Shown here: positions 1 to 64,000 of the stretch, one piece after another
How the letters are laid out: the number at the start of each line of letters is the position of its first letter
Position numbering within the stretch: position 1 is the first letter of the stretch
Sequence record: MT586120.1
Length of the DNA: 64,000 nucleotides
Reading direction: 5' to 3' (one strand)
The notes under the pieces: generated by a model
What the model was told of the DNA's origin: nothing
Database searches by the model: none
What the model saw: only the letters and a program-made list of their open reading frames with translations
Position numbers and translations under genes: made by a program

Positions 1-942
1 ATGTCATTCAAAGATCTAAAGAAGCAATCATCTCTCGGCGCTCTTACCCAGAAGCTCGTCAAGGAAGTAGAGAAGATGAATACAGCTGGCTCAAGCGGTG
101 ATGACCGCTACTGGAAGCTAGAATGTGATAAAGCCCAAAACGGTTATGCTGTGATCCGTTTCCTTCCACAGCCCGAAGGTGAAGATATGCCTTTCGTCAA
201 GATGTATTCCCACGCATTTCAAGGTAAAGGTGGCTGGTATATTGAGAACAGCTTGACTACACTAGGTCAGAAAGACCCCTTGTCTGAGTTCAACTCTGAG
301 CTTTGGAACAATGGTACTGATGCTGGTAAAGAGCAAGCACGTAAGCAAAAGCGTAAGCTCACATATATTGCTAACATTATGGTCGTCAAAGACCCAGCAA
401 ACCCCCAGAACGAAGGTGGAGTATTCCTCTACAAGTTCGGTAAGAAAATCTTCGACAAGCTTATGTCTGCTATGCAGCCTGAGTTTGAAGATGAAGAAGC
501 AATCAACCCATTCGACTTCTGGGAAGGCGCTAACTTCAAGCTCAAGGCAAAGAATGTAGCTGGCTACCGCAACTATGACTCTTCTGAGTTTGCGAAGGTA
601 GAAGCTCTTCTAGGTGGTGATGACGAAGCACTTGAAGGACTATACAATAAGTTGAACTCACTATCCGAGCTTGTTGCTCCAGATCAGTTCAAAGAGTATG
701 AAGTTCTTAAGAAGCGTCTCAATCAAGTCCTAGGCTTAGGTGCTCCTAGCAGCCGTCCAGCTGCCCAAGAGGATTCTGGTGATGAGGACATTGAAGAGCA
801 GCTACGGTCCGCTAGACCTGCCTTTAAGAAGGAAGTAGCAGCCTATAGTGAGCCTGAACTACCAACAACATCAACACCAGAGCCTGCCTCTAGTGAAGAT
901 GACGATGCTCTTAGTTGGTTCCAGTCACTTTCCGAAGATTGA
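1..942 (+). CDS. gp32: T4-like single-stranded DNA-binding protein
   Basis: GNGYAVIRFLP-like, YIENSLTTLGQKDP, NPFDFWEGANFKLK motifs; acidic C-terminal tail. Confidence 0.95.
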   Translation: MSFKDLKKQSSLGALTQKLVKEVEKMNTAGSSGDDRYWKLECDKAQNGYAVIRFLPQPEGEDMPFVKMYSHAFQGKGGWYIENSLTTLGQKDPLSEFNSELWNNGTDAGKEQARKQKRKLTYIANIMVVKDPANPQNEGGVFLYKFGKKIFDKLMSAMQPEFEDEEAINPFDFWEGANFKLKAKNVAGYRNYDSSEFAKVEALLGGDDEALEGLYNKLNSLSELVAPDQFKEYEVLKKRLNQVLGLGAPSSRPAAQEDSGDEDIEEQLRSARPAFKKEVAAYSEPELPTTSTPEPASSEDDDALSWFQSLSED

Positions 943-1311
943 TTAACTCTGATACAACTGCATCAGTGGTAAAGTCAAAGCAGCCTGAACTTCATTAGGC
1001 TTTAACATATACAGAGGCGTAGTATTGTTCCCAGTACTATAGTTCCTCTGTTTTTTTATGTGTAAATTTATTCCAGTCCAGCCCCACTCATAGACCCCCA
1101 ACACCTGCACAATAGGATACATATCCGTCAAGAAGTCTGGTTTCTCTGCAATGTAAGTATAGACATAAACCTTACCAGGAATAGGCATAGGAGCGATACT
1201 ATCAGAAAGAACCGCTTCTAGTTCTTTCATAATATCTTCAGAGTTTTCAGTACCAATAAGTTTGTCTAACAGAGGTCTAACTCTGTTGTTGCTCTTTTTC
1301 TTTTTAGCCAT
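943..1311 (-). CDS. short gp2-like DNA end protector protein
   Basis: PGKVYVYTY..D.YP..GWTGINLH resembles the T4 gp2 core; adjacent to gp4. Confidence 0.55.
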   Translation of the reverse strand: MAKKKKSNNRVRPLLDKLIGTENSEDIMKELEAVLSDSIAPMPIPGKVYVYTYIAEKPDFLTDMYPIVQVLGVYEWGWTGINLHIKKQRNYSTGNNTTPLYMLKPNEVQAALTLPLMQLYQS

Positions 1312-1742
1312 TAGACCCCTAGCTCCTTTTCAGTCATAATTTTGAACTCCCACCCCTGATCCAGGCAGAACTCCCTAGCAGCTGCCCATTTAGCCTGATT
1401 CTGAGAGAACATAGCCTCTGCTAGGAGAGTATTTTTAGTTCTCCTCTTGTATTTGGGTGGTTGAGTCTCCTTATATGGCTTAACTTCAATTAATATCTTT
1501 TCCCTCTTATCATCCTTATTAATTGCTTCCATATAAAAGTCTGGGTAATACTTAGCCATCCTTTTTTTGACAGGATTGTAATATGGGATTACAATTTCTT
1601 CTGATGCCCACTTAATTATTTTACTGTTAGTATCACAATAACGCATAAGTTTGCGCTCCCATAACGACCTATAAACAATCATATTGGGATTACCAATATA
1701 TTTCTTGGGATTCTCTGGTTTATAGATTCCTTTATAGGACAT
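1311..1742 (-). CDS. gp4: head completion nuclease
   Basis: YKGIYKPENPKKY, YRSLWE, WASEEIVIPY, YYPDF, IEVKP, NQAKW..A motifs. Confidence 0.93.
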   Translation of the reverse strand: MSYKGIYKPENPKKYIGNPNMIVYRSLWERKLMRYCDTNSKIIKWASEEIVIPYYNPVKKRMAKYYPDFYMEAINKDDKREKILIEVKPYKETQPPKYKRRTKNTLLAEAMFSQNQAKWAAAREFCLDQGWEFKIMTEKELGV

Positions 1743-1772
1743 AAATAGAGTAGGTAGTTCAATAGTATTTAG
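1741..1772. promoter_or_regulatory. divergent T4-type late promoters
   Basis: ATAAATA on + (1741-1747) and CTAAATA on - (1766-1772) between divergent late genes. Confidence 0.6.
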
Positions 1773-1773
1773 T

Positions 1774-2520
1774 GTGCCTAGAGTATTAACGCTAGAAGAT
1801 GTAAAACCACTACTTGGTAATTTGTCAAGGTCAAATTACTATCAGGTGCAGTTTGGTGGATTATCACCTGCATTGCTTGGAGCACTATCTGCAAGGGGCG
1901 TGGATCCATTTTTTGTATCTAATGATTCTGGGTTGCTTTGCTATCAAGCACAGCTTCCAGGATCTTCATTAGCTAGAACAGAATCTACAAACTTTACTGG
2001 TATTACAGAAAACTTTGCCCATAGGAAAGTATTTACTCCATTGAGCTTAGACTTTTACTGTGATGATAGATATAGATCTCTAAAGTTCTTAGAGCACTGG
2101 ATGGAATATGCCGTCAGTGGTAATGGGCTTAGTGGATATGCTGACAGTAACTACACATATAGGATGCAATATCCTAACGATCCTCTAACTGGGTATAAGT
2201 GTAGTGGTTCTAAAATATATAAGTTTGAAGCCAATGTGAGTAGGATTATTGAATACTCTTTTATTGGATTATTTCCGATTAACTTATCATCAACTCAAGT
2301 TAGATATGGTGCAGATGGTGAACTCACCAGAGTCAGTTGTCAGTTTGGATATACGAGATATATTGCTGGATCTGTATTGTCTATAGATGAGGCTAGAGGT
2401 TTCTCGAATAATTTACAGTCTGGTCTAACTAATATTACGGGCAACATTAATACCGTAATAGATACTGTAGATAGACTTAGAGGAACAGCTGCAAACGTAC
2501 TAGATCTATTCACCAACTAA
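1774..2520 (+). CDS. tail-tube-like baseplate protein (gp54/gp19 family)
   Basis: GTG start; LLCYQAQLPG, KFLEHWMEY, GLFPINLSS, V..QFGYTRY motifs; next to gp48. Confidence 0.75.
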   Translation: MPRVLTLEDVKPLLGNLSRSNYYQVQFGGLSPALLGALSARGVDPFFVSNDSGLLCYQAQLPGSSLARTESTNFTGITENFAHRKVFTPLSLDFYCDDRYRSLKFLEHWMEYAVSGNGLSGYADSNYTYRMQYPNDPLTGYKCSGSKIYKFEANVSRIIEYSFIGLFPINLSSTQVRYGADGELTRVSCQFGYTRYIAGSVLSIDEARGFSNNLQSGLTNITGNINTVIDTVDRLRGTAANVLDLFTN

Positions 2521-2528
2521 ATAGTATT

Positions 2529-3467
2529 ATGGCTAAATCATCCCCCAAACCAAGCTTACAATACCCCACCAATATTGCTAATGGCAATAATGACTACTTT
2601 CATTTGCAAATTTTTGAATATAAACCACTGGGTCTTGGTGGGGGTGGTGATAATATATTTGATGTTCCGTCAAGTCAAGCTCAAAGACCTAAAGTAGACA
2701 AAGAAACTAGTGGTGATAACCAGTCATACTTAGGTCAAATTATATTGCCTATGCCAGACAACATTGGTGATAATAACTCAGTTTCTTGGGACACTGATAC
2801 ATTAAACTCATTGACCATTGCCGGTGCAGGTACGCTCAGTGATGCTATATCAAAATTAAATTTGAATAATCCTGATCCAGGAGGGGCTTTAGATACAGTA
2901 AAAGATAGTGCATCCAAATTTTTAGATGCACTAAAAGATATTGACGTAAGAGGTAGTTTAAAAAATGCGTTAATAACTAGTGCCATAACTGGGGGAAATG
3001 TTGATCCAAACTCAATAGTTAGTAGAACAACTGGACAAGTATTAAACCCAAACTTGGAGCTTCTATTTAAGGGAGTTATTTTGAGGCAGTTTAACTATAG
3101 CTTTACACTAACACCAAGAACCAGTGAAGAGGGAACTCAGATTAAGGGTATCATAAATACTCTTAAGAAAAGAATGTCAGCAAAAAATACCACAGGTGCT
3201 GGTGCTGGTATATTCATTAAGGCACCTGATGTGTTCCAGCCAAGATTCATGCAAGGTCAAAAACCACATCCATTTTTATATAGTATAAGGCAGTGTGCTT
3301 TAGTGTCTATGAATGTTAATTATGATGGTGCGGGAATATATGCAACATATGGAGACGGCACACCAGTTAAAATGTCTTTACAGATGTCATTTAGAGAATT
3401 GAGTCCGTTATACTCTGAAGACTATAAAGATGGTTTACCCGGTCCAGATGAAGGAGTTGGATTCTAA
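2529..3467 (+). CDS. gp48: baseplate tail-tube cap
   Basis: LQYP, LPMP..I.D.N.V.W, NPNLELLFKG..LRQFNYSF.LTPR, L.MSFREL. Confidence 0.9.
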   Translation: MAKSSPKPSLQYPTNIANGNNDYFHLQIFEYKPLGLGGGGDNIFDVPSSQAQRPKVDKETSGDNQSYLGQIILPMPDNIGDNNSVSWDTDTLNSLTIAGAGTLSDAISKLNLNNPDPGGALDTVKDSASKFLDALKDIDVRGSLKNALITSAITGGNVDPNSIVSRTTGQVLNPNLELLFKGVILRQFNYSFTLTPRTSEEGTQIKGIINTLKKRMSAKNTTGAGAGIFIKAPDVFQPRFMQGQKPHPFLYSIRQCALVSMNVNYDGAGIYATYGDGTPVKMSLQMSFRELSPLYSEDYKDGLPGPDEGVGF

Positions 3468-4117
3468 TGACTTATTTCAGACAGCTACCGAATATTGAAT
3501 ATCAAAACTTCCTAAATGATCGCACAGGATCACAGGACTATATTTTAATGAAGAATATTTTCCTTAGGGGAAAATTGAGAGAAGACCTAGAAAGTAATTT
3601 TACAGTATTTCAGAAGTATAGTATTAAAGGTGATGAAAGACCTGATGAGATTGCCTATGATATATACGGATCATCTCAATATGACTGGGTTGTCCTAATT
3701 ACTGCTAGAATCATTACTTATCAAAATGACTACCCATTAACGAGTCAAGAACTCTATGATTATACCTTAAATAAGTATGGTGTTGAGGGTATGAATGCTA
3801 TCAATCACTATGAGAGTGTTGAGGTTAGAGATAGATTGGATAGGTTGGTATATCCAGCAGGTATCGTTGTAGCTAAAGATTTTACTATACCCAATCCAGA
3901 TACCCCAACATCATTTATCAGCCCTGTAGTTGGTGTTAGTAACTTTGAATATGAGACAAATAAGAATGATAGAAAGCGTAATATCACTATTCTAAGACCT
4001 CTATACTTAAATCAATTCTTGAATGATATGAGAGAAATCTCTAAGTATGGATTTAACTCAGAATATATTAATTCAACTACGATTAGAGCGGAGAATAGCA
4101 AGACTAAGAGCCCCTAA
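3467..4117 (+). CDS. gp53: baseplate wedge subunit (LysM-like)
   Basis: YFRQLPNIEY, Y.IKGDERPDEIAYDIYG..YDWVVL, E...N..KR.I.ILRP. Confidence 0.92.
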   Translation: MTYFRQLPNIEYQNFLNDRTGSQDYILMKNIFLRGKLREDLESNFTVFQKYSIKGDERPDEIAYDIYGSSQYDWVVLITARIITYQNDYPLTSQELYDYTLNKYGVEGMNAINHYESVEVRDRLDRLVYPAGIVVAKDFTIPNPDTPTSFISPVVGVSNFEYETNKNDRKRNITILRPLYLNQFLNDMREISKYGFNSEYINSTTIRAENSKTKSP

Positions 4118-4159
4118 TTAGCCGTCTAAATAACTATAGCATTCTACAAATTCTTTATT

Positions 4160-4870
4160 ATGGCGCTTCCTAAGATTGCCAAAGTGACTCACGAGACTAT
4201 TATTCCCTCAACTGGGAAGAAGATTAAGTTTCGTCCGTTTCTTGTGAAAGAGGAAAAGGTACTTATTTTAGCTCGCGAGTCTAACGACCAAAACGAGATG
4301 GTTAAGGGTATCATTGATGTAATCAATGCTTGCGTTATGACGAAAGGATTTTCTACTGAAAATCTATCCACTTTTGATATTGAATATATTTTCCTTAGTA
4401 TTAGGGGTAAGTCTATTGGGGAAGATGTTGAAGTTGTTGTTACTTGCCCTGATGATGGAGTGACTAGAGTCAATCATACTATTTTCTTGGATGAGGTAAA
4501 AGTCATCTTTGATGATGAACACTCAATGCAAGTTAAGATTGATGATACATATTCTGTTCTGATGAAGTATCCTAGTATTGAAGCTGTTATGGCTGCTGAT
4601 TCTGAGAATGTAAGTGTTACTGATAGTCTAGAACTTATTGCATCTTGCATAGATCAGATTTATTCTGAGGAGGACTCCTGGTCTTCTAGTGATAGTACTA
4701 CAGCAGAATTGGTCGAATGGGTTGAAGAACTTGAACCAAAGCAATTTGAGGGAATTGAGAAGTTCTTTACTACAATGCCTAAACTAAGTCATACCATTCA
4801 GGTTACTAACCCAGAAACTAAGGTGACTAGTGATGTTGTACTTGAGGGGCTAGGATCTTTTTTCGCGTAA
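4160..4870 (+). CDS. gp26: baseplate hub assembly protein
   Basis: MALPK, FRPFLVKEEKVL, FDIEYIFL.IRGKSIGE, CPDD, LEGLGSFF. Confidence 0.92.
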   Translation: MALPKIAKVTHETIIPSTGKKIKFRPFLVKEEKVLILARESNDQNEMVKGIIDVINACVMTKGFSTENLSTFDIEYIFLSIRGKSIGEDVEVVVTCPDDGVTRVNHTIFLDEVKVIFDDEHSMQVKIDDTYSVLMKYPSIEAVMAADSENVSVTDSLELIASCIDQIYSEEDSWSSSDSTTAELVEWVEELEPKQFEGIEKFFTTMPKLSHTIQVTNPETKVTSDVVLEGLGSFFA

Positions 4871-4872
4871 GT

Positions 4873-5052
4873 ATGGCTCACGAAGACCTTGAGTCATACT
4901 ATAAAACAAACTTTGCTCTAATACAACATCATAAATACAGTTTAAGTGATATTGAAAATCTTATCCCTTGGGAAAGAGATATATACATTACACTACTTAA
5001 AAACTGGATTGAAGAAGAAGAGCAACGCATAGCACAACAACAGCAGCGCTAA
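4873..5052 (+). CDS. gp51: baseplate hub assembly catalyst (not in ORF track, 59 aa)
   Basis: Manual translation MAHEDLESYYKTNFALIQHHKYSLSDIENLIPWERDIYITLLKNWIEEEEQRIAQQQQR; follows gp26. Confidence 0.9.
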   Translation: MAHEDLESYYKTNFALIQHHKYSLSDIENLIPWERDIYITLLKNWIEEEEQRIAQQQQR

Positions 5053-6896
5053 TGAACTTATTTGGAGCCGCCACTACGGGAGTTGATCCACAAACTGGAA
5101 AATACCTCTCCAAAGAACAAAGAGTCGCAATGTTCCGCGCATCTAGGGGACAGGGTGGCGGAACAGCTGGTGGCGGAAACAATTCTGCTGGGTCTCAAGT
5201 AACTCCAAAGACTGCTATTGTTGTAGCTAATAAGTTTTCTGAAATTACACAGACACTTAGTAATAACTATCAGACTGCTAGTGCTGGTGTTGCAGAGCAG
5301 GTTGCCGAAAATAGGGCACGTATTGAAAATCTTTATCGTATTGTATATGATAGAAGAAAAGAAGATTTAAAAAGAGAGAAGCAAGAAACTAGAAATACTT
5401 TAATTGGAGCTGAGAGGAGTAAGAGGGGACTTAAGGAGGGATTTGTAGAAGGCATCTCTTCCGCAGCAGCTGCAGCAGTAGCACCATTACAGAAAGCAGC
5501 AGCGGCAGTACAGAAGCCCATTATGTCCCTATGGGATAAAATAAGGAATGCTCTACTGTTATTGACTGCAGCTTGGGTTATTGATAATCTACCTGCAATC
5601 CTGAAGAAGTTTGATGAATTTTTTGGTAGTATAAAGAGCTTAAAGGATACATTGACAAAAGCTCTGGTTAATATCAGAGGTGTATTTGGTATATTTGATG
5701 GTATTATTAGGGGTATAGTACGTACAATTGGCGCAGTAATTAAAACTGCTTATAGAGTTGGTAAGGCTATTTTTCAGTCAGCATTTCGTTTAGGTAGAGC
5801 AGTATTTAATGCTATTAAAAAGGTAGTTGAGACCGTAGTTAGGACTATTTTTAAGGGTATTCGTGCTTTAGTGGGTGGTATAGGTAATGCTTATCGTGCC
5901 GCTAGGGGATTATTACCAGGTGGAAATAAGCCAACAACCCCAAAACTACCAGATAAACAGCCTAAAAATGTCTTCCAAAGGTTGTGGGGTAAGGTTACTA
6001 AAGCTGCTACAGGACTAAAAGAATTTGCTGGAAATCAATACGGCAAACTGAAAGAGGGTGCTGATAAATTTATGACGGGATTTAGTAATCTACGCTCCAA
6101 GGCAATGGAGAAACTGAATCCTTTAAAATCATATGCTACAAAGGAAGGTATTAAAGAGGGTAATACTGCTAGTAGGACAAAGGGTATACAGGACCTGTTG
6201 GGGAAGGTATTCGAGAAAGCGGGTATTGCAGGTAAGGGTATACTGAAAAATGCAGGTAAGATTGCAAAGAACTTATTAAGATTACCTGGTATTGGTCTTG
6301 CTGTTGACGTAATGCTCAATAAAGCAGGTGGGCAAGGGATGGGTGAGTCACTTATTAGAGGCTTGGCTTCTAGTATTGCTGGGATGGTTGGTATGAAAGC
6401 CGGTGCTGCTGTTGGTGCTGGTCTTGGTACAGTAATTCTTCCTGGTATTGGTACTGCTGCTGGTGGTATTTTAGGAGGTATTATAGGATCTATTCTTGCT
6501 GGCTCTGGTGGTGATGCTCTCGCTAAAGCAGGTATGGAGAGTGTTGGGATGGAAACCACATCTGATGCCGAGATGGTGGAGAATTATAAGCCAGTTGTAG
6601 AGTCTGTAATTGGTAGTGATAAGTCCAGTACCGCAGGACAGCCTAGTCCTGCTGCAGCCATCACTCCAAGCACTCCAAGCACACCAGATGGTATGCAAGT
6701 TCCCGAAGGCTCTAATACTACAAATAATGTTACTGTTGAGCAAATGCCCCCTATTATGGAAAATATAGAGAGAGAAAAGAAGGAAGTTATACCTGAACAA
6801 CCAGTTCCTACAATCTCTACTAGAGACCCTCAGACAGATCTTTATAGAGCTATGGCTAGTAAGAGCTATCAGCTTAATTTGGCGGGTACATTCTAA
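5052..6896 (+). CDS. baseplate hub/tape-measure-like protein
   Basis: Helical Ala/Gly/Lys-rich repeats, glycine-zipper segment, position after gp51. Confidence 0.55.
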   Translation: MNLFGAATTGVDPQTGKYLSKEQRVAMFRASRGQGGGTAGGGNNSAGSQVTPKTAIVVANKFSEITQTLSNNYQTASAGVAEQVAENRARIENLYRIVYDRRKEDLKREKQETRNTLIGAERSKRGLKEGFVEGISSAAAAAVAPLQKAAAAVQKPIMSLWDKIRNALLLLTAAWVIDNLPAILKKFDEFFGSIKSLKDTLTKALVNIRGVFGIFDGIIRGIVRTIGAVIKTAYRVGKAIFQSAFRLGRAVFNAIKKVVETVVRTIFKGIRALVGGIGNAYRAARGLLPGGNKPTTPKLPDKQPKNVFQRLWGKVTKAATGLKEFAGNQYGKLKEGADKFMTGFSNLRSKAMEKLNPLKSYATKEGIKEGNTASRTKGIQDLLGKVFEKAGIAGKGILKNAGKIAKNLLRLPGIGLAVDVMLNKAGGQGMGESLIRGLASSIAGMVGMKAGAAVGAGLGTVILPGIGTAAGGILGGIIGSILAGSGGDALAKAGMESVGMETTSDAEMVENYKPVVESVIGSDKSSTAGQPSPAAAITPSTPSTPDGMQVPEGSNTTNNVTVEQMPPIMENIEREKKEVIPEQPVPTISTRDPQTDLYRAMASKSYQLNLAGTF

Positions 6897-8794
6897 TGGC
6901 TATACCACTTATTGCTGCTAAATCACTTAATATTGCTAAAACTCTTATTGCATCTAGTAAGAATGTAGCTAAAGGTGTATATTCTACAGCAGCTTCTACG
7001 GTAAACAGAACCGGCGAGAAGATTAAATCAACCAATGCAAAAATTACTGCAGAGAAAAAGAAGCAGGCAGATATTAATAGAAAAAAATCTGAGAATGAAT
7101 CTCGCGCAGCAAAAGAGAATAATGCAGAAAATACCAATAAGAAAAAGGGTGCCGTTCTTAGCTTAGTTGGTGTTGTTAAAAAATCTATAATGGGGTTTTG
7201 GAAAATAATTGGTGCTTGGCTTCTAGACAACTTGCCTAAAATTATTGAGGAAGTGCGAAAGTTTGTGAAAAAGATTAGGATTGTTGGTGCTGCTATTAAG
7301 AGAGCTGTTACTCTCGTGGGTAGTGTATTTTCTTCTATTGGTAAGATTGCTAAAGCTGTCGTAAAAAATATCCTAAACTTTGATTTTACTGATAAGTCGG
7401 GCGATATTAGAGAAGCTAGAGAAGAACTTGACGCCAGTGTCGATGGTATTGGATCATCTATAAGCGAGATTGGTACTGTTTGGGGTAGGGAAGAGGATGA
7501 GTTGGATTATATTTTGACCCAATTAACAAGTAATCAAAATCTTGAAAATATTCGTAAGAACATTCTTAGTGAGTTCCCCGAAGTCGAGAAAGGGACTAGT
7601 GCCGTTGGTGATGGTTCTTCTCCTTCTTCTGGTGGTGGATCCTCTAGGGGTGATGCACTATTCGATTTAATTGGTAGTGGTGAGGGTGATTACAACTCAG
7701 TCAATAGGGGTAATGCTGGAGATACTCCAGGTGGTGCCGAGGCTATTTTTGGGAAACCACTTACAGAGATGACTGTAGGTCAAGTTGCTAGTGCTCAACA
7801 GAGTGGTCAAGTATTTGCTGTAGGAAAATATCAGATTATCCCAGACACTATGGTGGAATTTTTAAGGAATAGTCCTGACATAAAACCCACTGATAAATTT
7901 GATTCAAGAACACAGGAGAAGTTTAAGGAGTATGTTATTAATGTAAAGAGACCTGCTATTGGTAAGTATCTTCGTGGTGAAAGTGATGATAGAGATGCTG
8001 CAGCACAGGCAGTTGCTAGGGAGTTTGCTTCCGTTGGTCTAACTAAGGCTGAAGCTGGTAGAGGTCGTGGTCAATCTCGCTATGCAGGTACTGGTAATAA
8101 TGCAGCTTCTATCAGTCCAGACCAGGTTGCTTCTGCATTGGATGCTGATAGATCTGCAACTCTATCTCCACCTCAACCACAGGCTCCCCAACCAGCTAAT
8201 GGGCAGACTCCTGCTCCAGGTAAACAAAATGCTGCATTAGCATCTAGTGCGGGTAGACTCAATAAGAGTAGACTTGATACTAGTAGATTTGGTCGTAATG
8301 GGTGCGTATTTGCAGTAAATCAGGCATATAAAGCAGCTGGTATGACACCTCCTTGGGGAACTACTAACTATGTCCCCGATGCTAGAGCTATGATGATTAA
8401 AAAGGGATATGTTCAAGTTGGCGTTAAGAATGCTCAACCTGGTGATATTGTTATTATGGCTGATAGAGGATCTCCTCCGTGGGTCCATATTGGCATTGTT
8501 TCAAATTCGGGCACAGTACTACACAATTCATCAACAAATCAGGCATTTACTAACAATGAATCATTTTCAAGTCTTATGAGAAGGTATGTTAAAATTGAAG
8601 TTTATAGAGCACCTTCAGTAATATCTAGAGAATCATCTAATGTAAGCAATGCTGTTAATGGTTCTAAGAATGGAAAAAATAACGTGAAGGCATTGAATGA
8701 TAGTATGACTATTGCTTCAAGAAGAACTGGCGGAACTCAAGTAGTTAATAACACAGTCGTCTTGAAGCAGGATCGTGTTGTTATGGTGAGCTAA
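6896..8794 (+). CDS. tail-associated protein with lysozyme-like and NlpC/P60(CHAP)-like domains
   Basis: LFDLIGSGEGDYN...AVGKYQIIPDT (lysozyme-like); GCVFAV...QPGDIVI...HIGIV (Cys/His peptidase). Confidence 0.8.
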   Translation: MAIPLIAAKSLNIAKTLIASSKNVAKGVYSTAASTVNRTGEKIKSTNAKITAEKKKQADINRKKSENESRAAKENNAENTNKKKGAVLSLVGVVKKSIMGFWKIIGAWLLDNLPKIIEEVRKFVKKIRIVGAAIKRAVTLVGSVFSSIGKIAKAVVKNILNFDFTDKSGDIREAREELDASVDGIGSSISEIGTVWGREEDELDYILTQLTSNQNLENIRKNILSEFPEVEKGTSAVGDGSSPSSGGGSSRGDALFDLIGSGEGDYNSVNRGNAGDTPGGAEAIFGKPLTEMTVGQVASAQQSGQVFAVGKYQIIPDTMVEFLRNSPDIKPTDKFDSRTQEKFKEYVINVKRPAIGKYLRGESDDRDAAAQAVAREFASVGLTKAEAGRGRGQSRYAGTGNNAASISPDQVASALDADRSATLSPPQPQAPQPANGQTPAPGKQNAALASSAGRLNKSRLDTSRFGRNGCVFAVNQAYKAAGMTPPWGTTNYVPDARAMMIKKGYVQVGVKNAQPGDIVIMADRGSPPWVHIGIVSNSGTVLHNSSTNQAFTNNESFSSLMRRYVKIEVYRAPSVISRESSNVSNAVNGSKNGKNNVKALNDSMTIASRRTGGTQVVNNTVVLKQDRVVMVS

Positions 8795-8822
8795 TAAATA
8801 GTAGTGGTGAAACTGTATTGTA

Positions 8823-10142
8823 ATGTCAACTAAGCCATCACTGTATAAAATACTTACTATTAAGAAGGGTGATAGAGATGCTGACTTTAGATTAGCTGCT
8901 GTATCAATCGATTTTTATGAGGACATTATGTGTCCGACAGTTTCGTGTACCATACAAATTGCAAACTCCGGTGGGGTTATCAAGAGTGAAGAGACGGGGG
9001 AGAAAGTTTCTCTTTACGAAGGTATGAAAATTCGTAGTGGAGAAGAGGTTCAAATTTTAATTGCTGCCAACTCACCTACAAATGAAGATCTTGATTATTC
9101 CACTACCAAACCTCTATATGTAAATCGTATAAGTGGTTTAATTAGAGATGATAACTCTGAGTTTTTTAAGATGCATCTCATATCTAGAGAAGCATACGAT
9201 AATGAGGTAACTTTTTTAGAAAAACAATATCCAGAAGGTGTACCTGCCAGCAACCACGTAACAGATATTTTGAATGATAGTTTTATTTTTCCTAGTGAGA
9301 ATGATATAGAACAAACGACCAATGAATTTGGCTTTTGGGGTAATCAAATGAAACCATTTGATGCCTTGTTAAAAATTGCTAGCAAGTCTACTTCTGGTGT
9401 TGGTTTAAATGAGAGTGCTGGGTTTTTCTTCTACCAGACTAGGAGGGGCTTCTCATTTAAGTCTATTGATACCTTAGTGTCTCAGTCTGTTAATGTTCCT
9501 AAGTATGTTTACACACAATATAATGTAAATTCTGTGGATTTTAAGCCCGTTGGTGATTTAGAGTCTCTGGATTATAAAATAACTTCATTTGTTATTAATG
9601 AGACGGGAAATATGATTGCAGATTTAAGGAAGGGCACTTTTTCATCATCGAGGAGAATATTTGATCCATTAACATTTAATATTCAAGTTGATGATAATTT
9701 TACCGGTAATGATTACTCAAGAGTAAAGACATTAGGTGAAGCATTTTCTGAAGGGCAGGACACTTCTATTGGTGGTGTTGATTTATCCAAATTTCCATCA
9801 CAAATTATTATGGATACTAGGGATATTGGGACAGCTAATGCTGGTGTTAGTAGAAAAGATAACCAAGATCCAAAATTGTTTGTATCACAAAGAAAGATGC
9901 GATACAACACACTCTTTAGCCAATCCATCACTATTCAAGTACCACTAAACACCCGATTACACGCTGGTGATTTAGTTGAATGTGTTTTTCCTAGTATTGG
10001 AGACTCTGAAGTAACACAGCCAGATAGGACCCAAATAAGTGGTATATATATGATAAAGGAACTATGTCATCACTATGATACACAAGCTTCCTACACATCT
10101 ATGATGTTAATTAGAGACACCTTTGGTGAAAGACAAAAGTAA
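8823..10142 (+). CDS. baseplate hub protein (gp27-like)
   Basis: IDFYEDI, GFFFYQTRRGFSFKSID.L, I.VPLNTRLHAGDLVE, SG.YMIKELCH; precedes gp5. Confidence 0.75.
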   Translation: MSTKPSLYKILTIKKGDRDADFRLAAVSIDFYEDIMCPTVSCTIQIANSGGVIKSEETGEKVSLYEGMKIRSGEEVQILIAANSPTNEDLDYSTTKPLYVNRISGLIRDDNSEFFKMHLISREAYDNEVTFLEKQYPEGVPASNHVTDILNDSFIFPSENDIEQTTNEFGFWGNQMKPFDALLKIASKSTSGVGLNESAGFFFYQTRRGFSFKSIDTLVSQSVNVPKYVYTQYNVNSVDFKPVGDLESLDYKITSFVINETGNMIADLRKGTFSSSRRIFDPLTFNIQVDDNFTGNDYSRVKTLGEAFSEGQDTSIGGVDLSKFPSQIIMDTRDIGTANAGVSRKDNQDPKLFVSQRKMRYNTLFSQSITIQVPLNTRLHAGDLVECVFPSIGDSEVTQPDRTQISGIYMIKELCHHYDTQASYTSMMLIRDTFGERQK

Positions 10143-10144
10143 TT

Positions 10145-12229
10145 ATGAGACTCTATTTCGGCAGAATTGCTCCCACTAAACCACAACAACAGCAAGTAGC
10201 TGGTGGTGGATGGGCTTGGAGATATAAAGTTCGTATCTTTGATAAGCATCCCCCTGATAAAAATGTTTTACCTGATGAGAACCTTCCTTGGGCACAAGTT
10301 CTAATGCCCGTAACTGCTGGTTCTGGTGCCGCAAATTATGCCCAGACTCCATCACTAAATCAGGGTGATACTGTTAGTATCGCATATTATGATGAAGATG
10401 AACAGCAACCAATTATTACAGGCGTGCTACCGAGGACAGAATCTGTATCAACATCAGAGCCCGTAGATACTGGTAAAACTGGGTACACTCCATCAACAGG
10501 ATTCACGGAGAATAAGCCACAAAATAGCAAAACACCATCTGACGAGTCAAATGAAAACAATGTAAATAGTCAGCCATCAAATAGACCTGATCAACTAGCA
10601 GCTGCTGTTGGTAGTAGTGCTGCTTTGGCTGATACTTGTGATCCCAATGCATACAAGACAACAGCAGTAGCAACGGAGATTAACAACCTACTAAATGAGA
10701 TTGGTAAGTTTTCCGATCAAGCATCTCGTGTTGAGTCTATGATCGCGGGTACAATTGATCGTGTCCACGCACTAGTCAATCCATATGTTGGAGAGATGTT
10801 CTTCAATCTATATGAAGCTCTTGTTCCTGTATTGAATGCTGGATTATCTGCTTTATATAAGAAAGTATATTCTATTGTATTGGCATCAACTGGGAGCCCG
10901 ATCAAAGCCAAACTAGCAGCAGAGGCAGCTCTAATTGCCCTTATACCACCTATTCAGGCACTACAAGAGGCAATTCAGTTACTAGCTAATGCCGTTGTTA
11001 CTGGAATGTTGAGTAAAGTTGAGGATTTGATTAGAGATACTATTGAAAATAACGATCAGTTTACTAGTTGTGCTGGTACACAATTTAACGGTGCTCTAGT
11101 CAATTCAATCATTAACGATATTGATGATGGTATCGGTCCACTTATTGCGGCAGTATCTGCTATTTTGAGTGGTGGATTTGCTACGGCAGACGCAATCAGA
11201 TCAAGCTTGGATATTATTAGAGACTTTGCTGGTGGACTACTCGGTAAAAATCAGGGTGGTAATAAGTGTGGAGGTTTGGTTAAAGAGTATGTTATTGGTG
11301 TTGGACCAAAGAAAGATGTTGGTGATATTTTGAGTAATGTATTAGCCCAAGCAAATATGGCTAATGCTGCAGTTAATAGTGCTATTGGAGTTATTGATTC
11401 TGTTGGGGGTATTGTAGATTCTACGAATAGCCTAACGAGACAGTTTGGAGACTTCCCATTCCTAAGTGAATTCTCCGAAGCTAATAGCCCACTAAAAGAG
11501 TGTTCCACAGAACCACCAAAAACTTGCTATGCCCCAGAAGTTTTTATTTTCGGTGGTAGAGGTGAAGGAGCAAAGGCAACTGCTTATGTTGGTCGCTATG
11601 TTGATAGTGATGATGGAAGGACCGTTACTAATAAGAGGGGTGGTGTTGTTTCTATCAAGGTAGATGATGGTGGGAGTGGGTATGTTTATCCACCATTCGT
11701 TGAGATTAGAGACAACTGCAACCTAGGTATTGGTGGAGTCGCTAGATCAGTTATTAAAAATGGTAAAGTTATCAAGATTTACATAGTTACTCCTGGTGAG
11801 GGATACCCATCTGCCGGTCAGGAGTTGTTTGTTGTTGATGATGTTGAGGTTATAAGTGGTGGATCTGGATATGTTCCTGGTATTGTGCAGGATCAATATG
11901 GTGGTGAATACGAAGTAATCGTTGATGATGGTAGAGTAGTTACAATACTACCAATAAACATTATCCAAGTCCCCGATATTCCAGTTATCAAAATACCACG
12001 GATCAGCCCTGAAATACCACCAGGAGGTATTCTAAATAATGGTAAGATTTATGATGCTTCTGGTGCATTCTTTGCTGATGCTGTTATTGGTAATGGACTA
12101 ACATTCAAGCCAGTTCTAGTTCCATTACCAACGGCAGAACAAATTGCATCAGGTGATGTATCAGATAATATCACCCCAAGACTTCTACAAACAGAAGTTG
12201 TCCAAGTTATTGACTGTGTGGAGGATTGA
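10145..12229 (+). CDS. gp5: baseplate hub/central spike protein, N-terminal OB part
   Basis: RYKVRIF.KH..D...LPWAQVLMPVTAG..QGDTV...QQPIITGVL. Confidence 0.8.
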   Translation: MRLYFGRIAPTKPQQQQVAGGGWAWRYKVRIFDKHPPDKNVLPDENLPWAQVLMPVTAGSGAANYAQTPSLNQGDTVSIAYYDEDEQQPIITGVLPRTESVSTSEPVDTGKTGYTPSTGFTENKPQNSKTPSDESNENNVNSQPSNRPDQLAAAVGSSAALADTCDPNAYKTTAVATEINNLLNEIGKFSDQASRVESMIAGTIDRVHALVNPYVGEMFFNLYEALVPVLNAGLSALYKKVYSIVLASTGSPIKAKLAAEAALIALIPPIQALQEAIQLLANAVVTGMLSKVEDLIRDTIENNDQFTSCAGTQFNGALVNSIINDIDDGIGPLIAAVSAILSGGFATADAIRSSLDIIRDFAGGLLGKNQGGNKCGGLVKEYVIGVGPKKDVGDILSNVLAQANMANAAVNSAIGVIDSVGGIVDSTNSLTRQFGDFPFLSEFSEANSPLKECSTEPPKTCYAPEVFIFGGRGEGAKATAYVGRYVDSDDGRTVTNKRGGVVSIKVDDGGSGYVYPPFVEIRDNCNLGIGGVARSVIKNGKVIKIYIVTPGEGYPSAGQELFVVDDVEVISGGSGYVPGIVQDQYGGEYEVIVDDGRVVTILPINIIQVPDIPVIKIPRISPEIPPGGILNNGKIYDASGAFFADAVIGNGLTFKPVLVPLPTAEQIASGDVSDNITPRLLQTEVVQVIDCVED

Positions 12230-12231
12230 TC

Positions 12232-12870
12232 ATGGCTGCTAATTGGGAAAAGAGATCACTACATAGTTTTGGTTCAAACTTTAGGTTGGACATATGTAAT
12301 CCGCAGACTACAACATCAGGTAATCAAATCTATGAGTTGTATGCTGTTACTGATGAAGAAGAGGATGTAAGTCTTATTGGTTTAGGTGAGGACGGTAAAT
12401 TCCACTTATATAATGATAAGACTATTGAGATCGTTGGCGGTCAAAAAGCATCATCAAATGGTATAGATATTCTCATTCAAGGTAAGAATGGTGATGTATG
12501 TATCAATGCCGATAGAAATGGACGCATCCGTATTCGTGGTAAGGACATTGTATTACAGGCTGATGAGGATGTAGATATTGTTGCTGGTAGAAACATCAAC
12601 TTGAAATCCGGTTCTGGTCGTGTTCTTATTTCAGGGAACACCTTGGAGAAGACTGGATTGAAAGGCAATTTACTTGACCCATCCGCACAATGGGCATTTA
12701 GAGTATTTGAAGGAACAGGTCTCCCAGCAGGTTCATTTGCACAATTAGCGTCACCATTCTCCGGTATTTCTAATTTAGCTGGTGATCTAATCAAAAATCC
12801 CAATTTATTTTCTGGGTTCGTTCAAGGTGCTGTTAGTAACGCTATTGCTTCAGCATCCTCTTTTGTATAG
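12232..12870 (+). CDS. gp5 C-terminal beta-helix-like spike protein
   Basis: Beta-repeat pattern GDVCINA..NGRIRIRGKDIVLQADEDVDIVAGRNINL; directly after gp5. Confidence 0.65.
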   Translation: MAANWEKRSLHSFGSNFRLDICNPQTTTSGNQIYELYAVTDEEEDVSLIGLGEDGKFHLYNDKTIEIVGGQKASSNGIDILIQGKNGDVCINADRNGRIRIRGKDIVLQADEDVDIVAGRNINLKSGSGRVLISGNTLEKTGLKGNLLDPSAQWAFRVFEGTGLPAGSFAQLASPFSGISNLAGDLIKNPNLFSGFVQGAVSNAIASASSFV

Positions 12871-12910
12871 TGCCTAAATATAGCAGCACCCGTTTTATTA
12901 TTGTTTAGTA

Positions 12911-15900
12911 ATGTCTATTCAATTTCCAGCAAATCCAACAATTGGTCAAACATTTACAGATCCTGTAACTAATATCACTTACTATTGGAGTGGTAGTTAT
13001 TGGTCTGCTCAAGGTCCCGGAACTGGTATTGGAGCCACAGGCGCTTCAGGTTCCGTTGGACCCACTGGTTCTGGTGCTACGGGTGCGTCAGGTATTCCTG
13101 GTCCTAGGGGAAAGACTGGATCAACAGGTCCTAAAGGAGATAAGGGAGATAGAGGTTTTATTGGATTGACTGGCGCAACTGGTCCCGATGGATCACCTGG
13201 TGGTGCTACTGGTCCTCAAGGTGAGTTGGGTTCTACTGGTGCTACTGGTACTGTTGGACCTCTAGGTTCTACTGGTGCTACTGGTATTAGAGGTCTTACA
13301 GGTGATCCAGGTGGTGCTACTGGTGCTACTGGTATTGCAGGTCTTACTGGAAATCAGGGTGCTACTGGTATTCAGGGTCCTATTGGTGATCCAGGTGGTG
13401 CTACTGGTGCTACTGGCGTTCAGGGACCACAGGGAGCAACTGGATCTGGTGCTACTGGTGTCCGAGGAGCAACTGGTGAGCAAGGACTAACTGGACCACA
13501 GGGTGATCCTGGTGGTGCTACTGGTGCTACAGGTCCTCAAGGTTTTATTGGCGCTACTGGTATTGGTGCTACTGGAGCCACTGGTATTCAGGGACCACAG
13601 GGAGCTACTGGTGTTCAGGGTCCACAGGGAGATAGTATTACTGGAGCAACTGGTCCTTTCGGTCCTGGCGGACTACCTGGAGCTACTGGATTAACTGGTC
13701 CCACTGGTCCACAGGGAGCTACTGGTGTTGGTGCTAGTGGTGCTACTGGTATTCAGGGTGATCCTGGTGGAGCTACTGGTGCTACTGGTGTTCTTGGTTC
13801 TACTGGAGCAACTGGACTCACTGGAGCTACGGGTGAGTTGGGTGCTACTGGACCACAAGGACAGCCGTCATTGGTTCCTGGACCTGATGGCTCTACGGGT
13901 TCTACTGGTCCTATTGGTCCTGTTGGTGCTACTGGTGTTGGTGCTACTGGTGCTACTGGTATTAATGGTCCTCCTGGTCCAAGAGGGCTTACTGGTCCTA
14001 CAGGTGCTACTGGGGTTGTTGGTCCTTCAGGTGGTATTACAGCTCAATGGGACGCTAATGTATCTGTTCTAAATGCTAACAACGCTGCCCTTATCGCAGA
14101 CTCCACAGGTTCTAATCTAAAAATATTTAAAGTATCAAAATTTGATCAAGGTTTTGGTGATCAAACAGCATTCTTAAGTGGATTGGTGCGGGGAAATACA
14201 ATCACACTAGCTTCTGGTACTGGATCTTATATCTTTGAGGTCAAGGCTAATAGTGGTCTAGTCAATTCTGCTGGCGTTGAATGCTTCACCATCTTGGTTG
14301 AATCAACGGGTGGTAGTGGAGTACTTGATGCAGGTACAATCACACTAACCAAGACAGTAACCAGTGCAACATTCGCATTCTCTACGGCATCAATTGCATA
14401 TCCTAGTGCTGATGGTGATTTAACAATTGACTATAACTTTGAGTTCAACGGATATCCAAAGTATGTCGCATTCTCCCCAACAGATGTTTTGGGTGAAAAT
14501 GTATCACAATTCTTCTTTGATCCTTTAGCCAATAGCCCAAACTTCACAGAGTTCTACTTCCAAGCACAAATCAGTGGTTCTATTAACGACTTCAGGTTCA
14601 ATGTACGGGGTGGTAATTACTACGCAGATATTAACTCTTGGTTATATGTTGGTGAAGTAGAGACTTTATATGAAGTTCCTGTAGGTAGTGCTGATAATAT
14701 CTCTGCTATTTGGAATGTTCAGGTTGCTGCTGTAGCTACGGGTGCTACTGGTCTTCCTGGTAATCCAGGTGGAGCCACTGGTGCTACTGGCGCTCAAGGT
14801 GTTGCAGGTTCTCCTGGTGGGTCCACTGGTGCTACTGGTCTTCAAGGTATTGCTGGTTTAGATGGAGCAACAGGTCCACAAGGTGCTGCTGGTCTTCCTG
14901 GTATTCAAGGTGATCCAGGTGGTGCTACTGGTGCTACTGGATTTACTGGTGCTATTGGAGCTACTGGTATTGATGGGATAGTTGGAACAACTGGAGCCAC
15001 TGGTCCTCAAGGCGATCCTGGTGGTGCTACTGGTGCTACTGGTCTTCAAGGTTCAACTGGTTTAGGTGCTACTGGCGCTACAGGTCCTCAAGGTGATCCT
15101 GGTGGTGCTACTGGTCCTCAAGGTCTACAAGGAAATCCTGGTACAAATGGTATTCCTGGTGATCCTGGTACAAATGGATTGAACGGGTCTACAGGTGCTA
15201 CAGGTCCACAAGGTACATTTGGATTAACGGGTGCTACTGGATTAACTGGTCCCACGGGTCTTGGTGAGCTTGGTGGTACAGGTGCTACTGGTGCTACAGG
15301 TCTTCCTGGTGCTGGCGGTACTCCTGGTTCTGATGGTGAGATTGGAGCTACTGGTCTTCAAGGTACACAAGGTGTGGATGGTGTACAAGGTACTGAAGGA
15401 TTGGTTGGGGCTACTGGTCCTATTGGTCCACAAGGTCCAGCAAGTGGTGCTACAGGTGCTACTGGCTCTATTGGTCCACGGGGTTCTACGGGTGATCAAG
15501 GCGAGCCTGGTCCTCCTGGTCCTTTCGGTGGTCCTGCTGGTCCTCCTGGTCCTCCTGGTCCTGGTGGCGGTCCTACTGGTGCTGATGGCGCTACGGGTGC
15601 TACAGGCTTAACTGGTCCTTCAGGTGAGAAAGGAGATGCTGGTTCAATTGGTGCTCCTGGATTTAGAGGATTTATTGGGTCTACAGGTGCTACTGGACTA
15701 CAAGGAACGACTGGACCTATTGGCTCCACTGGTGCTACTGGCGTATTTGGATCTACTGGGGCAACTGGTCCTGTAGGAGCCACGGGGATAAGTGTAACTG
15801 GCTCAACTGGTGCTACTGGACCCCAAGGTTCTACGGGTATATTTGGTTCTACTGGTGCTACTGGTGTATTTGGTTCTACTGGGGCAACTGGTCCTTCTGG

Positions 15901-17548
15901 TCCAACGGGTGCTACTGGTGTATTTGGTGCTACTGGTTCTACTGGTGTAGCAGGTGCTACGGGTTCTCTTGGCGCTACTGGAGCAACAGGAGTTCTTGGT
16001 TCCACTGGCGCTACTGGTATAGATGGATCAACAGGTGCTACTGGCTCTCTCGGTGCTACTGGAGCAACAGGTGTTCTTGGATCCACTGGGGCAACAGGTC
16101 CTCAAGGTGCTACTGGTTCTCTTGGTGCGACTGGTGCAACGGGTGTTCTTGGATCTACAGGAGCTACTGGTTCTCAAGGTGCTACTGGTTCTCTTGGCGC
16201 TACTGGACCCATAGGTTCTACAGGAGCTACTGGAATTGGAGCTACAGGATCCACAGGAGTTCCTGGTGCTACAGGTTCCACAGGACCCATAGGTTCCACA
16301 GGAGCTACTGGTATAGGTGCTACGGGAGCCACGGGAGTTCCTGGTGCTACAGGTGCTACTGGTCTTCTAGGTTCCACAGGAGCTACTGGTATCGGAGCCA
16401 CTGGTCCTACAGGAGCTACTGGTCCTCTTGGGTCCACTGGTGCTACTGGTCCTGTTGGTGCTACTGGTATTCCTGGTCCTCCTGGTCCTGGTGGTGGAGA
16501 TCCTGGTCCCCCAGGTCCTGGTGGCGGTGCTACTGGTGCTAATAATATCTCTGCTATTTGGAATGTTCAGGTTGCTGCTGTAGCTACGGGTGCTACTGGT
16601 CTTCCTGGTAATCCAGGTGGAGCCACTGGTGCTACTGGCGCTCAAGGTGTTGCAGGTTCTCCTGGTGGGTCCACTGGTGCTACTGGTCCTGTTGGTGCTA
16701 CTGGTATTCCTGGTCCTCCTGGTCCTGGTGGTGGAGATCCTGGTCCCCCAGGTCCTGGTGGCGGTGCTACTGGTGCTACAGGTCCCGCAGGTGCTACGGG
16801 TATTCAGGGGGCTACTGGTTTAGGTGCTACTGGTGCTACTGGTGTTTTTGATAATACTAGTGATATCAATACTAGTGGGAACATTACTGCTGCTACTATC
16901 ACTGCTACTGTTAAGTTTGATGGTGATCTAGAAGGCAATGCTGATACTGCTACGGTATCAACTAACTCTAATATTGTTACCGCTACTGGCTCCACCGAGC
17001 ATAGGGTGATTATCGTTGATGGTGATACAGGAGATCTTGGATTGGAGAGTGATAGTAATCTCACATTCAATCCAAATACAAATACTCTCACCGCTGGTAG
17101 TTTCGTTGGCGGTGGTGTTATTTCTGGCTTCGTACAGAACAGCACTACTACAAGAGTTCAAACTAGTAGTACTAACTGGGCAAGTACCACATTATCTGCC
17201 ACCATCAATAAAAAAACTGTAGATAGTTCTATTCTTATTATGGTGAATCAGAATTACTTGATCAGTAACGTTATTGGTAGTTTTAGGATTATGAGGGGGA
17301 CAACTCCAATTTTCGCTGTTGATGGTGATATTGGGTTAATTAACAATACAACTGGAAATCCAATTGTTTCAACAACAGCAGTTGCTTCTAGGTGGGCAGC
17401 TACCTTTATCGACACAACTCTAACTTCTGGTAATATCACATACTCAACAGAGTTTAGAAAGAGTTCTGGCGGTAGTGGAGCAACAGAATACCTTGTTGTT
17501 CAAAGTGCGAATATTGAGAGTTTGATTCAGGTGATTGAAATCTCATAG
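12911..17548 (+). CDS. collagen-like tail fibre/virion fibre protein
   Basis: N-terminal [13 protein letters not shown] anchor; long G-X-Y and GATG repeat tracts; two globular domains; late promoter CTAAATA near 12874. Confidence 0.88.
14694..14840 (+). repeat. 147-bp segment duplicated exactly at 16542-16688
   Basis: Base-by-base identity; encodes [26 protein letters not shown]... Confidence 0.9.
16429..16778 (+). repeat. 113-bp direct repeats (16429-16541, 16666-16778) flanking the duplicated segment
   Basis: Identical by eye, 237-bp offset. Confidence 0.88.
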
Positions 17549-17587
17549 GAATATGGTATAATAGATACTATAATATAGTTGTTTATT

Positions 17588-18661
17588 ATGCGATTTCATA
17601 TTCTGGGTTTGCCCCACACAGTATCCAGTAAAGAATATGTTGCCTGTGCTTATACCCAAAAGGTAGTAAAGTTCGGCAAAATGATGAAGGAACGTGGTCA
17701 CGAGATAATTCACTATGGTCACGAAGATAGTGATCTAGTATGCGATGAGCACGTCACTGTGACCACTAATGCCGACTTGGAGAAGGCATATGGTTCATAT
17801 GATTGGAGAAAGAACTTCTTCAAGTTCAATACAGGCGATCACGCATATCAAACATTTTATAAAAACGGGATTGAAGAAGTTGGAAAACGTAAGCAGAAGA
17901 ATGACTTTATTCTCCCTTTTTGGGGATCAGGTACTCGCCCTATTTGTGATGCTCATCCTGACCTTATCACAGTAGAGCCTGGTATTGGCTACGCAGGAGG
18001 TCATTGGGCTAACTGGAAGATCTTTGAGAGCTACGCTATTATGCACGCTTATCAAGGTCTTGAATCTGTTGGTACTTGTAAGCAGAGCTGGTATGACGTT
18101 GTTATCCCAAACTATTTCGATTTAGAGGACTTTGAGTATGCGCCAGAGAATAAAGAGGATTATTTTCTATTTTTGGGTCGTGTATATGCTGGTAAAGGTA
18201 TTGATATTGCCGTCCAAGTAACCGAGAAGATTGGAGCCAAGCTAGTAGTAGCTGGACAGAACCCAGAGAACAGAACATTCCCACCACACGTTGAGTTTGT
18301 TGGCTATGCCGACGTAGAGACCCGTAAGAGGCTTATGAGCCGCGCCAAGGCATCTTTTGTAGCTTCCACCTACTTGGAGCCATTCGGTGGCGTACAGGTG
18401 GAGAACTTGCTCTCAGGCACCCCTACGATCACTACTGATTGGGGAGCATTCGTTGAGAACAACCCACACGGACTAACGGGATTCCGTTGCCGCACTTTTG
18501 CTGACTTTGTAGATGCCGCTAAAAACATTGATACTATTGCTCCTAGCGTATGTCGTACTTATGGTGAGCAGTTCGCCTTAGAGAATGTAGCACCACGATA
18601 TGAGAAGTTTTTCCAAGATGTTCTCAATGTATATACTGGTGAAGGCTGGTATCAACTATGA
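17588..18661 (+). CDS. GT-B (GT4-like) glycosyltransferase
   Basis: [23 protein letters not shown] (E-x7-E), [13 protein letters not shown]. Confidence 0.88.
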
Positions 18662-19560
18662 AGAGAATAGCATTCTTTACATATAATGAATGGGCTTTCG
18701 GGTCCATTCATAAAGCATTGATAAAGGAGCTATACAAAACTGGTATTGACTCTAATATCATTGATTGGAATGTCTCTTATAGTAGAGAAGAGTTCAATGC
18801 TTTTATGGATACATATGATGTATTTGTTACAGTACCAGGAAACGCAGTAACTGCTCTGCTATCCTATGGTGTTCCTTATAATAATATCATTGCTATTGCC
18901 CACGGTAGATATGATATACAATTTGGTTTAGCAGAAGGTAATGACTTTAATGCCTTCCGTGCTTATGGTGGGGTTAGTTTAGATTTAGCTAATTTTTCAC
19001 ATAAGAATGGAATAACCAAGGACTTCTATGTTGTCCGTAATGGTATTAACTTTGATGAGTTCTACCGTCCAGTAGCAGAACAACTAAATGTTATTGGTTA
19101 TTCGGGTGTTATTGAAAAGGAGAATCCACACTCCAATATAAAAGATTGGAAGCGTGGTTATCTAGTCAAAGAAATAGCATCTAAAACAGATACTAAGTTA
19201 CTTCTACCATCACAGAGGAGTCATCTAGCTATGGCTGCCTACTATAAGAATGTTGATTGCCTTATGGTATCATCCACAGAACAAGAATCTTGTGGTCTTC
19301 CACTATTAGAAGCTGCCGCAGCAGGTAGGCTACCCATATCAACTCTCACTGGTATCAATAGAGACTTTGAAGTTCCTACTGGCGTTATACTACCGATGGA
19401 AGAAGACCGTTATTTGTTTGCTGGTACAAATGCTATCAATACACTCAAAGAAAACCCCAAGTTCTTTAAGCAGCTATGTACAAATGCCCAAGATTTTGCT
19501 AGAATACATTACGATTGGTCAGTTGTTATAGACGGCTGGATTACTTTACTCACACAATAA
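18658..19560 (+). CDS. second GT-B glycosyltransferase
   Basis: [25 protein letters not shown] (E-x7-E), YDWSVV. Confidence 0.85.
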
Positions 19561-19564
19561 TATT

Positions 19565-20161
19565 ATGCTTACTGATTTAATACAAGTTGTAGATTGCCTT
19601 ACACCAGAACAAACTCAAAGGTGTTTGGAATTGCTGGAAAATTATGAATGGACTCCAACTACCGTATTTGGTATGAGTGGTTGTGAAGTAAATCCTAATA
19701 TCCGTCTCAATGATAGAGTTTGTTTGAGTGATGTAGACGAGTGTGCTAAAATTATGCACGAGGGAATGAATGCATCTCTTCTTACATACAAAGATATTGT
19801 GGGTGGTATTAACCAGGAGTTCCAAAAGTATCCTGTCCCAGGCACATATAGAACAAATTGTTATAGGGAATCCATTCAAGTCCTCCGATATACAGAAGGT
19901 CAATACTATAAATGGCACTCTGACGAAGCCACTGATAGGACTATAAGCGAAGCTAATAGAACTATTTCTATGGTTCTATACCTAACAGATGACTTTGAGG
20001 GTGGTAGAACCCACTTTATCCACCGCCACTATAAGCCAAAAGCTGGTCAGGTATTAGTATTCCCATCTAACTGGTGCTTCCCACACGAGTGTGAGGTAAT
20101 CACCAAAGGAACTAAAATCGCAGCAGTTACTTGGTATCATTCACATTACAATTTTGACTAA
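19565..20161 (+). CDS. 2OG-Fe(II) oxygenase, prolyl 4-hydroxylase-like
   Basis: YKWHSD (HxD), ISMVLYL.DDFEGG.T.F, PKAGQVLVFPS...PHEC..ITKGTK. Confidence 0.9.
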   Translation: MLTDLIQVVDCLTPEQTQRCLELLENYEWTPTTVFGMSGCEVNPNIRLNDRVCLSDVDECAKIMHEGMNASLLTYKDIVGGINQEFQKYPVPGTYRTNCYRESIQVLRYTEGQYYKWHSDEATDRTISEANRTISMVLYLTDDFEGGRTHFIHRHYKPKAGQVLVFPSNWCFPHECEVITKGTKIAAVTWYHSHYNFD

Positions 20162-20352
20162 TGAGTAAAACTACACCCCAGACCGTCCACGAAGCACATC
20201 TAGCATCATTCAGTGGACGCTTAAATATGATTGCTGCCGCAGCACATTGTGGCTTAACATTACGAGAGTTTAAGATGACTTTCCGAGAGTTTTTGAAGTA
20301 TAATCCACCTTCATATAGCCCAGAAACCACTCTACAACTTGATCTATTTTAG
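20161..20352 (+). CDS. small hypothetical phage protein
   Basis: Coupled ORF; AAHCGLT.REFKMTFREF. Confidence 0.7.
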   Translation: MSKTTPQTVHEAHLASFSGRLNMIAAAAHCGLTLREFKMTFREFLKYNPPSYSPETTLQLDLF

Positions 20353-20393
20353 CCTGCTAAATATAGTAACAGTTTTATTATGGGTACGGAAAA

Positions 20394-23300
20394 TTGCCAC
20401 TTAATAAGTTAGAAAATTTCATTAAGAACGTTGACGGTCGCACTCTGTATGTGAATCCAGCGGATTTGAATGCGACCGACAGTATTACAAACGAAGGCAC
20501 TTCTCTCACAGAGCCCTTCCGTACTCTTCAAAGGGCACTCATAGAGTCAGCTCGTTTTTCCTATGTTCAGGGAGATAATAACGATTTAATCGAAAAAACT
20601 ACGATTATCTTATATCCAGGTGAGCACACTATTGATAATAGACCTGGCTATGGTATTAAGGTTGATGGTAGTGGTGATGCTATTGCGGTAGCTCCTAATG
20701 GTCAGCAAGTTACACCAGCACCAGTATTCAACCTAGCTTCTGATACAAACTTTGATATTGAGTCCCCAAACAATATTTTATGGCACTTCAACTCCATTTA
20801 TGGTGGTGTTGTAATTCCTCGTGGTACTTCTATCGTAGGTATGGATCTACGTAAGACAAAGATCCGCCCCAAGTATGTACCAAACCCAACAGACCCATCA
20901 GTACCATCCTCTGCAATTTTCCGTGTTACTGGTACCTGTTACTTCTGGCAGTTCACAATTTTTGATGGTGCTGAAAATGGTCTAGTATTCACTGACCCAC
21001 AAGATTTCTCTGAAAACAATCAGTGTCGCCCAACATTCTCACATAATAAGCTAACCGCATTTGAGTATGCTGATGGTGTAAATCCTGCTATTGCTAATGG
21101 ATTTGAGCTAACTGACTTGCAGATGTATTATAGTAAGCTATCAAATGCTTATAATGAAGCATCTGGTCGTCAAATCAAACAGAAGTTCCCTGCACAACCA
21201 GAGGGATTTGCTCCAATGCTCCCCGAGTTTGAGATTGTGGGTGCATTTGCAACAGATCCTATTCGCATTGCTTCTCTAATTTCTGGTGATGGATTTACCC
21301 CAGACGCTGTTATTACAGTAGACACTGTTGTCCCCAATGATTTAGCCGTTGGAACTCCCATTAAGATCCGTGGAGTAGCTGTATCCGATTATAATATTTC
21401 TGCGAAAGTTGCGACAGTCATTAGCCCAACACGTTTTACATACTTAATCCCATTCGTAAGACCTGAACTTCCAGCACGTCCATCTGTATCCTCTGCAACT
21501 GTAACCGTTGAGACTGATACTGTTACTGGTGCATCTCCGTACATTTTTAACGTATCGATGCGATCCGTCTGGGGTATCAATGGTATGCATGCTGACGGCA
21601 GTAAGGCAACTGGATTCCGTAGCATGGTCGTTGCACAGTTCACCGCGATCAGCCTTCAAAAAGATGACCGTTCATTCGTTAAGTATAACGAACAGGCACG
21701 TAGATATGATGGTATTGATGTTAGTACCACAGTACGTGGTGCTGAACTAGCAGCAGGCTCATCCTCCACAAATAGTGCTCGTGTTTATCATCTAGACCCA
21801 CGAGCAATTTATCGTCCAGGTTGGGATACTACTCACATTAAGATGAGTAATGATGCTGTTATTCAGATCGTTTCAGTCTTTGCTATTGGATTCAACCAGC
21901 ACTTCGCAGCACTATCTGGAGCTGACGCATCTGTCACCAACTCAAACTCAAACTTCGGTCAATTTGCCCTATTATCAGGTGGATTTAAGAATGATGCATT
22001 TGAGAAAGACGACCGAGGATTTGTAACACAAATTGTTACACCAAATACTGCATACAATCCATCAGAAGATGCTATCTCCAATATTGGTTGGGTTAATATT
22101 GACTTTTCGTTGACTAACAGCCAATCATTACCTGGTCAGTTATATCTACTTGGTTATTCTAATAAAGAGGATATACCACCATACATCAATCAGGGCTTCC
22201 GTATTGGTGGAAACTATAATGAGACTTTATATCAACCACTTAGTGATGAATCACTTGAAAGTGCTTCAATTTGTATGGTTGATAACATTATTGATGGCAA
22301 TTCCAATGTTGCTACTGGTACTGATATTGCTCGCAAAACATATCCAGTAATTGCTGGTCCTGGTCAAGGTCCAACATCAGGCTCCACTCTAACTCTTCCA
22401 TTCCACGGTCTATTAAATGGAGAAACTATTCGTATCTTCTCTGGGACGGGTGATCTACCAGAAAATATCGATGCAGCTACATTATATTACGCAAACGTTG
22501 TTGATGCAGAGAACATTCGCATTTCAACCTCCCAGTCTAATGCTCTAAATGACCTATTTTTGGATATTTACGGCGGCACTGATCTGCGCATTGAATCTCG
22601 TGTAAATGATAAGACACCTGGTGATGCGGGTCATCCAATCCAGTATGATGATACTATAGGTAATTGGTTTGTTCATACTAATGTAAATAGTGATATCTAT
22701 CAGTATGTTAAATCAAATCCCACATCTACTGAAGGTCTTGACTCTGTTACTTTCTACCAGAGAGAGGGTGATAATAGAAGCCTTGACGATAAAATCTATA
22801 GACTAAGATATGTTATCCCCAAAGAAACTGTAAATGCTAAGCCACCAACCCCAGGATATGTTATTCAGGAGTCTTCTTCTACTGGTGCTAGGGATAATGA
22901 TGATTTCATCCTCAATGATTTAACATTCACTGATTATGAATATGATAGAAACCCAAGATATATTGTTAGCTGTAACTTCATCTCTATCTCATCAGAGGTA
23001 GAGGTTCGCAGTGAAATCCCTCATCAATTATTTGTTGGTGATAAGATCAACATCATTAATGTTACTTCAACAAATAATCCTGACGCAGTAAATGGTAGAG
23101 GATATAATGGTGAGTTCTTAGTAACACGTATTATAGATGCTAGAACTTTCTATTATAGTTCTACTGATGTTAATGGATTTACTAGAAACTTAATTGGTGA
23201 ATTGTTTACCAATGATACAAACGATAGAAACATCCTACTACCACGTTTTCAGCGTAAGGATAATCAAACCAATACTTTCGTCTATCGTGTAGAGGAAATT

Positions 23301-26270
23301 TCTCCATTCAGTGAGACGATTAGAGATGGTATCTATCATTTGTTCTGTGTTAATGGTTCAAATCAAGTAACCGAGACCTTTACCAATAGATTCTACAATC
23401 AGCCCATTGAAGATCTTTATCCTCAATTAGATACTGATAATACTAATAACAATGTTGAGTCATCAACAACTTTCGCCAATAGTTCACCACTAGGTAAAGT
23501 CGTTATTGATAGCCTACAGTCCTCTATCACTAGAGAGACTATTGATAAGCTATCAAAGAGTTCAAGTACAAATATAATCAAAACAGTTACTATTGGTGCT
23601 TCAGAAACTACATTAGAATTTGAGCGTGAGCACAACTTCAGTGGAGTATATGGTTACACTACATTAGCCGGTGGTAGTGGTTATGTTGATGGTACTTACT
23701 ATAATGTAAGGTTGCTATCTGGTGCTGCCTGGAAAGGTGCATCTGCCGAGGTTGTTGTTATCTCAGGTCAAGTTAATTCACTAACCATTATGGACCCAGG
23801 TTCTGGGTATAGTGGTGGAGAAACATTGAATATTGATCCATCTGGCTTGGGTGGTGGCGTAGGCGCAAGTATTACTATCACTTCAGATGATATTGAAAGT
23901 TCTGCTGGATTCGTATTACAACTCACTGGTGGTGGTCTAACAACACCTGACTCATACGCACCTATTGTAACAGTAGATAGCACAACATCAGTATCAATTG
24001 CTAATTCTTCTATTGTTTCTGGTATCTCAACTACCGGAATGTATGCTCTACCTACTGATAGTGGAACATCTATCGCAGCATATAGTTTTGATAGTACTAC
24101 TGGAGTATCAACATTCACTGCAGACCCAACAACTGGCTTTGGTATGCAGAGAGGTAATAGCTTCGTAGCATTTGACTCTAATGGATATCCATTAGGTAAG
24201 TATTACGTGTCTTCTGTTCCATCTCCAAACATTATTGAAACTAAAACTAATTCAAATCTAGTAGATGTAGCATTGATTGGTAAGTGTGGTTATGAAGATA
24301 ACGATGCTAATACTGGTTCTAGTGGAGAAAATATTGGTATCCGTGGTACCGCAGCATTTGATTTGGGTGTATTCTACTTAGAAACCAATTCAGGCACTGG
24401 AAATGTATTGACTCTATCAGCCAGAGATGGCGGCGTAACTGGTAAAGTCGCACAGAAACTACCTCTTGGAAGATACCTACAGATTGGCTCTGAAATTATT
24501 CGTGTTGCTAGCACTACATTTGGTGGACTAAACCTTAATGAAGTAACTGTTATTCGTGGTGCTCTTGGTACTAATATCATCAACCATCCACAGTATTCTA
24601 AGGTTCGTGCTATCTCTCCATTAGCGATTGAGCTACGCAGACCTTCTATTCTCCGTGCATCTGGTCATACTTTTGAGTACCTAGGCTATGGTCCTGGTAA
24701 CTACTCAACAGCACTACCACAGCTACAAGTAGAACAGCTCCCTGATGAAGAAGTATTCTTGGTACAGGCACAGGAACTATCTTGTGGTCAGGTTGTATAC
24801 ACTGGTATGTCCGATAATGGAGACTTCTACATCGGTAACACCAAGTATTCTGCTACTTCAGGCACACAAACTACATTTGATGTACCCATTCCAACAGTAG
24901 CAGGTCAAAATGCTTCCAGTAATAACGTAGTATTTGATGAAGTTATAGTCAATCAGAGATTATTCGTTGCTGGTGGTGAGACAAATCAAGTTCTATCACA
25001 GTTTGATGGACCTGTTAAGTTTACTCAATCAGTTAACATAGAAAATACTTTAGGTGTAACAGGTAATAGTTCATTCAATACTGTAGATATTCTCTCACAG
25101 GAGAATGCTATTTCTCTAACTGATGGTGGAGCACTTACTATTCGTGGTGGGGCATCCGTTGGTAAGGATTTGTATATTGGAGGCACACTATACTCAACTG
25201 GTGATTTCTCTACTAATATTGTTTTAGCAGCTGAGCCAGATTCTCCTATTAGCCTATTTGAGAATCAGAATAATGGTTTGCTTGGTATTGGTAGTCAACC
25301 AGGTAAAGTTGTTTTCAACACAACAGTACCTGCTACTGGTGATGGTGGAGATGACATTGCTGATGCTGATGCTGGTGTTGTTGTTGAGGGTGGTTTAGTT
25401 GTAAGGGGCACTCTACTAGCAGGTGAAGTTAAGGCTAATGGTCTTGGTAAGCCTGGTACCGTTATTATGTGGGGTGGTACTGTTGATAATGTCCCTGAGG
25501 GATACTTATTGTGTAATGGTGCAGCATATGATAGAACCACATACGATAAGTTATTCGCTTCCATTGGGTATGTTCATGGTGGTTCTGGTAATAACTTCAA
25601 TGTTCCTGACCTAAGAGACAAGTTCATTACTGGTGCTGGTTCTCAATATAATACTTCTGATGAAGGTGGAAGCAATACTGTTGTTTTAACTGAAGCGGAA
25701 CTTCCCACGCATACTCACATCATAGACAATACGGATATATCCCATACACACGCTCTTGATGCGGGGGCAACTGCAAGTGTTGTAAATGATAATACTCCAT
25801 TATCTGTTAGTGGTTCTACTGATGATGATACAGGAAAGCATATACACTCTTCTGGTGCTACCAGTGATCCTGGAAATCATACCCATTCTATTACTGATGT
25901 ACAACATGCACATAGTATGGCAGGCTTTAATCAAGAGGACAGTGCAGAAAGAAGTGCTGGACTCATTGTCGATGATGATCGAAGACCTAATGAGAATACT
26001 GGGTGGGCTACAAGGGGAGCATTCACTGGAATTACTGGCACGAATGGAGGTGGGAGTCATACCCATACTATTTCTGTAACTAATCTCAACTCCGAGCATA
26101 ATCATACATTGACTGCTAGTGGTAATGCTAACCATAACCATGATCTTGAGGGAAATACTGCAAGTTCTCTTGGTGATCATGATCATACTGCACAAACCAC
26201 TGGTGCTGATGTTGCTCACGAGAACCGTCCTCCATATTACGCTCTGGTCTATTTGATCCAGTACAAGTGA
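20394..26270 (+). CDS. large tail fibre/structural protein with C-terminal tail-collar domain
   Basis: TTG start after late promoter CTAAATA; C-terminal GTVIMWGG..P.GYLLCNG..PDLRDKFITGAG and His-rich THTH repeats ending HENRPPYYAL. Confidence 0.88.
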   Translation: MPLNKLENFIKNVDGRTLYVNPADLNATDSITNEGTSLTEPFRTLQRALIESARFSYVQGDNNDLIEKTTIILYPGEHTIDNRPGYGIKVDGSGDAIAVAPNGQQVTPAPVFNLASDTNFDIESPNNILWHFNSIYGGVVIPRGTSIVGMDLRKTKIRPKYVPNPTDPSVPSSAIFRVTGTCYFWQFTIFDGAENGLVFTDPQDFSENNQCRPTFSHNKLTAFEYADGVNPAIANGFELTDLQMYYSKLSNAYNEASGRQIKQKFPAQPEGFAPMLPEFEIVGAFATDPIRIASLISGDGFTPDAVITVDTVVPNDLAVGTPIKIRGVAVSDYNISAKVATVISPTRFTYLIPFVRPELPARPSVSSATVTVETDTVTGASPYIFNVSMRSVWGINGMHADGSKATGFRSMVVAQFTAISLQKDDRSFVKYNEQARRYDGIDVSTTVRGAELAAGSSSTNSARVYHLDPRAIYRPGWDTTHIKMSNDAVIQIVSVFAIGFNQHFAALSGADASVTNSNSNFGQFALLSGGFKNDAFEKDDRGFVTQIVTPNTAYNPSEDAISNIGWVNIDFSLTNSQSLPGQLYLLGYSNKEDIPPYINQGFRIGGNYNETLYQPLSDESLESASICMVDNIIDGNSNVATGTDIARKTYPVIAGPGQGPTSGSTLTLPFHGLLNGETIRIFSGTGDLPENIDAATLYYANVVDAENIRISTSQSNALNDLFLDIYGGTDLRIESRVNDKTPGDAGHPIQYDDTIGNWFVHTNVNSDIYQYVKSNPTSTEGLDSVTFYQREGDNRSLDDKIYRLRYVIPKETVNAKPPTPGYVIQESSSTGARDNDDFILNDLTFTDYEYDRNPRYIVSCNFISISSEVEVRSEIPHQLFVGDKINIINVTSTNNPDAVNGRGYNGEFLVTRIIDARTFYYSSTDVNGFTRNLIGELFTNDTNDRNILLPRFQRKDNQTNTFVYRVEEISPFSETIRDGIYHLFCVNGSNQVTETFTNRFYNQPIEDLYPQLDTDNTNNNVESSTTFANSSPLGKVVIDSLQSSITRETIDKLSKSSSTNIIKTVTIGASETTLEFEREHNFSGVYGYTTLAGGSGYVDGTYYNVRLLSGAAWKGASAEVVVISGQVNSLTIMDPGSGYSGGETLNIDPSGLGGGVGASITITSDDIESSAGFVLQLTGGGLTTPDSYAPIVTVDSTTSVSIANSSIVSGISTTGMYALPTDSGTSIAAYSFDSTTGVSTFTADPTTGFGMQRGNSFVAFDSNGYPLGKYYVSSVPSPNIIETKTNSNLVDVALIGKCGYEDNDANTGSSGENIGIRGTAAFDLGVFYLETNSGTGNVLTLSARDGGVTGKVAQKLPLGRYLQIGSEIIRVASTTFGGLNLNEVTVIRGALGTNIINHPQYSKVRAISPLAIELRRPSILRASGHTFEYLGYGPGNYSTALPQLQVEQLPDEEVFLVQAQELSCGQVVYTGMSDNGDFYIGNTKYSATSGTQTTFDVPIPTVAGQNASSNNVVFDEVIVNQRLFVAGGETNQVLSQFDGPVKFTQSVNIENTLGVTGNSSFNTVDILSQENAISLTDGGALTIRGGASVGKDLYIGGTLYSTGDFSTNIVLAAEPDSPISLFENQNNGLLGIGSQPGKVVFNTTVPATGDGGDDIADADAGVVVEGGLVVRGTLLAGEVKANGLGKPGTVIMWGGTVDNVPEGYLLCNGAAYDRTTYDKLFASIGYVHGGSGNNFNVPDLRDKFITGAGSQYNTSDEGGSNTVVLTEAELPTHTHIIDNTDISHTHALDAGATASVVNDNTPLSVSGSTDDDTGKHIHSSGATSDPGNHTHSITDVQHAHSMAGFNQEDSAERSAGLIVDDDRRPNENTGWATRGAFTGITGTNGGGSHTHTISVTNLNSEHNHTLTASGNANHNHDLEGNTASSLGDHDHTAQTTGADVAHENRPPYYALVYLIQYK

Positions 26271-26311
26271 TAATATAAATAGCTAAAAGCACTTACCAGC
26301 ATTAACTAATA

Positions 26312-28366
26312 ATGGCTAATTTTAATAAGTCCTTCAATTTTAGAGGTGGATTCCAGGTCGATGAAACAACTTTCATCGTCCGTGGAGAGAAGGTGGGCAT
26401 TGGTTCCAGTGTCCCCGATACTCTCCTAGATGTAAATGGAACCATCACAGCTAAAGGACTGGCTATTGATTCTAGTGCTGATGTTATTATAGAGAGTGCG
26501 AATGTAGGTTTCTTAAGTGCTACAACTATTCACGTTGGTGTTGCTTCTATTAGTGCTGGTATTATTACATCAGCAACTCCAACTGGAATCGTCACATACT
26601 ATGGCGATGCAAGATTTTTACAAGGACTACCAACTTCGCAGTGGATTGATACTGATGTTGGGTTAGGCTACACAAGTATCTACGCAGCTGGTAATGTTGG
26701 TGTAGATACAACAGATCCCCGTTATGCCTTCCAGGTTGGTGGTGTTCCTTTCCCCACCATAGATGGACCACCACTACCCGCACAGGATGGCGTAGGTATT
26801 GAGAATGGTAATGTATATGCTTCTGGTATTGTATCTACCCGTGGTGAGTTTATTGGTTTAGGTAGTAATATCACTGCTATTGATGGTAGTAATATTACTG
26901 TTGGTGCTATTGGTTCTATGGCTTATGGTCCTCTAATTGTAACAGAGGAAGTCATTGCTGATAGGTTCACTGGTATTGCTTCTACAGCTATTAGTGTAAC
27001 TCCTGATGCTACACTAGAGTTTGATACTGCAACAGCTAATGAGTTTAACGCAGTAAATAGATTCGTATCTACCACAGGTAAGCTACAGATAGGTGATGAC
27101 TCAACATCTTCCGCTGTAGGTGATATTGATGTATTTAAGACTGGTTCTAATTCATCAGTATATTCACTATCAAATCAAGTATCCAAGCTATTTGTAGGGG
27201 CACAAAGACAATCTGGTCAGGCTAGGCAGTTCGGTGGACTACGACACGGATTAGTTGGTAGCGACCCACTCACTCAAATTAATGACCTTGACCTAGTAAA
27301 CTATGATATTGGTAATCTAAACTTTTATCTACACTCTGGTAGTGGTGGTCCAGGTATTACTACTGGTGCTTTCCGCTGGATATATGGTCAGACTGGCTTC
27401 TCTCTAGCAGAACTATCCAAAGAAGGTGTATTTTCACTGAAAGGTAATGGTGTTTCTGGTTCTATTGTATTGGAAGTTGCTGGTATCTCTAGTTTTTCTG
27501 ACGCAGTATATATTAACGGAGACTTAAACGTTCCCGCAGGGAATAATGTTGATATTGGTGCTGATATAACTGTTAGTGGTAATTTTGACTTTAGTGGTAG
27601 TACTATAACCTTCCCAGATCAAGTTACAATGGAAGAATTGATAATAAGTGATACTCTCACAGTTGGTAATCCATTATCAGATTTTGTAACTATTACATCA
27701 ACGCAAATATCTAATGGAAATAGTATTATTGGTAATGGCACTATCAACTCTACTTCAATTCAGGGTGATACAATTAATGGTACATCTGTAAATGCAACAG
27801 AATTACAATATACCACATCTTTAGTTGGTCCTCAATTCTCAATAAATTCTCTGGGTGATCTACAGGCATCTTCAATAACATCTGCATCTGCATCATTATC
27901 ATCAATTATATCCACAGATATTACTACTGGCAGTCTTTCTGTTACTAGCTCTTTATCTGTAATTAATGCAAATGTAACTACAATTACTTCGGATACGGTT
28001 AATTCTACTAATATTAATGGAACAACATTGGATATTTCGGGAACCAGTACATTAAATGATATATCTTCCAATTCTATAGATACCCCTTTAGCAAATATAA
28101 CTGCGGTTAATACTAATAGTATTGCTCCACTTAGTTCATCATCTATCTCTATACCTGGAGATATTGATGGCGCTGGAAATGGAACTATCACAGATTTTAG
28201 TGAATTGAATTCTAGTTTAGTTAATTGTACAACACTTAGAGTTGATCAAATTGAGATCGCTCCAGGATTGTTTAGTTCAACTAGCGTTAGATTGACCTTC
28301 ATTAGTGATTCAGTTCCCGACGGTGCTTATGTTGATCTTACATTGACCCCACTTCCATCTAACTGA
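26312..28366 (+). CDS. tail fibre/virion structural protein
   Basis: Late promoter TATAAATA near 26275; GNVGVDTTDP-type beta repeats; Ser/Thr/Ile-rich C-terminus. Confidence 0.75.
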   Translation: MANFNKSFNFRGGFQVDETTFIVRGEKVGIGSSVPDTLLDVNGTITAKGLAIDSSADVIIESANVGFLSATTIHVGVASISAGIITSATPTGIVTYYGDARFLQGLPTSQWIDTDVGLGYTSIYAAGNVGVDTTDPRYAFQVGGVPFPTIDGPPLPAQDGVGIENGNVYASGIVSTRGEFIGLGSNITAIDGSNITVGAIGSMAYGPLIVTEEVIADRFTGIASTAISVTPDATLEFDTATANEFNAVNRFVSTTGKLQIGDDSTSSAVGDIDVFKTGSNSSVYSLSNQVSKLFVGAQRQSGQARQFGGLRHGLVGSDPLTQINDLDLVNYDIGNLNFYLHSGSGGPGITTGAFRWIYGQTGFSLAELSKEGVFSLKGNGVSGSIVLEVAGISSFSDAVYINGDLNVPAGNNVDIGADITVSGNFDFSGSTITFPDQVTMEELIISDTLTVGNPLSDFVTITSTQISNGNSIIGNGTINSTSIQGDTINGTSVNATELQYTTSLVGPQFSINSLGDLQASSITSASASLSSIISTDITTGSLSVTSSLSVINANVTTITSDTVNSTNINGTTLDISGTSTLNDISSNSIDTPLANITAVNTNSIAPLSSSSISIPGDIDGAGNGTITDFSELNSSLVNCTTLRVDQIEIAPGLFSSTSVRLTFISDSVPDGAYVDLTLTPLPSN

Positions 28367-28369
28367 TCC

Positions 28370-28398
28370 TTGACAAGCCGTAGCAGCTGTGCTACAAT
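28370..28398 (+). promoter_or_regulatory. sigma70 promoter marking the start of the early/accessory region
   Basis: TTGACA-17 bp-TACAAT. Confidence 0.8.
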
Positions 28399-28420
28399 TC
28401 ATCCATATAATGCAAGACCA

Positions 28421-28822
28421 ATGCTCAAGCCTCTTCTCGCAGCAATTATATTCTCTACGATGCCAGTTGCTACACTGGCACAGGAACAGGAACCATACGA
28501 TTACACTGGTGCTACACTTAGACAGCAGCAGTATCAGATCTATGAGCTAAACCGTCGCCTTCAGGTTCAAGGGAACCAGAGGGAGATACAAATGCTCCAA
28601 GATCGTGTAGCGAATGGAGGTCAGCCACCCCAGCCAACTCAAGTTATAGTTGAGCAAAGAACTAACCCCATAGTACCTATTTTAGGTGCTGCTTTAATTG
28701 GTGGTGCTATCATCTACGGTGCTAATCAAAACAACCGTAGCTATCACCACCACCACGAATACCACAGAAACGGTAATAGATACCGTATTTGTAGAGATCA
28801 CAAACGTCGTTACTATTGTTAA
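28421..28822 (+). CDS. secreted/membrane hypothetical protein
   Basis: Signal peptide MLKPLLAAII..VATLA; glycine-zipper ILGAALIGGAII. Confidence 0.7.
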   Translation: MLKPLLAAIIFSTMPVATLAQEQEPYDYTGATLRQQQYQIYELNRRLQVQGNQREIQMLQDRVANGGQPPQPTQVIVEQRTNPIVPILGAALIGGAIIYGANQNNRSYHHHHEYHRNGNRYRICRDHKRRYYC

Positions 28823-28824
28823 TT

Positions 28825-29034
28825 ATGGATTCCGTAGCACTATTCCTTTCTAGGGACTACACAATGAGTATCATTCAAGCATTACGTGAAGCAAAGGAGA
28901 GGTGTGATGGAGATGGGCGTAGGATTATGGCTAAACAATATGAAGAAGTTGAGACCATTATGCGTGCTCAACACGATATTGCCCAAAGCATTAGGGAAAA
29001 TATGGATCGGAACGGCGGCGACTACTCAATCTGA
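28825..29034 (+). CDS. hypothetical protein
   Basis: ORF; start uncertain. Confidence 0.55.
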   Translation: MDSVALFLSRDYTMSIIQALREAKERCDGDGRRIMAKQYEEVETIMRAQHDIAQSIRENMDRNGGDYSI

Positions 29035-29090
29035 ACCACTTACCAAAGTGTCCACTACCCCTTGCGGTTCTGCTCGTGAGGGGTTATATT
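29034..29090 (+). promoter_or_regulatory. repeated promoter cassette
   Basis: AACCACTT-accA-AAGTGTCCAC, hairpin, TATATT. Confidence 0.75.
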
Positions 29091-29145
29091 ATATTCATCA
29101 GCCGTGGTATAATAGCTTATTGGACCCAACCATTCTTCTTATTAA

Positions 29146-29961
29146 ATGAATAAACCATTCCTCAAGTGGGCAGGCAACAAGTTTCGTGTCCTTCCCCATC
29201 TCATTCCACATATCGGGTATCCAAAGACTTATTGTGAGCCATTTGGGGGTAGTTTATCTGTTGCATTGAATAATGCTGCTGATAAGTATATTCTAAATGA
29301 TATCAATAAAGACCTTGTAGCTATATACAATAACATTAATAGTGATGGTGAAGACTTTATTCAGTACTGTAATGAGTTGTTCATACCAACTAACAATACT
29401 AAAGAGGCATACTTAGATATACGTAGCCAGTTTAATACTTGTACTGATATGAGAGAACGTGCTCGTATCTTTGTTTATCTCAACCGCCACTGTTTCAATG
29501 GCTTGAGTAGATACAATAGTAAGGGTGGTTTCAATGTTCCTTTTGGTAAGTATGATTCACCTAAATGTCCTATTGATGAGATGAGATTCTTTCATAAGTA
29601 CTTTGAAGGTAAGGAAGTATCCTTTAATTCACTATCATTTGAGCACGAGTCACTATATTCTAGCTTAGGTGAAGGTGACGTTCTCTATATGGACCCACCA
29701 TATGTTCCTGCTACAGAGACAGCAAACTTTACGAGTTATGCTACAGAGGGATTTACTCACGACCAGCAGGTTAAGTTAGCTAACATTGCTGAGGAGTTAT
29801 CATCAAAAGGTGTTAAGGTTATTATAAGCAATCACGATGTACCAATTACTAGAGAATTATATAAGAACGCTAAAATCTACAGTATTCAAGTTAGTAGAAC
29901 CATTTCAGCAAAGAGTAGTAGTAGGAAGAAGGCAAGCGAGCTCATCGCAGTCTACGGATAA
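29146..29961 (+). CDS. dam: DNA adenine methyltransferase (Dam/D12 class)
   Basis: KPFLKWAGNK, EPFGGS, YLNRHCFNGL.RYN.KG.FNVPFG, YMDPPY. Confidence 0.95.
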   Translation: MNKPFLKWAGNKFRVLPHLIPHIGYPKTYCEPFGGSLSVALNNAADKYILNDINKDLVAIYNNINSDGEDFIQYCNELFIPTNNTKEAYLDIRSQFNTCTDMRERARIFVYLNRHCFNGLSRYNSKGGFNVPFGKYDSPKCPIDEMRFFHKYFEGKEVSFNSLSFEHESLYSSLGEGDVLYMDPPYVPATETANFTSYATEGFTHDQQVKLANIAEELSSKGVKVIISNHDVPITRELYKNAKIYSIQVSRTISAKSSSRKKASELIAVYG

Positions 29962-30016
29962 GCCACTTACCAAAGTGTCCACTAACCCACCCGGTGCTGC
30001 CGTGGTGGGTTATACT
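29961..30016 (+). promoter_or_regulatory. repeated promoter cassette
   Basis: AGCCACTT..AAGTGTCCAC, AACCCACC/GGTGGGTT hairpin, TATACT. Confidence 0.8.
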
Positions 30017-30043
30017 AGTTGTATCAACAGAGCAGAGAGCTAC

Positions 30044-31297
30044 GTGATCCAACTTCGTCCCCATCAGCAAGAATCACTCAACAAGCTGACCGTGGCGAGC
30101 CGTGGTCAAGTGATCGTCCCTACTGGCGGCGGTAAGACTCTTATCGGTATTATGGATGCCTGTAAGCGCTTTGAGAGCGCTTCTGAGCCCATCTCCATCA
30201 TTGTTGTGGCTCCACGTTTACTTTTAGCTAACCAGCTCTGTGAAGAGTATATGGAGGTCATCAAGGATCAAGTTTCTACTCAAGTTGTTCCCGCTCATAT
30301 TCATTCTGGGGACACCTCACATTTCTCTACCACCAAAGCCTGTGAGATCCGTAACTTCGTCTCTATGACTCAGGCAGCTGGTCTTCACCGCATTTTCTTT
30401 ACCACCTATCACAGCCTTCATAGGATCGCTGAGAGTAGTGTTCAAGCGGACACCATCTACTTTGACGAGGCACACAACAGCGTTCAGAAGGGCTTCTACC
30501 CAGCTGTAAAGTTCTTCTCAGAGACCACGCAACGCGCCTTCTTCTTCACCGCTACACCTAAGCACAGTGTGACCCCAAAGAAGCCTGGAATGAACGACAG
30601 CAGTGTCTATGGAAACGTTATCGTGAACGTAGAAGCAGGCAAACTTGTCCAAGGGGGCTTCATCGTTCGTCCACAGGTCGTAGCACGTGAGCTGCGCCTA
30701 CTCCAAAAAGATGAGCTGACTTCTCACCGTGATTCCGAGCACATCATTCAGAGCATCGACGAGAGTCGCGTTAGTAAGGTTCTGGTCTGCGCCAAGAGTG
30801 TAAAACAGATTGTTCGTATGGTTGCTGAGTCTTCCTTTGTGAATGACTTGAAGGCACGTGGTTTTTCTTATATGTACATTGCTGCTTCCACAGGAGCAAT
30901 CATCGATGGACGCAAAGTAACCCGCGAAGAGTTCTTTAAGACCCTCAATGCTTGGGGTGCCGATAACACGAAGCAGTTCGTTGTTTTACATCATTCTATC
31001 CTCTCTGAGGGTATCAATGTATCTGGGCTTGAAGCTGTTATTATGCTGAGAGCTATGGATGCGGTAGGTGTCGCGCAAACAATCGGAAGAGTTATTAGGC
31101 TTCACGAAGATGATGCCGCTGGTCTGCGTGCGGGCACCATCACACCAGGTAACACTTCTGAGTATACTAAAAGCTTCGGTCTTGTTATTGTACCCGTGTT
31201 CAACACTACTCAACAGGGCGTAGCGCGTTCCGTTGATAAGATTGTTGATACCATCTTCAACAAAGGTGAGGCAGCTGTATCTGTTATCCGTCGCTAA
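30044..31297 (+). CDS. SF2 DEAD/DEAH-like helicase (type III restriction Res-like)
   Basis: LRPHQ, PTGGGKT, FDEAH, TATPK, LSEGINV, QTIGRVIR; GTG start after cassette. Confidence 0.9.
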   Translation: MIQLRPHQQESLNKLTVASRGQVIVPTGGGKTLIGIMDACKRFESASEPISIIVVAPRLLLANQLCEEYMEVIKDQVSTQVVPAHIHSGDTSHFSTTKACEIRNFVSMTQAAGLHRIFFTTYHSLHRIAESSVQADTIYFDEAHNSVQKGFYPAVKFFSETTQRAFFFTATPKHSVTPKKPGMNDSSVYGNVIVNVEAGKLVQGGFIVRPQVVARELRLLQKDELTSHRDSEHIIQSIDESRVSKVLVCAKSVKQIVRMVAESSFVNDLKARGFSYMYIAASTGAIIDGRKVTREEFFKTLNAWGADNTKQFVVLHHSILSEGINVSGLEAVIMLRAMDAVGVAQTIGRVIRLHEDDAAGLRAGTITPGNTSEYTKSFGLVIVPVFNTTQQGVARSVDKIVDTIFNKGEAAVSVIRR

Positions 31298-31503
31298 ATA
31301 CTAGAAAGAATGGCTATACCATGGAACCAATCACACTAACAATACTAGTTGGCTTGATGCAAGTATCACCAACTCACTGTCAATTTGAATTGCTACATCC
31401 AAATGGAGTTATTGACACTCACGTTGTTAAGTGTGAGTATATCATCAATGGTGATATACTACCAATCACATAAATATCATTACATTACCTTTAACCACAA
31501 TAC

Positions 31504-31525
31504 CTCCCGCAAGGGGGGTTTTTTA
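31504..31525 (+). terminator. intrinsic terminator
   Basis: CTCCC-gcaa-GGGGG plus T-run. Confidence 0.6.
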
Positions 31526-31589
31526 ATGGAATCTTCACAATTCAGCTCATCCGTGTTAGAATACATACATTGTTACGATACACTACACA

Positions 31590-31895
31590 ATGAAAGCATT
31601 TTTCTTAATCCTTGCTAGTGCAGTTCTAGCATCCCCCGTAGCTGCTGCTGAGGTAGGTGTGCGCCATACTCACGGTCATACCACTAGCAACACATACAAT
31701 GGTCGCTCAGTCACCCGTAGCCACTCACAGGGCAGCTTTGCAGAGGTCTCTGGTGGTGGTTCTGCCGGTCATAATGGTGGTTCTGGTTATCGCCGCGTAG
31801 AGGCAGGCAGCTATGGTAGCCGCACCCGTGAAAGTTTTGATTTTAACAGCAGAACTACATCAACATTCACTGAAAGTAGCACTTTTAGTCGGTGA
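31590..31895 (+). CDS. small secreted Ser/Gly-rich protein
   Basis: Signal peptide MKAFFLILASAVLASPVAA. Confidence 0.75.
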   Translation: MKAFFLILASAVLASPVAAAEVGVRHTHGHTTSNTYNGRSVTRSHSQGSFAEVSGGGSAGHNGGSGYRRVEAGSYGSRTRESFDFNSRTTSTFTESSTFSR

Positions 31896-31958
31896 TCAGA
31901 CCAATTCTTAGCGAGAAAGAAGAGATAAGCCCCAAAATGTCCTATTTTACCTACAACA

Positions 31959-32468
31959 ATGCTAAAACATTTGTTCGTGGGAGCACTTATCTCTTTTTCT
32001 TGCTCCCCTGTGCTTGCTAACGGTCAATCTACCGTGTCTTCCAGTAGTAATGCACAAAATAACCAGAATAACAATGGAACTGTGAATCTTGCCCCTATGG
32101 GTGGTTCAAACTCCAACTATCAGATCAATTCTGTATCAAATAGCCAGTACCAATTCGGTCCTGGTATCTCTTGTCCCACACCTGAACTTGGTATTGGGGC
32201 TTTTGGGGGCAATAATAGCTCATTTGATTCTGATTATAGCAACGGTTCTAACAATATAGGTGCAACCTTAATGTTTACTACACCTTTGGGCGGTGATATT
32301 GGTCGTTATTGTAAAGAATTGGTACAGGAGATCACCAAACAACGGCAATTGGACACAAAGGTGACTATGATTCGCCAATGTGCGCAGTTTGCTCGGGAAG
32401 GTGTTATACTAGACACCGAACAGTTCCCCGAGTTCGCTATCTGCTCTGCTGTAACAGTCACTCGGTAA
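31959..32468 (+). CDS. secreted hypothetical protein
   Basis: Signal peptide; four Cys (SCPTP, RYCKE, RQCAQ, AICS). Confidence 0.75.
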   Translation: MLKHLFVGALISFSCSPVLANGQSTVSSSSNAQNNQNNNGTVNLAPMGGSNSNYQINSVSNSQYQFGPGISCPTPELGIGAFGGNNSSFDSDYSNGSNNIGATLMFTTPLGGDIGRYCKELVQEITKQRQLDTKVTMIRQCAQFAREGVILDTEQFPEFAICSAVTVTR

Positions 32469-32511
32469 ACTGTCCACTAATCCACGACAGCCTAGCCTAG
32501 TGGGTTATACT
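32466..32511 (+). promoter_or_regulatory. repeated promoter cassette
   Basis: AACTGTCCAC, hairpin, TATACT, CATACCAAACAAGG leader. Confidence 0.8.
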
Positions 32512-32540
32512 ATTCACATACCAAACAAGGTCATTCACAA

Positions 32541-32735
32541 ATGTCTGAAAACATGAGCTACTCAGCAGTTCTTTATGAAATGCAAGAGATTAAAGATGAG
32601 TGGCGTCGTAATACCTATACATACCACGAAGGTCAAAAAGAACGTTATGCACTCCTTCTTGAGGTCCGCCGTATCCGCGTTGCTCAAATGTACGCAGATG
32701 GGCGAGTACACGATGGATCAATGCAGTCAGGCTGA
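32541..32735 (+). CDS. hypothetical protein
   Basis: ORF behind cassette. Confidence 0.75.
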   Translation: MSENMSYSAVLYEMQEIKDEWRRNTYTYHEGQKERYALLLEVRRIRVAQMYADGRVHDGSMQSG

Positions 32736-32769
32736 TTCACTGCCAACTGAAGTAAACAACACACTAATT

Positions 32770-32910
32770 ATGGAAAATCAACCCCTAGATCAGTACTGGA
32801 CCACTCCTTATGGCGATTTTGCCATCCGAAAGACTCGTTTTGGTGCTACACTTGTATGGATGGGACTAAACATCAGTATTGTTATTACTGATAGTCCAAA
32901 AGACGAATAG
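32770..32910 (+). CDS. small hypothetical protein
   Basis: MENQPLDQYWTTPYG..., followed by hairpin terminator near 32918-32938. Confidence 0.45.
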   Translation: MENQPLDQYWTTPYGDFAIRKTRFGATLVWMGLNISIVITDSPKDE

Positions 32911-33111
32911 TTTACATTAAGGGGCATTAAGCCCCTTTGTTACAATATCAAAACATTTAAGCCAAATTTAGCAAAAATTATGCTATACTTGGTGAGGCAA
33001 TACAGAGAGACTTCTTAAAAATCACTGATAGCCACTAAATATCATCAATGGTTGTATTTCAACCTGATGGTTTGTTACTTATATCTACACACAGAAAAAA
33101 AAAAACATATT

Positions 33112-33498
33112 ATGACATCATTCAACAAGAGCCTTTTGCGTCAAATTGCCCAGAAAAAAAATAAAGCACAAAACGGATTTACATTGATTGAACTAATGGT
33201 CGTTGTTGCGATTGTTGGCGTTCTATCTGCCGTAGGTCTACCTCAGCTATTGAAAGCACAAGACCGAGCAAAGATTTCAGTGGCACAACAGGAAGCAGTC
33301 AACTACGCTAAAGAGTGTTCTATCTCCCTCCTTACAGGTGGTGCTGGTCCTGACGCTGGTGACTTTGAAACAGTTCCTGCCGCACAGACATGCGTCGCTG
33401 GTACAAGTGTAACCGGTGTATCTGATACTGACCCAGCAGTAACCTGGACAGTAACAATGGAAGGCGGCATCCCTGGCGTTCCTTCTTCCGATGAGTAA
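33112..33498 (+). CDS. pilA: type IV major pilin with prepilin leader
   Basis: Basic leader ...KKNKAQNG|FTLIELMVVVAIVGVLSAVGLP with Glu5; two Cys in globular part. Confidence 0.9.
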   Translation: MTSFNKSLLRQIAQKKNKAQNGFTLIELMVVVAIVGVLSAVGLPQLLKAQDRAKISVAQQEAVNYAKECSISLLTGGAGPDAGDFETVPAAQTCVAGTSVTGVSDTDPAVTWTVTMEGGIPGVPSSDE

Positions 33499-33504
33499 TC
33501 TATT

Positions 33505-34068
33505 ATGAACCTAATGTCCACCATGGTGGGACTTAGCGTTATGGGAGTTATGGCTCCCTCCATAATGCAAATGTCCATCGCACCATACGAAGCAAATCTA
33601 AGGGCAAAAAACCTTGGAACTGCCGAAGCTGCTGCTACAGTTTTTGCTGCTACATATGAAGGTGGACTCGACACTCCACCAACAGTTGAAGGTCCCTGTA
33701 CATCAGAGGCTAGAGAAAATACAGATAACGCATATAGCGTCACCTGTACCTATGGATCTGGTAAGTATGTTCAGTCTGTTATGCGTGCCTTTCGTACTGC
33801 TGTCCCCGATAAAGGACTAGATGGTACAGGCGCTAGAGGAGGGAGAGAGTTTCAATTTGAGACACCCACACGCTACTCAGGTCACCAATGTCCTATCCAC
33901 GACCCCTGGGGTGTTTATGGTTACAATGACCAAATGTATACAGCTCTAGGTGGTGCTTGTATGCCACATGATGCTTGGACTCCGACCAAATATCAGTTCT
34001 CTGACCCTACTGCCTGGCTCTACGACATCAACAACATCAAAGGTTACGGAGATCATCCAGACTATTAG
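33505..34068 (+). CDS. pilin-like/pilus-associated protein
   Basis: N-terminal hydrophobic helix MNLMSTMVGLSVMGVMAP without leader; directly after pilA; four Cys. Confidence 0.55.
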   Translation: MNLMSTMVGLSVMGVMAPSIMQMSIAPYEANLRAKNLGTAEAAATVFAATYEGGLDTPPTVEGPCTSEARENTDNAYSVTCTYGSGKYVQSVMRAFRTAVPDKGLDGTGARGGREFQFETPTRYSGHQCPIHDPWGVYGYNDQMYTALGGACMPHDAWTPTKYQFSDPTAWLYDINNIKGYGDHPDY

Positions 34069-34072
34069 TATA

Positions 34073-34261
34073 ATGATTAAAAAACTGATTGAATCTTATA
34101 AAGATTATCTAAATTATTTGAGAGACTTGTCTCACCGATCATCACCAATATATCGTGAATTAGCTATTGAGCGATTAAAAGCTCATAGAGAATATATGGA
34201 TAATCGCAGAAGATACAACCCATATCTTCATCCAGACGAATGGGATGCTGAAAATATCTAA
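34073..34261 (+). CDS. hypothetical protein
   Basis: ORF, ATG at 34073. Confidence 0.6.
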   Translation: MIKKLIESYKDYLNYLRDLSHRSSPIYRELAIERLKAHREYMDNRRRYNPYLHPDEWDAENI

Positions 34262-34269
34262 AATAAATA

Positions 34270-34294
34270 GAGGGGAGTGATGCTCCCCTTTTTT
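34270..34294 (+). terminator. intrinsic terminator
   Basis: AGGGGAG-tgatg-CTCCCCT plus T-run. Confidence 0.65.
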
Positions 34295-34597
34295 ATGGAT
34301 TTTATAGTAACAGTTAGAACATACACTGGTGCTGTTAAGTCAGTAGAAGTCAAGAACATGCCCGATGAGGATGCTGCCCGTGCTGAAGCGGTTAGCTTAA
34401 CCTTCGGGCGTGTTCTTTCTATTGAGAGGACAGATACTGAGGAAGTTGTAGTAGCTACTACACCAAAGAAGAAAAAGCGGAAACTACCTGAAATTGAAAG
34501 AGAACTGATGCCTGGTGAGACTGAAACTATCGTCACAGGATACGATAACAACCCACTAGCAGTTTTCACATATCTAAATGATGATGGGTTGGTGTGA
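34295..34597 (+). CDS. hypothetical protein
   Basis: ORF MDFIVTVRT... Confidence 0.65.
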   Translation: MDFIVTVRTYTGAVKSVEVKNMPDEDAARAEAVSLTFGRVLSIERTDTEEVVVATTPKKKKRKLPEIERELMPGETETIVTGYDNNPLAVFTYLNDDGLV

Positions 34598-34651
34598 CGG
34601 CTGATATAGTGTCCACCTAACCCCCACAGGGGTGGTTTTTTATTATATGAT
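34593..34651 (+). promoter_or_regulatory. repeated promoter cassette
   Basis: GTGACGG..AGTGTCCAC, CCCC/GGGG hairpin plus T-run, TATGAT. Confidence 0.75.
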
Positions 34652-34672
34652 GACTTCATACGAAACGAACTG

Positions 34673-34879
34673 ATGACTTCTCTCTTTTCAGTCAAATGCT
34701 TCAGTCCATCTCAAGTTTTTTATACTTGTCAAACTGAACTTTGGGTAGAAGCAGTTGCTATGGCACATCTTCTGGCAGAAACATATGGACATCGTGCTAA
34801 TGTGTATAAACCCAATGAGGTTCATCACGCATATTCTGCCACAGGGAACCCCGATATCACTGATCGTATCTTTACCTGA
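34673..34879 (+). CDS. hypothetical protein
   Basis: ORF between cassettes. Confidence 0.65.
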   Translation: MTSLFSVKCFSPSQVFYTCQTELWVEAVAMAHLLAETYGHRANVYKPNEVHHAYSATGNPDITDRIFT

Positions 34880-34885
34880 TAAGAT

Positions 34886-34941
34886 AACCACTTCCTAAAC
34901 TGACCACTGAACCCCCACAGGGCACCCAAATGCCCTATACT
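34886..34941 (+). promoter_or_regulatory. repeated promoter cassette
   Basis: AACCACTT..AACTGACCAC, GGGCA/TGCCC hairpin, TATACT. Confidence 0.8.
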
Positions 34942-34964
34942 AATTACATCAACACAGCACTACT

Positions 34965-35396
34965 ATGGCTCGCCACTCCGAAGTTCTTATCCAAGGCGTC
35001 AACGTTCCAGGCGGAAACTTCAAAGTAACAGTTCCCGTAGACTCCTCCTATGCTTCCGATGCTGCTCGTAACATCTATCCATACGATGGAGCACAATACA
35101 TCTGGATGAAGTCTTGGGAGGTTGGTCAGTCCTCTCGTGGCGGTGGTGGCTCCTCCTCTGGGGCAGGAATGGGTCCAGGCACCATCGTAATGGGGCTTAT
35201 TGGTCTTATCCTGGTTGCTGGTATTGGTTCTGCCTTTGAGGATGATACATCACCTGTTGAGACCCCCCAGGCTGCCCCTGTAGAGCGTGTTCAGGCAGCT
35301 CCTGCTCCCGTTGCACCTGCTGCTGAACCACAGTTTAGGGACTATGCTAGCCCTCCTCCTTCCTACTGCATCACTGAAAACTTTGAGCCTTGCTGA
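34965..35396 (+). CDS. single-TM membrane protein
   Basis: TM segment IVMGLIGLILVAGIG; Pro/Ala-rich tail. Confidence 0.7.
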   Translation: MARHSEVLIQGVNVPGGNFKVTVPVDSSYASDAARNIYPYDGAQYIWMKSWEVGQSSRGGGGSSSGAGMGPGTIVMGLIGLILVAGIGSAFEDDTSPVETPQAAPVERVQAAPAPVAPAAEPQFRDYASPPPSYCITENFEPC

Positions 35397-35397
35397 T

Positions 35398-35571
35398 ATG
35401 ATTGACTTCCGTCCCCCGCATCACATCACCACACAAGAAGAGTGGGATTTTATATTCAAGACACAGATCGAAAACTGTGCTAAACTAAAGAATACCGAGG
35501 CACAATACTATACCTGTATTGATTCCACTGGTAAGACTACCCGTAAAGTTGTTATTGAGTTTGATGACTGA
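35398..35571 (+). CDS. hypothetical protein
   Basis: ORF MIDFRPPHH... Confidence 0.6.
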   Translation: MIDFRPPHHITTQEEWDFIFKTQIENCAKLKNTEAQYYTCIDSTGKTTRKVVIEFDD

Positions 35572-35713
35572 ATCCGACATCACAATCTTCTTCCTAAAAA
35601 CAATATCATTATTCTTTGTTCTTGGATGTGCTTATGCCGTATCTTTGATGGAAGAGGATGATGATGATGATGATGATGAGGGAATGTATCAACCCGCATA
35701 CAATAGAATCTAA
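35564..35713 (+). CDS. small membrane protein with acidic tail
   Basis: TM segment then EEDDDDDDDEG. Confidence 0.6.
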   Translation: MTESDITIFFLKTISLFFVLGCAYAVSLMEEDDDDDDDEGMYQPAYNRI

Positions 35714-35955
35714 TGACTGACGAAATCCTAGACTACACCGAAGAAGTAAGTGTCACACTATCACGTTCTGATTGGAACTGGTTTGTTACACTTATGAGTG
35801 ACTCCGTTGATAAAATGGAGCTAGCAGTTGCTGCTGCTGGTAAAGACTCTGCCGAGTTCCTAGCTATTGAGACCCTACGCACTATTCGTAATGAAATTGC
35901 CCGACAATCTGGACTTGACCAATTTATTGAAGGAGATGCCCGTCAAAGCTCCTAA
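35713..35955 (+). CDS. hypothetical protein
   Basis: Coupled ORF. Confidence 0.7.
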   Translation: MTDEILDYTEEVSVTLSRSDWNWFVTLMSDSVDKMELAVAAAGKDSAEFLAIETLRTIRNEIARQSGLDQFIEGDARQSS

Positions 35956-36208
35956 AGGGTATCACTATGAGATTACAGAACATAAGCGGAATGTAGCGGC
36001 TATTTGGTTATGTGGTGGTCCCACATACCTCTATAATGGCGGAGAAACTGCTAGAACTATTCACTCATTCTATGACTATAAGAAGAAGGTATGGTTCTCT
36101 CCAATTAATAGTAAGAAGGTAGGTCAAGAAGTTCACCCTAGCAATATTCGTCCATATTCTTCTATGCCGTTGAACCTAAATCCACTGATGGCAGCTCTTA
36201 TGTCTTGA
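35936..36208 (+). CDS. conserved cyanophage-type hypothetical protein
   Basis: APKGYHYE..RNV.AIWL...IHSFYD.KKK.WFSPINSKKVG. Confidence 0.75.
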   Translation: MPVKAPKGYHYEITEHKRNVAAIWLCGGPTYLYNGGETARTIHSFYDYKKKVWFSPINSKKVGQEVHPSNIRPYSSMPLNLNPLMAALMS

Positions 36209-36725
36209 TACAGTACATAAGAGCTACGTTACGTGGTCGATATGATATCCAGTTGTCAACGTTAGGGGCAGCATTGTCCTGCGCACCCCTTGATACATTG
36301 TCTTGAGTAGAATTTGCCACACCACCATTAGACTGTAGTCTAGTCCCAGTTAGCTGATTACCATCAGCCTCTGCATATTGTTGACCAATATTGAAAGTGG
36401 GAGATGTTACATTACTATCACTGCCGAAAGCATCATTCATTGCCTGCCTTGTGGATGTAGCTGCTTGACTACTACCCAAAGCACGACCAGTATCAACACC
36501 AGCACCGTTATCCCAACCCCTAACAAACTCACCACGAAGATCTGGAGTGTTGGAACCAATTAGGGTCTCTAGGTCATCAAAGCCAGAAGTTGACTGACCA
36601 TTACATTCCAAGTACCCAGTGGGAGGAACAGCACCATAGTACATAATAACAGTACCTGTTGGATTGGTTCCTTGGGATACTCCACTTCCACTTTCTATTG
36701 TATCTACAACTAAAGTTCCTGCCAT
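36198..36725 (-). CDS. stand-alone tail-collar domain protein (mini fibre tip)
   Basis: PTGTVIMY..PPTGYLECNG..PDLRGEFVRGWD.G.GVD.GRALGS.Q...RPRNVALMYCIK. Confidence 0.9.
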   Translation of the reverse strand: MAGTLVVDTIESGSGVSQGTNPTGTVIMYYGAVPPTGYLECNGQSTSGFDDLETLIGSNTPDLRGEFVRGWDNGAGVDTGRALGSSQAATSTRQAMNDAFGSDSNVTSPTFNIGQQYAEADGNQLTGTRLQSNGGVANSTQDNVSRGAQDNAAPNVDNWISYRPRNVALMYCIKT

Positions 36726-36745
36726 GATAAATAAGAGACTTTTTA

Positions 36746-36759
36746 CTATTTATAAATAG
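36746..36759. promoter_or_regulatory. palindromic bidirectional T4 late promoter
   Basis: CTATTTATAAATAG reads TATAAATA on both strands, between divergent ORFs. Confidence 0.7.
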
Positions 36760-36782
36760 AATTGTAAACATACGAACAACAA

Positions 36783-36944
36783 ATGACTTACGCACCTAAG
36801 CGTTGTCATGAATGTGCTCAAATTATTGTACCAAAGCGACCCTTAGAAATTATTGAGATCATTAAACAGTCAGATGCTCTCCTGGAGGCAGAGATTCAAA
36901 GAGTCGAACAAGAACTTGTAGACAAGTACGGTCACAAGTGGTAA
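36783..36944 (+). CDS. small protein with CxxC (not in track)
   Basis: MTYAPKRCHECAQ..., followed by terminator near 36952-36981. Confidence 0.55.
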   Translation: MTYAPKRCHECAQIIVPKRPLEIIEIIKQSDALLEAEIQRVEQELVDKYGHKW

Positions 36945-36996
36945 GCTAAATAACCTCGTAGGGCAACCTACGGGGTTTTTTTGTTGGATTGAAGAT

Positions 36997-37236
36997 ATGT
37001 CCTTTAAGAAGAGTAAGGAACAGCTTAATTCTGAGTTCAAACTAGTTATTGAACGGGCACGGGTATGTGGTAAGGGAGCTGCTAGGGCAGACAACCTACA
37101 CAAACTATCCACTCAACTAGGATATATTGATGCCGCTCTCACGGGTGGTAAGCTGACCAATAAGCAGGCAGCACAGCAAGTTAAAGATTTGTATAAAGCT
37201 TGGAAAGAAACCAATAGAGCCATCGACCTGGAGTGA
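36997..37236 (+). CDS. hypothetical protein
   Basis: ORF. Confidence 0.65.
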   Translation: MSFKKSKEQLNSEFKLVIERARVCGKGAARADNLHKLSTQLGYIDAALTGGKLTNKQAAQQVKDLYKAWKETNRAIDLE

Positions 37237-37257
37237 TTCTGTGCTATAATCTATGGT

Positions 37258-37644
37258 ATGGAAAGCTTTATGTCCCTAGCCATTGAGGTCGCCAAGACCT
37301 CACCATCACGCAAGCCTGTTGGGGCAGTGCTCTTACGGAAAAACAAGGTGATTGCTACGGCAACCAACCACGACTGTAAGACGCACCCCATTCAAGCCAA
37401 GTGGGCAGAGCGTGTGGGATTATCTGAAAAGATCTACCTACACGCCGAAATATCTGCTATGATAAAGGCTAGGGAAGAGGCAGACAAGATCGTTGTTGTC
37501 CGCCTAGGCGGTCATTCAGGCAACGAACTACGCCAAGCTCGCCCCTGTAAGATCTGTGAAGCATACTTGCGTCACACATCTAGTATCAAACACGTCTACT
37601 ATTCAGAGTGGACAAACAAGTTCTCCTATGAGTATTGGGGTTAA
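37258..37644 (+). CDS. zinc-dependent cytidine/deoxycytidylate-type deaminase
   Basis: VGAVL, LHAE, RPCKIC motifs. Confidence 0.88.
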   Translation: MESFMSLAIEVAKTSPSRKPVGAVLLRKNKVIATATNHDCKTHPIQAKWAERVGLSEKIYLHAEISAMIKAREEADKIVVVRLGGHSGNELRQARPCKICEAYLRHTSSIKHVYYSEWTNKFSYEYWG

Positions 37645-37662
37645 TCCCACTAATTTATTATT

Positions 37663-37869
37663 ATGAGTATCCAAACAGGCGACACAGTTATCTTCCGTGG
37701 TGGTGTAATCCCCGAGCAAGTTAAGTATTCTGGTTCGGACTATCCATCAGACCTTACTATCGGCAAGACATATGTTGTTGCTAGTGTAGAGCAGACTAGC
37801 TCATACGCCAACTTAACATTGGAAAATACTGAAGGTAGGTTCAACTCAAATCAATTCCAAGTAGCATGA
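37663..37869 (+). CDS. hypothetical protein
   Basis: ORF; SH3-like pattern GDTVIF..LTIGKTYVV. Confidence 0.7.
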   Translation: MSIQTGDTVIFRGGVIPEQVKYSGSDYPSDLTIGKTYVVASVEQTSSYANLTLENTEGRFNSNQFQVA

Positions 37870-38072
37870 GTTCCATTAAAACATTTACACAAACTAGCGA
37901 TGATCTATATGATCGTCACAACTATAAAGTTGTATTCAAAGGTGGTCGCAAAGAGATCTACTGTGAATCTTGGGAAGGTGTCCAATCTATTTGGTTTCAA
38001 TGGGCACAGATGCAAGCTATAGATTACATTGAAGTCTGTGATATTAAGAAGTACAAGCCGAAAGGATTTTAA
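37866..38072 (+). CDS. hypothetical protein
   Basis: YDRHNYKVVF, KPKGF C-terminus. Confidence 0.7.
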   Translation: MSSIKTFTQTSDDLYDRHNYKVVFKGGRKEIYCESWEGVQSIWFQWAQMQAIDYIEVCDIKKYKPKGF

Positions 38073-38074
38073 TT

Positions 38075-38263
38075 ATGATTCCACTTGCGTTAGCTTGTGT
38101 TCTTGGTGGTTGTTTAGATGTACCTATTGGTACTACTAGTGATACTCTACCAGAAACTATTGTAAAGGAGTTCCGTAGACAAAACCCCAAACAAACAACA
38201 AACCCATCCTGTTATGTGATGGGTACATTTTATGTAGAATGTCCAGAGGTTAATTATGACTAG
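38075..38263 (+). CDS. small secreted/lipoprotein-like protein
   Basis: Hydrophobic N-terminus, CY..G.FYVECP. Confidence 0.65.
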   Translation: MIPLALACVLGGCLDVPIGTTSDTLPETIVKEFRRQNPKQTTNPSCYVMGTFYVECPEVNYD

Positions 38264-38420
38264 AAGTATTATTCATCCAGAACTACAAATCCCCGAGTGG
38301 GGAACAGAAGAGTATCGTATTTGGTGGGAATCACAATATGATCAACACGAGAGCCACGAACTACAGCGGACACCGCCAATGGAAGTTTTAGAATGGGCTG
38401 ATGGTTTCGTAGGTAAATAA
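38256..38420 (+). CDS. small hypothetical protein (not in track)
   Basis: MTRSIIHPELQIPEWG..., overlaps previous stop. Confidence 0.5.
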   Translation: MTRSIIHPELQIPEWGTEEYRIWWESQYDQHESHELQRTPPMEVLEWADGFVGK

Positions 38421-38422
38421 TA

Positions 38423-38477
38423 GACAGTTCTAATAGTGTCCACTGCCCCTTGCTAGGGGCTTTTTTGTTGTTATACT
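38423..38477 (+). promoter_or_regulatory. repeated promoter cassette
   Basis: GACAGTT..AGTGTCCAC, GCCCC/GGGGC plus T-run, TATACT. Confidence 0.8.
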
Positions 38478-38507
38478 ATGTTCAACCAACCAAACCAACC
38501 CAACCAA

Positions 38508-38855
38508 ATGGCTTCCTTCGCTGACTACGTTGACTCCAAGCCTGCTGCTGATAAAGCTGAGGCTGATGTGCTACGCTACACCGAGGTGCTTATTGAAGCA
38601 CTGACCCAGGATGCCCCCGACGACTACACCTATGCCATTGACGGTGGTCGTAAGTTCCATAAGGTGTGGATGTATCGCTATGGCAAGCGTGACTCCATCC
38701 ACGCCTTTGTGGACAAGAAGACTGGTTCCGTATTCAAACCTGCTTCAACAAAAGCGCCCGCAAAAGGTGAGCGCTTCAACCTCCTAGACCCCATCAGCCG
38801 TGAGAAGTGCCTAGCCAAGGCTGGATGGTCGGGAGGATATTTATATGTTCGCTAA
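38508..38855 (+). CDS. conserved phage hypothetical protein
   Basis: GRKFHKVW...SIHAFVDKKTG.VFKPAS.KAPAKG.RFNL. Confidence 0.8.
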   Translation: MASFADYVDSKPAADKAEADVLRYTEVLIEALTQDAPDDYTYAIDGGRKFHKVWMYRYGKRDSIHAFVDKKTGSVFKPASTKAPAKGERFNLLDPISREKCLAKAGWSGGYLYVR

Positions 38856-38861
38856 AATACT

Positions 38862-39023
38862 ATGTATATTCTCCCTCTCATTTTCATTGCCTGCCTGACT
38901 ACTGGTGAGTGCTTCAGCTCTAATAGAGCACCCGAAGTACGTGAACCAGTACCATACGGCACAGACCTAGAAGCTCCCCGTAGAGGGATGCGTGACCCCC
39001 GAGTGAGGACAACTAATGATTGA
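38862..39023 (+). CDS. small lipoprotein-like protein (not in track)
   Basis: MYILPLIFIACLTTGEC... Confidence 0.45.
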   Translation: MYILPLIFIACLTTGECFSSNRAPEVREPVPYGTDLEAPRRGMRDPRVRTTND

Positions 39024-39210
39024 TTATTACAGCGAAGACCACATAGACTCGTTTGACTTTGAAAAAGCCGAACAACTTGAACAAGACATTTTAGAGATGA
39101 TTTCTAACCCCAACAAAGAGTATTATCACCACAGCTCTCCCGCTTGGAATATTGCTGCACTTCTTGTATACTTGGAGGATATGGTGGACAAACTAGAGGA
39201 ACTAAACTGA
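39016..39210 (+). CDS. hypothetical acidic protein
   Basis: ORF. Confidence 0.65.
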   Translation: MIDYYSEDHIDSFDFEKAEQLEQDILEMISNPNKEYYHHSSPAWNIAALLVYLEDMVDKLEELN

Positions 39211-39443
39211 TGAATCAAGCAAAGCAACTAGCAGAGAACCTTGCCTTTGATGCCTATATGAGGTATCACCGCAACAGAATGACTCTCCCCTGCCCTGATG
39301 TGGACCAGCTCCGCACCTATGATGTGGTTGACCGTGGTGAGAGCTATGTTATACTGTATAAGAACGGTATGGATGCTGGTAAGTCCTGTATCTATGCTAC
39401 AATAAATAAGGAGACCTGTAAGGTATGCTCGAACTATCTCTGA
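39210..39443 (+). CDS. hypothetical protein
   Basis: Coupled ORF. Confidence 0.65.
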   Translation: MNQAKQLAENLAFDAYMRYHRNRMTLPCPDVDQLRTYDVVDRGESYVILYKNGMDAGKSCIYATINKETCKVCSNYL

Positions 39444-39594
39444 TTCTAGGGCTCGCTCTGACGCCCCTAGAAGCCTCTGAGAGCATCAATGAGTTCTGTT
39501 CATATGTCGTTGGTATCCCCTACGCTAGCGACATCTTCACAGACGAAGAGTGGGGGAGATTTGTATATTGTAGAGAGTCCATAAGAGTACCACA

Positions 39595-40239
39595 ATGAAT
39601 AAGATATTTGCATTATTGGCTGCTGTCGTAGCAGCTACACCCGCACAAGCTGGGTTCATTATCCCTGATGATATTGTTCCACTAAGTGGAGAAAGAGCCA
39701 GTAGAATGTTCTGGCGTGGATGTATTGATGAGAAGGGTGAGATTACTAAGATAACTGTTAAGTGTGATAGAATCTTTAAGCCTAAACCAACCCAAGCAAG
39801 GGTAGAATGGAAGAACGCAAAGAAGTGTGAGGAATATACTCCTGGTTGTGTATCTGTTGATGCTAGTATTCAAGTTGGGGGCTTTCAGCTTTCAGTTCTA
39901 TCAGCTAGAACTAGAAGACGCCGTGGTCCTGGTGGTGGTTGGGAGTCATATTCTCAACTAGATATGGCTCTATCTAAGAAAGGTTTTGAGCAATATTCTA
40001 TCAACTGTACTGATCCTGATAGTGATATTAGAGTGCTAGATTTTGATGGTAAACCTAAGCATATGTATAGAACAACACAGTTTAGACTTGATCTATGTAA
40101 TAGTGTATTCCCTGAGCTTGAGCGTGATACAGCATATCAGTTGAAAGAGTTAGCTTGTAGGCTTACGAAGGACCCAAAAAAGAATAGAGAGTGTTGGATA
40201 GACTTTAAGGAGTGGAGAGCAAACAGGAGGTATAGATAG
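39595..40239 (+). CDS. secreted hypothetical protein
   Basis: Signal peptide MNKIFALLAAVVAATPAQA; multiple Cys. Confidence 0.75.
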   Translation: MNKIFALLAAVVAATPAQAGFIIPDDIVPLSGERASRMFWRGCIDEKGEITKITVKCDRIFKPKPTQARVEWKNAKKCEEYTPGCVSVDASIQVGGFQLSVLSARTRRRRGPGGGWESYSQLDMALSKKGFEQYSINCTDPDSDIRVLDFDGKPKHMYRTTQFRLDLCNSVFPELERDTAYQLKELACRLTKDPKKNRECWIDFKEWRANRRYR

Positions 40240-40295
40240 ACCACTTTGAGTAGTGTCCACTGCCCCAACACAGGGGCATTTTTATGCTCTATAAT
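40239..40295 (+). promoter_or_regulatory. repeated promoter cassette
   Basis: GACCACTT-tgagt-AGTGTCCAC, TGCCCC/GGGGCA plus T-run, TATAAT. Confidence 0.8.
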
Positions 40296-40318
40296 AATTT
40301 CATTGAAACGGACACACC

Positions 40319-41278
40319 ATGCACACCACCAAGACTCTCTATGTAGAGACAGACTCTGCCGAGACAGACTCTGCTAAGGTTACGGGGCTTTTCAGAAACA
40401 TTATTGGTGACGCATTTGACGCAGATGAACGCGCCAAGCAATATAAGGGGAAGAGACGCCAAGACTTCTTTGGTCATTGGGATTTACCTCCAGGTATACG
40501 TGATTACCTCATTCATACAGAACTTAAGCGCCCCTGTTATAGTGAACGAGTGATCTGGAGAGATCCTAAGGTATCAGATGTGCAGTCGAAAGAAGTATTT
40601 GACTTTTTTGTTGATAAAAACAGTACAGTAGCAGAAATGAAGCAAGTTGTTATTGATCTTATAAGTGAAGTTGTCCTTTCTATTGGTGGAGAGTCTAAGG
40701 TAAAGCCGTTTATTCCCACTACATGGCAGAGAGACGCTATTAGATTTGTTGCTCAGTCTCTATCTGAAGGTAAGACTACTCTAATGTTGGAACTTGCTGC
40801 TCGCTTTGGTAAGACTGGAACTAGCGTTTGTATGTTTGACTATTCCAGTGCGGATGTTATGGTAGTTACAAACTATGTAAAAACTGTTAATAAAAGTTTT
40901 GGTAATACTGTTGTTGACTTTTTTGCGGACAGAATGGTCTATGTTGATGCTAGATCTAAAAATGCAGAGTCTATGATTGATTCTGCACTAGCTAATGGGA
41001 AAAAAGTTGTTCTTGTATGTAGTTTACACCATAGCCAAAATTTAGATTATAATATTGATATGATCCGAAAGTATGATAACAGGATAGTTTTTGTGGATGA
41101 AGCGGACTTTGGTTGTCATAAAGACAAACAAGTAAGTCGAGTCAAACGACTAAGAGAAAATGTTCCGCTCATTCTTATGACAGGCACTGGTGCGGACAAG
41201 GCAGCTGCTAGCCATCACATAGATGGTATGCTCTCAACCACATATTTTGATATGCTGTTACAGACTAACAAGGCTTGA
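40319..41278 (+). CDS. SF2 helicase, N-terminal (RecA1) half
   Basis: PTTWQ (Q motif), ARFGKT (Walker A-like), VDEADFG, MTGTG; ends before RecA2. Confidence 0.8.
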   Translation: MHTTKTLYVETDSAETDSAKVTGLFRNIIGDAFDADERAKQYKGKRRQDFFGHWDLPPGIRDYLIHTELKRPCYSERVIWRDPKVSDVQSKEVFDFFVDKNSTVAEMKQVVIDLISEVVLSIGGESKVKPFIPTTWQRDAIRFVAQSLSEGKTTLMLELAARFGKTGTSVCMFDYSSADVMVVTNYVKTVNKSFGNTVVDFFADRMVYVDARSKNAESMIDSALANGKKVVLVCSLHHSQNLDYNIDMIRKYDNRIVFVDEADFGCHKDKQVSRVKRLRENVPLILMTGTGADKAAASHHIDGMLSTTYFDMLLQTNKA

Positions 41279-41303
41279 CATGGCTACCCACACACCGTAC
41301 AAT
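41275..41303 (+). promoter_or_regulatory. sigma70 promoter
   Basis: TTGACA-17-TACAAT. Confidence 0.75.
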
Positions 41304-41309
41304 ATTCAT

Positions 41310-42626
41310 ATGAAACAACCAACTATCGACCTATCTCGCTTTGAGTCTGACTTCCAAGGCGTAGTCTCCCCCCTCCAAAACTCAATCCCATCCGTCAGAC
41401 TCTATGAATGGAATTTGGCAGATTATGCTGCCAAGCAGGTTGAGCTTGCCCCTGAAGAAGCATACGCATCATGGATAAAATCAATGGACCGTAATGCAAT
41501 GGGTGATGGTCTTAGGTCTGCCGCATATTGGCGTGGATTCTATGACATTTTGATTGGTAAGAATTGGGAGTATGAATCTCTAGCATTAGAAAATTCCATT
41601 GGAAGTATGGGGTCTGTTATGCAATTCATTCCACCCCACGCCAACGGGCAGGCTGGTGCAGCTTCTATGGTTGTAGAAATTGCCAAAGCCGCACTAGGTC
41701 AAAAGTATCACGTCAAGTTTCTTTCTGGGGCAGATAACGTCAAAAATGAGACTGCAGAAAGGGAGGCGGAAGATGCTTTAATTGAAGCCAGTAGAGTTGG
41801 TAAAAAGGTGTGGTTTATATCTCAAGGTATGGCATGTAGATCATTCAGTGTGCCTGAAATTGATACTGTTCTTCTTACATATGATGGTGGTGCTATGGGT
41901 GCCACTATTCAAAAACTTAGCCGTGCTTGTACTGCGGGTGAGGTAGATAAGTTGGCTAAAGTTGTTGCGATCAGTATTGACCCCAACCGAGATGATAAGC
42001 TGACTGGGTTTATCCTAGATGCCGCAGTTAAGGCAAGCGAAGAGAATGAAACTGATTTGAATGAAGAGCTTCGTCGTGCTCATGCTACATTTCCCCTCTT
42101 CACTCAGCATGGTGATGCTTTTCTTCCTATTTCTGAGGATGAATACTTAAAGAGAGCAATGAAGCTGAGTAGCGTCAAGCGTCTTGCTGTATCCCGTGAG
42201 GCACTGATCAATATCGATCCTGCTGTTGCCATGGATCTAGTGGAACAGTTTAATAGTAATGTCTCTCCCACTAATCGAGCCGGTACTAAAGATGTTGGTA
42301 TTAAGGGAAGTCGCTTCCAAGATACTCCCACACCAAAGGCAAAGGTAGACGACAATGAGGAACAGAAAGCAATGAACCGCCTTCAGGAACAACTAACTGC
42401 CTTTGTTGAGCATGTTGAGTTTATATCATACCTAGTAGACGAAGAGTATCCCTCCATTGATTCTATCCTCTCTTCTGCTGAGCTGAATGATCAGAATTCC
42501 TATGAGTTTCAAGAACTGGCGGGGATGATGCCCAATGTCGTTCGTCAGTGTCTTGGATTGGGTCTCCTCTCTCGCACTTGGATTGACTCCACTATCTTGG
42601 CTTCCCGACAGGAGCACACTAACTGA
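41310..42626 (+). CDS. SF2 helicase, C-terminal (RecA2-like) half
   Basis: ISQGMACRSFSVPEIDTVLL (motif V-like), IQKLSRA (motif VI-like). Confidence 0.7.
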   Translation: MKQPTIDLSRFESDFQGVVSPLQNSIPSVRLYEWNLADYAAKQVELAPEEAYASWIKSMDRNAMGDGLRSAAYWRGFYDILIGKNWEYESLALENSIGSMGSVMQFIPPHANGQAGAASMVVEIAKAALGQKYHVKFLSGADNVKNETAEREAEDALIEASRVGKKVWFISQGMACRSFSVPEIDTVLLTYDGGAMGATIQKLSRACTAGEVDKLAKVVAISIDPNRDDKLTGFILDAAVKASEENETDLNEELRRAHATFPLFTQHGDAFLPISEDEYLKRAMKLSSVKRLAVSREALINIDPAVAMDLVEQFNSNVSPTNRAGTKDVGIKGSRFQDTPTPKAKVDDNEEQKAMNRLQEQLTAFVEHVEFISYLVDEEYPSIDSILSSAELNDQNSYEFQELAGMMPNVVRQCLGLGLLSRTWIDSTILASRQEHTN

Positions 42627-42637
42627 TGTGGCAGGGG

Positions 42638-42666
42638 TTGACTTCCATTCTATTTTATGTCATAAT
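42638..42666 (+). promoter_or_regulatory. sigma70 promoter
   Basis: TTGACT-17-CATAAT. Confidence 0.65.
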
Positions 42667-42672
42667 ACACCT

Positions 42673-43734
42673 ATGAAAAACAACCTCCTCTTCCGTCTCA
42701 AAGGTCAGCAGGCAGCCGCCCAAGAACTTGTTTCTGAGATCCCTGAGCGTCTCTTCACTGACGATAGTATTGTATTCTATGATCCCGCAATGGGCGGCGG
42801 ACAGTATCTTCAAGAGATTCTAAATAGGGCAAAGGTTGATTATGATAGAGATATTTCGGCAAGGGTGTTTGGCTCCGAAGAGTCTGTAGTTCACCTCAAC
42901 TGGGTAAAGCGCAATACCTCAGTTCCCAAAGAAAATATTACTAAAGGACCAGCAGACATGAATTTTAGTGCGTGCATTGGTAACCCACCATACTCAGATA
43001 GAACAAGCGACAGCCCCAACTCAAAGAATCTTGATAGTGTATTCTTTGAAAATGCGATTAGTCGGTGTGGATATGTGTCTATGATTATTCGTGCTAAGCA
43101 TTTTGTTGATGCTCGTAGCAACTTCCGCCGTAAGCTGTTCACTAGTGGTCACCTAGTTTCTATAAAGAGACTCGATGATTCTGTGTTCCCCACTATTCAG
43201 AATACAGAGACTTGTGTTGTTACTTGGGATAACAACCACTCAGGTCCATGTAAGATTGAATATAAAGATGGAACGGTTCATCAGATTAATCTCACCCGCG
43301 ATACTGTAATTAAACTAGATAATCCTGAGTTTGGTAAAGTCATTGAGAACAACCTTGCGGATCGTTGGATTCGTGGTCATCTTTCGCGTGGTCAAATTGT
43401 TGAGGGTGATGCACCTATGATTGAGATTATGGGATCCGGCAAATCGCCAGTTATTGCGAACGTTTCGGTTGGTCAAGAAGATACTGCCCGCAATCGTTAT
43501 GGTGTTATTATGAATGTGAATGGTTCTCATGGTAGTTTTGGTGTAGTTCATATTAAACCTTTCAGCGCATCAATCTCCAATAGCGTGATCGCTCTGTTAA
43601 CTAATACCGAAGAAGAAGCAATTATTTTATATAATTATCTAAAGTCTGAGGAAGTCAGTGGTATTGTTGCATCAAACAAACAGAAGCAGTGTAATACCAG
43701 GACTCTTTTTAGTAATATCCCATCTCCACTATAA
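42673..43734 (+). CDS. Eco57I/TaqI-like adenine methyltransferase with target-recognition domain
   Basis: FYDPAMGGGQYL (motif I), IGNPPY (motif IV). Confidence 0.85.
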   Translation: MKNNLLFRLKGQQAAAQELVSEIPERLFTDDSIVFYDPAMGGGQYLQEILNRAKVDYDRDISARVFGSEESVVHLNWVKRNTSVPKENITKGPADMNFSACIGNPPYSDRTSDSPNSKNLDSVFFENAISRCGYVSMIIRAKHFVDARSNFRRKLFTSGHLVSIKRLDDSVFPTIQNTETCVVTWDNNHSGPCKIEYKDGTVHQINLTRDTVIKLDNPEFGKVIENNLADRWIRGHLSRGQIVEGDAPMIEIMGSGKSPVIANVSVGQEDTARNRYGVIMNVNGSHGSFGVVHIKPFSASISNSVIALLTNTEEEAIILYNYLKSEEVSGIVASNKQKQCNTRTLFSNIPSPL

Positions 43735-43742
43735 AATTAATT

Positions 43743-44144
43743 ATGACTAAAAACAAGCACAATGAGAATGTAGGATCTGATATTGAACGTTCTAATGAGC
43801 GCATTGATCAGACTGGTGAAGTATTCACTCCTATGGAACTGTGCCGTGAGATGGTCAACGAACTACCACTAGATGTACTACAGAATCCTAAGAGCACATT
43901 TATTGATAATTCTGCTGGGTCGGGCAACTTCATCATCGCTCTCCGTGACAGACTACTAGAATATCACGAGTTATCACATATCTTAGACAATATGCTCTAT
44001 ACTGTTGAGTTTATGGAGGATAATCACGCCGAGTTGTGTGAGAGAATAGGTGTGCCTGTTACTCACCCACATTATGTTAGAGCTGATGCTACCACATATG
44101 ATTATAGCTTTGGTGAGCCTATAGGATTAGAGGCATTCTTCTAG
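43743..44144 (+). CDS. stand-alone SAM-binding half of an N6-adenine methyltransferase
   Basis: TGEVFTP, FIDNSAGSGNF, LYTVE..EDN; no NPPY. Confidence 0.8.
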   Translation: MTKNKHNENVGSDIERSNERIDQTGEVFTPMELCREMVNELPLDVLQNPKSTFIDNSAGSGNFIIALRDRLLEYHELSHILDNMLYTVEFMEDNHAELCERIGVPVTHPHYVRADATTYDYSFGEPIGLEAFF

Positions 44145-44198
44145 CCACTTTGAGTAGTGTCCACTGCCCCACCACAGGGGCATTTTTAATGTTATGAT
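44143..44198 (+). promoter_or_regulatory. repeated promoter cassette
   Basis: 44-bp near-identity to the cassette at 40241. Confidence 0.8.
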
Positions 44199-44219
44199 TT
44201 ATCCATCAGCTTAACGCAT

Positions 44220-44537
44220 ATGATCGAAGCTATCGCAGCTCCAAACACACAGGTCACTGAAGAGGGTGGACTCTTCTACATCACTATGAGCGTTGGTCCT
44301 GATGAGGTATGCACTGCTTGTTATATGCGCGACAAGGCGCAGAGAGTGGTCATTATCCAATTAGATACACCAGTGGAGTATAGAGGCAATGGCTACGCTA
44401 CAGCCCTCCTGGAGAGCATACAGAGGCGTGAGAAGACTGGTCCTATCCGTGTGATTAGTACTAGCCATGCCGTTGGTTTCTACAATAAGCTAGGATACAT
44501 TGAAGTATCACCATACGTGTTCCAAAGCTCAAACTGA
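44220..44537 (+). CDS. GNAT acetyltransferase
   Basis: EYRGNGYATALL, AVGFYNKLGY. Confidence 0.85.
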   Translation: MIEAIAAPNTQVTEEGGLFYITMSVGPDEVCTACYMRDKAQRVVIIQLDTPVEYRGNGYATALLESIQRREKTGPIRVISTSHAVGFYNKLGYIEVSPYVFQSSN

Positions 44538-44574
44538 CCACTGAACCCCCACAGGGCACCCAAATGCCCTATAC
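44531..44574 (+). promoter_or_regulatory. repeated promoter cassette
   Basis: AACTGACCAC, GGGCA/TGCCC, TATACT. Confidence 0.8.
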
Positions 44575-44598
44575 TATTCACATAAGCAACGGACACCA

Positions 44599-45492
44599 AT
44601 GACCAAGAACCTACACCTTGAGCACCCAGAAGACCTTATCTTGTCTGGTGACCTATCAGTGCTTGATTGGTTCTCTACCATCTCCAACACCAGCGTGAAG
44701 ATGGACGGCAGTGTAGCCATTGTATGGGGCATCAACCCAGAGAATGGTAAGTTTTTCGTAGGTAAGAAGTCAGTATTCAATAAGAAGAAGGTTGAGATAT
44801 GCTATACACCACAAGATATTAGGAAGTTCTACGGTGACCGTGAGGAGCTAGCAGACATTCTCCTCGCTTGCCTTGACTTCTTGCCCCGCACTGGTGGTAT
44901 CTATCAAGGTGACTTCATTGGGCTGGGTGGTAACTCAAAATACACACCCAACACCATTACATATGACTTTGGCTCTCCTGTTGAGGAAGTCATTATCATT
45001 GCTCCTCACACATACTATGTTGGTGATACTATCAAGGGATGTGTTGCTCACCCACTATCACACCAATTAGAATCAACTGGTGATGTTCTGTTTGTTCAGC
45101 CTACCGTTGATTGTAAGTGTACCTTCTATGATTCTGTTGATGCTATCCGCACATCAGTGAAGAAGTCCAAGTTCTTGACGGATAAATCAGCCAAAGAGGT
45201 TCGTGTTATACTTAACGCATTCGTTCGCGAAGGTAAGTCCATCAGCCCACAACTACTAGAACAAGTTGTAGGTGACTGGAATCTCACTATGTCCTACTTC
45301 CAAATCATTGACCTAAAGGAGCAAATGATGGAAGCTATGATAGTATATGATGGACCAAAGGCATTCATTGGTGATATGCCCGTAGCTTGCGAAGGCTATG
45401 TTCGCACCAATCGCCACGGTTCTATGAAACTGGTTGATCGCTATCAGTTCGCACAGGCTAACTTCAACAACACACGATTCAGGTCAAACTAA
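44599..45492 (+). CDS. conserved cyanophage protein with ligase-like KxDG motif
   Basis: HLEHPED, SVKMDG, YQGDFIG, EGYV, KLVDR..F..ANF. Confidence 0.65.
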   Translation: MTKNLHLEHPEDLILSGDLSVLDWFSTISNTSVKMDGSVAIVWGINPENGKFFVGKKSVFNKKKVEICYTPQDIRKFYGDREELADILLACLDFLPRTGGIYQGDFIGLGGNSKYTPNTITYDFGSPVEEVIIIAPHTYYVGDTIKGCVAHPLSHQLESTGDVLFVQPTVDCKCTFYDSVDAIRTSVKKSKFLTDKSAKEVRVILNAFVREGKSISPQLLEQVVGDWNLTMSYFQIIDLKEQMMEAMIVYDGPKAFIGDMPVACEGYVRTNRHGSMKLVDRYQFAQANFNNTRFRSN

Positions 45493-45719
45493 TGGATTGC
45501 ACTAGATGTCTACACTACTATGAAATACGTGGGAGAAAGATATGTCGCTCTCCCCATCTTGATGAGGAAGCACCTGTTGAACAGGAGAGATCTAGTTTAG
45601 GTCAATGCAATCAAGATGGAAAGAACTTTGAATTTTGTGTTTATAGGAAGGCACGTCACGTGTTTTGGGGCTCAATATATGATGAAAATGCAACTAGACT
45701 AGACCACTATCCAAACTGA
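45492..45719 (+). CDS. small Cys-containing protein
   Basis: CxxCxH, four further Cys. Confidence 0.6.
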   Translation: MDCTRCLHYYEIRGRKICRSPHLDEEAPVEQERSSLGQCNQDGKNFEFCVYRKARHVFWGSIYDENATRLDHYPN

Positions 45720-45757
45720 CCACTAACGTTCCACAAGGCACACAGATGCCTTATACT
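45702..45757 (+). promoter_or_regulatory. repeated promoter cassette
   Basis: GACCACTA..AACTGACCAC, AAGGCA/TGCCTT, TATACT. Confidence 0.8.
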
Positions 45758-45784
45758 ACATACATAGCAAACGAGGCTTACTAA

Positions 45785-46114
45785 ATGCTTATCAACTGGA
45801 CAGATGAAGAGAGAGCAGCCGCTACCCGTGGCGATGTAAACATCTTCATCCTCAACACCACTCCACAAGCTATCAAGGAGATGGACAAAGAACTACCCAC
45901 TGATACACATATCATTGAGTACGTTATTGATGGTGAGACATCCTATGATGCTGTTAGAGGCTATAAGATGAGCGATATCTTCAATGTATACCACGATAAG
46001 TTTAGAAGAGACGACATCACTGCTCAAGTCATTAGTATCAAGAGTGGCTATGGTGTTATCAAACCCAAGCTTTATGGCTATCAAGCCGTTGAATCATCCA
46101 AGAAAACCAAGTAA
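45785..46114 (+). CDS. conserved hypothetical protein
   Basis: LPTDTHII.Y...YDAVRGYKMSDIFNVY.D. Confidence 0.75.
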   Translation: MLINWTDEERAAATRGDVNIFILNTTPQAIKEMDKELPTDTHIIEYVIDGETSYDAVRGYKMSDIFNVYHDKFRRDDITAQVISIKSGYGVIKPKLYGYQAVESSKKTK

Positions 46115-46120
46115 TTCATT

Positions 46121-46501
46121 ATGACTAACACAACACCCGATCCAATAGACAATCTTCCTTATCAACCCGCTGCTCGTGATAGAAATGCTGAACAGCAACG
46201 CTTCCAGGAGCGCGTCCTAGTGCGCTCCACAGCCACTGGTTTCGAGCAGGGCATTGCTGCTATGGCTGGGCTGTTTACGGCTGGTCCTCTGGGCTCTCTG
46301 GCTGCCTGGGGGGCTCTCCGTGGTCTCCAAGGTAAGTGGGCACCCTGGTTCATCCTAGGCATCCCTGCTTCTGTTGCTCTCAACGTGGTTCAGCTGCTTA
46401 TCATTGCCGCTATCACTGGAGCAGCTGTTGAGCCTGAAGCTGGAACAGACTATGAAGCACACCACATACAGGAGCAGCAAGAGCAAGTAACGAATATTTA
46501 A
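46121..46501 (+). CDS. membrane protein
   Basis: Two to three hydrophobic segments. Confidence 0.7.
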   Translation: MTNTTPDPIDNLPYQPAARDRNAEQQRFQERVLVRSTATGFEQGIAAMAGLFTAGPLGSLAAWGALRGLQGKWAPWFILGIPASVALNVVQLLIIAAITGAAVEPEAGTDYEAHHIQEQQEQVTNI

Positions 46502-46537
46502 GTTTGTCTTGGTTATAGCACAAAACTCTGTTATAAT

Positions 46538-46732
46538 ATGTGTGTAAATACTAACAGAGTAATTCATATAATAATGAGACATAATAATACAGACGCACTG
46601 ATAAATGATTGCGAAGACTACCTACTACACAGATATATTCCATTACATTCATATACAGGAGATGAAATCATAAAGCAAGCCATCAAGGAAGGTTATATGA
46701 TGGACCTATTTTATAGACACTACTCAAAGTGA
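46538..46732 (+). CDS. hypothetical protein
   Basis: ORF; start uncertain; terminator-like hairpin near 46737-46760. Confidence 0.5.
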   Translation: MCVNTNRVIHIIMRHNNTDALINDCEDYLLHRYIPLHSYTGDEIIKQAIKEGYMMDLFYRHYSK

Positions 46733-46770
46733 CTACGGGGGGCAATATGCCCTCTTTTTTATGATATAAT

Positions 46771-47559
46771 ATGGAAACCAATTCAGAAACTATGAACAAG
46801 CTACTCAATGGTGAATGTCTTGAAGTTATGAAGACACTAGCTGATAATTCAATTGATATGGTTTTCTGTGACCTACCTTATGGTACTACACAGAACTCTT
46901 GGGATACTATCATCCCATTCGATGAGTTGTGGGCAGAGTATCATCGTATCGTCAAGATTGATGGTGCTATTGTACTAACAGCACAACCACCATTTGATAA
47001 GGTCTTAGCTTGTTCAAATCTAAAAGACTTCCGTTATGAATGGATATGGGAGAAGAATAAAGCAACTGGGCACCTAAATGCTAAGAAGATGCCTATGAAG
47101 GCACACGAGAACATACTAGTATTTTATAGAAAGCTTCCTACATATAACCCACAGATGACCACAGGTCATAAGCCAATGAATGCAGTATTGCCTAAGAGCA
47201 ATATGCCTGCACCAAAGGAGAAGAGAAACTATAACCACGTAGAAGAGCGACTAGGTAATCCTGGTGGTGGAACTAGTAGGTATCCAAGAGATACTGTTAG
47301 GTTCCCCGTTATCAACAATGATGACCCAAAGAAGTTCCACCCAACACAGAAACCTATCCCCTTGATTAAGTACTTCATCAAGACATATTCTAATCCAGGT
47401 GATGTTGTACTAGACAATTGTATGGGCTCAGGTTCTACCTGTATTGCTGCATCTAATCTAGATCGACAGTTTGTTGGTATTGAGATGAGTGAGGAATATT
47501 ACAACCTAGCAGTTGAGTGGGTCGAATCCGAACGTAGACTCACCCAGTTCTTTAACTGA
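46771..47559 (+). CDS. beta-class N4/N6 DNA methyltransferase
   Basis: GECLEVM, DLPYG, HENILVFY, HPTQKP, VVLDNCMGSGST. Confidence 0.92.
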   Translation: METNSETMNKLLNGECLEVMKTLADNSIDMVFCDLPYGTTQNSWDTIIPFDELWAEYHRIVKIDGAIVLTAQPPFDKVLACSNLKDFRYEWIWEKNKATGHLNAKKMPMKAHENILVFYRKLPTYNPQMTTGHKPMNAVLPKSNMPAPKEKRNYNHVEERLGNPGGGTSRYPRDTVRFPVINNDDPKKFHPTQKPIPLIKYFIKTYSNPGDVVLDNCMGSGSTCIAASNLDRQFVGIEMSEEYYNLAVEWVESERRLTQFFN

Positions 47560-47597
47560 CCACTGAACCACCACAGGGCACCCAAATGCCCTATACT
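47542..47597 (+). promoter_or_regulatory. repeated promoter cassette
   Basis: ACCCAGTT..AACTGACCAC, GGGCA/TGCCC, TATACT. Confidence 0.8.
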
Positions 47598-47620
47598 ATA
47601 TTCATCAACCAAAGGGAACA

Positions 47621-47788
47621 ATGATCAAGTCACAAGTTCAGCGCATCGTTCGCGAAGTAGCTACTACTCAAGGTGCTACGCTCACACGTGATGAGAAGTG
47701 GTCCGTGTTCCTTAACGTCTGTGATGGTCTCTATCGTGACGGGCGCATCACACTCAAGCAACACGACAACTGGACATCCCCTTTCTGA
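47621..47788 (+). CDS. small hypothetical protein (not in track)
   Basis: MIKSQVQRIV...VCDGLYRDGRIT; RBS AAAGGGAAC. Confidence 0.7.
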   Translation: MIKSQVQRIVREVATTQGATLTRDEKWSVFLNVCDGLYRDGRITLKQHDNWTSPF

Positions 47789-47796
47789 GTATAACA

Positions 47797-47943
47797 ATGA
47801 TCACCCAAGACGACCGTGACTTCGTAAACTTTCTGTTCGGTAAGTTGCTTACTGAGACAGATACTGATATGATTGATCTACACGATGACGATACTGCTGG
47901 TATCGACGCACTTGAATTTGAACAACTCACCCTCGCTATTTGA
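47797..47943 (+). CDS. small acidic protein (not in track)
   Basis: MITQDDRDFVNFLFGKL... Confidence 0.6.
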   Translation: MITQDDRDFVNFLFGKLLTETDTDMIDLHDDDTAGIDALEFEQLTLAI

Positions 47944-47945
47944 TT

Positions 47946-48293
47946 ATGAGCATCCTTACACAAGAGTCTACACAAAAACTTGCTGAGGCTATTGCACAAG
48001 ATGTATTCGCATACATCTCCGAAGATGGTCGCTACCTTGACGGTGTGATGAACACCATTGAGCCTGCTATTGTACACGTTATTGGTCAAACAAGCCCCGA
48101 GCTAGTTGGTGAGCTTGGTTGCGCTATTATGGGTATGATTTGTATCCCTAGTGACCCAGATGTATACCAAGATGACCTATGGAAGACACGATATGAGCGA
48201 CTCTATCGCTATGTGAAGCACACATATGCTGAGAGTTACATTGATGGTGCTGAGTATGGTATAATTGCTAGTGATGAAGTTTACGGATACTGA
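47946..48293 (+). CDS. hypothetical protein
   Basis: ORF. Confidence 0.7.
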   Translation: MSILTQESTQKLAEAIAQDVFAYISEDGRYLDGVMNTIEPAIVHVIGQTSPELVGELGCAIMGMICIPSDPDVYQDDLWKTRYERLYRYVKHTYAESYIDGAEYGIIASDEVYGY

Positions 48294-48295
48294 TT

Positions 48296-48502
48296 ATGCC
48301 TGCACATAGTAATATGGGTCAATATAGGCTCACTGATATTCAGGTTGATTTGATTCTCCATTGTTTGGAGTATACAAGAAACCTTACTATTGAGGAAGAC
48401 AATGAGAGGAGGAAGATTGTAGAATCACTACAATCTGGAGTATTACCACCACCACCTCATACCATAGAAGAAGACCCCTACGCCAACTATTGCGACATCT
48501 AA
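48296..48502 (+). CDS. hypothetical protein
   Basis: ORF. Confidence 0.6.
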   Translation: MPAHSNMGQYRLTDIQVDLILHCLEYTRNLTIEEDNERRKIVESLQSGVLPPPPHTIEEDPYANYCDI

Positions 48503-48885
48503 TGCCTAAAACAAAGCAACCCAAACTAACACAAGAAGAGCTATTCCCTCACGGTAGGGAGTTTGGCTATCGCCTACAACTTGAAGAGCGTATTGAAGGT
48601 CTAGGAACTATTGCTTGGTTTCAGTGTGAGTTCCACTTGACTAAACACGTAGAAAGATATAGAATAACCAAAGGTAAAATTGATGTGATGAAAGGGGCAA
48701 CCCCCCTCACCAAAGACCCATTTGCCCCTAAACGTACTAGGAAGGCTAGTGGTACCAAGGCATCTCAAGCATCAAAAACCAAAAAACCTGTAAAAACAGC
48801 AGCCAAGACCAAGAGTGCCCCTCGCACATCTAAAACTGCTAAAAAAGAGGTTTTTAGTAATCTAGACACATTCTTTTCTAAATGA
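48502..48885 (+). CDS. conserved hypothetical protein with Lys-rich tail
   Basis: FGYRL...IAWFQCEFHLTKHVERY. Confidence 0.75.
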   Translation: MPKTKQPKLTQEELFPHGREFGYRLQLEERIEGLGTIAWFQCEFHLTKHVERYRITKGKIDVMKGATPLTKDPFAPKRTRKASGTKASQASKTKKPVKTAAKTKSAPRTSKTAKKEVFSNLDTFFSK

Positions 48886-49031
48886 ATAACCCATTGAGTG
48901 CTATAAAGCACACTAGAACAACATATAGTAGGCAATATCAGAAAAACTATGTTGAGGTATTAGTCCAATTTAAGGATGAACCTGAAGCATGGATACCCCT
49001 TGAAACTTTACTAGCACTTAAAGAACAATGA
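48882..49031 (+). CDS. small hypothetical protein (not in track)
   Basis: EVLVQFKDEPEAWIP.ETL; overlaps both neighbours. Confidence 0.6.
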   Translation: MNNPLSAIKHTRTTYSRQYQKNYVEVLVQFKDEPEAWIPLETLLALKEQ

Positions 49032-49255
49032 TTGAACTATTCAGTACAGTAAATTTTACTCCATTAGAAGCTTCTAAAGCAGCACTTTTAGCGTTGCTGA
49101 TTGGTGGCATAGTCTACTACGCCATATTTTTTTTGCTTCAAAAATGGATTTCTTTATCTGTTAGACTTGAAAGTCCTTGGTCAGAAATTGTATTTTATGT
49201 TCCGCTTATTTTTGGAGCATGGCTCGCTGTTTTCTCCGCTTTAATTTCCAAATGA
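49028..49255 (+). CDS. two-TM membrane protein
   Basis: Two hydrophobic helices. Confidence 0.65.
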   Translation: MIELFSTVNFTPLEASKAALLALLIGGIVYYAIFFLLQKWISLSVRLESPWSEIVFYVPLIFGAWLAVFSALISK

Positions 49256-49488
49256 TTGAACTATCTCTTATCACACTACTCAATACAATGGCTCCACGCT
49301 ATTGTGAATACAAGCGTAGTGGCTTAAATGATACAAAAGCAACTCTACTATCATATAGTGAGATGCATGACGAATACCCATCAGCTGCTATTAGAAAGGC
49401 AGTGCTTAATGGTAGGGGATTAGAAGCAATTGCTGTCGCTATGGTAGCAACAACGTGCCCACTTGATGCAATTAAAGACAATGACTGA
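49252..49488 (+). CDS. hypothetical protein
   Basis: ATGA overlap; YCEY...TCP. Confidence 0.65.
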   Translation: MIELSLITLLNTMAPRYCEYKRSGLNDTKATLLSYSEMHDEYPSAAIRKAVLNGRGLEAIAVAMVATTCPLDAIKDND

Positions 49489-49630
49489 ACCACTCAAAAC
49501 ATATCACGTTAAGGTAAAGTTCCTTGATGACCTAAAGTATGGTGAGTTTATCACAGCACCATCAGAAAAAGAAGCCCTCAAACTATTTGTAGAGGAGTAT
49601 TTGTATGTTGCATCGGAGAGAGAAGAATGA
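49481..49630 (+). CDS. small hypothetical protein (not in track)
   Basis: MTEPLKTYHVKVKF... Confidence 0.5.
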   Translation: MTEPLKTYHVKVKFLDDLKYGEFITAPSEKEALKLFVEEYLYVASEREE

Positions 49631-49764
49631 CTAATAAACTATATGAACAGCACGATGATGAGAGTATTGAAGCACTCAATACTATCGACACATTGAAGCG
49701 TAGGATTATTGAATTAGAAGCAGAGATTGTAACACTTAAAGCACGAATGAGGGATATGGGATGA
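49627..49764 (+). CDS. small coiled-coil protein (not in track)
   Basis: LKRRIIELEAEIVTLK; ATGA overlaps. Confidence 0.5.
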   Translation: MTNKLYEQHDDESIEALNTIDTLKRRIIELEAEIVTLKARMRDMG

Positions 49765-49955
49765 GTTTTTCACCAGCACTAGGTATATTAGTTGAGTATA
49801 AGGGAAGCGTAGGTGAGATTAAGTTCATTGATGACGTATATCTCACCATATGCACAAAGAGTAAGACTGATGGGATGATAGGTGACCTATGTTTGGTTGT
49901 CTACAAGCCAGAATGGGACCTAATCAAGATGATTGGTGATCGTAATAGACAGTAA
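49761..49955 (+). CDS. hypothetical protein
   Basis: VEYKG.VGEIKFID..YLTIC. Confidence 0.65.
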   Translation: MSFSPALGILVEYKGSVGEIKFIDDVYLTICTKSKTDGMIGDLCLVVYKPEWDLIKMIGDRNRQ

Positions 49956-49996
49956 GTAAAGTGTCCACATGCCCGACCCATCCACAACTACTATAG
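49948..49996 (+). promoter_or_regulatory. degenerate promoter cassette
   Basis: GACAGTA..AAGTGTCCAC; hairpin eroded. Confidence 0.55.
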
Positions 49997-49998
49997 AT

Positions 49999-50922
49999 AT
50001 GAAATTTGATGTTATTATTGCCAACTTCCCATTTGATGACGCCAATAGTTCTGCCAAGAATGGTAAGCTATGGAAGAAGTTTACAGACAAGTGTATTGAT
50101 GATCTACTAAAGACTGGAGGCACAATGAATATTGTATCTCCAACTACTATCTTATCTAAGATCGACTATGGCATGAAGAAGGTCAAGCAGTTCTCAACAA
50201 CTCAGAGTTTAGTTGCTATTGATTATTCAGTTGGTGAGAAGTTCTTCGCAACTATTGGTTGTCCAATCTGTAAGTGGACTATGGTAGATAAGCCATATGA
50301 TGGTAAGACTGTTGTGACTGATATTAAAGGTGACTATGAGTTTGATATCCGAGTTGGTGATGGACTTCCTATGCGCCATGAGCGTATGGTACTTCAGAGT
50401 ATTCTTGATAAAATCCAGAACTCAACCCACCCACGCATTCCAACAAAAACGGGACAGCAAATAACAGGTGAAGAATATAAAAAAAATGGTAAAAATCTAA
50501 AAGCCACTGACTGTGGTACATATCCAATATTCCACAGCGGAAAAAAAATACAATATACTTATACACAACCAACTACTGGAACTGGGCTTAAGTTTGTTAT
50601 TCCATTCTCCGCATCCCATAGATCAAGATTTATCACTACTGGGTATATTGGAATGTTTAATGCTTGGTGTCCGATCAAAAATGAAGACGAGGGTGAGTAT
50701 CTAATGAAGATTATGGATCATCCACTTATTGATCTCTATATCACCAAGCAGAACCGATATATTAATTATGAGTCTAATAAGTTCACTACAACGACAGGCT
50801 TCGCTCAAGTTGTCAGGACTAACCGCCTACCATATCTTGAGAGCTTCGAGAATCTAGCAGAACAGTTCAATCTAACTTCAGAAGAAGTTGAGTATCTAGA
50901 AGGAGTTGGTATCAATGTCTAA
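49999..50922 (+). CDS. catalytic/TRD half of an Eco57I-like adenine methyltransferase
   Basis: Starts MKFDVIIANFPF (motif IV variant), LKTGGTMNIVSP; no SAM-binding motif I. Confidence 0.75.
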   Translation: MKFDVIIANFPFDDANSSAKNGKLWKKFTDKCIDDLLKTGGTMNIVSPTTILSKIDYGMKKVKQFSTTQSLVAIDYSVGEKFFATIGCPICKWTMVDKPYDGKTVVTDIKGDYEFDIRVGDGLPMRHERMVLQSILDKIQNSTHPRIPTKTGQQITGEEYKKNGKNLKATDCGTYPIFHSGKKIQYTYTQPTTGTGLKFVIPFSASHRSRFITTGYIGMFNAWCPIKNEDEGEYLMKIMDHPLIDLYITKQNRYINYESNKFTTTTGFAQVVRTNRLPYLESFENLAEQFNLTSEEVEYLEGVGINV

Positions 50923-51325
50923 AAACAATCACAATTTAGAGTCTGGATCATCACTGAACAGAAGTGATGATAGAATAATAGAGACCCAAGAGGTATTCAC
51001 TCCAATGGAGTTGTGCCATCTAATGGTACAAGACATACCATTAGATATTAGGAAGAATCCAAAAAGCACATTCTTAGACAATTCATCGGGTAGTGGTAAT
51101 TTTATAGTTGCCCTACTGGAAGACCTACAAAATTATCATTCTAGAGAACATATCATATCAAATATGCTCTATGCAGTTGAGCTTATGGAAGACAATCATA
51201 TAGAAATGTGTGAGCGTCTAGGTATATCAACAACCCACCCACACTTTGTGTGTCACGACGCATTAACATATGATTATAGTTTTAGCGAACCCCTCAATAC
51301 ATTAGATGCAATGCTATTCCACTAA
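50915..51325 (+). CDS. stand-alone SAM-binding half of a methyltransferase (paralogue of 43743)
   Basis: TQEVFTP, FLDNSSGSGNF, LYAVELMEDN. Confidence 0.8.
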   Translation: MSKNNHNLESGSSLNRSDDRIIETQEVFTPMELCHLMVQDIPLDIRKNPKSTFLDNSSGSGNFIVALLEDLQNYHSREHIISNMLYAVELMEDNHIEMCERLGISTTHPHFVCHDALTYDYSFSEPLNTLDAMLFH

Positions 51326-51371
51326 GCAAAGTGTCCACTGCCCCTTGATAGGGGCTTTTTTATGCTATAAT
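51319..51371 (+). promoter_or_regulatory. repeated promoter cassette
   Basis: AAGTGTCCAC, GCCCC/GGGGC plus T-run, TATAAT, TTCATACCAAAC. Confidence 0.8.
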
Positions 51372-51395
51372 TTATTCATACCAAACAACAGGGCA

Positions 51396-51599
51396 ATGGC
51401 TTCTCACTACAATGGCTTCATGGATGACGCGACAGCAGCTCTACCTAATAGGTCCGAGGATGAGTTGACCGAGGTATTTTATTTACTTGAGTTGTTTAGT
51501 TCTCAATACACCCCCGAGGACGGGGACTATACAGAGTACCTAAAGACGAGATTAATCTCATATCATACATCATTAGGTATGATGGATCCAGATCAATAA
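51396..51599 (+). CDS. hypothetical acidic protein
   Basis: ORF between cassettes. Confidence 0.65.
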   Translation: MASHYNGFMDDATAALPNRSEDELTEVFYLLELFSSQYTPEDGDYTEYLKTRLISYHTSLGMMDPDQ

Positions 51600-51641
51600 G
51601 TGTCCACTAATACACCATAGCCCACCTAGGTGGGCTATACT
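51598..51641 (+). promoter_or_regulatory. repeated promoter cassette
   Basis: AAGTGTCCAC, perfect palindrome AGCCCACCTAGGTGGGCT, TATACT. Confidence 0.8.
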
Positions 51642-51669
51642 ATATTCAACAAGCAAAGCAAACTAGTCA

Positions 51670-51927
51670 ATGCGATCACTACTACTAGCGGGGGTCTTGA
51701 TGCTCTCCACACTACCAGCACAAGCCCAGACCCGTGTGGTGTGTGGTTTTATGCTAGAATACAATGCCTGCCTAACGGACAACACCAACACCACTGATAT
51801 TGTGCTGGTACTAGGACCAGATGGTGGAGAGAGAATCACTATTGATTGTAGTAACAGTCAATGGAACTCACACGGTCCTAACACACAAGAGTTCGTTCAG
51901 TCCATCGTAGATTCTTACTGTAACTGA
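51670..51927 (+). CDS. small secreted protein
   Basis: Signal peptide ..LPAQA; four Cys. Confidence 0.7.
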   Translation: MRSLLLAGVLMLSTLPAQAQTRVVCGFMLEYNACLTDNTNTTDIVLVLGPDGGERITIDCSNSQWNSHGPNTQEFVQSIVDSYCN

Positions 51928-51929
51928 TT

Positions 51930-52466
51930 ATGAAAGCATTTATCTCCGCATTCCTTGCATCACTCGCTATTGCTGCTCCTGCTATGGCAGCACCACTCCC
52001 AGCAGATCATCAACGATTTGTAGACACAATGGTCAACGATGGTGTGATCTTCAAGGTTAATGAACCAGCAGAGCTATGTTATGGTGATAAAGACGTTGAC
52101 GGTGGCTATGTTGTATATAAAGGTGATCGCTATCTAGTAGTATGTCAAGACAATCGCACAACCAGTGATGTAACAAACTGGACTGCTAATGACCTTGATA
52201 CTATCAGACACGAAGGTTTCCACGTCATCCAAGACTGTATGTCAGGAGCCAAGAATGATAATGTATTTGATACAGTATTCACTAGTCAAGAGGAGGTCAT
52301 TGATGCTCTTGGTGTAGAAGAAGCAATGCGCATTACGAGTATCTATTCTAATAACTATAATAAAGATAGGCACGGTGATATTAAGATGGAGATTGAAGCA
52401 TTCTATGCTGCTAGGGACTACTCTGCTACAGAACTAAATTCTTTGTACACACAATACTGTAAGTAA
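51930..52466 (+). CDS. secreted zinc-metallopeptidase-like protein
   Basis: Signal peptide; IRHEGFHVIQDC (HExxH) with downstream EIEA. Confidence 0.75.
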   Translation: MKAFISAFLASLAIAAPAMAAPLPADHQRFVDTMVNDGVIFKVNEPAELCYGDKDVDGGYVVYKGDRYLVVCQDNRTTSDVTNWTANDLDTIRHEGFHVIQDCMSGAKNDNVFDTVFTSQEEVIDALGVEEAMRITSIYSNNYNKDRHGDIKMEIEAFYAARDYSATELNSLYTQYCK

Positions 52467-52467
52467 A

Positions 52468-52755
52468 ATGAAACGCTACGGTCTTTATTGGTTACGAGCA
52501 CTCACACTAGGTGCTGGTCTTAATGCTCTTATTGTAAGCTCATTGATGAATAATAGGGATTGGAAGTTTCATCAAGCAGCACCTATTGGAGCTCTTGTGT
52601 GTGTTAATTGTTCCTTTGCTGCTGACCGTCTTATCTTTGGTAGAACAAAAAAGAAGGCAGTTGTACCCACCATAACACCCACTGAGACACCCCACAGTTG
52701 CCCTGTATGCTCTGACTACCCTTGTGTATGTGACGCTTGGAAAAGTGGCTCATAA
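52468..52755 (+). CDS. membrane protein with C-terminal Cys cluster
   Basis: Hydrophobic segments; CPVCSDYPCVC. Confidence 0.6.
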   Translation: MKRYGLYWLRALTLGAGLNALIVSSLMNNRDWKFHQAAPIGALVCVNCSFAADRLIFGRTKKKAVVPTITPTETPHSCPVCSDYPCVCDAWKSGS

Positions 52756-52840
52756 GAGCATACATTGCCCACTCATAGACTATAATTACAAGAGTAGACA
52801 CACCCCCACCTCAATCAAACAAACTACACACAAATAACAA

Positions 52841-52999
52841 ATGAAAACATCACACACTGTATTAATTTCAGCTACAACAGCATCTGCATTCGTCATTGGT
52901 AAGAACTATGCACCTCGAACAACTTGGGACATTTTTATTGTTTTGTTGCTAACTGCTATTATGAGTCTTATGATTCAATTTGTGAGGGAAAATAGTTGA
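52841..52999 (+). CDS. 52-aa two-TM protein, paralogue 1 (not in track)
   Basis: MKTSHTVLISATTASAFVIG...VRENS. Confidence 0.65.
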   Translation: MKTSHTVLISATTASAFVIGKNYAPRTTWDIFIVLLLTAIMSLMIQFVRENS

Positions 53000-53054
53000 G
53001 GTATATTCTAATTCCACCCCCACCTCAATCAAACAAACTACACACAAATAACAA

Positions 53055-53213
53055 ATGAAAAACTTACACATTGCAGCAATTTCAGCGGTATTATCATTTA
53101 CATTTATTATTGGATTAACATATGTACCTGAAACAACTGGTTATTTTATTGCTGGTTCTGTATTAACTGCTGTTATTAGTCTTGTTATTGGTTCTATGAG
53201 GGAAATTAGTTGA
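53055..53213 (+). CDS. 52-aa two-TM protein, paralogue 2 (not in track)
   Basis: MKNLHIAAISAVLSFTFIIG...MREIS; same leader and trailer as paralogue 1. Confidence 0.65.
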   Translation: MKNLHIAAISAVLSFTFIIGLTYVPETTGYFIAGSVLTAVISLVIGSMREIS

Positions 53214-53303
53214 GGTATATTCTAATTCCACCCATTGCAGCGCCTATTCACCTGTCGCGCCACTAATTGTACTTGCAGTAATCTTTACTTTGGATAATAA
53301 ACT

Positions 53304-53480
53304 ATGAAAACATCACACACTGTATTAATTTCAGCTACAGCAGCATCTTCATTCGTCATTGGTATGAACTACGCACCTATAATATCTTATAATATTTTTG
53401 CTGTTTTAGCACTAACTGCTGTATTTACTCTTATTGTTAAAGGAATCCAATTCATTATTAAAAACCCAAATGAAATCTAA
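53304..53480 (+). CDS. 58-aa two-TM protein, paralogue 3 (not in track)
   Basis: MKTSHTVLISATAASSFVIG... Confidence 0.65.
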   Translation: MKTSHTVLISATAASSFVIGMNYAPIISYNIFAVLALTAVFTLIVKGIQFIIKNPNEI

Positions 53481-53637
53481 CTATCTACCATATATTGTTG
53501 TAGGGCTCACTATTGTTGTTGGTGTTAATCTATGGGTAATTGAGAGAGATGCCGAATCATTTGAACGTTGGTGTTCTAGTGAATCAGCACAGACACAAAG
53601 TCTAGCTTGTTACCCACAGTTAAACCCAATGCCCTAA
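53470..53637 (+). CDS. small single-TM protein
   Basis: LPYIVVGLTIVVGVNLW..ERD. Confidence 0.6.
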   Translation: MKSNYLPYIVVGLTIVVGVNLWVIERDAESFERWCSSESAQTQSLACYPQLNPMP

Positions 53638-54332
53638 TCAACATCAGCATAGAACCACATATAACCTTTCCATCGTTGATTCCATTTGATAGAAGTACAA
53701 ATACCTTTACCTCTATCATCTTCACCCATAGCTCTCATAGCATCACTGATAGAGTCGAAGATAGGAGTAACGTGACCTTCTTTGTGTATGCCGTATACCT
53801 TACGTTTGTTACTACCAATTTGTTTATATACCCACCATTTGTATCCATAGGCAGTACCATCTCTAGCAATAGCATCTTTAATTTTAGTTATCTTACCATT
53901 AGCAAACTCAGCAGCAGCTTTCCATCCGTGATGAGTCTTAAGCTTGCCCGTTTTAGTACAACGTGATTTAATGGTATTACAAGGGTGTTTAGGTGATGGT
54001 TTCTTCTTCCTCTGTATGCCCCATTTACGCTTACTAGTAGTATGCCGTTCCCTTGTAATGTTATGCTCTAATACGTCTTGATTATACTCTGGTTTATATC
54101 TATCGAACCAGTATTCCATACGGTTAGCAATGTCACACTTATAATACTCTTCAAGTATAGATATCTTAAAATTAGAGGGATTGTAACGTCTCATAGACAT
54201 AAATAGCGAGCTATTCTCAGACTCATATTTTTGTAACATTTCACGCCACTCTCGATTGAGTGGTTTTTCCGTGTAATCTATGTAAGAATGCCCTGTTTCA
54301 AGGTTTTTGATGACGTAGATGTTATAGAGCAT
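53634..54332 (-). CDS. GIY-YIG-like homing endonuclease with NUMOD1-like repeats, possibly degenerate
   Basis: IYVIKN..GHSYID, KYKPEYN-like end; two C-terminal repeats ending GYKWW and GYMWFY. Confidence 0.7.
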   Translation of the reverse strand: MLYNIYVIKNLETGHSYIDYTEKPLNREWREMLQKYESENSSLFMSMRRYNPSNFKISILEEYYKCDIANRMEYWFDRYKPEYNQDVLEHNITRERHTTSKRKWGIQRKKKPSPKHPCNTIKSRCTKTGKLKTHHGWKAAAEFANGKITKIKDAIARDGTAYGYKWWVYKQIGSNKRKVYGIHKEGHVTPIFDSISDAMRAMGEDDRGKGICTSIKWNQRWKGYMWFYADVD

Positions 54333-54397
54333 TTGAGGTGCTTCTCTCTTTTATTATAGTATGTATATTAAATATGTAAATAAACTAGGTTAGCTAC

Positions 54398-54427
54398 TTG
54401 ACACCGATGAGTAGTATGCTATATAAT
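54398..54427 (+). promoter_or_regulatory. sigma70 promoter pointing into the tandem repeat
   Basis: TTGACA-18-TATAAT. Confidence 0.55.
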
Positions 54428-54529
54428 AGTAACGTTCACGATGAATGTAGAAGATAAACCCAACCAACCTAAACGATTGATTGAGTTGTTAATATAATCA
54501 CTTGTAAGCACATAGGAACCATCTATACC

Positions 54530-54754
54530 CATAGAGTACATAGAGCCTATTAGCTCCATAGAGTCCATAGAGCCTATTAGCTCCATAGAGCCTATTAGCT
54601 CCATAGAGTCCATAGAGCCTATTAGCTCCATAGAGTCCATAGAGCCTATTAGCTCCATAGAGTCCATAGAGTCCATAGAGTCCATAGAGCCTATTAGCTC
54701 CATAGAGTCCATAGAGCCTATTAGCTCCATAGAGTCCATAGAGTCCATAGAGTC
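54530..54754. repeat. two-unit tandem repeat: 11x CATAGAGTC (one variant) and 7x CATAGAGCCTATTAGCTC
   Basis: Parsed by hand; 225 bp. Confidence 0.92.
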
Positions 54755-55098
54755 CATAAGGGGTACCCACTCATAACCGATGGGTCACCCGAGTCTTAGC
54801 CTATTTTCTATCGAAAGTCAAGCGGAACCCCACGGGACACAAAATTTTCTGGGAAATACCTCGGAAAAGTCCTCTCAGGTTCTCTCATAGAACTCTCATA
54901 AAGGTATCCTAAATAGATGTGCTTATCGACACAGCAATACGCTATAAACCTTAAGGATACTAGCAATTGCTTGAAAGACTGCTATAATATATCCATAGGG
55001 GGAAAGCAATGCCCCCACGTCAATCCCCTAAATGGGGGAAAGACACTATGGTCATCTTCACAAACTGATGAACCTCTGATCCATTACTTCCTACTACT

Positions 55099-55350
55099 AT
55101 GGCAATGATCTACTTATTTGAATCCAACCAAGACCTAGCTCAACGGGGCGGCGGTGTAATGTCATGGGATGGCGAACCCGAAGAGATGTGGGGTGAAGTC
55201 AATCCTAACAATATCTCTAATGGTGATATCGCTGATATCATTGAGATGATTGGTCGTCCCGCATCTGCCGAGGTTGCTGCTGCTGAATATGATGAGTATC
55301 GTGATGAGCGTGATAGCTCTGAGCGTATGGCTGATCGTTATGGTTGCTGA
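55099..55350 (+). CDS. acidic hypothetical protein
   Basis: ORF. Confidence 0.6.
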   Translation: MAMIYLFESNQDLAQRGGGVMSWDGEPEEMWGEVNPNNISNGDIADIIEMIGRPASAEVAAAEYDEYRDERDSSERMADRYGC

Positions 55351-55351
55351 T

Positions 55352-55590
55352 GTAATACTGCGCTGTGTATAACCTTCGCGTGTGATATACTGCGGTGCAT
55401 ATACTCTGTGTGCCTGCATATACTGCGCTGTGTATAACCTTCGCGCTAGTATATACTGCGCTGTGTATGCCTGCGGCGCACATATTCACAGCGTAACACA
55501 GCATATAATATACAGCATACACGCAGTATATAATACGCAGCGCACGCAGTATATACTCACACACATACAACAATATACTGCGGGAGCTGT
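55352..55590. repeat. cluster of ATATACTGCG motifs in both orientations
   Basis: About five forward and two reverse copies; TACTGCGCTGTGTATAACCTTCGCG twice. Confidence 0.8.
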
Positions 55591-55791
55591 CACTCTCGCA
55601 GTATTTTTGTGTGTCTCGCTGCGCCCCCTCTGATAAAGGCACAACGGACTGCGGAATCTCTTAAGGATCCTGGAGATATTATAACATATGCGTATCATGC
55701 AGCGCAAGCGAGTCTCATAGTACTCTCATATATACTATTCTAGGTTTTTCCTAGATTATGTGCTATAATATATCTTCACCACCTTGGGCTA

Positions 55792-55959
55792 ATGAATACC
55801 TCGTACTCTCATAGAAAGTCTATTAGTATTACTTTAGACTTGGAAGTTTATGATGATTTTAATTACAATGAAATTGATTTTAATTCTTTATTAGAATTAG
55901 AAGGTAATGAGACTGTAGAGGTTAGTATTACCGACCATTCTGATGTAGAAGTATATTAA
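55792..55959 (+). CDS. small acidic protein (not in track)
   Basis: ITLDLEVYDDF...LELEGNE; TATAAT upstream. Confidence 0.55.
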   Translation: MNTSYSHRKSISITLDLEVYDDFNYNEIDFNSLLELEGNETVEVSITDHSDVEVY

Positions 55960-56012
55960 TATACTTTGTAATTATACTTTGAGTTAATTGTTATTACTTA
56001 ATGAGGCATTAT

Positions 56013-56069
56013 GTGCCAATAGGTGAAGTGTCCACAAAACCGAATATTTACCCCAGGATGCCTTATAGT
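56013..56069 (+). promoter_or_regulatory. repeated promoter cassette
   Basis: GTGCCAAT..AAGTGTCCAC, TATAGT. Confidence 0.7.
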
Positions 56070-56101
56070 TGATTCATCAACACAAAGGGGCATCCTTTTT
56101 A

Positions 56102-56383
56102 ATGAATACCGAGTATCAACTGGCAGACACAATTACTGAAACTTTAACAACAATTTCATCTCGTTGTAGTCAGTTAATCAATGAAGATCGCCTAGAAGAT
56201 GTTACATCAATGCTCAATGAGTGGACACTTAATGATGACACAGTAGTGCTGACTCACTTCCTCAATGAGACTACTGACAGTATTGAAGATCAGCTGATGT
56301 ATGTTACTATCAGTGAAACTCACATCACAGAGGGGTCATTCTGGTTTGATCCCGAGGTTGAACTCCCCACCGACAACATTTAA
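56102..56383 (+). CDS. acidic hypothetical protein
   Basis: ORF behind cassette. Confidence 0.65.
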   Translation: MNTEYQLADTITETLTTISSRCSQLINEDRLEDVTSMLNEWTLNDDTVVLTHFLNETTDSIEDQLMYVTISETHITEGSFWFDPEVELPTDNI

Positions 56384-56396
56384 TTTTATTAAAAAA

Positions 56397-56600
56397 ATGA
56401 ATCTTACAAACGACCAGCGCCTAGCTCTTGCTCAACGTATCACTGACGAGTTTAAATTGTTCGTTAAAGAAGAACTAGTATATCAAGTTGATGATATGAA
56501 AGATAACGACCAGCTGAATCACGATTACTATATTACATCTAGCGATCAAGAGGATATCACAAAACTAGTAATTGACCTCATTGCTGTGCCAGTTAGCTAA
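56397..56600 (+). CDS. hypothetical protein
   Basis: ORF ending inside next cassette. Confidence 0.65.
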   Translation: MNLTNDQRLALAQRITDEFKLFVKEELVYQVDDMKDNDQLNHDYYITSSDQEDITKLVIDLIAVPVS

Positions 56601-56642
56601 GTGTCCACTAAATCCCCCACTGGTTCGCTAGTGGGTTATATT
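56586..56642 (+). promoter_or_regulatory. repeated promoter cassette
   Basis: GTGCCAGTT-agct-AAGTGTCCAC, CCCAC/GTGGG, TATATT. Confidence 0.8.
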
Positions 56643-56666
56643 AATCACATCAACACAAGAACCCCA

Positions 56667-56855
56667 ATGACCTCCGATCTCATCGAACTAATGGAAGCAC
56701 AGGGATCCGATGGAATCCTAGAAATGATGGCTGATAGAGATGGTTCAGCTTTCTTGCTTGATAGGCTCTTTGCTTCAATGGATGAGACGGAAGTTGCCGA
56801 GTGGACCACCTGGTTAAAGACCAGTTTGAAAACCTACACATCAAACCACCCATAG
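56667..56855 (+). CDS. hypothetical protein
   Basis: ORF between cassettes. Confidence 0.6.
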   Translation: MTSDLIELMEAQGSDGILEMMADRDGSAFLLDRLFASMDETEVAEWTTWLKTSLKTYTSNHP

Positions 56856-56875
56856 GGTCCTCAATGCCCTATACT
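56819..56875 (+). promoter_or_regulatory. repeated promoter cassette (dyad eroded)
   Basis: GACCAGTT, AATGCCCTATACTAATCACATCAACACAGG. Confidence 0.7.
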
Positions 56876-56898
56876 AATCACATCAACACAGGACCCCA

Positions 56899-57096
56899 AT
56901 GGACATCAGAGTATACTGTACATCTGAGGAGAGTTTAAACCAAGCAGTGGAGCTTATCCAAATGCTAGACGATAATGCTAGCATCTCCACGTGGGAGCCT
57001 GATGGGGACGATGGGACCTATGGGGCATTCGTTGATGGTATTGACGATCAACTAGCCACCACCTTGGGACAGTTGTACGAAGTGTCCACTGACTGA
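56899..57096 (+). CDS. acidic hypothetical protein
   Basis: ORF reading through next dyad (QLYEVSTD). Confidence 0.65.
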   Translation: MDIRVYCTSEESLNQAVELIQMLDDNASISTWEPDGDDGTYGAFVDGIDDQLATTLGQLYEVSTD

Positions 57097-57123
57097 CCCA
57101 CTGGGTCCTCAATGCCCTATACT
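57066..57123 (+). promoter_or_regulatory. repeated promoter cassette
   Basis: GGGACAGTT..AAGTGTCCAC, TATACT. Confidence 0.8.
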
Positions 57124-57147
57124 AATCACATCAACACAGGAACCCCA

Positions 57148-57303
57148 ATGAAAAAGTCATTCAAGGTTTGTCTCTCAAAGATGGATAATCCAAATTTCCT
57201 TAATTTTATTATTGTTGAGGATTGTGTTGATATGGATGAATGTGTTGAACATATTCACTCCACCGAAAGAGGATGGGTGATTGATTCTATCAAGCAGCTT
57301 TGA
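57148..57303 (+). CDS. small hypothetical protein
   Basis: ORF between cassettes. Confidence 0.6.
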   Translation: MKKSFKVCLSKMDNPNFLNFIIVEDCVDMDECVEHIHSTERGWVIDSIKQL

Positions 57304-57304
57304 T

Positions 57305-57361
57305 GGGACACTTAGCTAAGTGACCACTGAACCACCCATAGGGCACTCAATGCCCTATACT
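57305..57361 (+). promoter_or_regulatory. repeated promoter cassette
   Basis: Near-perfect dyad GGACACTT-AGCT-AAGTGACC, GGGCA/TGCCC, TATACT. Confidence 0.85.
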
Positions 57362-57385
57362 AATCACATCAACACAAAACAACCA

Positions 57386-57706
57386 ATGACCACTGCCCCA
57401 CATTTCGTTCGTTCTACAATGAGCCTCGGACCTACTGAGAGCATCTGCTTCAAAGTGAGCTGTGACGCAAAAGCACAATGGGAGAATGGAATCTTCCACA
57501 ACTCACGATATGGAATCTTCTTTCTTTGTGAGGAGGGAGGGAAGCTGAAGCTTGAGCTCACATCAAAGGGACTCGACACCATTAAGTTCCGTAAGTGTAC
57601 AGTCAAGAGTGAAGCAGGGGCAGTGAACCGCATCCTAAAATGGATGGGTGATATTATGGGAGACAGTATCTTCCTTCCTATGCCTGAGTTTGAGGAAGCA
57701 AACTAA
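57386..57706 (+). CDS. conserved hypothetical protein
   Basis: WENGIFHNSRYGIF...KFRKCTVKS. Confidence 0.75.
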   Translation: MTTAPHFVRSTMSLGPTESICFKVSCDAKAQWENGIFHNSRYGIFFLCEEGGKLKLELTSKGLDTIKFRKCTVKSEAGAVNRILKWMGDIMGDSIFLPMPEFEEAN

Positions 57707-57772
57707 CAGCGCTCTATTTAACCTTCGCAACCATTCTAACATACTGCGCAGCATTTAACAAGCGCGCACACA

Positions 57773-57796
57773 TATACTGCGCACGCAGTATATAAT
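57773..57796 (+). promoter_or_regulatory. palindrome ATATACTGCG-CA-CGCAGTATAT overlapping TATAAT
   Basis: Perfect 10-bp arms; same motif as the 55.4-kb cluster. Confidence 0.7.
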
Positions 57797-57816
57797 ATAC
57801 ATCACACACATTACTA

Positions 57817-57984
57817 ATGAACAACTACATCGACGACGCAGCACTCTATGAAGATATACTGCGCGAGGACGAAGTATATAATGGGCTACGCAGGCTTGAG
57901 CTGCCTGTAAGGGATGGACGCAGGCAACAGCGTAGACGCAGGGAGCGCCAGCGTCAAGCTTGTTACAATAAGTATCACAACTAG
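57817..57984 (+). CDS. small Arg-rich protein (not in track)
   Basis: MNNYIDDAALYED...RRQQRRRRERQRQ. Confidence 0.5.
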   Translation: MNNYIDDAALYEDILREDEVYNGLRRLELPVRDGRRQQRRRRERQRQACYNKYHN

Positions 57985-58039
57985 GACAGTATACTAACTG
58001 TCCACCAAACCAACACAGCGCAGCCATCTGCGCTATATT
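57984..58039 (+). promoter_or_regulatory. repeated promoter cassette
   Basis: GGACAGTA..AACTGTCCAC, AGCGCA/TGCGCT, TATATT. Confidence 0.8.
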
Positions 58040-58063
58040 ATATACATCAACACAAGGAACCCA

Positions 58064-58231
58064 ATGAACACATTCACACCCAATCCTATGCTTGAGATGT
58101 TAATGAGTCGTGAACAGTTAATGGAAGATATTGATGCGATTGTTGATAGTTTTGACCGTGATTCAGAAAGTAATGATGATTTAGTTTCTAGGCTATGTGA
58201 TGCTGTATGTGCTAATTTCCCCGCTAAGTAA
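58064..58231 (+). CDS. small acidic protein (not in track)
   Basis: MSREQLMEDIDAIV...LCDAVCANFP. Confidence 0.7.
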   Translation: MNTFTPNPMLEMLMSREQLMEDIDAIVDSFDRDSESNDDLVSRLCDAVCANFPAK

Positions 58232-58258
58232 CACCAACTCAATCCACACTATCTAACA

Positions 58259-58486
58259 ATGAACCTCGGTCATCTTCAAACAAAAATGTTGACGTTCGTC
58301 AATGAGCGTCCTGGTTTTCATCACATAAGAAAAGACAGAGATACACTTAGAGTGGCTAATTCACTCGCAAAGCGTAACTTAATAATACTTGAAGAATATC
58401 TTGGAGACTATACTATTCGTGCTATTGATAGCGAACGTGTTGATGTAAATGATTATAACTACGCAGGGAGTAGGCATCACTATTGA
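58259..58486 (+). CDS. small winged-helix-like hypothetical protein
   Basis: ORF; RVANSLAKRNLI pattern. Confidence 0.6.
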   Translation: MNLGHLQTKMLTFVNERPGFHHIRKDRDTLRVANSLAKRNLIILEEYLGDYTIRAIDSERVDVNDYNYAGSRHHY

Positions 58487-58488
58487 GT

Positions 58489-58545
58489 GTGCCAGTTGCG
58501 CTAGTGTCCACTAAATCACCCACTGGGCTCCTGGTGGGTTATATT
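58489..58545 (+). promoter_or_regulatory. repeated promoter cassette
   Basis: GTGCCAGTT..AGTGTCCAC, CCCAC/GTGGG, TATATT. Confidence 0.8.
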
Positions 58546-58568
58546 AATCACATCAACACAAAACCTCA

Positions 58569-58811
58569 ATGAACACCCTCAAAGATCTCCAAGCTAGAGT
58601 TGCCGCACTAATTGAACAGCAAGGCGAAGATTCTGTATGTGCTGCGTGGATTTACACTGGCGAAGATGTTATTAGATATGACGAAAATTGTGATGCAATA
58701 CGTCAGCCCAAAGAATTGAGAGATAAAGTAATAAATGGTTTAGATGACTATGATTACATTTATCAAGTTATTGATGAGGCTATTACTCAAGAATTAGATG
58801 AGTGTGTGTGA
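58569..58811 (+). CDS. hypothetical protein
   Basis: LIEQQGED..CAAWIYTGEDV. Confidence 0.75.
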   Translation: MNTLKDLQARVAALIEQQGEDSVCAAWIYTGEDVIRYDENCDAIRQPKELRDKVINGLDDYDYIYQVIDEAITQELDECV

Positions 58812-58864
58812 CAGTTGGGCTAGTGTCCACTGGGGCTAGCAGCTCCCCACCTAGCTGCTACAAT
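58808..58864 (+). promoter_or_regulatory. repeated promoter cassette
   Basis: GTGACAGTT..AGTGTCCAC, GGGG/CCCC, GCTACAATTGATTCATACCAAAC. Confidence 0.85.
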
Positions 58865-58890
58865 TGATTCATACCAAACAAGGGAACCCA

Positions 58891-59091
58891 ATGAACACCG
58901 TTGAAATCAACTACGAAATCGCCAAGCTTCGTGAGGAGCGTCAGCAGCTGCTGAACCGTGCGAACGTAATCGGTGATTGTATCCAAGAGCTTGCGCAGCT
59001 GCGCACCAAACAGCAACTTGCCTCAAAGCGTGAGCACGATGAGCGCTTCGAGTCCAGTGAGGACCTATTCGCTGAGATGTTTGGCGGTTGA
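58891..59091 (+). CDS. coiled-coil hypothetical protein
   Basis: ORF between cassettes. Confidence 0.7.
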   Translation: MNTVEINYEIAKLREERQQLLNRANVIGDCIQELAQLRTKQQLASKREHDERFESSEDLFAEMFGG

Positions 59092-59138
59092 TTAAGTGGC
59101 ACAAGGGGGCTAGGCAAGCCCCCACCACCTGCTACAAT
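59083..59138 (+). promoter_or_regulatory. repeated promoter cassette
   Basis: AAGTGGCAC, GGGGGCT/AGCCCCC, TACAAT. Confidence 0.8.
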
Positions 59139-59165
59139 TGATTCATACCAAACAAAGGAACCCCA

Positions 59166-59432
59166 ATGACTTCAGTTTTTCTAGTATTTCATGTTGAGTA
59201 TCCTTTCAACGAAGGCTGTGATAATGTTATTGGTGATGAATTCTCTAAAGTATTTCATACCAAAGAAGATGCTGAAGAGTATATCAAGAAGACTGATGTT
59301 TCAGAGTCAGTTCGAGTTGCTAAGTGGGCAAAAGAAAAGTGTGATAGGTTGGGTTGGGGTGAGGACATGCTTAAGCGCCTGATTAAATCAAATGTCAAAG
59401 AATGGGAGATTAAAGAGATTCCATTCGGCTGA
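59166..59432 (+). CDS. hypothetical protein
   Basis: ORF behind cassette. Confidence 0.7.
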   Translation: MTSVFLVFHVEYPFNEGCDNVIGDEFSKVFHTKEDAEEYIKKTDVSESVRVAKWAKEKCDRLGWGEDMLKRLIKSNVKEWEIKEIPFG

Positions 59433-59472
59433 TGCCCTCTCGCTACAAATAAAAACCACTAAAAAACACAAA

Positions 59473-59739
59473 ATGATCAGAACTCAAATCACTGTTGAAA
59501 TCAAGCGTAGCGAGTGGGAATGTTACATCGACACCCCAGATTCAGTCATCGAAACTATTAACAACTACTTTGCCTTTGTATTACAATCACGTGATACGGC
59601 ATTAGAAGCACAAGCTGAAATCTTTAAGTTTATGTGCATGTTTAGTGAGTTTGGTTTCTATGATAGTGAGCCTAGGCAATGTGCAACAGATACTATTAAC
59701 GATTTCTTCGGGGCAAGCTTGAGCAGGTGGGACAGTTGA
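59473..59739 (+). CDS. hypothetical protein
   Basis: FSEFGFYDSEP; ends inside next dyad. Confidence 0.7.
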   Translation: MIRTQITVEIKRSEWECYIDTPDSVIETINNYFAFVLQSRDTALEAQAEIFKFMCMFSEFGFYDSEPRQCATDTINDFFGASLSRWDS

Positions 59740-59786
59740 GCTAGTGGCACAAGGGAGCCGCCACTGGCTCCCACAGCTGCTATGAT
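59729..59786 (+). promoter_or_regulatory. repeated promoter cassette
   Basis: GGGACAGTT..AGTGGCAC, GGGAGCC/GGCTCCC, TATGAT. Confidence 0.8.
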
Positions 59787-59813
59787 TACAAAGTAATCGA
59801 GGGAGACACCCCA

Positions 59814-60005
59814 ATGAACATTCAAGTCAACGGCTACGCAATCGACACCCTTAAGCAAGCGCTTCAAGAGTCTTCGATGCTATGGCAAGAGCGTATCCTG
59901 CAAGCCGAGCGCGGCGAGCGTCAAAACCTCAGCATCGAGGGAGCCCGTATGATGCAAGATGACTTGAGGGACATCCTAGAGCAAATCAGGTTGCAAGACG
60001 CCTGA
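59814..60005 (+). CDS. hypothetical protein
   Basis: ORF between cassettes. Confidence 0.7.
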   Translation: MNIQVNGYAIDTLKQALQESSMLWQERILQAERGERQNLSIEGARMMQDDLRDILEQIRLQDA

Positions 60006-60007
60006 TC

Positions 60008-60052
60008 AACTGGCACACGGGAGCCACACAGGCTCCCACCACCTGCTACAAT
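60008..60052 (+). promoter_or_regulatory. repeated promoter cassette
   Basis: AACTGGCAC, GGGAGCC/GGCTCCC, TACAAT. Confidence 0.8.
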
Positions 60053-60078
60053 TGATTCATACCAAACAAAGGAACCCA

Positions 60079-60336
60079 ATGAACGGCTGGACTAACTACG
60101 AAACCTGGAACGCATCACTTTGGATCAGCAACGAGGAGTTCCTCTACAACACCGCTCGCGCTTGCGTGACCTATTGTGACCCCAGCGAGCAGCCTTGGAC
60201 CAAGTTCGTCCGTTGTATGACCGAGGGACAGATCGGCAGCTTCCTTGGTGAGACTGGCGATGGCGTCCGCTGGGATGATACCAGCATCAACGCCGATGAG
60301 ATGAACGAGATGATGCTAGAGTTAGTCGCTGACTGA
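60079..60336 (+). CDS. conserved phage hypothetical protein
   Basis: NGWTNYETWN..LWI.N.E.LY...TGDGVRW. Confidence 0.8.
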   Translation: MNGWTNYETWNASLWISNEEFLYNTARACVTYCDPSEQPWTKFVRCMTEGQIGSFLGETGDGVRWDDTSINADEMNEMMLELVAD

Positions 60337-60381
60337 ACTGGCACAAGGGGGCTCGCAGCCCCCTCCCACAGCTGCTACAAT
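60336..60381 (+). promoter_or_regulatory. repeated promoter cassette
   Basis: AACTGGCAC, GGGGGCT/AGCCCCC, TACAAT. Confidence 0.8.
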
Positions 60382-60407
60382 TACAGAGTAATCAAAACAC
60401 AGCACCA

Positions 60408-60578
60408 ATGACCGAAATGACTTTCTACGTGATGTTCAGCTCCGAGGAGCTTACAGAGCCAGACTACATTGGTCCTTTCTACAAGCTAGAAGACGCCGAA
60501 GATTACGCAGATCATCAGAACCAAGGGCTTGCGAACAACGGCATCCCTGGCTGGGTTGCTTCCTACGGGGTCGTCTGA
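60408..60578 (+). CDS. small hypothetical protein (not in track)
   Basis: EPDYIGPFYKLEDAEDYAD..N..LA..GIPG. Confidence 0.7.
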   Translation: MTEMTFYVMFSSEELTEPDYIGPFYKLEDAEDYADHQNQGLANNGIPGWVASYGVV

Positions 60579-60589
60579 ACCAATCTCCA

Positions 60590-60634
60590 AACTGTCCCAA
60601 TGGGGTTGACGGTTCCCCTCAAAACCGTTATATT
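60590..60634 (+). promoter_or_regulatory. repeated promoter cassette with canonical -35
   Basis: AACTGTCC, GGGG-TTGACG..CCCC, 17 bp, TATATT. Confidence 0.8.
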
Positions 60635-60696
60635 AGATTCATCGGTTGAGCCACACTCTACAGGCTCCCGGTTATCCACCTCATTTCTCTACAACA

Positions 60697-60999
60697 ATGA
60701 AAACCACACTTTCCACAATCTTCAGCCGCAATAACGTGATGAATGCCCTCCTGGCTCTCTGCACTGCTATCGAGTTCTGCTACGATATGGGCGCACGCTT
60801 CGGTACCTGGTATCGCCAGGGAGGGCGTGAGGAGCTCATCAAAGCCGTTGCCCTTATCATCACCGCAATCGTCTGGACCATCTCTACAGCCCGTCTGGGG
60901 GCACAGGTAGTCCGCACCAACGGACCAACCTGGCTCGCACAGGCTAACGCAACACGCCATCGTATCAGCCGCGCATTCAGCTACGAGTATGCCAGCTGA
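60697..60999 (+). CDS. membrane-associated hypothetical protein
   Basis: Hydrophobic segments. Confidence 0.65.
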   Translation: MKTTLSTIFSRNNVMNALLALCTAIEFCYDMGARFGTWYRQGGREELIKAVALIITAIVWTISTARLGAQVVRTNGPTWLAQANATRHRISRAFSYEYAS

Positions 61000-61046
61000 G
61001 ACACTGACACAAGGGGGCTAGGCAAGCCCCCATCACCTGCTACAAT
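60990..61046 (+). promoter_or_regulatory. repeated promoter cassette
   Basis: TGCCAGCT..ACTGACAC, GGGGGCT/AGCCCCC, TACAAT. Confidence 0.8.
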
Positions 61047-61076
61047 TGATTCATACCAAACAAAGGGAGACACCCA

Positions 61077-61307
61077 ATGTCCAGCACCACTTACACCCAG
61101 GCAGCTTACGCCGAAGCAATCCGCCGCCTCTCGGCTGGCTACGTTTCAGAGTTTGCTGAGTTTGCTGCAGGTGATGAGAGGATGCATGAGCTGATGATGG
61201 AACTTGCTTCTGAGTTCGTTGATGCCAATCTACCCATCGTCAGGGAGGAGGACGCAATCGACGTAGCTGCTGAGCTCCACTTGGGCATCACAATCCGTGC
61301 CGTGTGA
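61077..61307 (+). CDS. acidic hypothetical protein
   Basis: ORF between cassettes. Confidence 0.75.
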   Translation: MSSTTYTQAAYAEAIRRLSAGYVSEFAEFAAGDERMHELMMELASEFVDANLPIVREEDAIDVAAELHLGITIRAV

Positions 61308-61361
61308 CGGCTGACCAACTGACACAAGGGGGATAGCTAAGCCCCCACCACCTGCTACAAT
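61304..61361 (+). promoter_or_regulatory. repeated promoter cassette
   Basis: GTGACGGCT..AACTGACAC, hairpin, TACAAT. Confidence 0.8.
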
Positions 61362-61389
61362 TGATTCATACCAAACAAAGGAACCTCAA

Positions 61390-61704
61390 ATGCGCAAGAT
61401 TGAAATCCAAATGAACCGCGCTGTTCAGTCTGGCACCAATTTCAGCCAAGCTAACACCTCAGTTCATCATCACGAGGGTGTGGCTGTGGTTCGCCTGCAC
61501 GGTAACAAGATCGCTGAGGTAGGCGACGATTTCATCACTCTCTTCGATGGTGGCTTCCAATCCACTACCACCAAGAGCCGCCTCAATGCCTTGATGGCTG
61601 AGTTCTGCTCACCCGGTGAGAACGTATTCCAGAAAGCTTACCAGTGGTTCATCAAAGCCAATGGCGTCACCGTTCCATTTGAGTCAGGTGTGACACTCCG
61701 CTAA
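61390..61704 (+). CDS. conserved cyanophage hypothetical protein
   Basis: MRKIE.QMN.A, V.LHGNKIA, DGG.QS.TTKSRLNAL. Confidence 0.8.
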   Translation: MRKIEIQMNRAVQSGTNFSQANTSVHHHEGVAVVRLHGNKIAEVGDDFITLFDGGFQSTTTKSRLNALMAEFCSPGENVFQKAYQWFIKANGVTVPFESGVTLR

Positions 61705-61748
61705 ACTGGCACACGCTCCCTAGCGGGAGCTCCCCCAGCTGCTACAAT
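61690..61748 (+). promoter_or_regulatory. repeated promoter cassette
   Basis: GTGACACT..AACTGGCAC, GCTCCC/GGGAGC, TACAAT. Confidence 0.8.
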
Positions 61749-61774
61749 TGATTCATACCAAAGGAACCAAACCA

Positions 61775-62365
61775 ATGACCAAACTCACCACGCTTCAGGT
61801 TGCAGCCAAGCTCAAAACCACTGATTTCAGTGCATTCCCTAAGCCCGGTAAGAATAAGGGCGACCGTGGGCAGCTTCTTGAGTTAGCGCTTGGCGTTGCT
61901 AATTCTAGCGACTTGACTGACCTCCTCGATGGTGAGATTAAATCATTCACTCAAGGGCAGACGATTGCAGTCACCCAAGTTAAGCATTGTCTTACCGAAA
62001 TCATCGAAGAGAAAGTATCATTCAAAGAGAGTAAAGTCGGAGAGAAGTTAAAGCAAGCAATTTACGTAGGCTTCACTCGCAATAACGATTACATTGGTAC
62101 TGAGATTGTAAACGAAGAAAATTCAACAGCACATTATCAAGAATTGGAAGAGGATTACAACTTCATTGCTGATAGCATCCGCAACGCATTCGATACTAAT
62201 ACAACATTAGCAACTATCACTGGACCTAACAAACTCCTGCAAATTCGTACCAAGGCATCTAAAACCAACGGCAGATATGTGCCCCTATGTTATGCTGGTC
62301 AGACAATGAAAGATAAGGCAATGGCGTTCTATCTTACCGCTGGTTTCGGTAAAGAAATCATGTGA
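61775..62365 (+). CDS. MutH/Sau3AI-family PD-(D/E)xK endonuclease
   Basis: NKGDRGQLLELALG, D..DGEIK, LLQIRTKA, AFYL..GF parallel MutH motifs. Confidence 0.75.
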   Translation: MTKLTTLQVAAKLKTTDFSAFPKPGKNKGDRGQLLELALGVANSSDLTDLLDGEIKSFTQGQTIAVTQVKHCLTEIIEEKVSFKESKVGEKLKQAIYVGFTRNNDYIGTEIVNEENSTAHYQELEEDYNFIADSIRNAFDTNTTLATITGPNKLLQIRTKASKTNGRYVPLCYAGQTMKDKAMAFYLTAGFGKEIM

Positions 62366-62421
62366 GCCAGTTGAGCCACTGGCACAGGGAGCCTAGCAGG
62401 GCTCCCCCCAGCTGCTACAAT
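62364..62421 (+). promoter_or_regulatory. repeated promoter cassette
   Basis: GAGCCAGTT..ACTGGCAC, GGGAGCC/GGCTCCC, TACAAT. Confidence 0.8.
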
Positions 62422-62447
62422 TGATTCATACCAAACAAAGGAAACCA

Positions 62448-62729
62448 ATGGGAATCTCACTCGATCAGCAAGTCGCACAGCTCGCAGCCGAAGGTCATCA
62501 AGAGATTGCAGTCATCAAACTCCCTAGTCAGGCAACCCGCAAGCGTCGCAAGCCTAGCAAGCGTCGCACTCCACAAACCACTAACGCGGTCAGCCAAACA
62601 ACCTACACTCAAACCGAGAGCCGCAACCTAGGCAAGATTAGTTCAGCCTATGCGCGTCAAGTCCGAGCAGATAGAAGGGCAGCGGCTCAACAAAAAGCAG
62701 CCGAGCTTAACGGTCAGCCAATCTTCTAA
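62448..62729 (+). CDS. basic hypothetical protein
   Basis: Arg/Lys-rich RKRRKPSKRR. Confidence 0.7.
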   Translation: MGISLDQQVAQLAAEGHQEIAVIKLPSQATRKRRKPSKRRTPQTTNAVSQTTYTQTESRNLGKISSAYARQVRADRRAAAQQKAAELNGQPIF

Positions 62730-62772
62730 GAGGCACAAGGGGGCTAGCAGCTCCCCCCCTAGCTGCTACAAT
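62715..62772 (+). promoter_or_regulatory. repeated promoter cassette
   Basis: AAGAGGCAC, GGGGG/CCCCC, TACAAT. Confidence 0.8.
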
Positions 62773-62799
62773 TGATTCATACCAAACAAAGGAACTCAA

Positions 62800-63264
62800 A
62801 TGGCTACCTACACAAACGCTCAATTGATCGCATTCTTTAAGCAATGGGAGCCTAAGGTTCAATACTTCGGGATCGATATTGTCCCCCCTGGATTCTTCAA
62901 GTTCTACAAGCAGGGTAGGGAGCTTGTTAAGGCAGAAGCTGCTGCCACCTTAGCAGCTGCTAAAACTAACAGCCGCACCCCCCTAACAGAATCCGAGCTT
63001 CGTCCCGTCTTCGAAGAGTACCTCGCAACATATCTCGATAATGGGCTTAAGGCTAAGGTCTTTGATCGCTATGCTCCAGTTGAAGCCATTAGCACCGAGC
63101 GCCTAGATAGGGTCGCTACCGTTATGGGTATCCATGGGCAGATCGCCGCTCGCGATACTAGAAATAACTCAACTAAGAGCTGCCTGGATCGTATGGGTAA
63201 AACGCTTGTAGCCATTCTCGAAGAGTACAATGAAATGGTAGGATTCGAGCGCTTCGCCGCATGA
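62800..63264 (+). CDS. hypothetical protein
   Basis: ORF behind cassette. Confidence 0.75.
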   Translation: MATYTNAQLIAFFKQWEPKVQYFGIDIVPPGFFKFYKQGRELVKAEAAATLAAAKTNSRTPLTESELRPVFEEYLATYLDNGLKAKVFDRYAPVEAISTERLDRVATVMGIHGQIAARDTRNNSTKSCLDRMGKTLVAILEEYNEMVGFERFAA

Positions 63265-63271
63265 TTCTATC

Positions 63272-63308
63272 AAGGGGCTAGCCACCTAGCCCCGATCTAT
63301 GCTACAAT
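63272..63308 (+). promoter_or_regulatory. repeated promoter cassette (dyad absent)
   Basis: GGGGCTAG-ccac-CTAGCCCC, TACAAT, TTCATACCAAAC. Confidence 0.75.
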
Positions 63309-63335
63309 TCATTCATACCAAACCAGGAACCGACA

Positions 63336-63554
63336 ATGCCTTTCTCACCTGCCTGCCGCCTTTCAGACCAGACCCGTGTATGGGTTGAGCGCTCAATTCA
63401 CGAGGGAGTAGACCAGGCACTCGAAGCCAACTTCGGACCAGCACAGGGTCAGACTGCTACCGCCATTGCTCTCCGCTTCGCTGCTACGTATTCAGAGGAG
63501 GGCAAGACGATGAGCCTAGCTAACCCCACTAGCGGAATCAGAGCCGAAGATTGA
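63336..63554 (+). CDS. hypothetical protein
   Basis: ORF between cassettes. Confidence 0.65.
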   Translation: MPFSPACRLSDQTRVWVERSIHEGVDQALEANFGPAQGQTATAIALRFAATYSEEGKTMSLANPTSGIRAED

Positions 63555-63560
63555 CCAGCC

Positions 63561-63599
63561 AAGGGGGTTGACGGATCAGCCCCCTCTATGGTCTACAAT
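63561..63599 (+). promoter_or_regulatory. repeated promoter cassette
   Basis: GGGGGTTGACG..CCCCC, TACAAT; near-identical to the copy at 63757. Confidence 0.75.
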
Positions 63600-63624
63600 T
63601 CTTACATACCAAACAAGGGAACCG

Positions 63625-63768
63625 ATGAACGCCAAAATCTACATAGCATCGATGACCATTGGCTTCACGCTCTCCACCCTAGCCATTGTATTTGGGGCTA
63701 TGTCCTTGGACTTCCAAGAGCCTTCGGCAGCAACCCCAGTTGCTCAAATCACCTGCCAAGGGGGTTGA
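63625..63768 (+). CDS. small single-TM protein
   Basis: IYIASMTIGFTLSTLAIVFGAM. Confidence 0.6.
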   Translation: MNAKIYIASMTIGFTLSTLAIVFGAMSLDFQEPSAATPVAQITCQGG

Positions 63769-63794
63769 CGGATCAGCCCTCTATGGTCTACAAT
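63734..63794 (+). promoter_or_regulatory. repeated promoter cassette
   Basis: TTGACG-18-TACAAT, CATACCAAACAAGGGAACCG. Confidence 0.75.
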
Positions 63795-63819
63795 TCATTC
63801 ATACCAAACAAGGGAACCG

Positions 63820-64000
63820 ATGACGACTCTTCACTCTATCGAAAATCTCACAGCCGAGCTCGACCGCCTAGAGGGAATCAAGAATCGCCTAGCAGGGCTG
63901 ATCGTAGACCTTAAGCTCACCAACCCAGACTCACTATTCATCGGACTCTATCAGGACCGCCTCAAGTTCAATGTTCTCCCCGCCATCAAACTCACCAAGG
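63820..64000 (+). CDS. hypothetical protein, truncated by window end
   Basis: MTTLHSIENLTAELDRL..., open to the edge. Confidence 0.6.
   Translation, partial: MTTLHSIENLTAELDRLEGIKNRLAGLIVDLKLTNPDSLFIGLYQDRLKFNVLPAIKLTK

Follow-up and report, generated by a model that had tools for sequence, protein, structure and literature searches.

A conserved imperfect dyad as a candidate upstream recognition element of -10-only promoters in the small-gene region of cyanophage S-CAM7

A short inverted repeat at positions 57305–57327 sits at the boundary between two small phage genes and recurs, again and again, at similar boundaries nearby, which raises the question of what it is for: a binding site on double-stranded DNA, a folded transcript, or a site for recombination. 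The window, by which we mean the whole 64,000-nucleotide stretch of DNA analysed, is identical to bases 1–64000 of Synechococcus phage S-CAM7 isolate 0809CC03 (MT586120), a 221-kb T4-like cyanomyovirus (Kyanoviridae, Mazuvirus) with Synechococcus WH7803 as isolation host. The dyad region is a long series of small + strand ORFs at ~29–64 kb, with function unassigned. A sequence-only reading of the window had described a conserved dyad operator at the 5' edge of each gene cassette, and we find that the three copies it quoted are exact as written (57306–57325, 56586–56608 and 57066–57089) and that the dyad at 57305–57327 is genuine. The exact right arm, AGTGTCCAC, is present 15 times in the window, all but once on the + strand; dinucleotide-preserving shuffles give 0.62 ± 0.79. 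The entire 221-kb genome holds 15 on the + strand and one on the - strand, with 14 of the + strand copies within 29–59 kb; counting A[G/C]TG[T/A]CCAC variants gives 25 + strand copies vs four on the - strand. A listing of all intergenic regions reveals right-arm variants one base shorter (e.g., GTGGCAC, CTGGCAC and CTGACAC) at 59–63 kb, and with variants included there are ~30 dyad copies within the window, at 29–63 kb. These copies follow a common layout, from the 3' end of one small ORF to the start of the next. The dyad often overlaps the 3' end of the preceding ORF, for which it supplies the stop codon in several copies, and in most copies an ATG, nearly always the start of the next + strand ORF, is found ~24–31 nt 3' of a -10 hexamer.

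The focal copy illustrates the order of parts. Its left arm, GGGACACTT (57305–57313, + strand), lies directly 3' of the stop codon of the preceding ORF, which ends at 57303, and its right arm, A-AGTGACCAC (57318–57327, + strand), differs by one substitution from AGTGTCCAC and would be positioned at about -49 to -41 relative to the presumed transcription start. A 28-bp spacer follows, in which a G+C-rich hairpin with a 5-bp stem and a 5-nt loop (57341–57355, + strand; -9.7 kcal/mol, z -4.4) occupies the -35 location. The -10 hexamer TATACT (57356–57361, + strand), 28 bp past the right arm, leads into a conserved leader that runs to the probable true ATG at 57386 (57362–57388, + strand).

All other copies described here are likewise on the + strand. 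Complete copies, running from left arm to -10, surround the focal one at 56013–56069 (spacer without a hairpin), 56586–56642 (the stop codon of the preceding ORF, 56598–56600, overlaps the junction of spacer and right arm), 57066–57123 (the entire dyad lies within the 3' end of ORF 56899–57096), 57983–58039 (a perfect 7-bp palindrome, GGACAGT / ACTGTCC), 58489–58545, and 58808–58864, where the left arm contains the TGA that terminates ORF 58569–58811. Further 5', complete copies are found at 29033–29090, upstream of the dmt methyltransferase gene, and at 29960–30016, 32455–32511 (right arm ACTGTCCAC), 34594–34651 (terminator-like hairpin and T run), 34885–34941 (right arm ACTGACCAC), 38421–38477 (the spacer holds a canonical intrinsic-terminator hairpin with a T run), 40238–40295, 44142–44198, 45701–45757 and 47541–47597 (both with right arm ACTGACCAC), 51316–51371 (27-bp spacing) and 51585–51641. 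Two copies are partial: 44519–44575, with right arm ACTGACCAC, has no recognisable left arm, and 49946–49968 is a dyad alone, with no hairpin or -10, directly 5' of the ATG of the next ORF. The shorter right arms define a series of variant copies spaced 30 bp from their -10: 59080–59138 (AAGTGGCAC, with a -10 that reads TGcTACAAT), 59728–59786 (TAGTGGCAC), 59994–60052 and 61690–61748 (both AACTGGCAC), 60988–61046 (CACTGACAC), 61303–61361 (AACTGACAC), 62363–62421 (CACTGGCAC) and 62715–62772 (a degenerate copy, AGAGGCAC); another AACTGGCAC copy, at 60322–60381, has a spacing of 31 bp.

Several observations accompany this inventory. A match resembling the CACTGGCAC variant, with left arm GCCAGTT and 31 bp to TACACT, falls at 28473–28518 within CDS 28421–28822, and could be due to chance or mark an internal promoter. 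Past the window, the same block is found at S-CAM7 117197, 120432, 184295 and 221279, as isolated copies each with a terminator-like hairpin. The neighbours of these outlying copies are replication and other genes, and one copy lies at the extreme end of the linear record; if the genome is circular, that copy lies 5' of gene 1, which encodes a single-stranded DNA-binding protein. Within the window, the annotated CDS starts at 56631, 57112, 57350 and 29975 fall inside the promoter block, in the hairpin 5' of the -10. In-frame ATGs occur 12 codons past the first three of these, at 56667, 57148 and 57386, and since they follow the conserved leader, the N-termini annotated from 56631, 57112 and 57350 are probably too long; we identified no start codon 3' of the annotated start at 29975. 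Two adjacent 52-codon ORFs at 52841 and 53055 share an identical 40-nt leader (window 52800–53060), an indication of recent tandem duplication. Another palindrome family, TATACTGCG..CGCAGTATA, unrelated to the dyad, overlaps TATAAT-like boxes at 55500–55610 and 57765–57800; it forms several repeats in the long non-coding stretch at 54.8–55.8 kb and appears again 5' of 57817, and may represent another promoter or operator class. The same non-coding stretch carries small indels between S-CAM7 isolates, at about 54612–54673 and 55438–55577.

We find that the two arms of the dyad are unequal. Alignment of 207 copies from S-CAM7, Syn9 and viral contigs (the last among the matches listed) shows a nearly invariant right arm and a degenerate left arm, G[A/C]CA[G/C]TT, with 57–79% conservation per position, so that the inverted repeat seen earlier is a true dyad with arms that are not equivalent. 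The variable 4–6 bp spacer attributed to it gives way to a nearly fixed one: among the matches listed, 184 of 208 copies have 7 nt separating the cores CA[G/C]T and [G/C]TG and another 21 have 8 nt, and the 7-nt gap, present in 88% of copies, sets the cores one turn of the helix apart. Likewise, the interval to the -10, given before as roughly 25–35 bp, is far tighter: of 25 genomic copies, 22 have 27–29 bp and 18 of these exactly 28 bp, where a density of 0.0082 -10-like hexamers per nt predicts ~0.6 cases at 27–29 bp by chance. This spacing is not an artefact of the search, because the 25 genomic copies were picked by the arm alone. The shorter right-arm variants, which the database pattern did not select, give a sharp peak of their own at 30–31 bp from the -10; the constant spacing of the TACAAT subfamily at 59–63 kb could reflect recent duplication instead of selection.

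Between the right arm and the -10, S-CAM7 has little that resembles a -35. The -35 hexamer is matched no more often than chance predicts, in agreement with the earlier remark that most copies lack TTGACA; a -35 is absent (three or fewer of six matches) in 18 of 22 S-CAM7 copies in which a -10 is present, and in most copies both a -35 and a consistent TG extension are lacking. A scan of 55.5–59.6 kb for two-hexamer sigma-70 promoters shows no enrichment, with 13 found vs 10.6 ± 3.0 expected. What the 28-bp spacer does contain in S-CAM7 is a strong hairpin, in 20 of 22 copies (mean -10.4 kcal/mol, z -3.6), often with a T run after it and thus resembling an intrinsic terminator. If transcription starts ~7 nt 3' of the -10, the element would span about -63 to -41; given that assumed start, its centre falls near -52, which matches neither the classic class I nor the classic class II position of activators.

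This layout, with a dyad at the 3' end of each preceding ORF and a strong terminator-like hairpin directly after it, would also be expected if the dyad itself folded, as a stem-loop in the mRNA of the preceding gene or as a cruciform in the DNA, and were the first of two hairpins of a terminator or 3'-end module by which that mRNA is stabilised or terminated. There are a few good palindromes, such as 57983–58005 at -10.9 kcal/mol, the viral loci L024, L088 and L121 have perfect 8–9 bp arms, and the promoter-early stem-loop (PeSL) cassettes of other T4-like phages place a stem-loop directly 5' of the promoter. The folding of most copies argues against it, however. The 25-nt S-CAM7 dyads average only -3.1 kcal/mol (z -1.2), five of 22 remain unfolded, and the commonest form combines a G-G clash at the central pair with a 1x2 internal loop. 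The central pair is complementary in 21–26% of copies (21% vs 19% in controls), and the letters at this position in the two arms, among the matches listed, are GG in 123 copies, CC in 31, GC in 32 and CG in 22, counts that include paralogous copies and are not independent events; the same letter is enriched and there is no compensation. Among very divergent phages the right arm retains its sequence, whereas the true hairpin beside it retains only its structure and is free to change in sequence, a permissive-threshold search finds no matching Rfam family, and a fixed distance to a -10 would make no sense for an RNA 3' element. Weak folding, lack of compensation, fixed spacing and a retained sequence together favour a double-stranded DNA element over a stem-loop of RNA or cruciform DNA, which we regard as very unlikely. 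As judged from these sequence features, the dyad is most likely a recognition element read as double-stranded DNA at about -63 to -41.

We then find the same architecture well beyond S-CAM7. Syn9, from a different genus, carries the element with right arms AGTGTCCAC, GGTGTCTAC and GGTGGCAC upstream of the small ORFs gp55, gp61, gp63, gp68, gp73, gp75, gp78 and gp79, and among the matches listed it is shared by Syn9, a phage genome from a Prochlorococcus single cell and ~100 marine viral contigs. A scan of IMG/VR with a pattern made of the right arm and a -10 at 27–29 bp, in which the left arm was not demanded, returns at least 119 viral contigs, and both arms are present in most of the matches listed; the left-arm template is matched at seven or more of nine positions in 87 of 142 copies (among the matches listed) vs 184 of 2000 random windows. 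The viral loci among the matches listed span 32–47% G+C, over which the right arm is unchanged and the 28-bp spacer is free to vary. The spacer hairpin is strong in about one-third of the environmental copies among the matches listed and absent in about another third, and a fair -35 match (at least four of six) is found in 36% of them vs 13% of random sequence. This last figure implies that the element is not a strict replacement for the -35, and the variation in both hairpin and -35 among environmental copies identifies the upstream element as the constant part and the -35 space as the free part. A similarity search captures none of this breadth: distant BLAST of one 85-bp cassette against phage records recovers S-CAM7 isolates only, because the element is too short for BLAST.

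The prospect that hosts use the same dyad fares less well. An exact-pattern scan for the full architecture across 185,579 species genomes, a weak test that degenerate host sites could escape, yields 16 matches, of which the convincing ones are phage or island DNA; it gives no sign of a host regulon, and in none of these genomes did the full architecture turn up in the context of a host chromosome. One convincing match is a 189-kb contig in a Prochlorococcus single-cell genome that carries tail-fibre genes and is thus from an infecting phage; others are on a few marine metagenome-assembled contigs, and a further one is in the 82-kb single-cell contig of Synechococcus sp. AG-670-B23 (locus L140, 4857–5911). 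Here a complete block, in DNA of 49% G+C, lies directly 3' of a tyrosine-integrase gene, and this copy may be part of a phage-derived island in the host genome or of a co-sorted mobile element.

The sequence-only reading had offered a recombinase-type core site as one of its two interpretations, and comparison of isolates bears directly on this. Inverted arms around a short spacer at the edge of every cassette are what one might expect of an integron-like or lox-like core at which a site-specific recombinase inserts and excises small genes, and the copy adjoining the integrase gene in the Synechococcus single-cell contig fits the same idea. Between MT586120 and KU686213, which are 98% identical isolates, several modules have been replaced, and these are bounded by the blocks. 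In one module, identity extends up to the final base of AGTGTCCAC at 49968, the end of the solitary dyad at 49946–49968, and returns at AGTGTCCAC at 51599, the right arm of the copy at 51585–51641, so that the right arm forms the exact border of this module at either end. In a second, however, divergence starts right past the -10 at 40295 (copy 40238–40295), and in a third the ORF 61775–62365, next after the variant copy at 61690–61748, is replaced alone, between its start codon and the left arm that follows. Relatives that lack single genes are seen in contigs from marine RNA libraries, with joints in the repeated leader, e.g., 56646 to 56880 with 11 shared letters; the RNA runs that match this DNA are assembled marine contigs that may contain DNA, and they show no transcript ends, being informative for cassette joints and silent on transcription. 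Besides the right arm, the places where junctions occur thus include the leader, the start codon, the stop codon or left arm, and the sequence past the -10, so that they share no single crossover point. Nor would a fixed distance to the -10 be required of a recombination site, and the whole-genome S-CAM7 annotation, judged by product names, lists no integrase or recombinase besides UvsX, UvsY and UvsW. Junctions at several positions in the block point to homologous exchange within conserved DNA and not to a recombinase acting on the dyad, and from the sequences compared the cassette swaps appear to fit PeSL-like homologous shuffling. We therefore set aside the recombinase interpretation, with junctions at three places in the block and in the leader and no integrase named in the annotation, as the least probable of the alternatives considered here.

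We favour the interpretation, to which we assign a probability of roughly 0.65, that the dyad is the upstream double-stranded DNA site of a class of phage promoters with a -10 and no -35, at which a putative factor recruits host RNA polymerase. The other earlier proposal, an activator that replaces recognition of the -35, survives in that the element is a fixed-position, conserved and strand-specific candidate site 5' of a -10-only promoter, and requires amendment in that the dyad is systematically imperfect. The site would be read in two parts, a left core CA[G/C]T and a right core A[G/C]TG one helical turn apart, with flanks GTG and CAC. A sequence-specific factor, already there when the phage DNA enters, would bind the element and recruit or stabilise host RNA polymerase at the -10, substituting for the contact between sigma and the -35; it might be carried in by the virion, belong to the RNA polymerase holoenzyme, or be a protein that is conserved throughout the marine picocyanobacteria. 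Each small gene of the 29–63 kb region would in this way have its own, presumably early, promoter. The -35 space would be freed and, in S-CAM7, usually be occupied by the terminator hairpin of the upstream gene, so that one compact block could end one gene and start the next, and the block, repeated ~30 times, would offer passive homology for swaps of gene cassettes between relatives. Early timing, binding by a protein and activation over repression are features that we infer for the element.

The same geometry could instead serve repression. Two half-sites one helical turn apart are reminiscent of the operators of classic dimeric repressors, and the presence of one site on ~30 promoters of a single gene class might allow a phage repressor, made early, to shut off the early promoters together at the switch to middle expression; the promoters would then fire on the -10 alone or with other help, and some environmental copies with their own -35-like hexamer might need no activator. 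The site lies entirely 5' of -41, however, clear of both the -10 and the start and so poorly placed for steric repression, and most S-CAM7 copies, which have no -35 or consistent TG, would be very weak promoters unless positively helped. A search for a DNA-binding gene that could encode such a repressor found no candidate: Syn9 gp230, annotated as a transcriptional regulator, was checked and rejected as the binder, as it lacks any Pfam domain and S-CAM7 offers only a weak relative. We consider a repressor operator unlikely, and it, the RNA hairpin and the recombinase site are each less likely than an upstream recognition element.

Other promoter types are recognizable in the same genome. A host-like promoter, TTGACA-17-TACAAT, lies 5' of 28421, and a T4-type late promoter box, TATAAATA, is found past the window 5' of 65783, 66528 and 67282 (S-CAM7 65700–67290; locus L002, 1700–3290), three tandem paralogous genes of ~220–240 codons with near-identical upstream regions. 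Promoters with the upstream element, host-like promoters and T4-type late promoters would fit a three-class programme.

A comparable division is reportedly known from the cyanophages Syn9 and P-TIM40, with a novel regulatory element for early genes and host-like promoters for middle genes. Both promoter elements are said to be abundant and conserved among T4-like cyanophages. The S-CAM7 element is probably the early element of Doron et al. 2016 (ISME J 10:1437), to which we liken it by its reported properties, and we equate the two because the S-CAM7 element precedes the Syn9 small-ORF cluster gp55–gp79. The likeness extends to its not being host-like, to its position before small genes expected to be early, and to its abundance in cyanomyovirus genomes and marine viral contigs. 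The papers examined that cite or are related to Doron et al. 2016 do not give the sequence of the early element, and a full-text search that combined the motif letters with 'cyanophage' returned nothing relevant.

The closest structural parallel is with the PeSL cassettes of T4-like phages, which have both hexamers of a sigma-70-type promoter (-35 and -10), A/T-rich sequence upstream, and a stem-loop 5' of the -35 (PMC2839356, PMC4122927), and which undergo modular shuffling in other T4-like phages (Arbiol et al. 2010, PMC2839356; Comeau et al. 2014, PMC4122927). Both unite terminator and promoter in a composite block that recurs between the small ORFs of hyperplastic regions, with a ribosome-binding site and an ATG after it, and at both, close relatives differ by insertions, deletions and replacements. 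The S-CAM7 block differs in having no -35, in the placement of its strong stem-loop between the upstream element and the -10, and in a G/C-containing, sequence-specific element where PeSL has an A/T-rich region. The T4-like cyanophages have neither motA nor asiA. The middle promoters of T4 itself combine a -10 with a MotA box, TGCTT, at -30, and are read by MotA and AsiA. The S-CAM7 promoters resemble these in the pairing of a -10 with a phage-specific upstream box that replaces the -35, and differ in the position of the box, -30 for TGCTT vs -63 to -41 for the S-CAM7 element, and in timing, as T4 middle promoters require early phage proteins whereas the S-CAM7 element precedes genes expected to be early.

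Cellular systems offer partial analogies. Promoters of the NtcA type and those with response-regulator boxes such as the Pho box also join a -10-only promoter to a two-part site, 5' of or replacing the -35, with half-sites about one helical turn apart. Direct reading against the consensus bears out the earlier statement that the dyad matches neither NtcA (GTA-N8-TAC) nor CRP (TGTGA-N6-TCACA), and the centre of the S-CAM7 element, near -52, differs from the -41.5 of NtcA and CRP sites. Comparison with the consensuses of NtcA, CRP, the cyanobacterial LexA box, the RpaB-binding HLR1 and the cyanobacterial Pho box gave no fit. UP elements likewise have two subsites 5' of the core promoter, at roughly -57 to -47 and -46 to -38, but are A/T tracts contacted in the minor groove by the C-terminal domain of the alpha subunit, whereas the S-CAM7 element contains G/C and is conserved base by base. 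A sigma-54 -24 box (TGGCAC), which the variant right arm resembles, was rejected since no GC element is present at the right distance and since cyanobacteria are not known to have sigma-54.

The S-CAM7 element is thus most likely a member of an already reported class and its novelty is modest; with the element most likely in the literature already, the gain lies in its anatomy and testability and not in discovery. A more specific proposal, which we advance tentatively and at less than even odds, is that a single factor present at the time of infection, either delivered by the virion or universal to Prochlorococcus and marine Synechococcus, replaces the sigma/-35 contact while a terminator occupies the -35 space, and that the asymmetry of the arms reflects an asymmetric or two-protein complex and not a simple homodimer. 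If true, this would be a 'terminator inside the promoter' design, which is not known from other T4-like phages. The repeated block would also account for the swaps of small genes among close phage relatives, and the element may serve as a marker for early-gene annotation and start-codon correction in cyanophage genomes. T4-like cyanophages kill a large share of the ocean's commonest photosynthetic cells. Since they have no MotA or AsiA, it is not understood which proteins let them take over host transcription within the first minutes after infection. The element offers a precisely delimited target on the DNA, in which two cores lie one turn of the helix apart and 28 bp from a -10 with no -35; present in ~30 copies in one genome and also in many uncultured relatives, it would be a practical bait for the factor.
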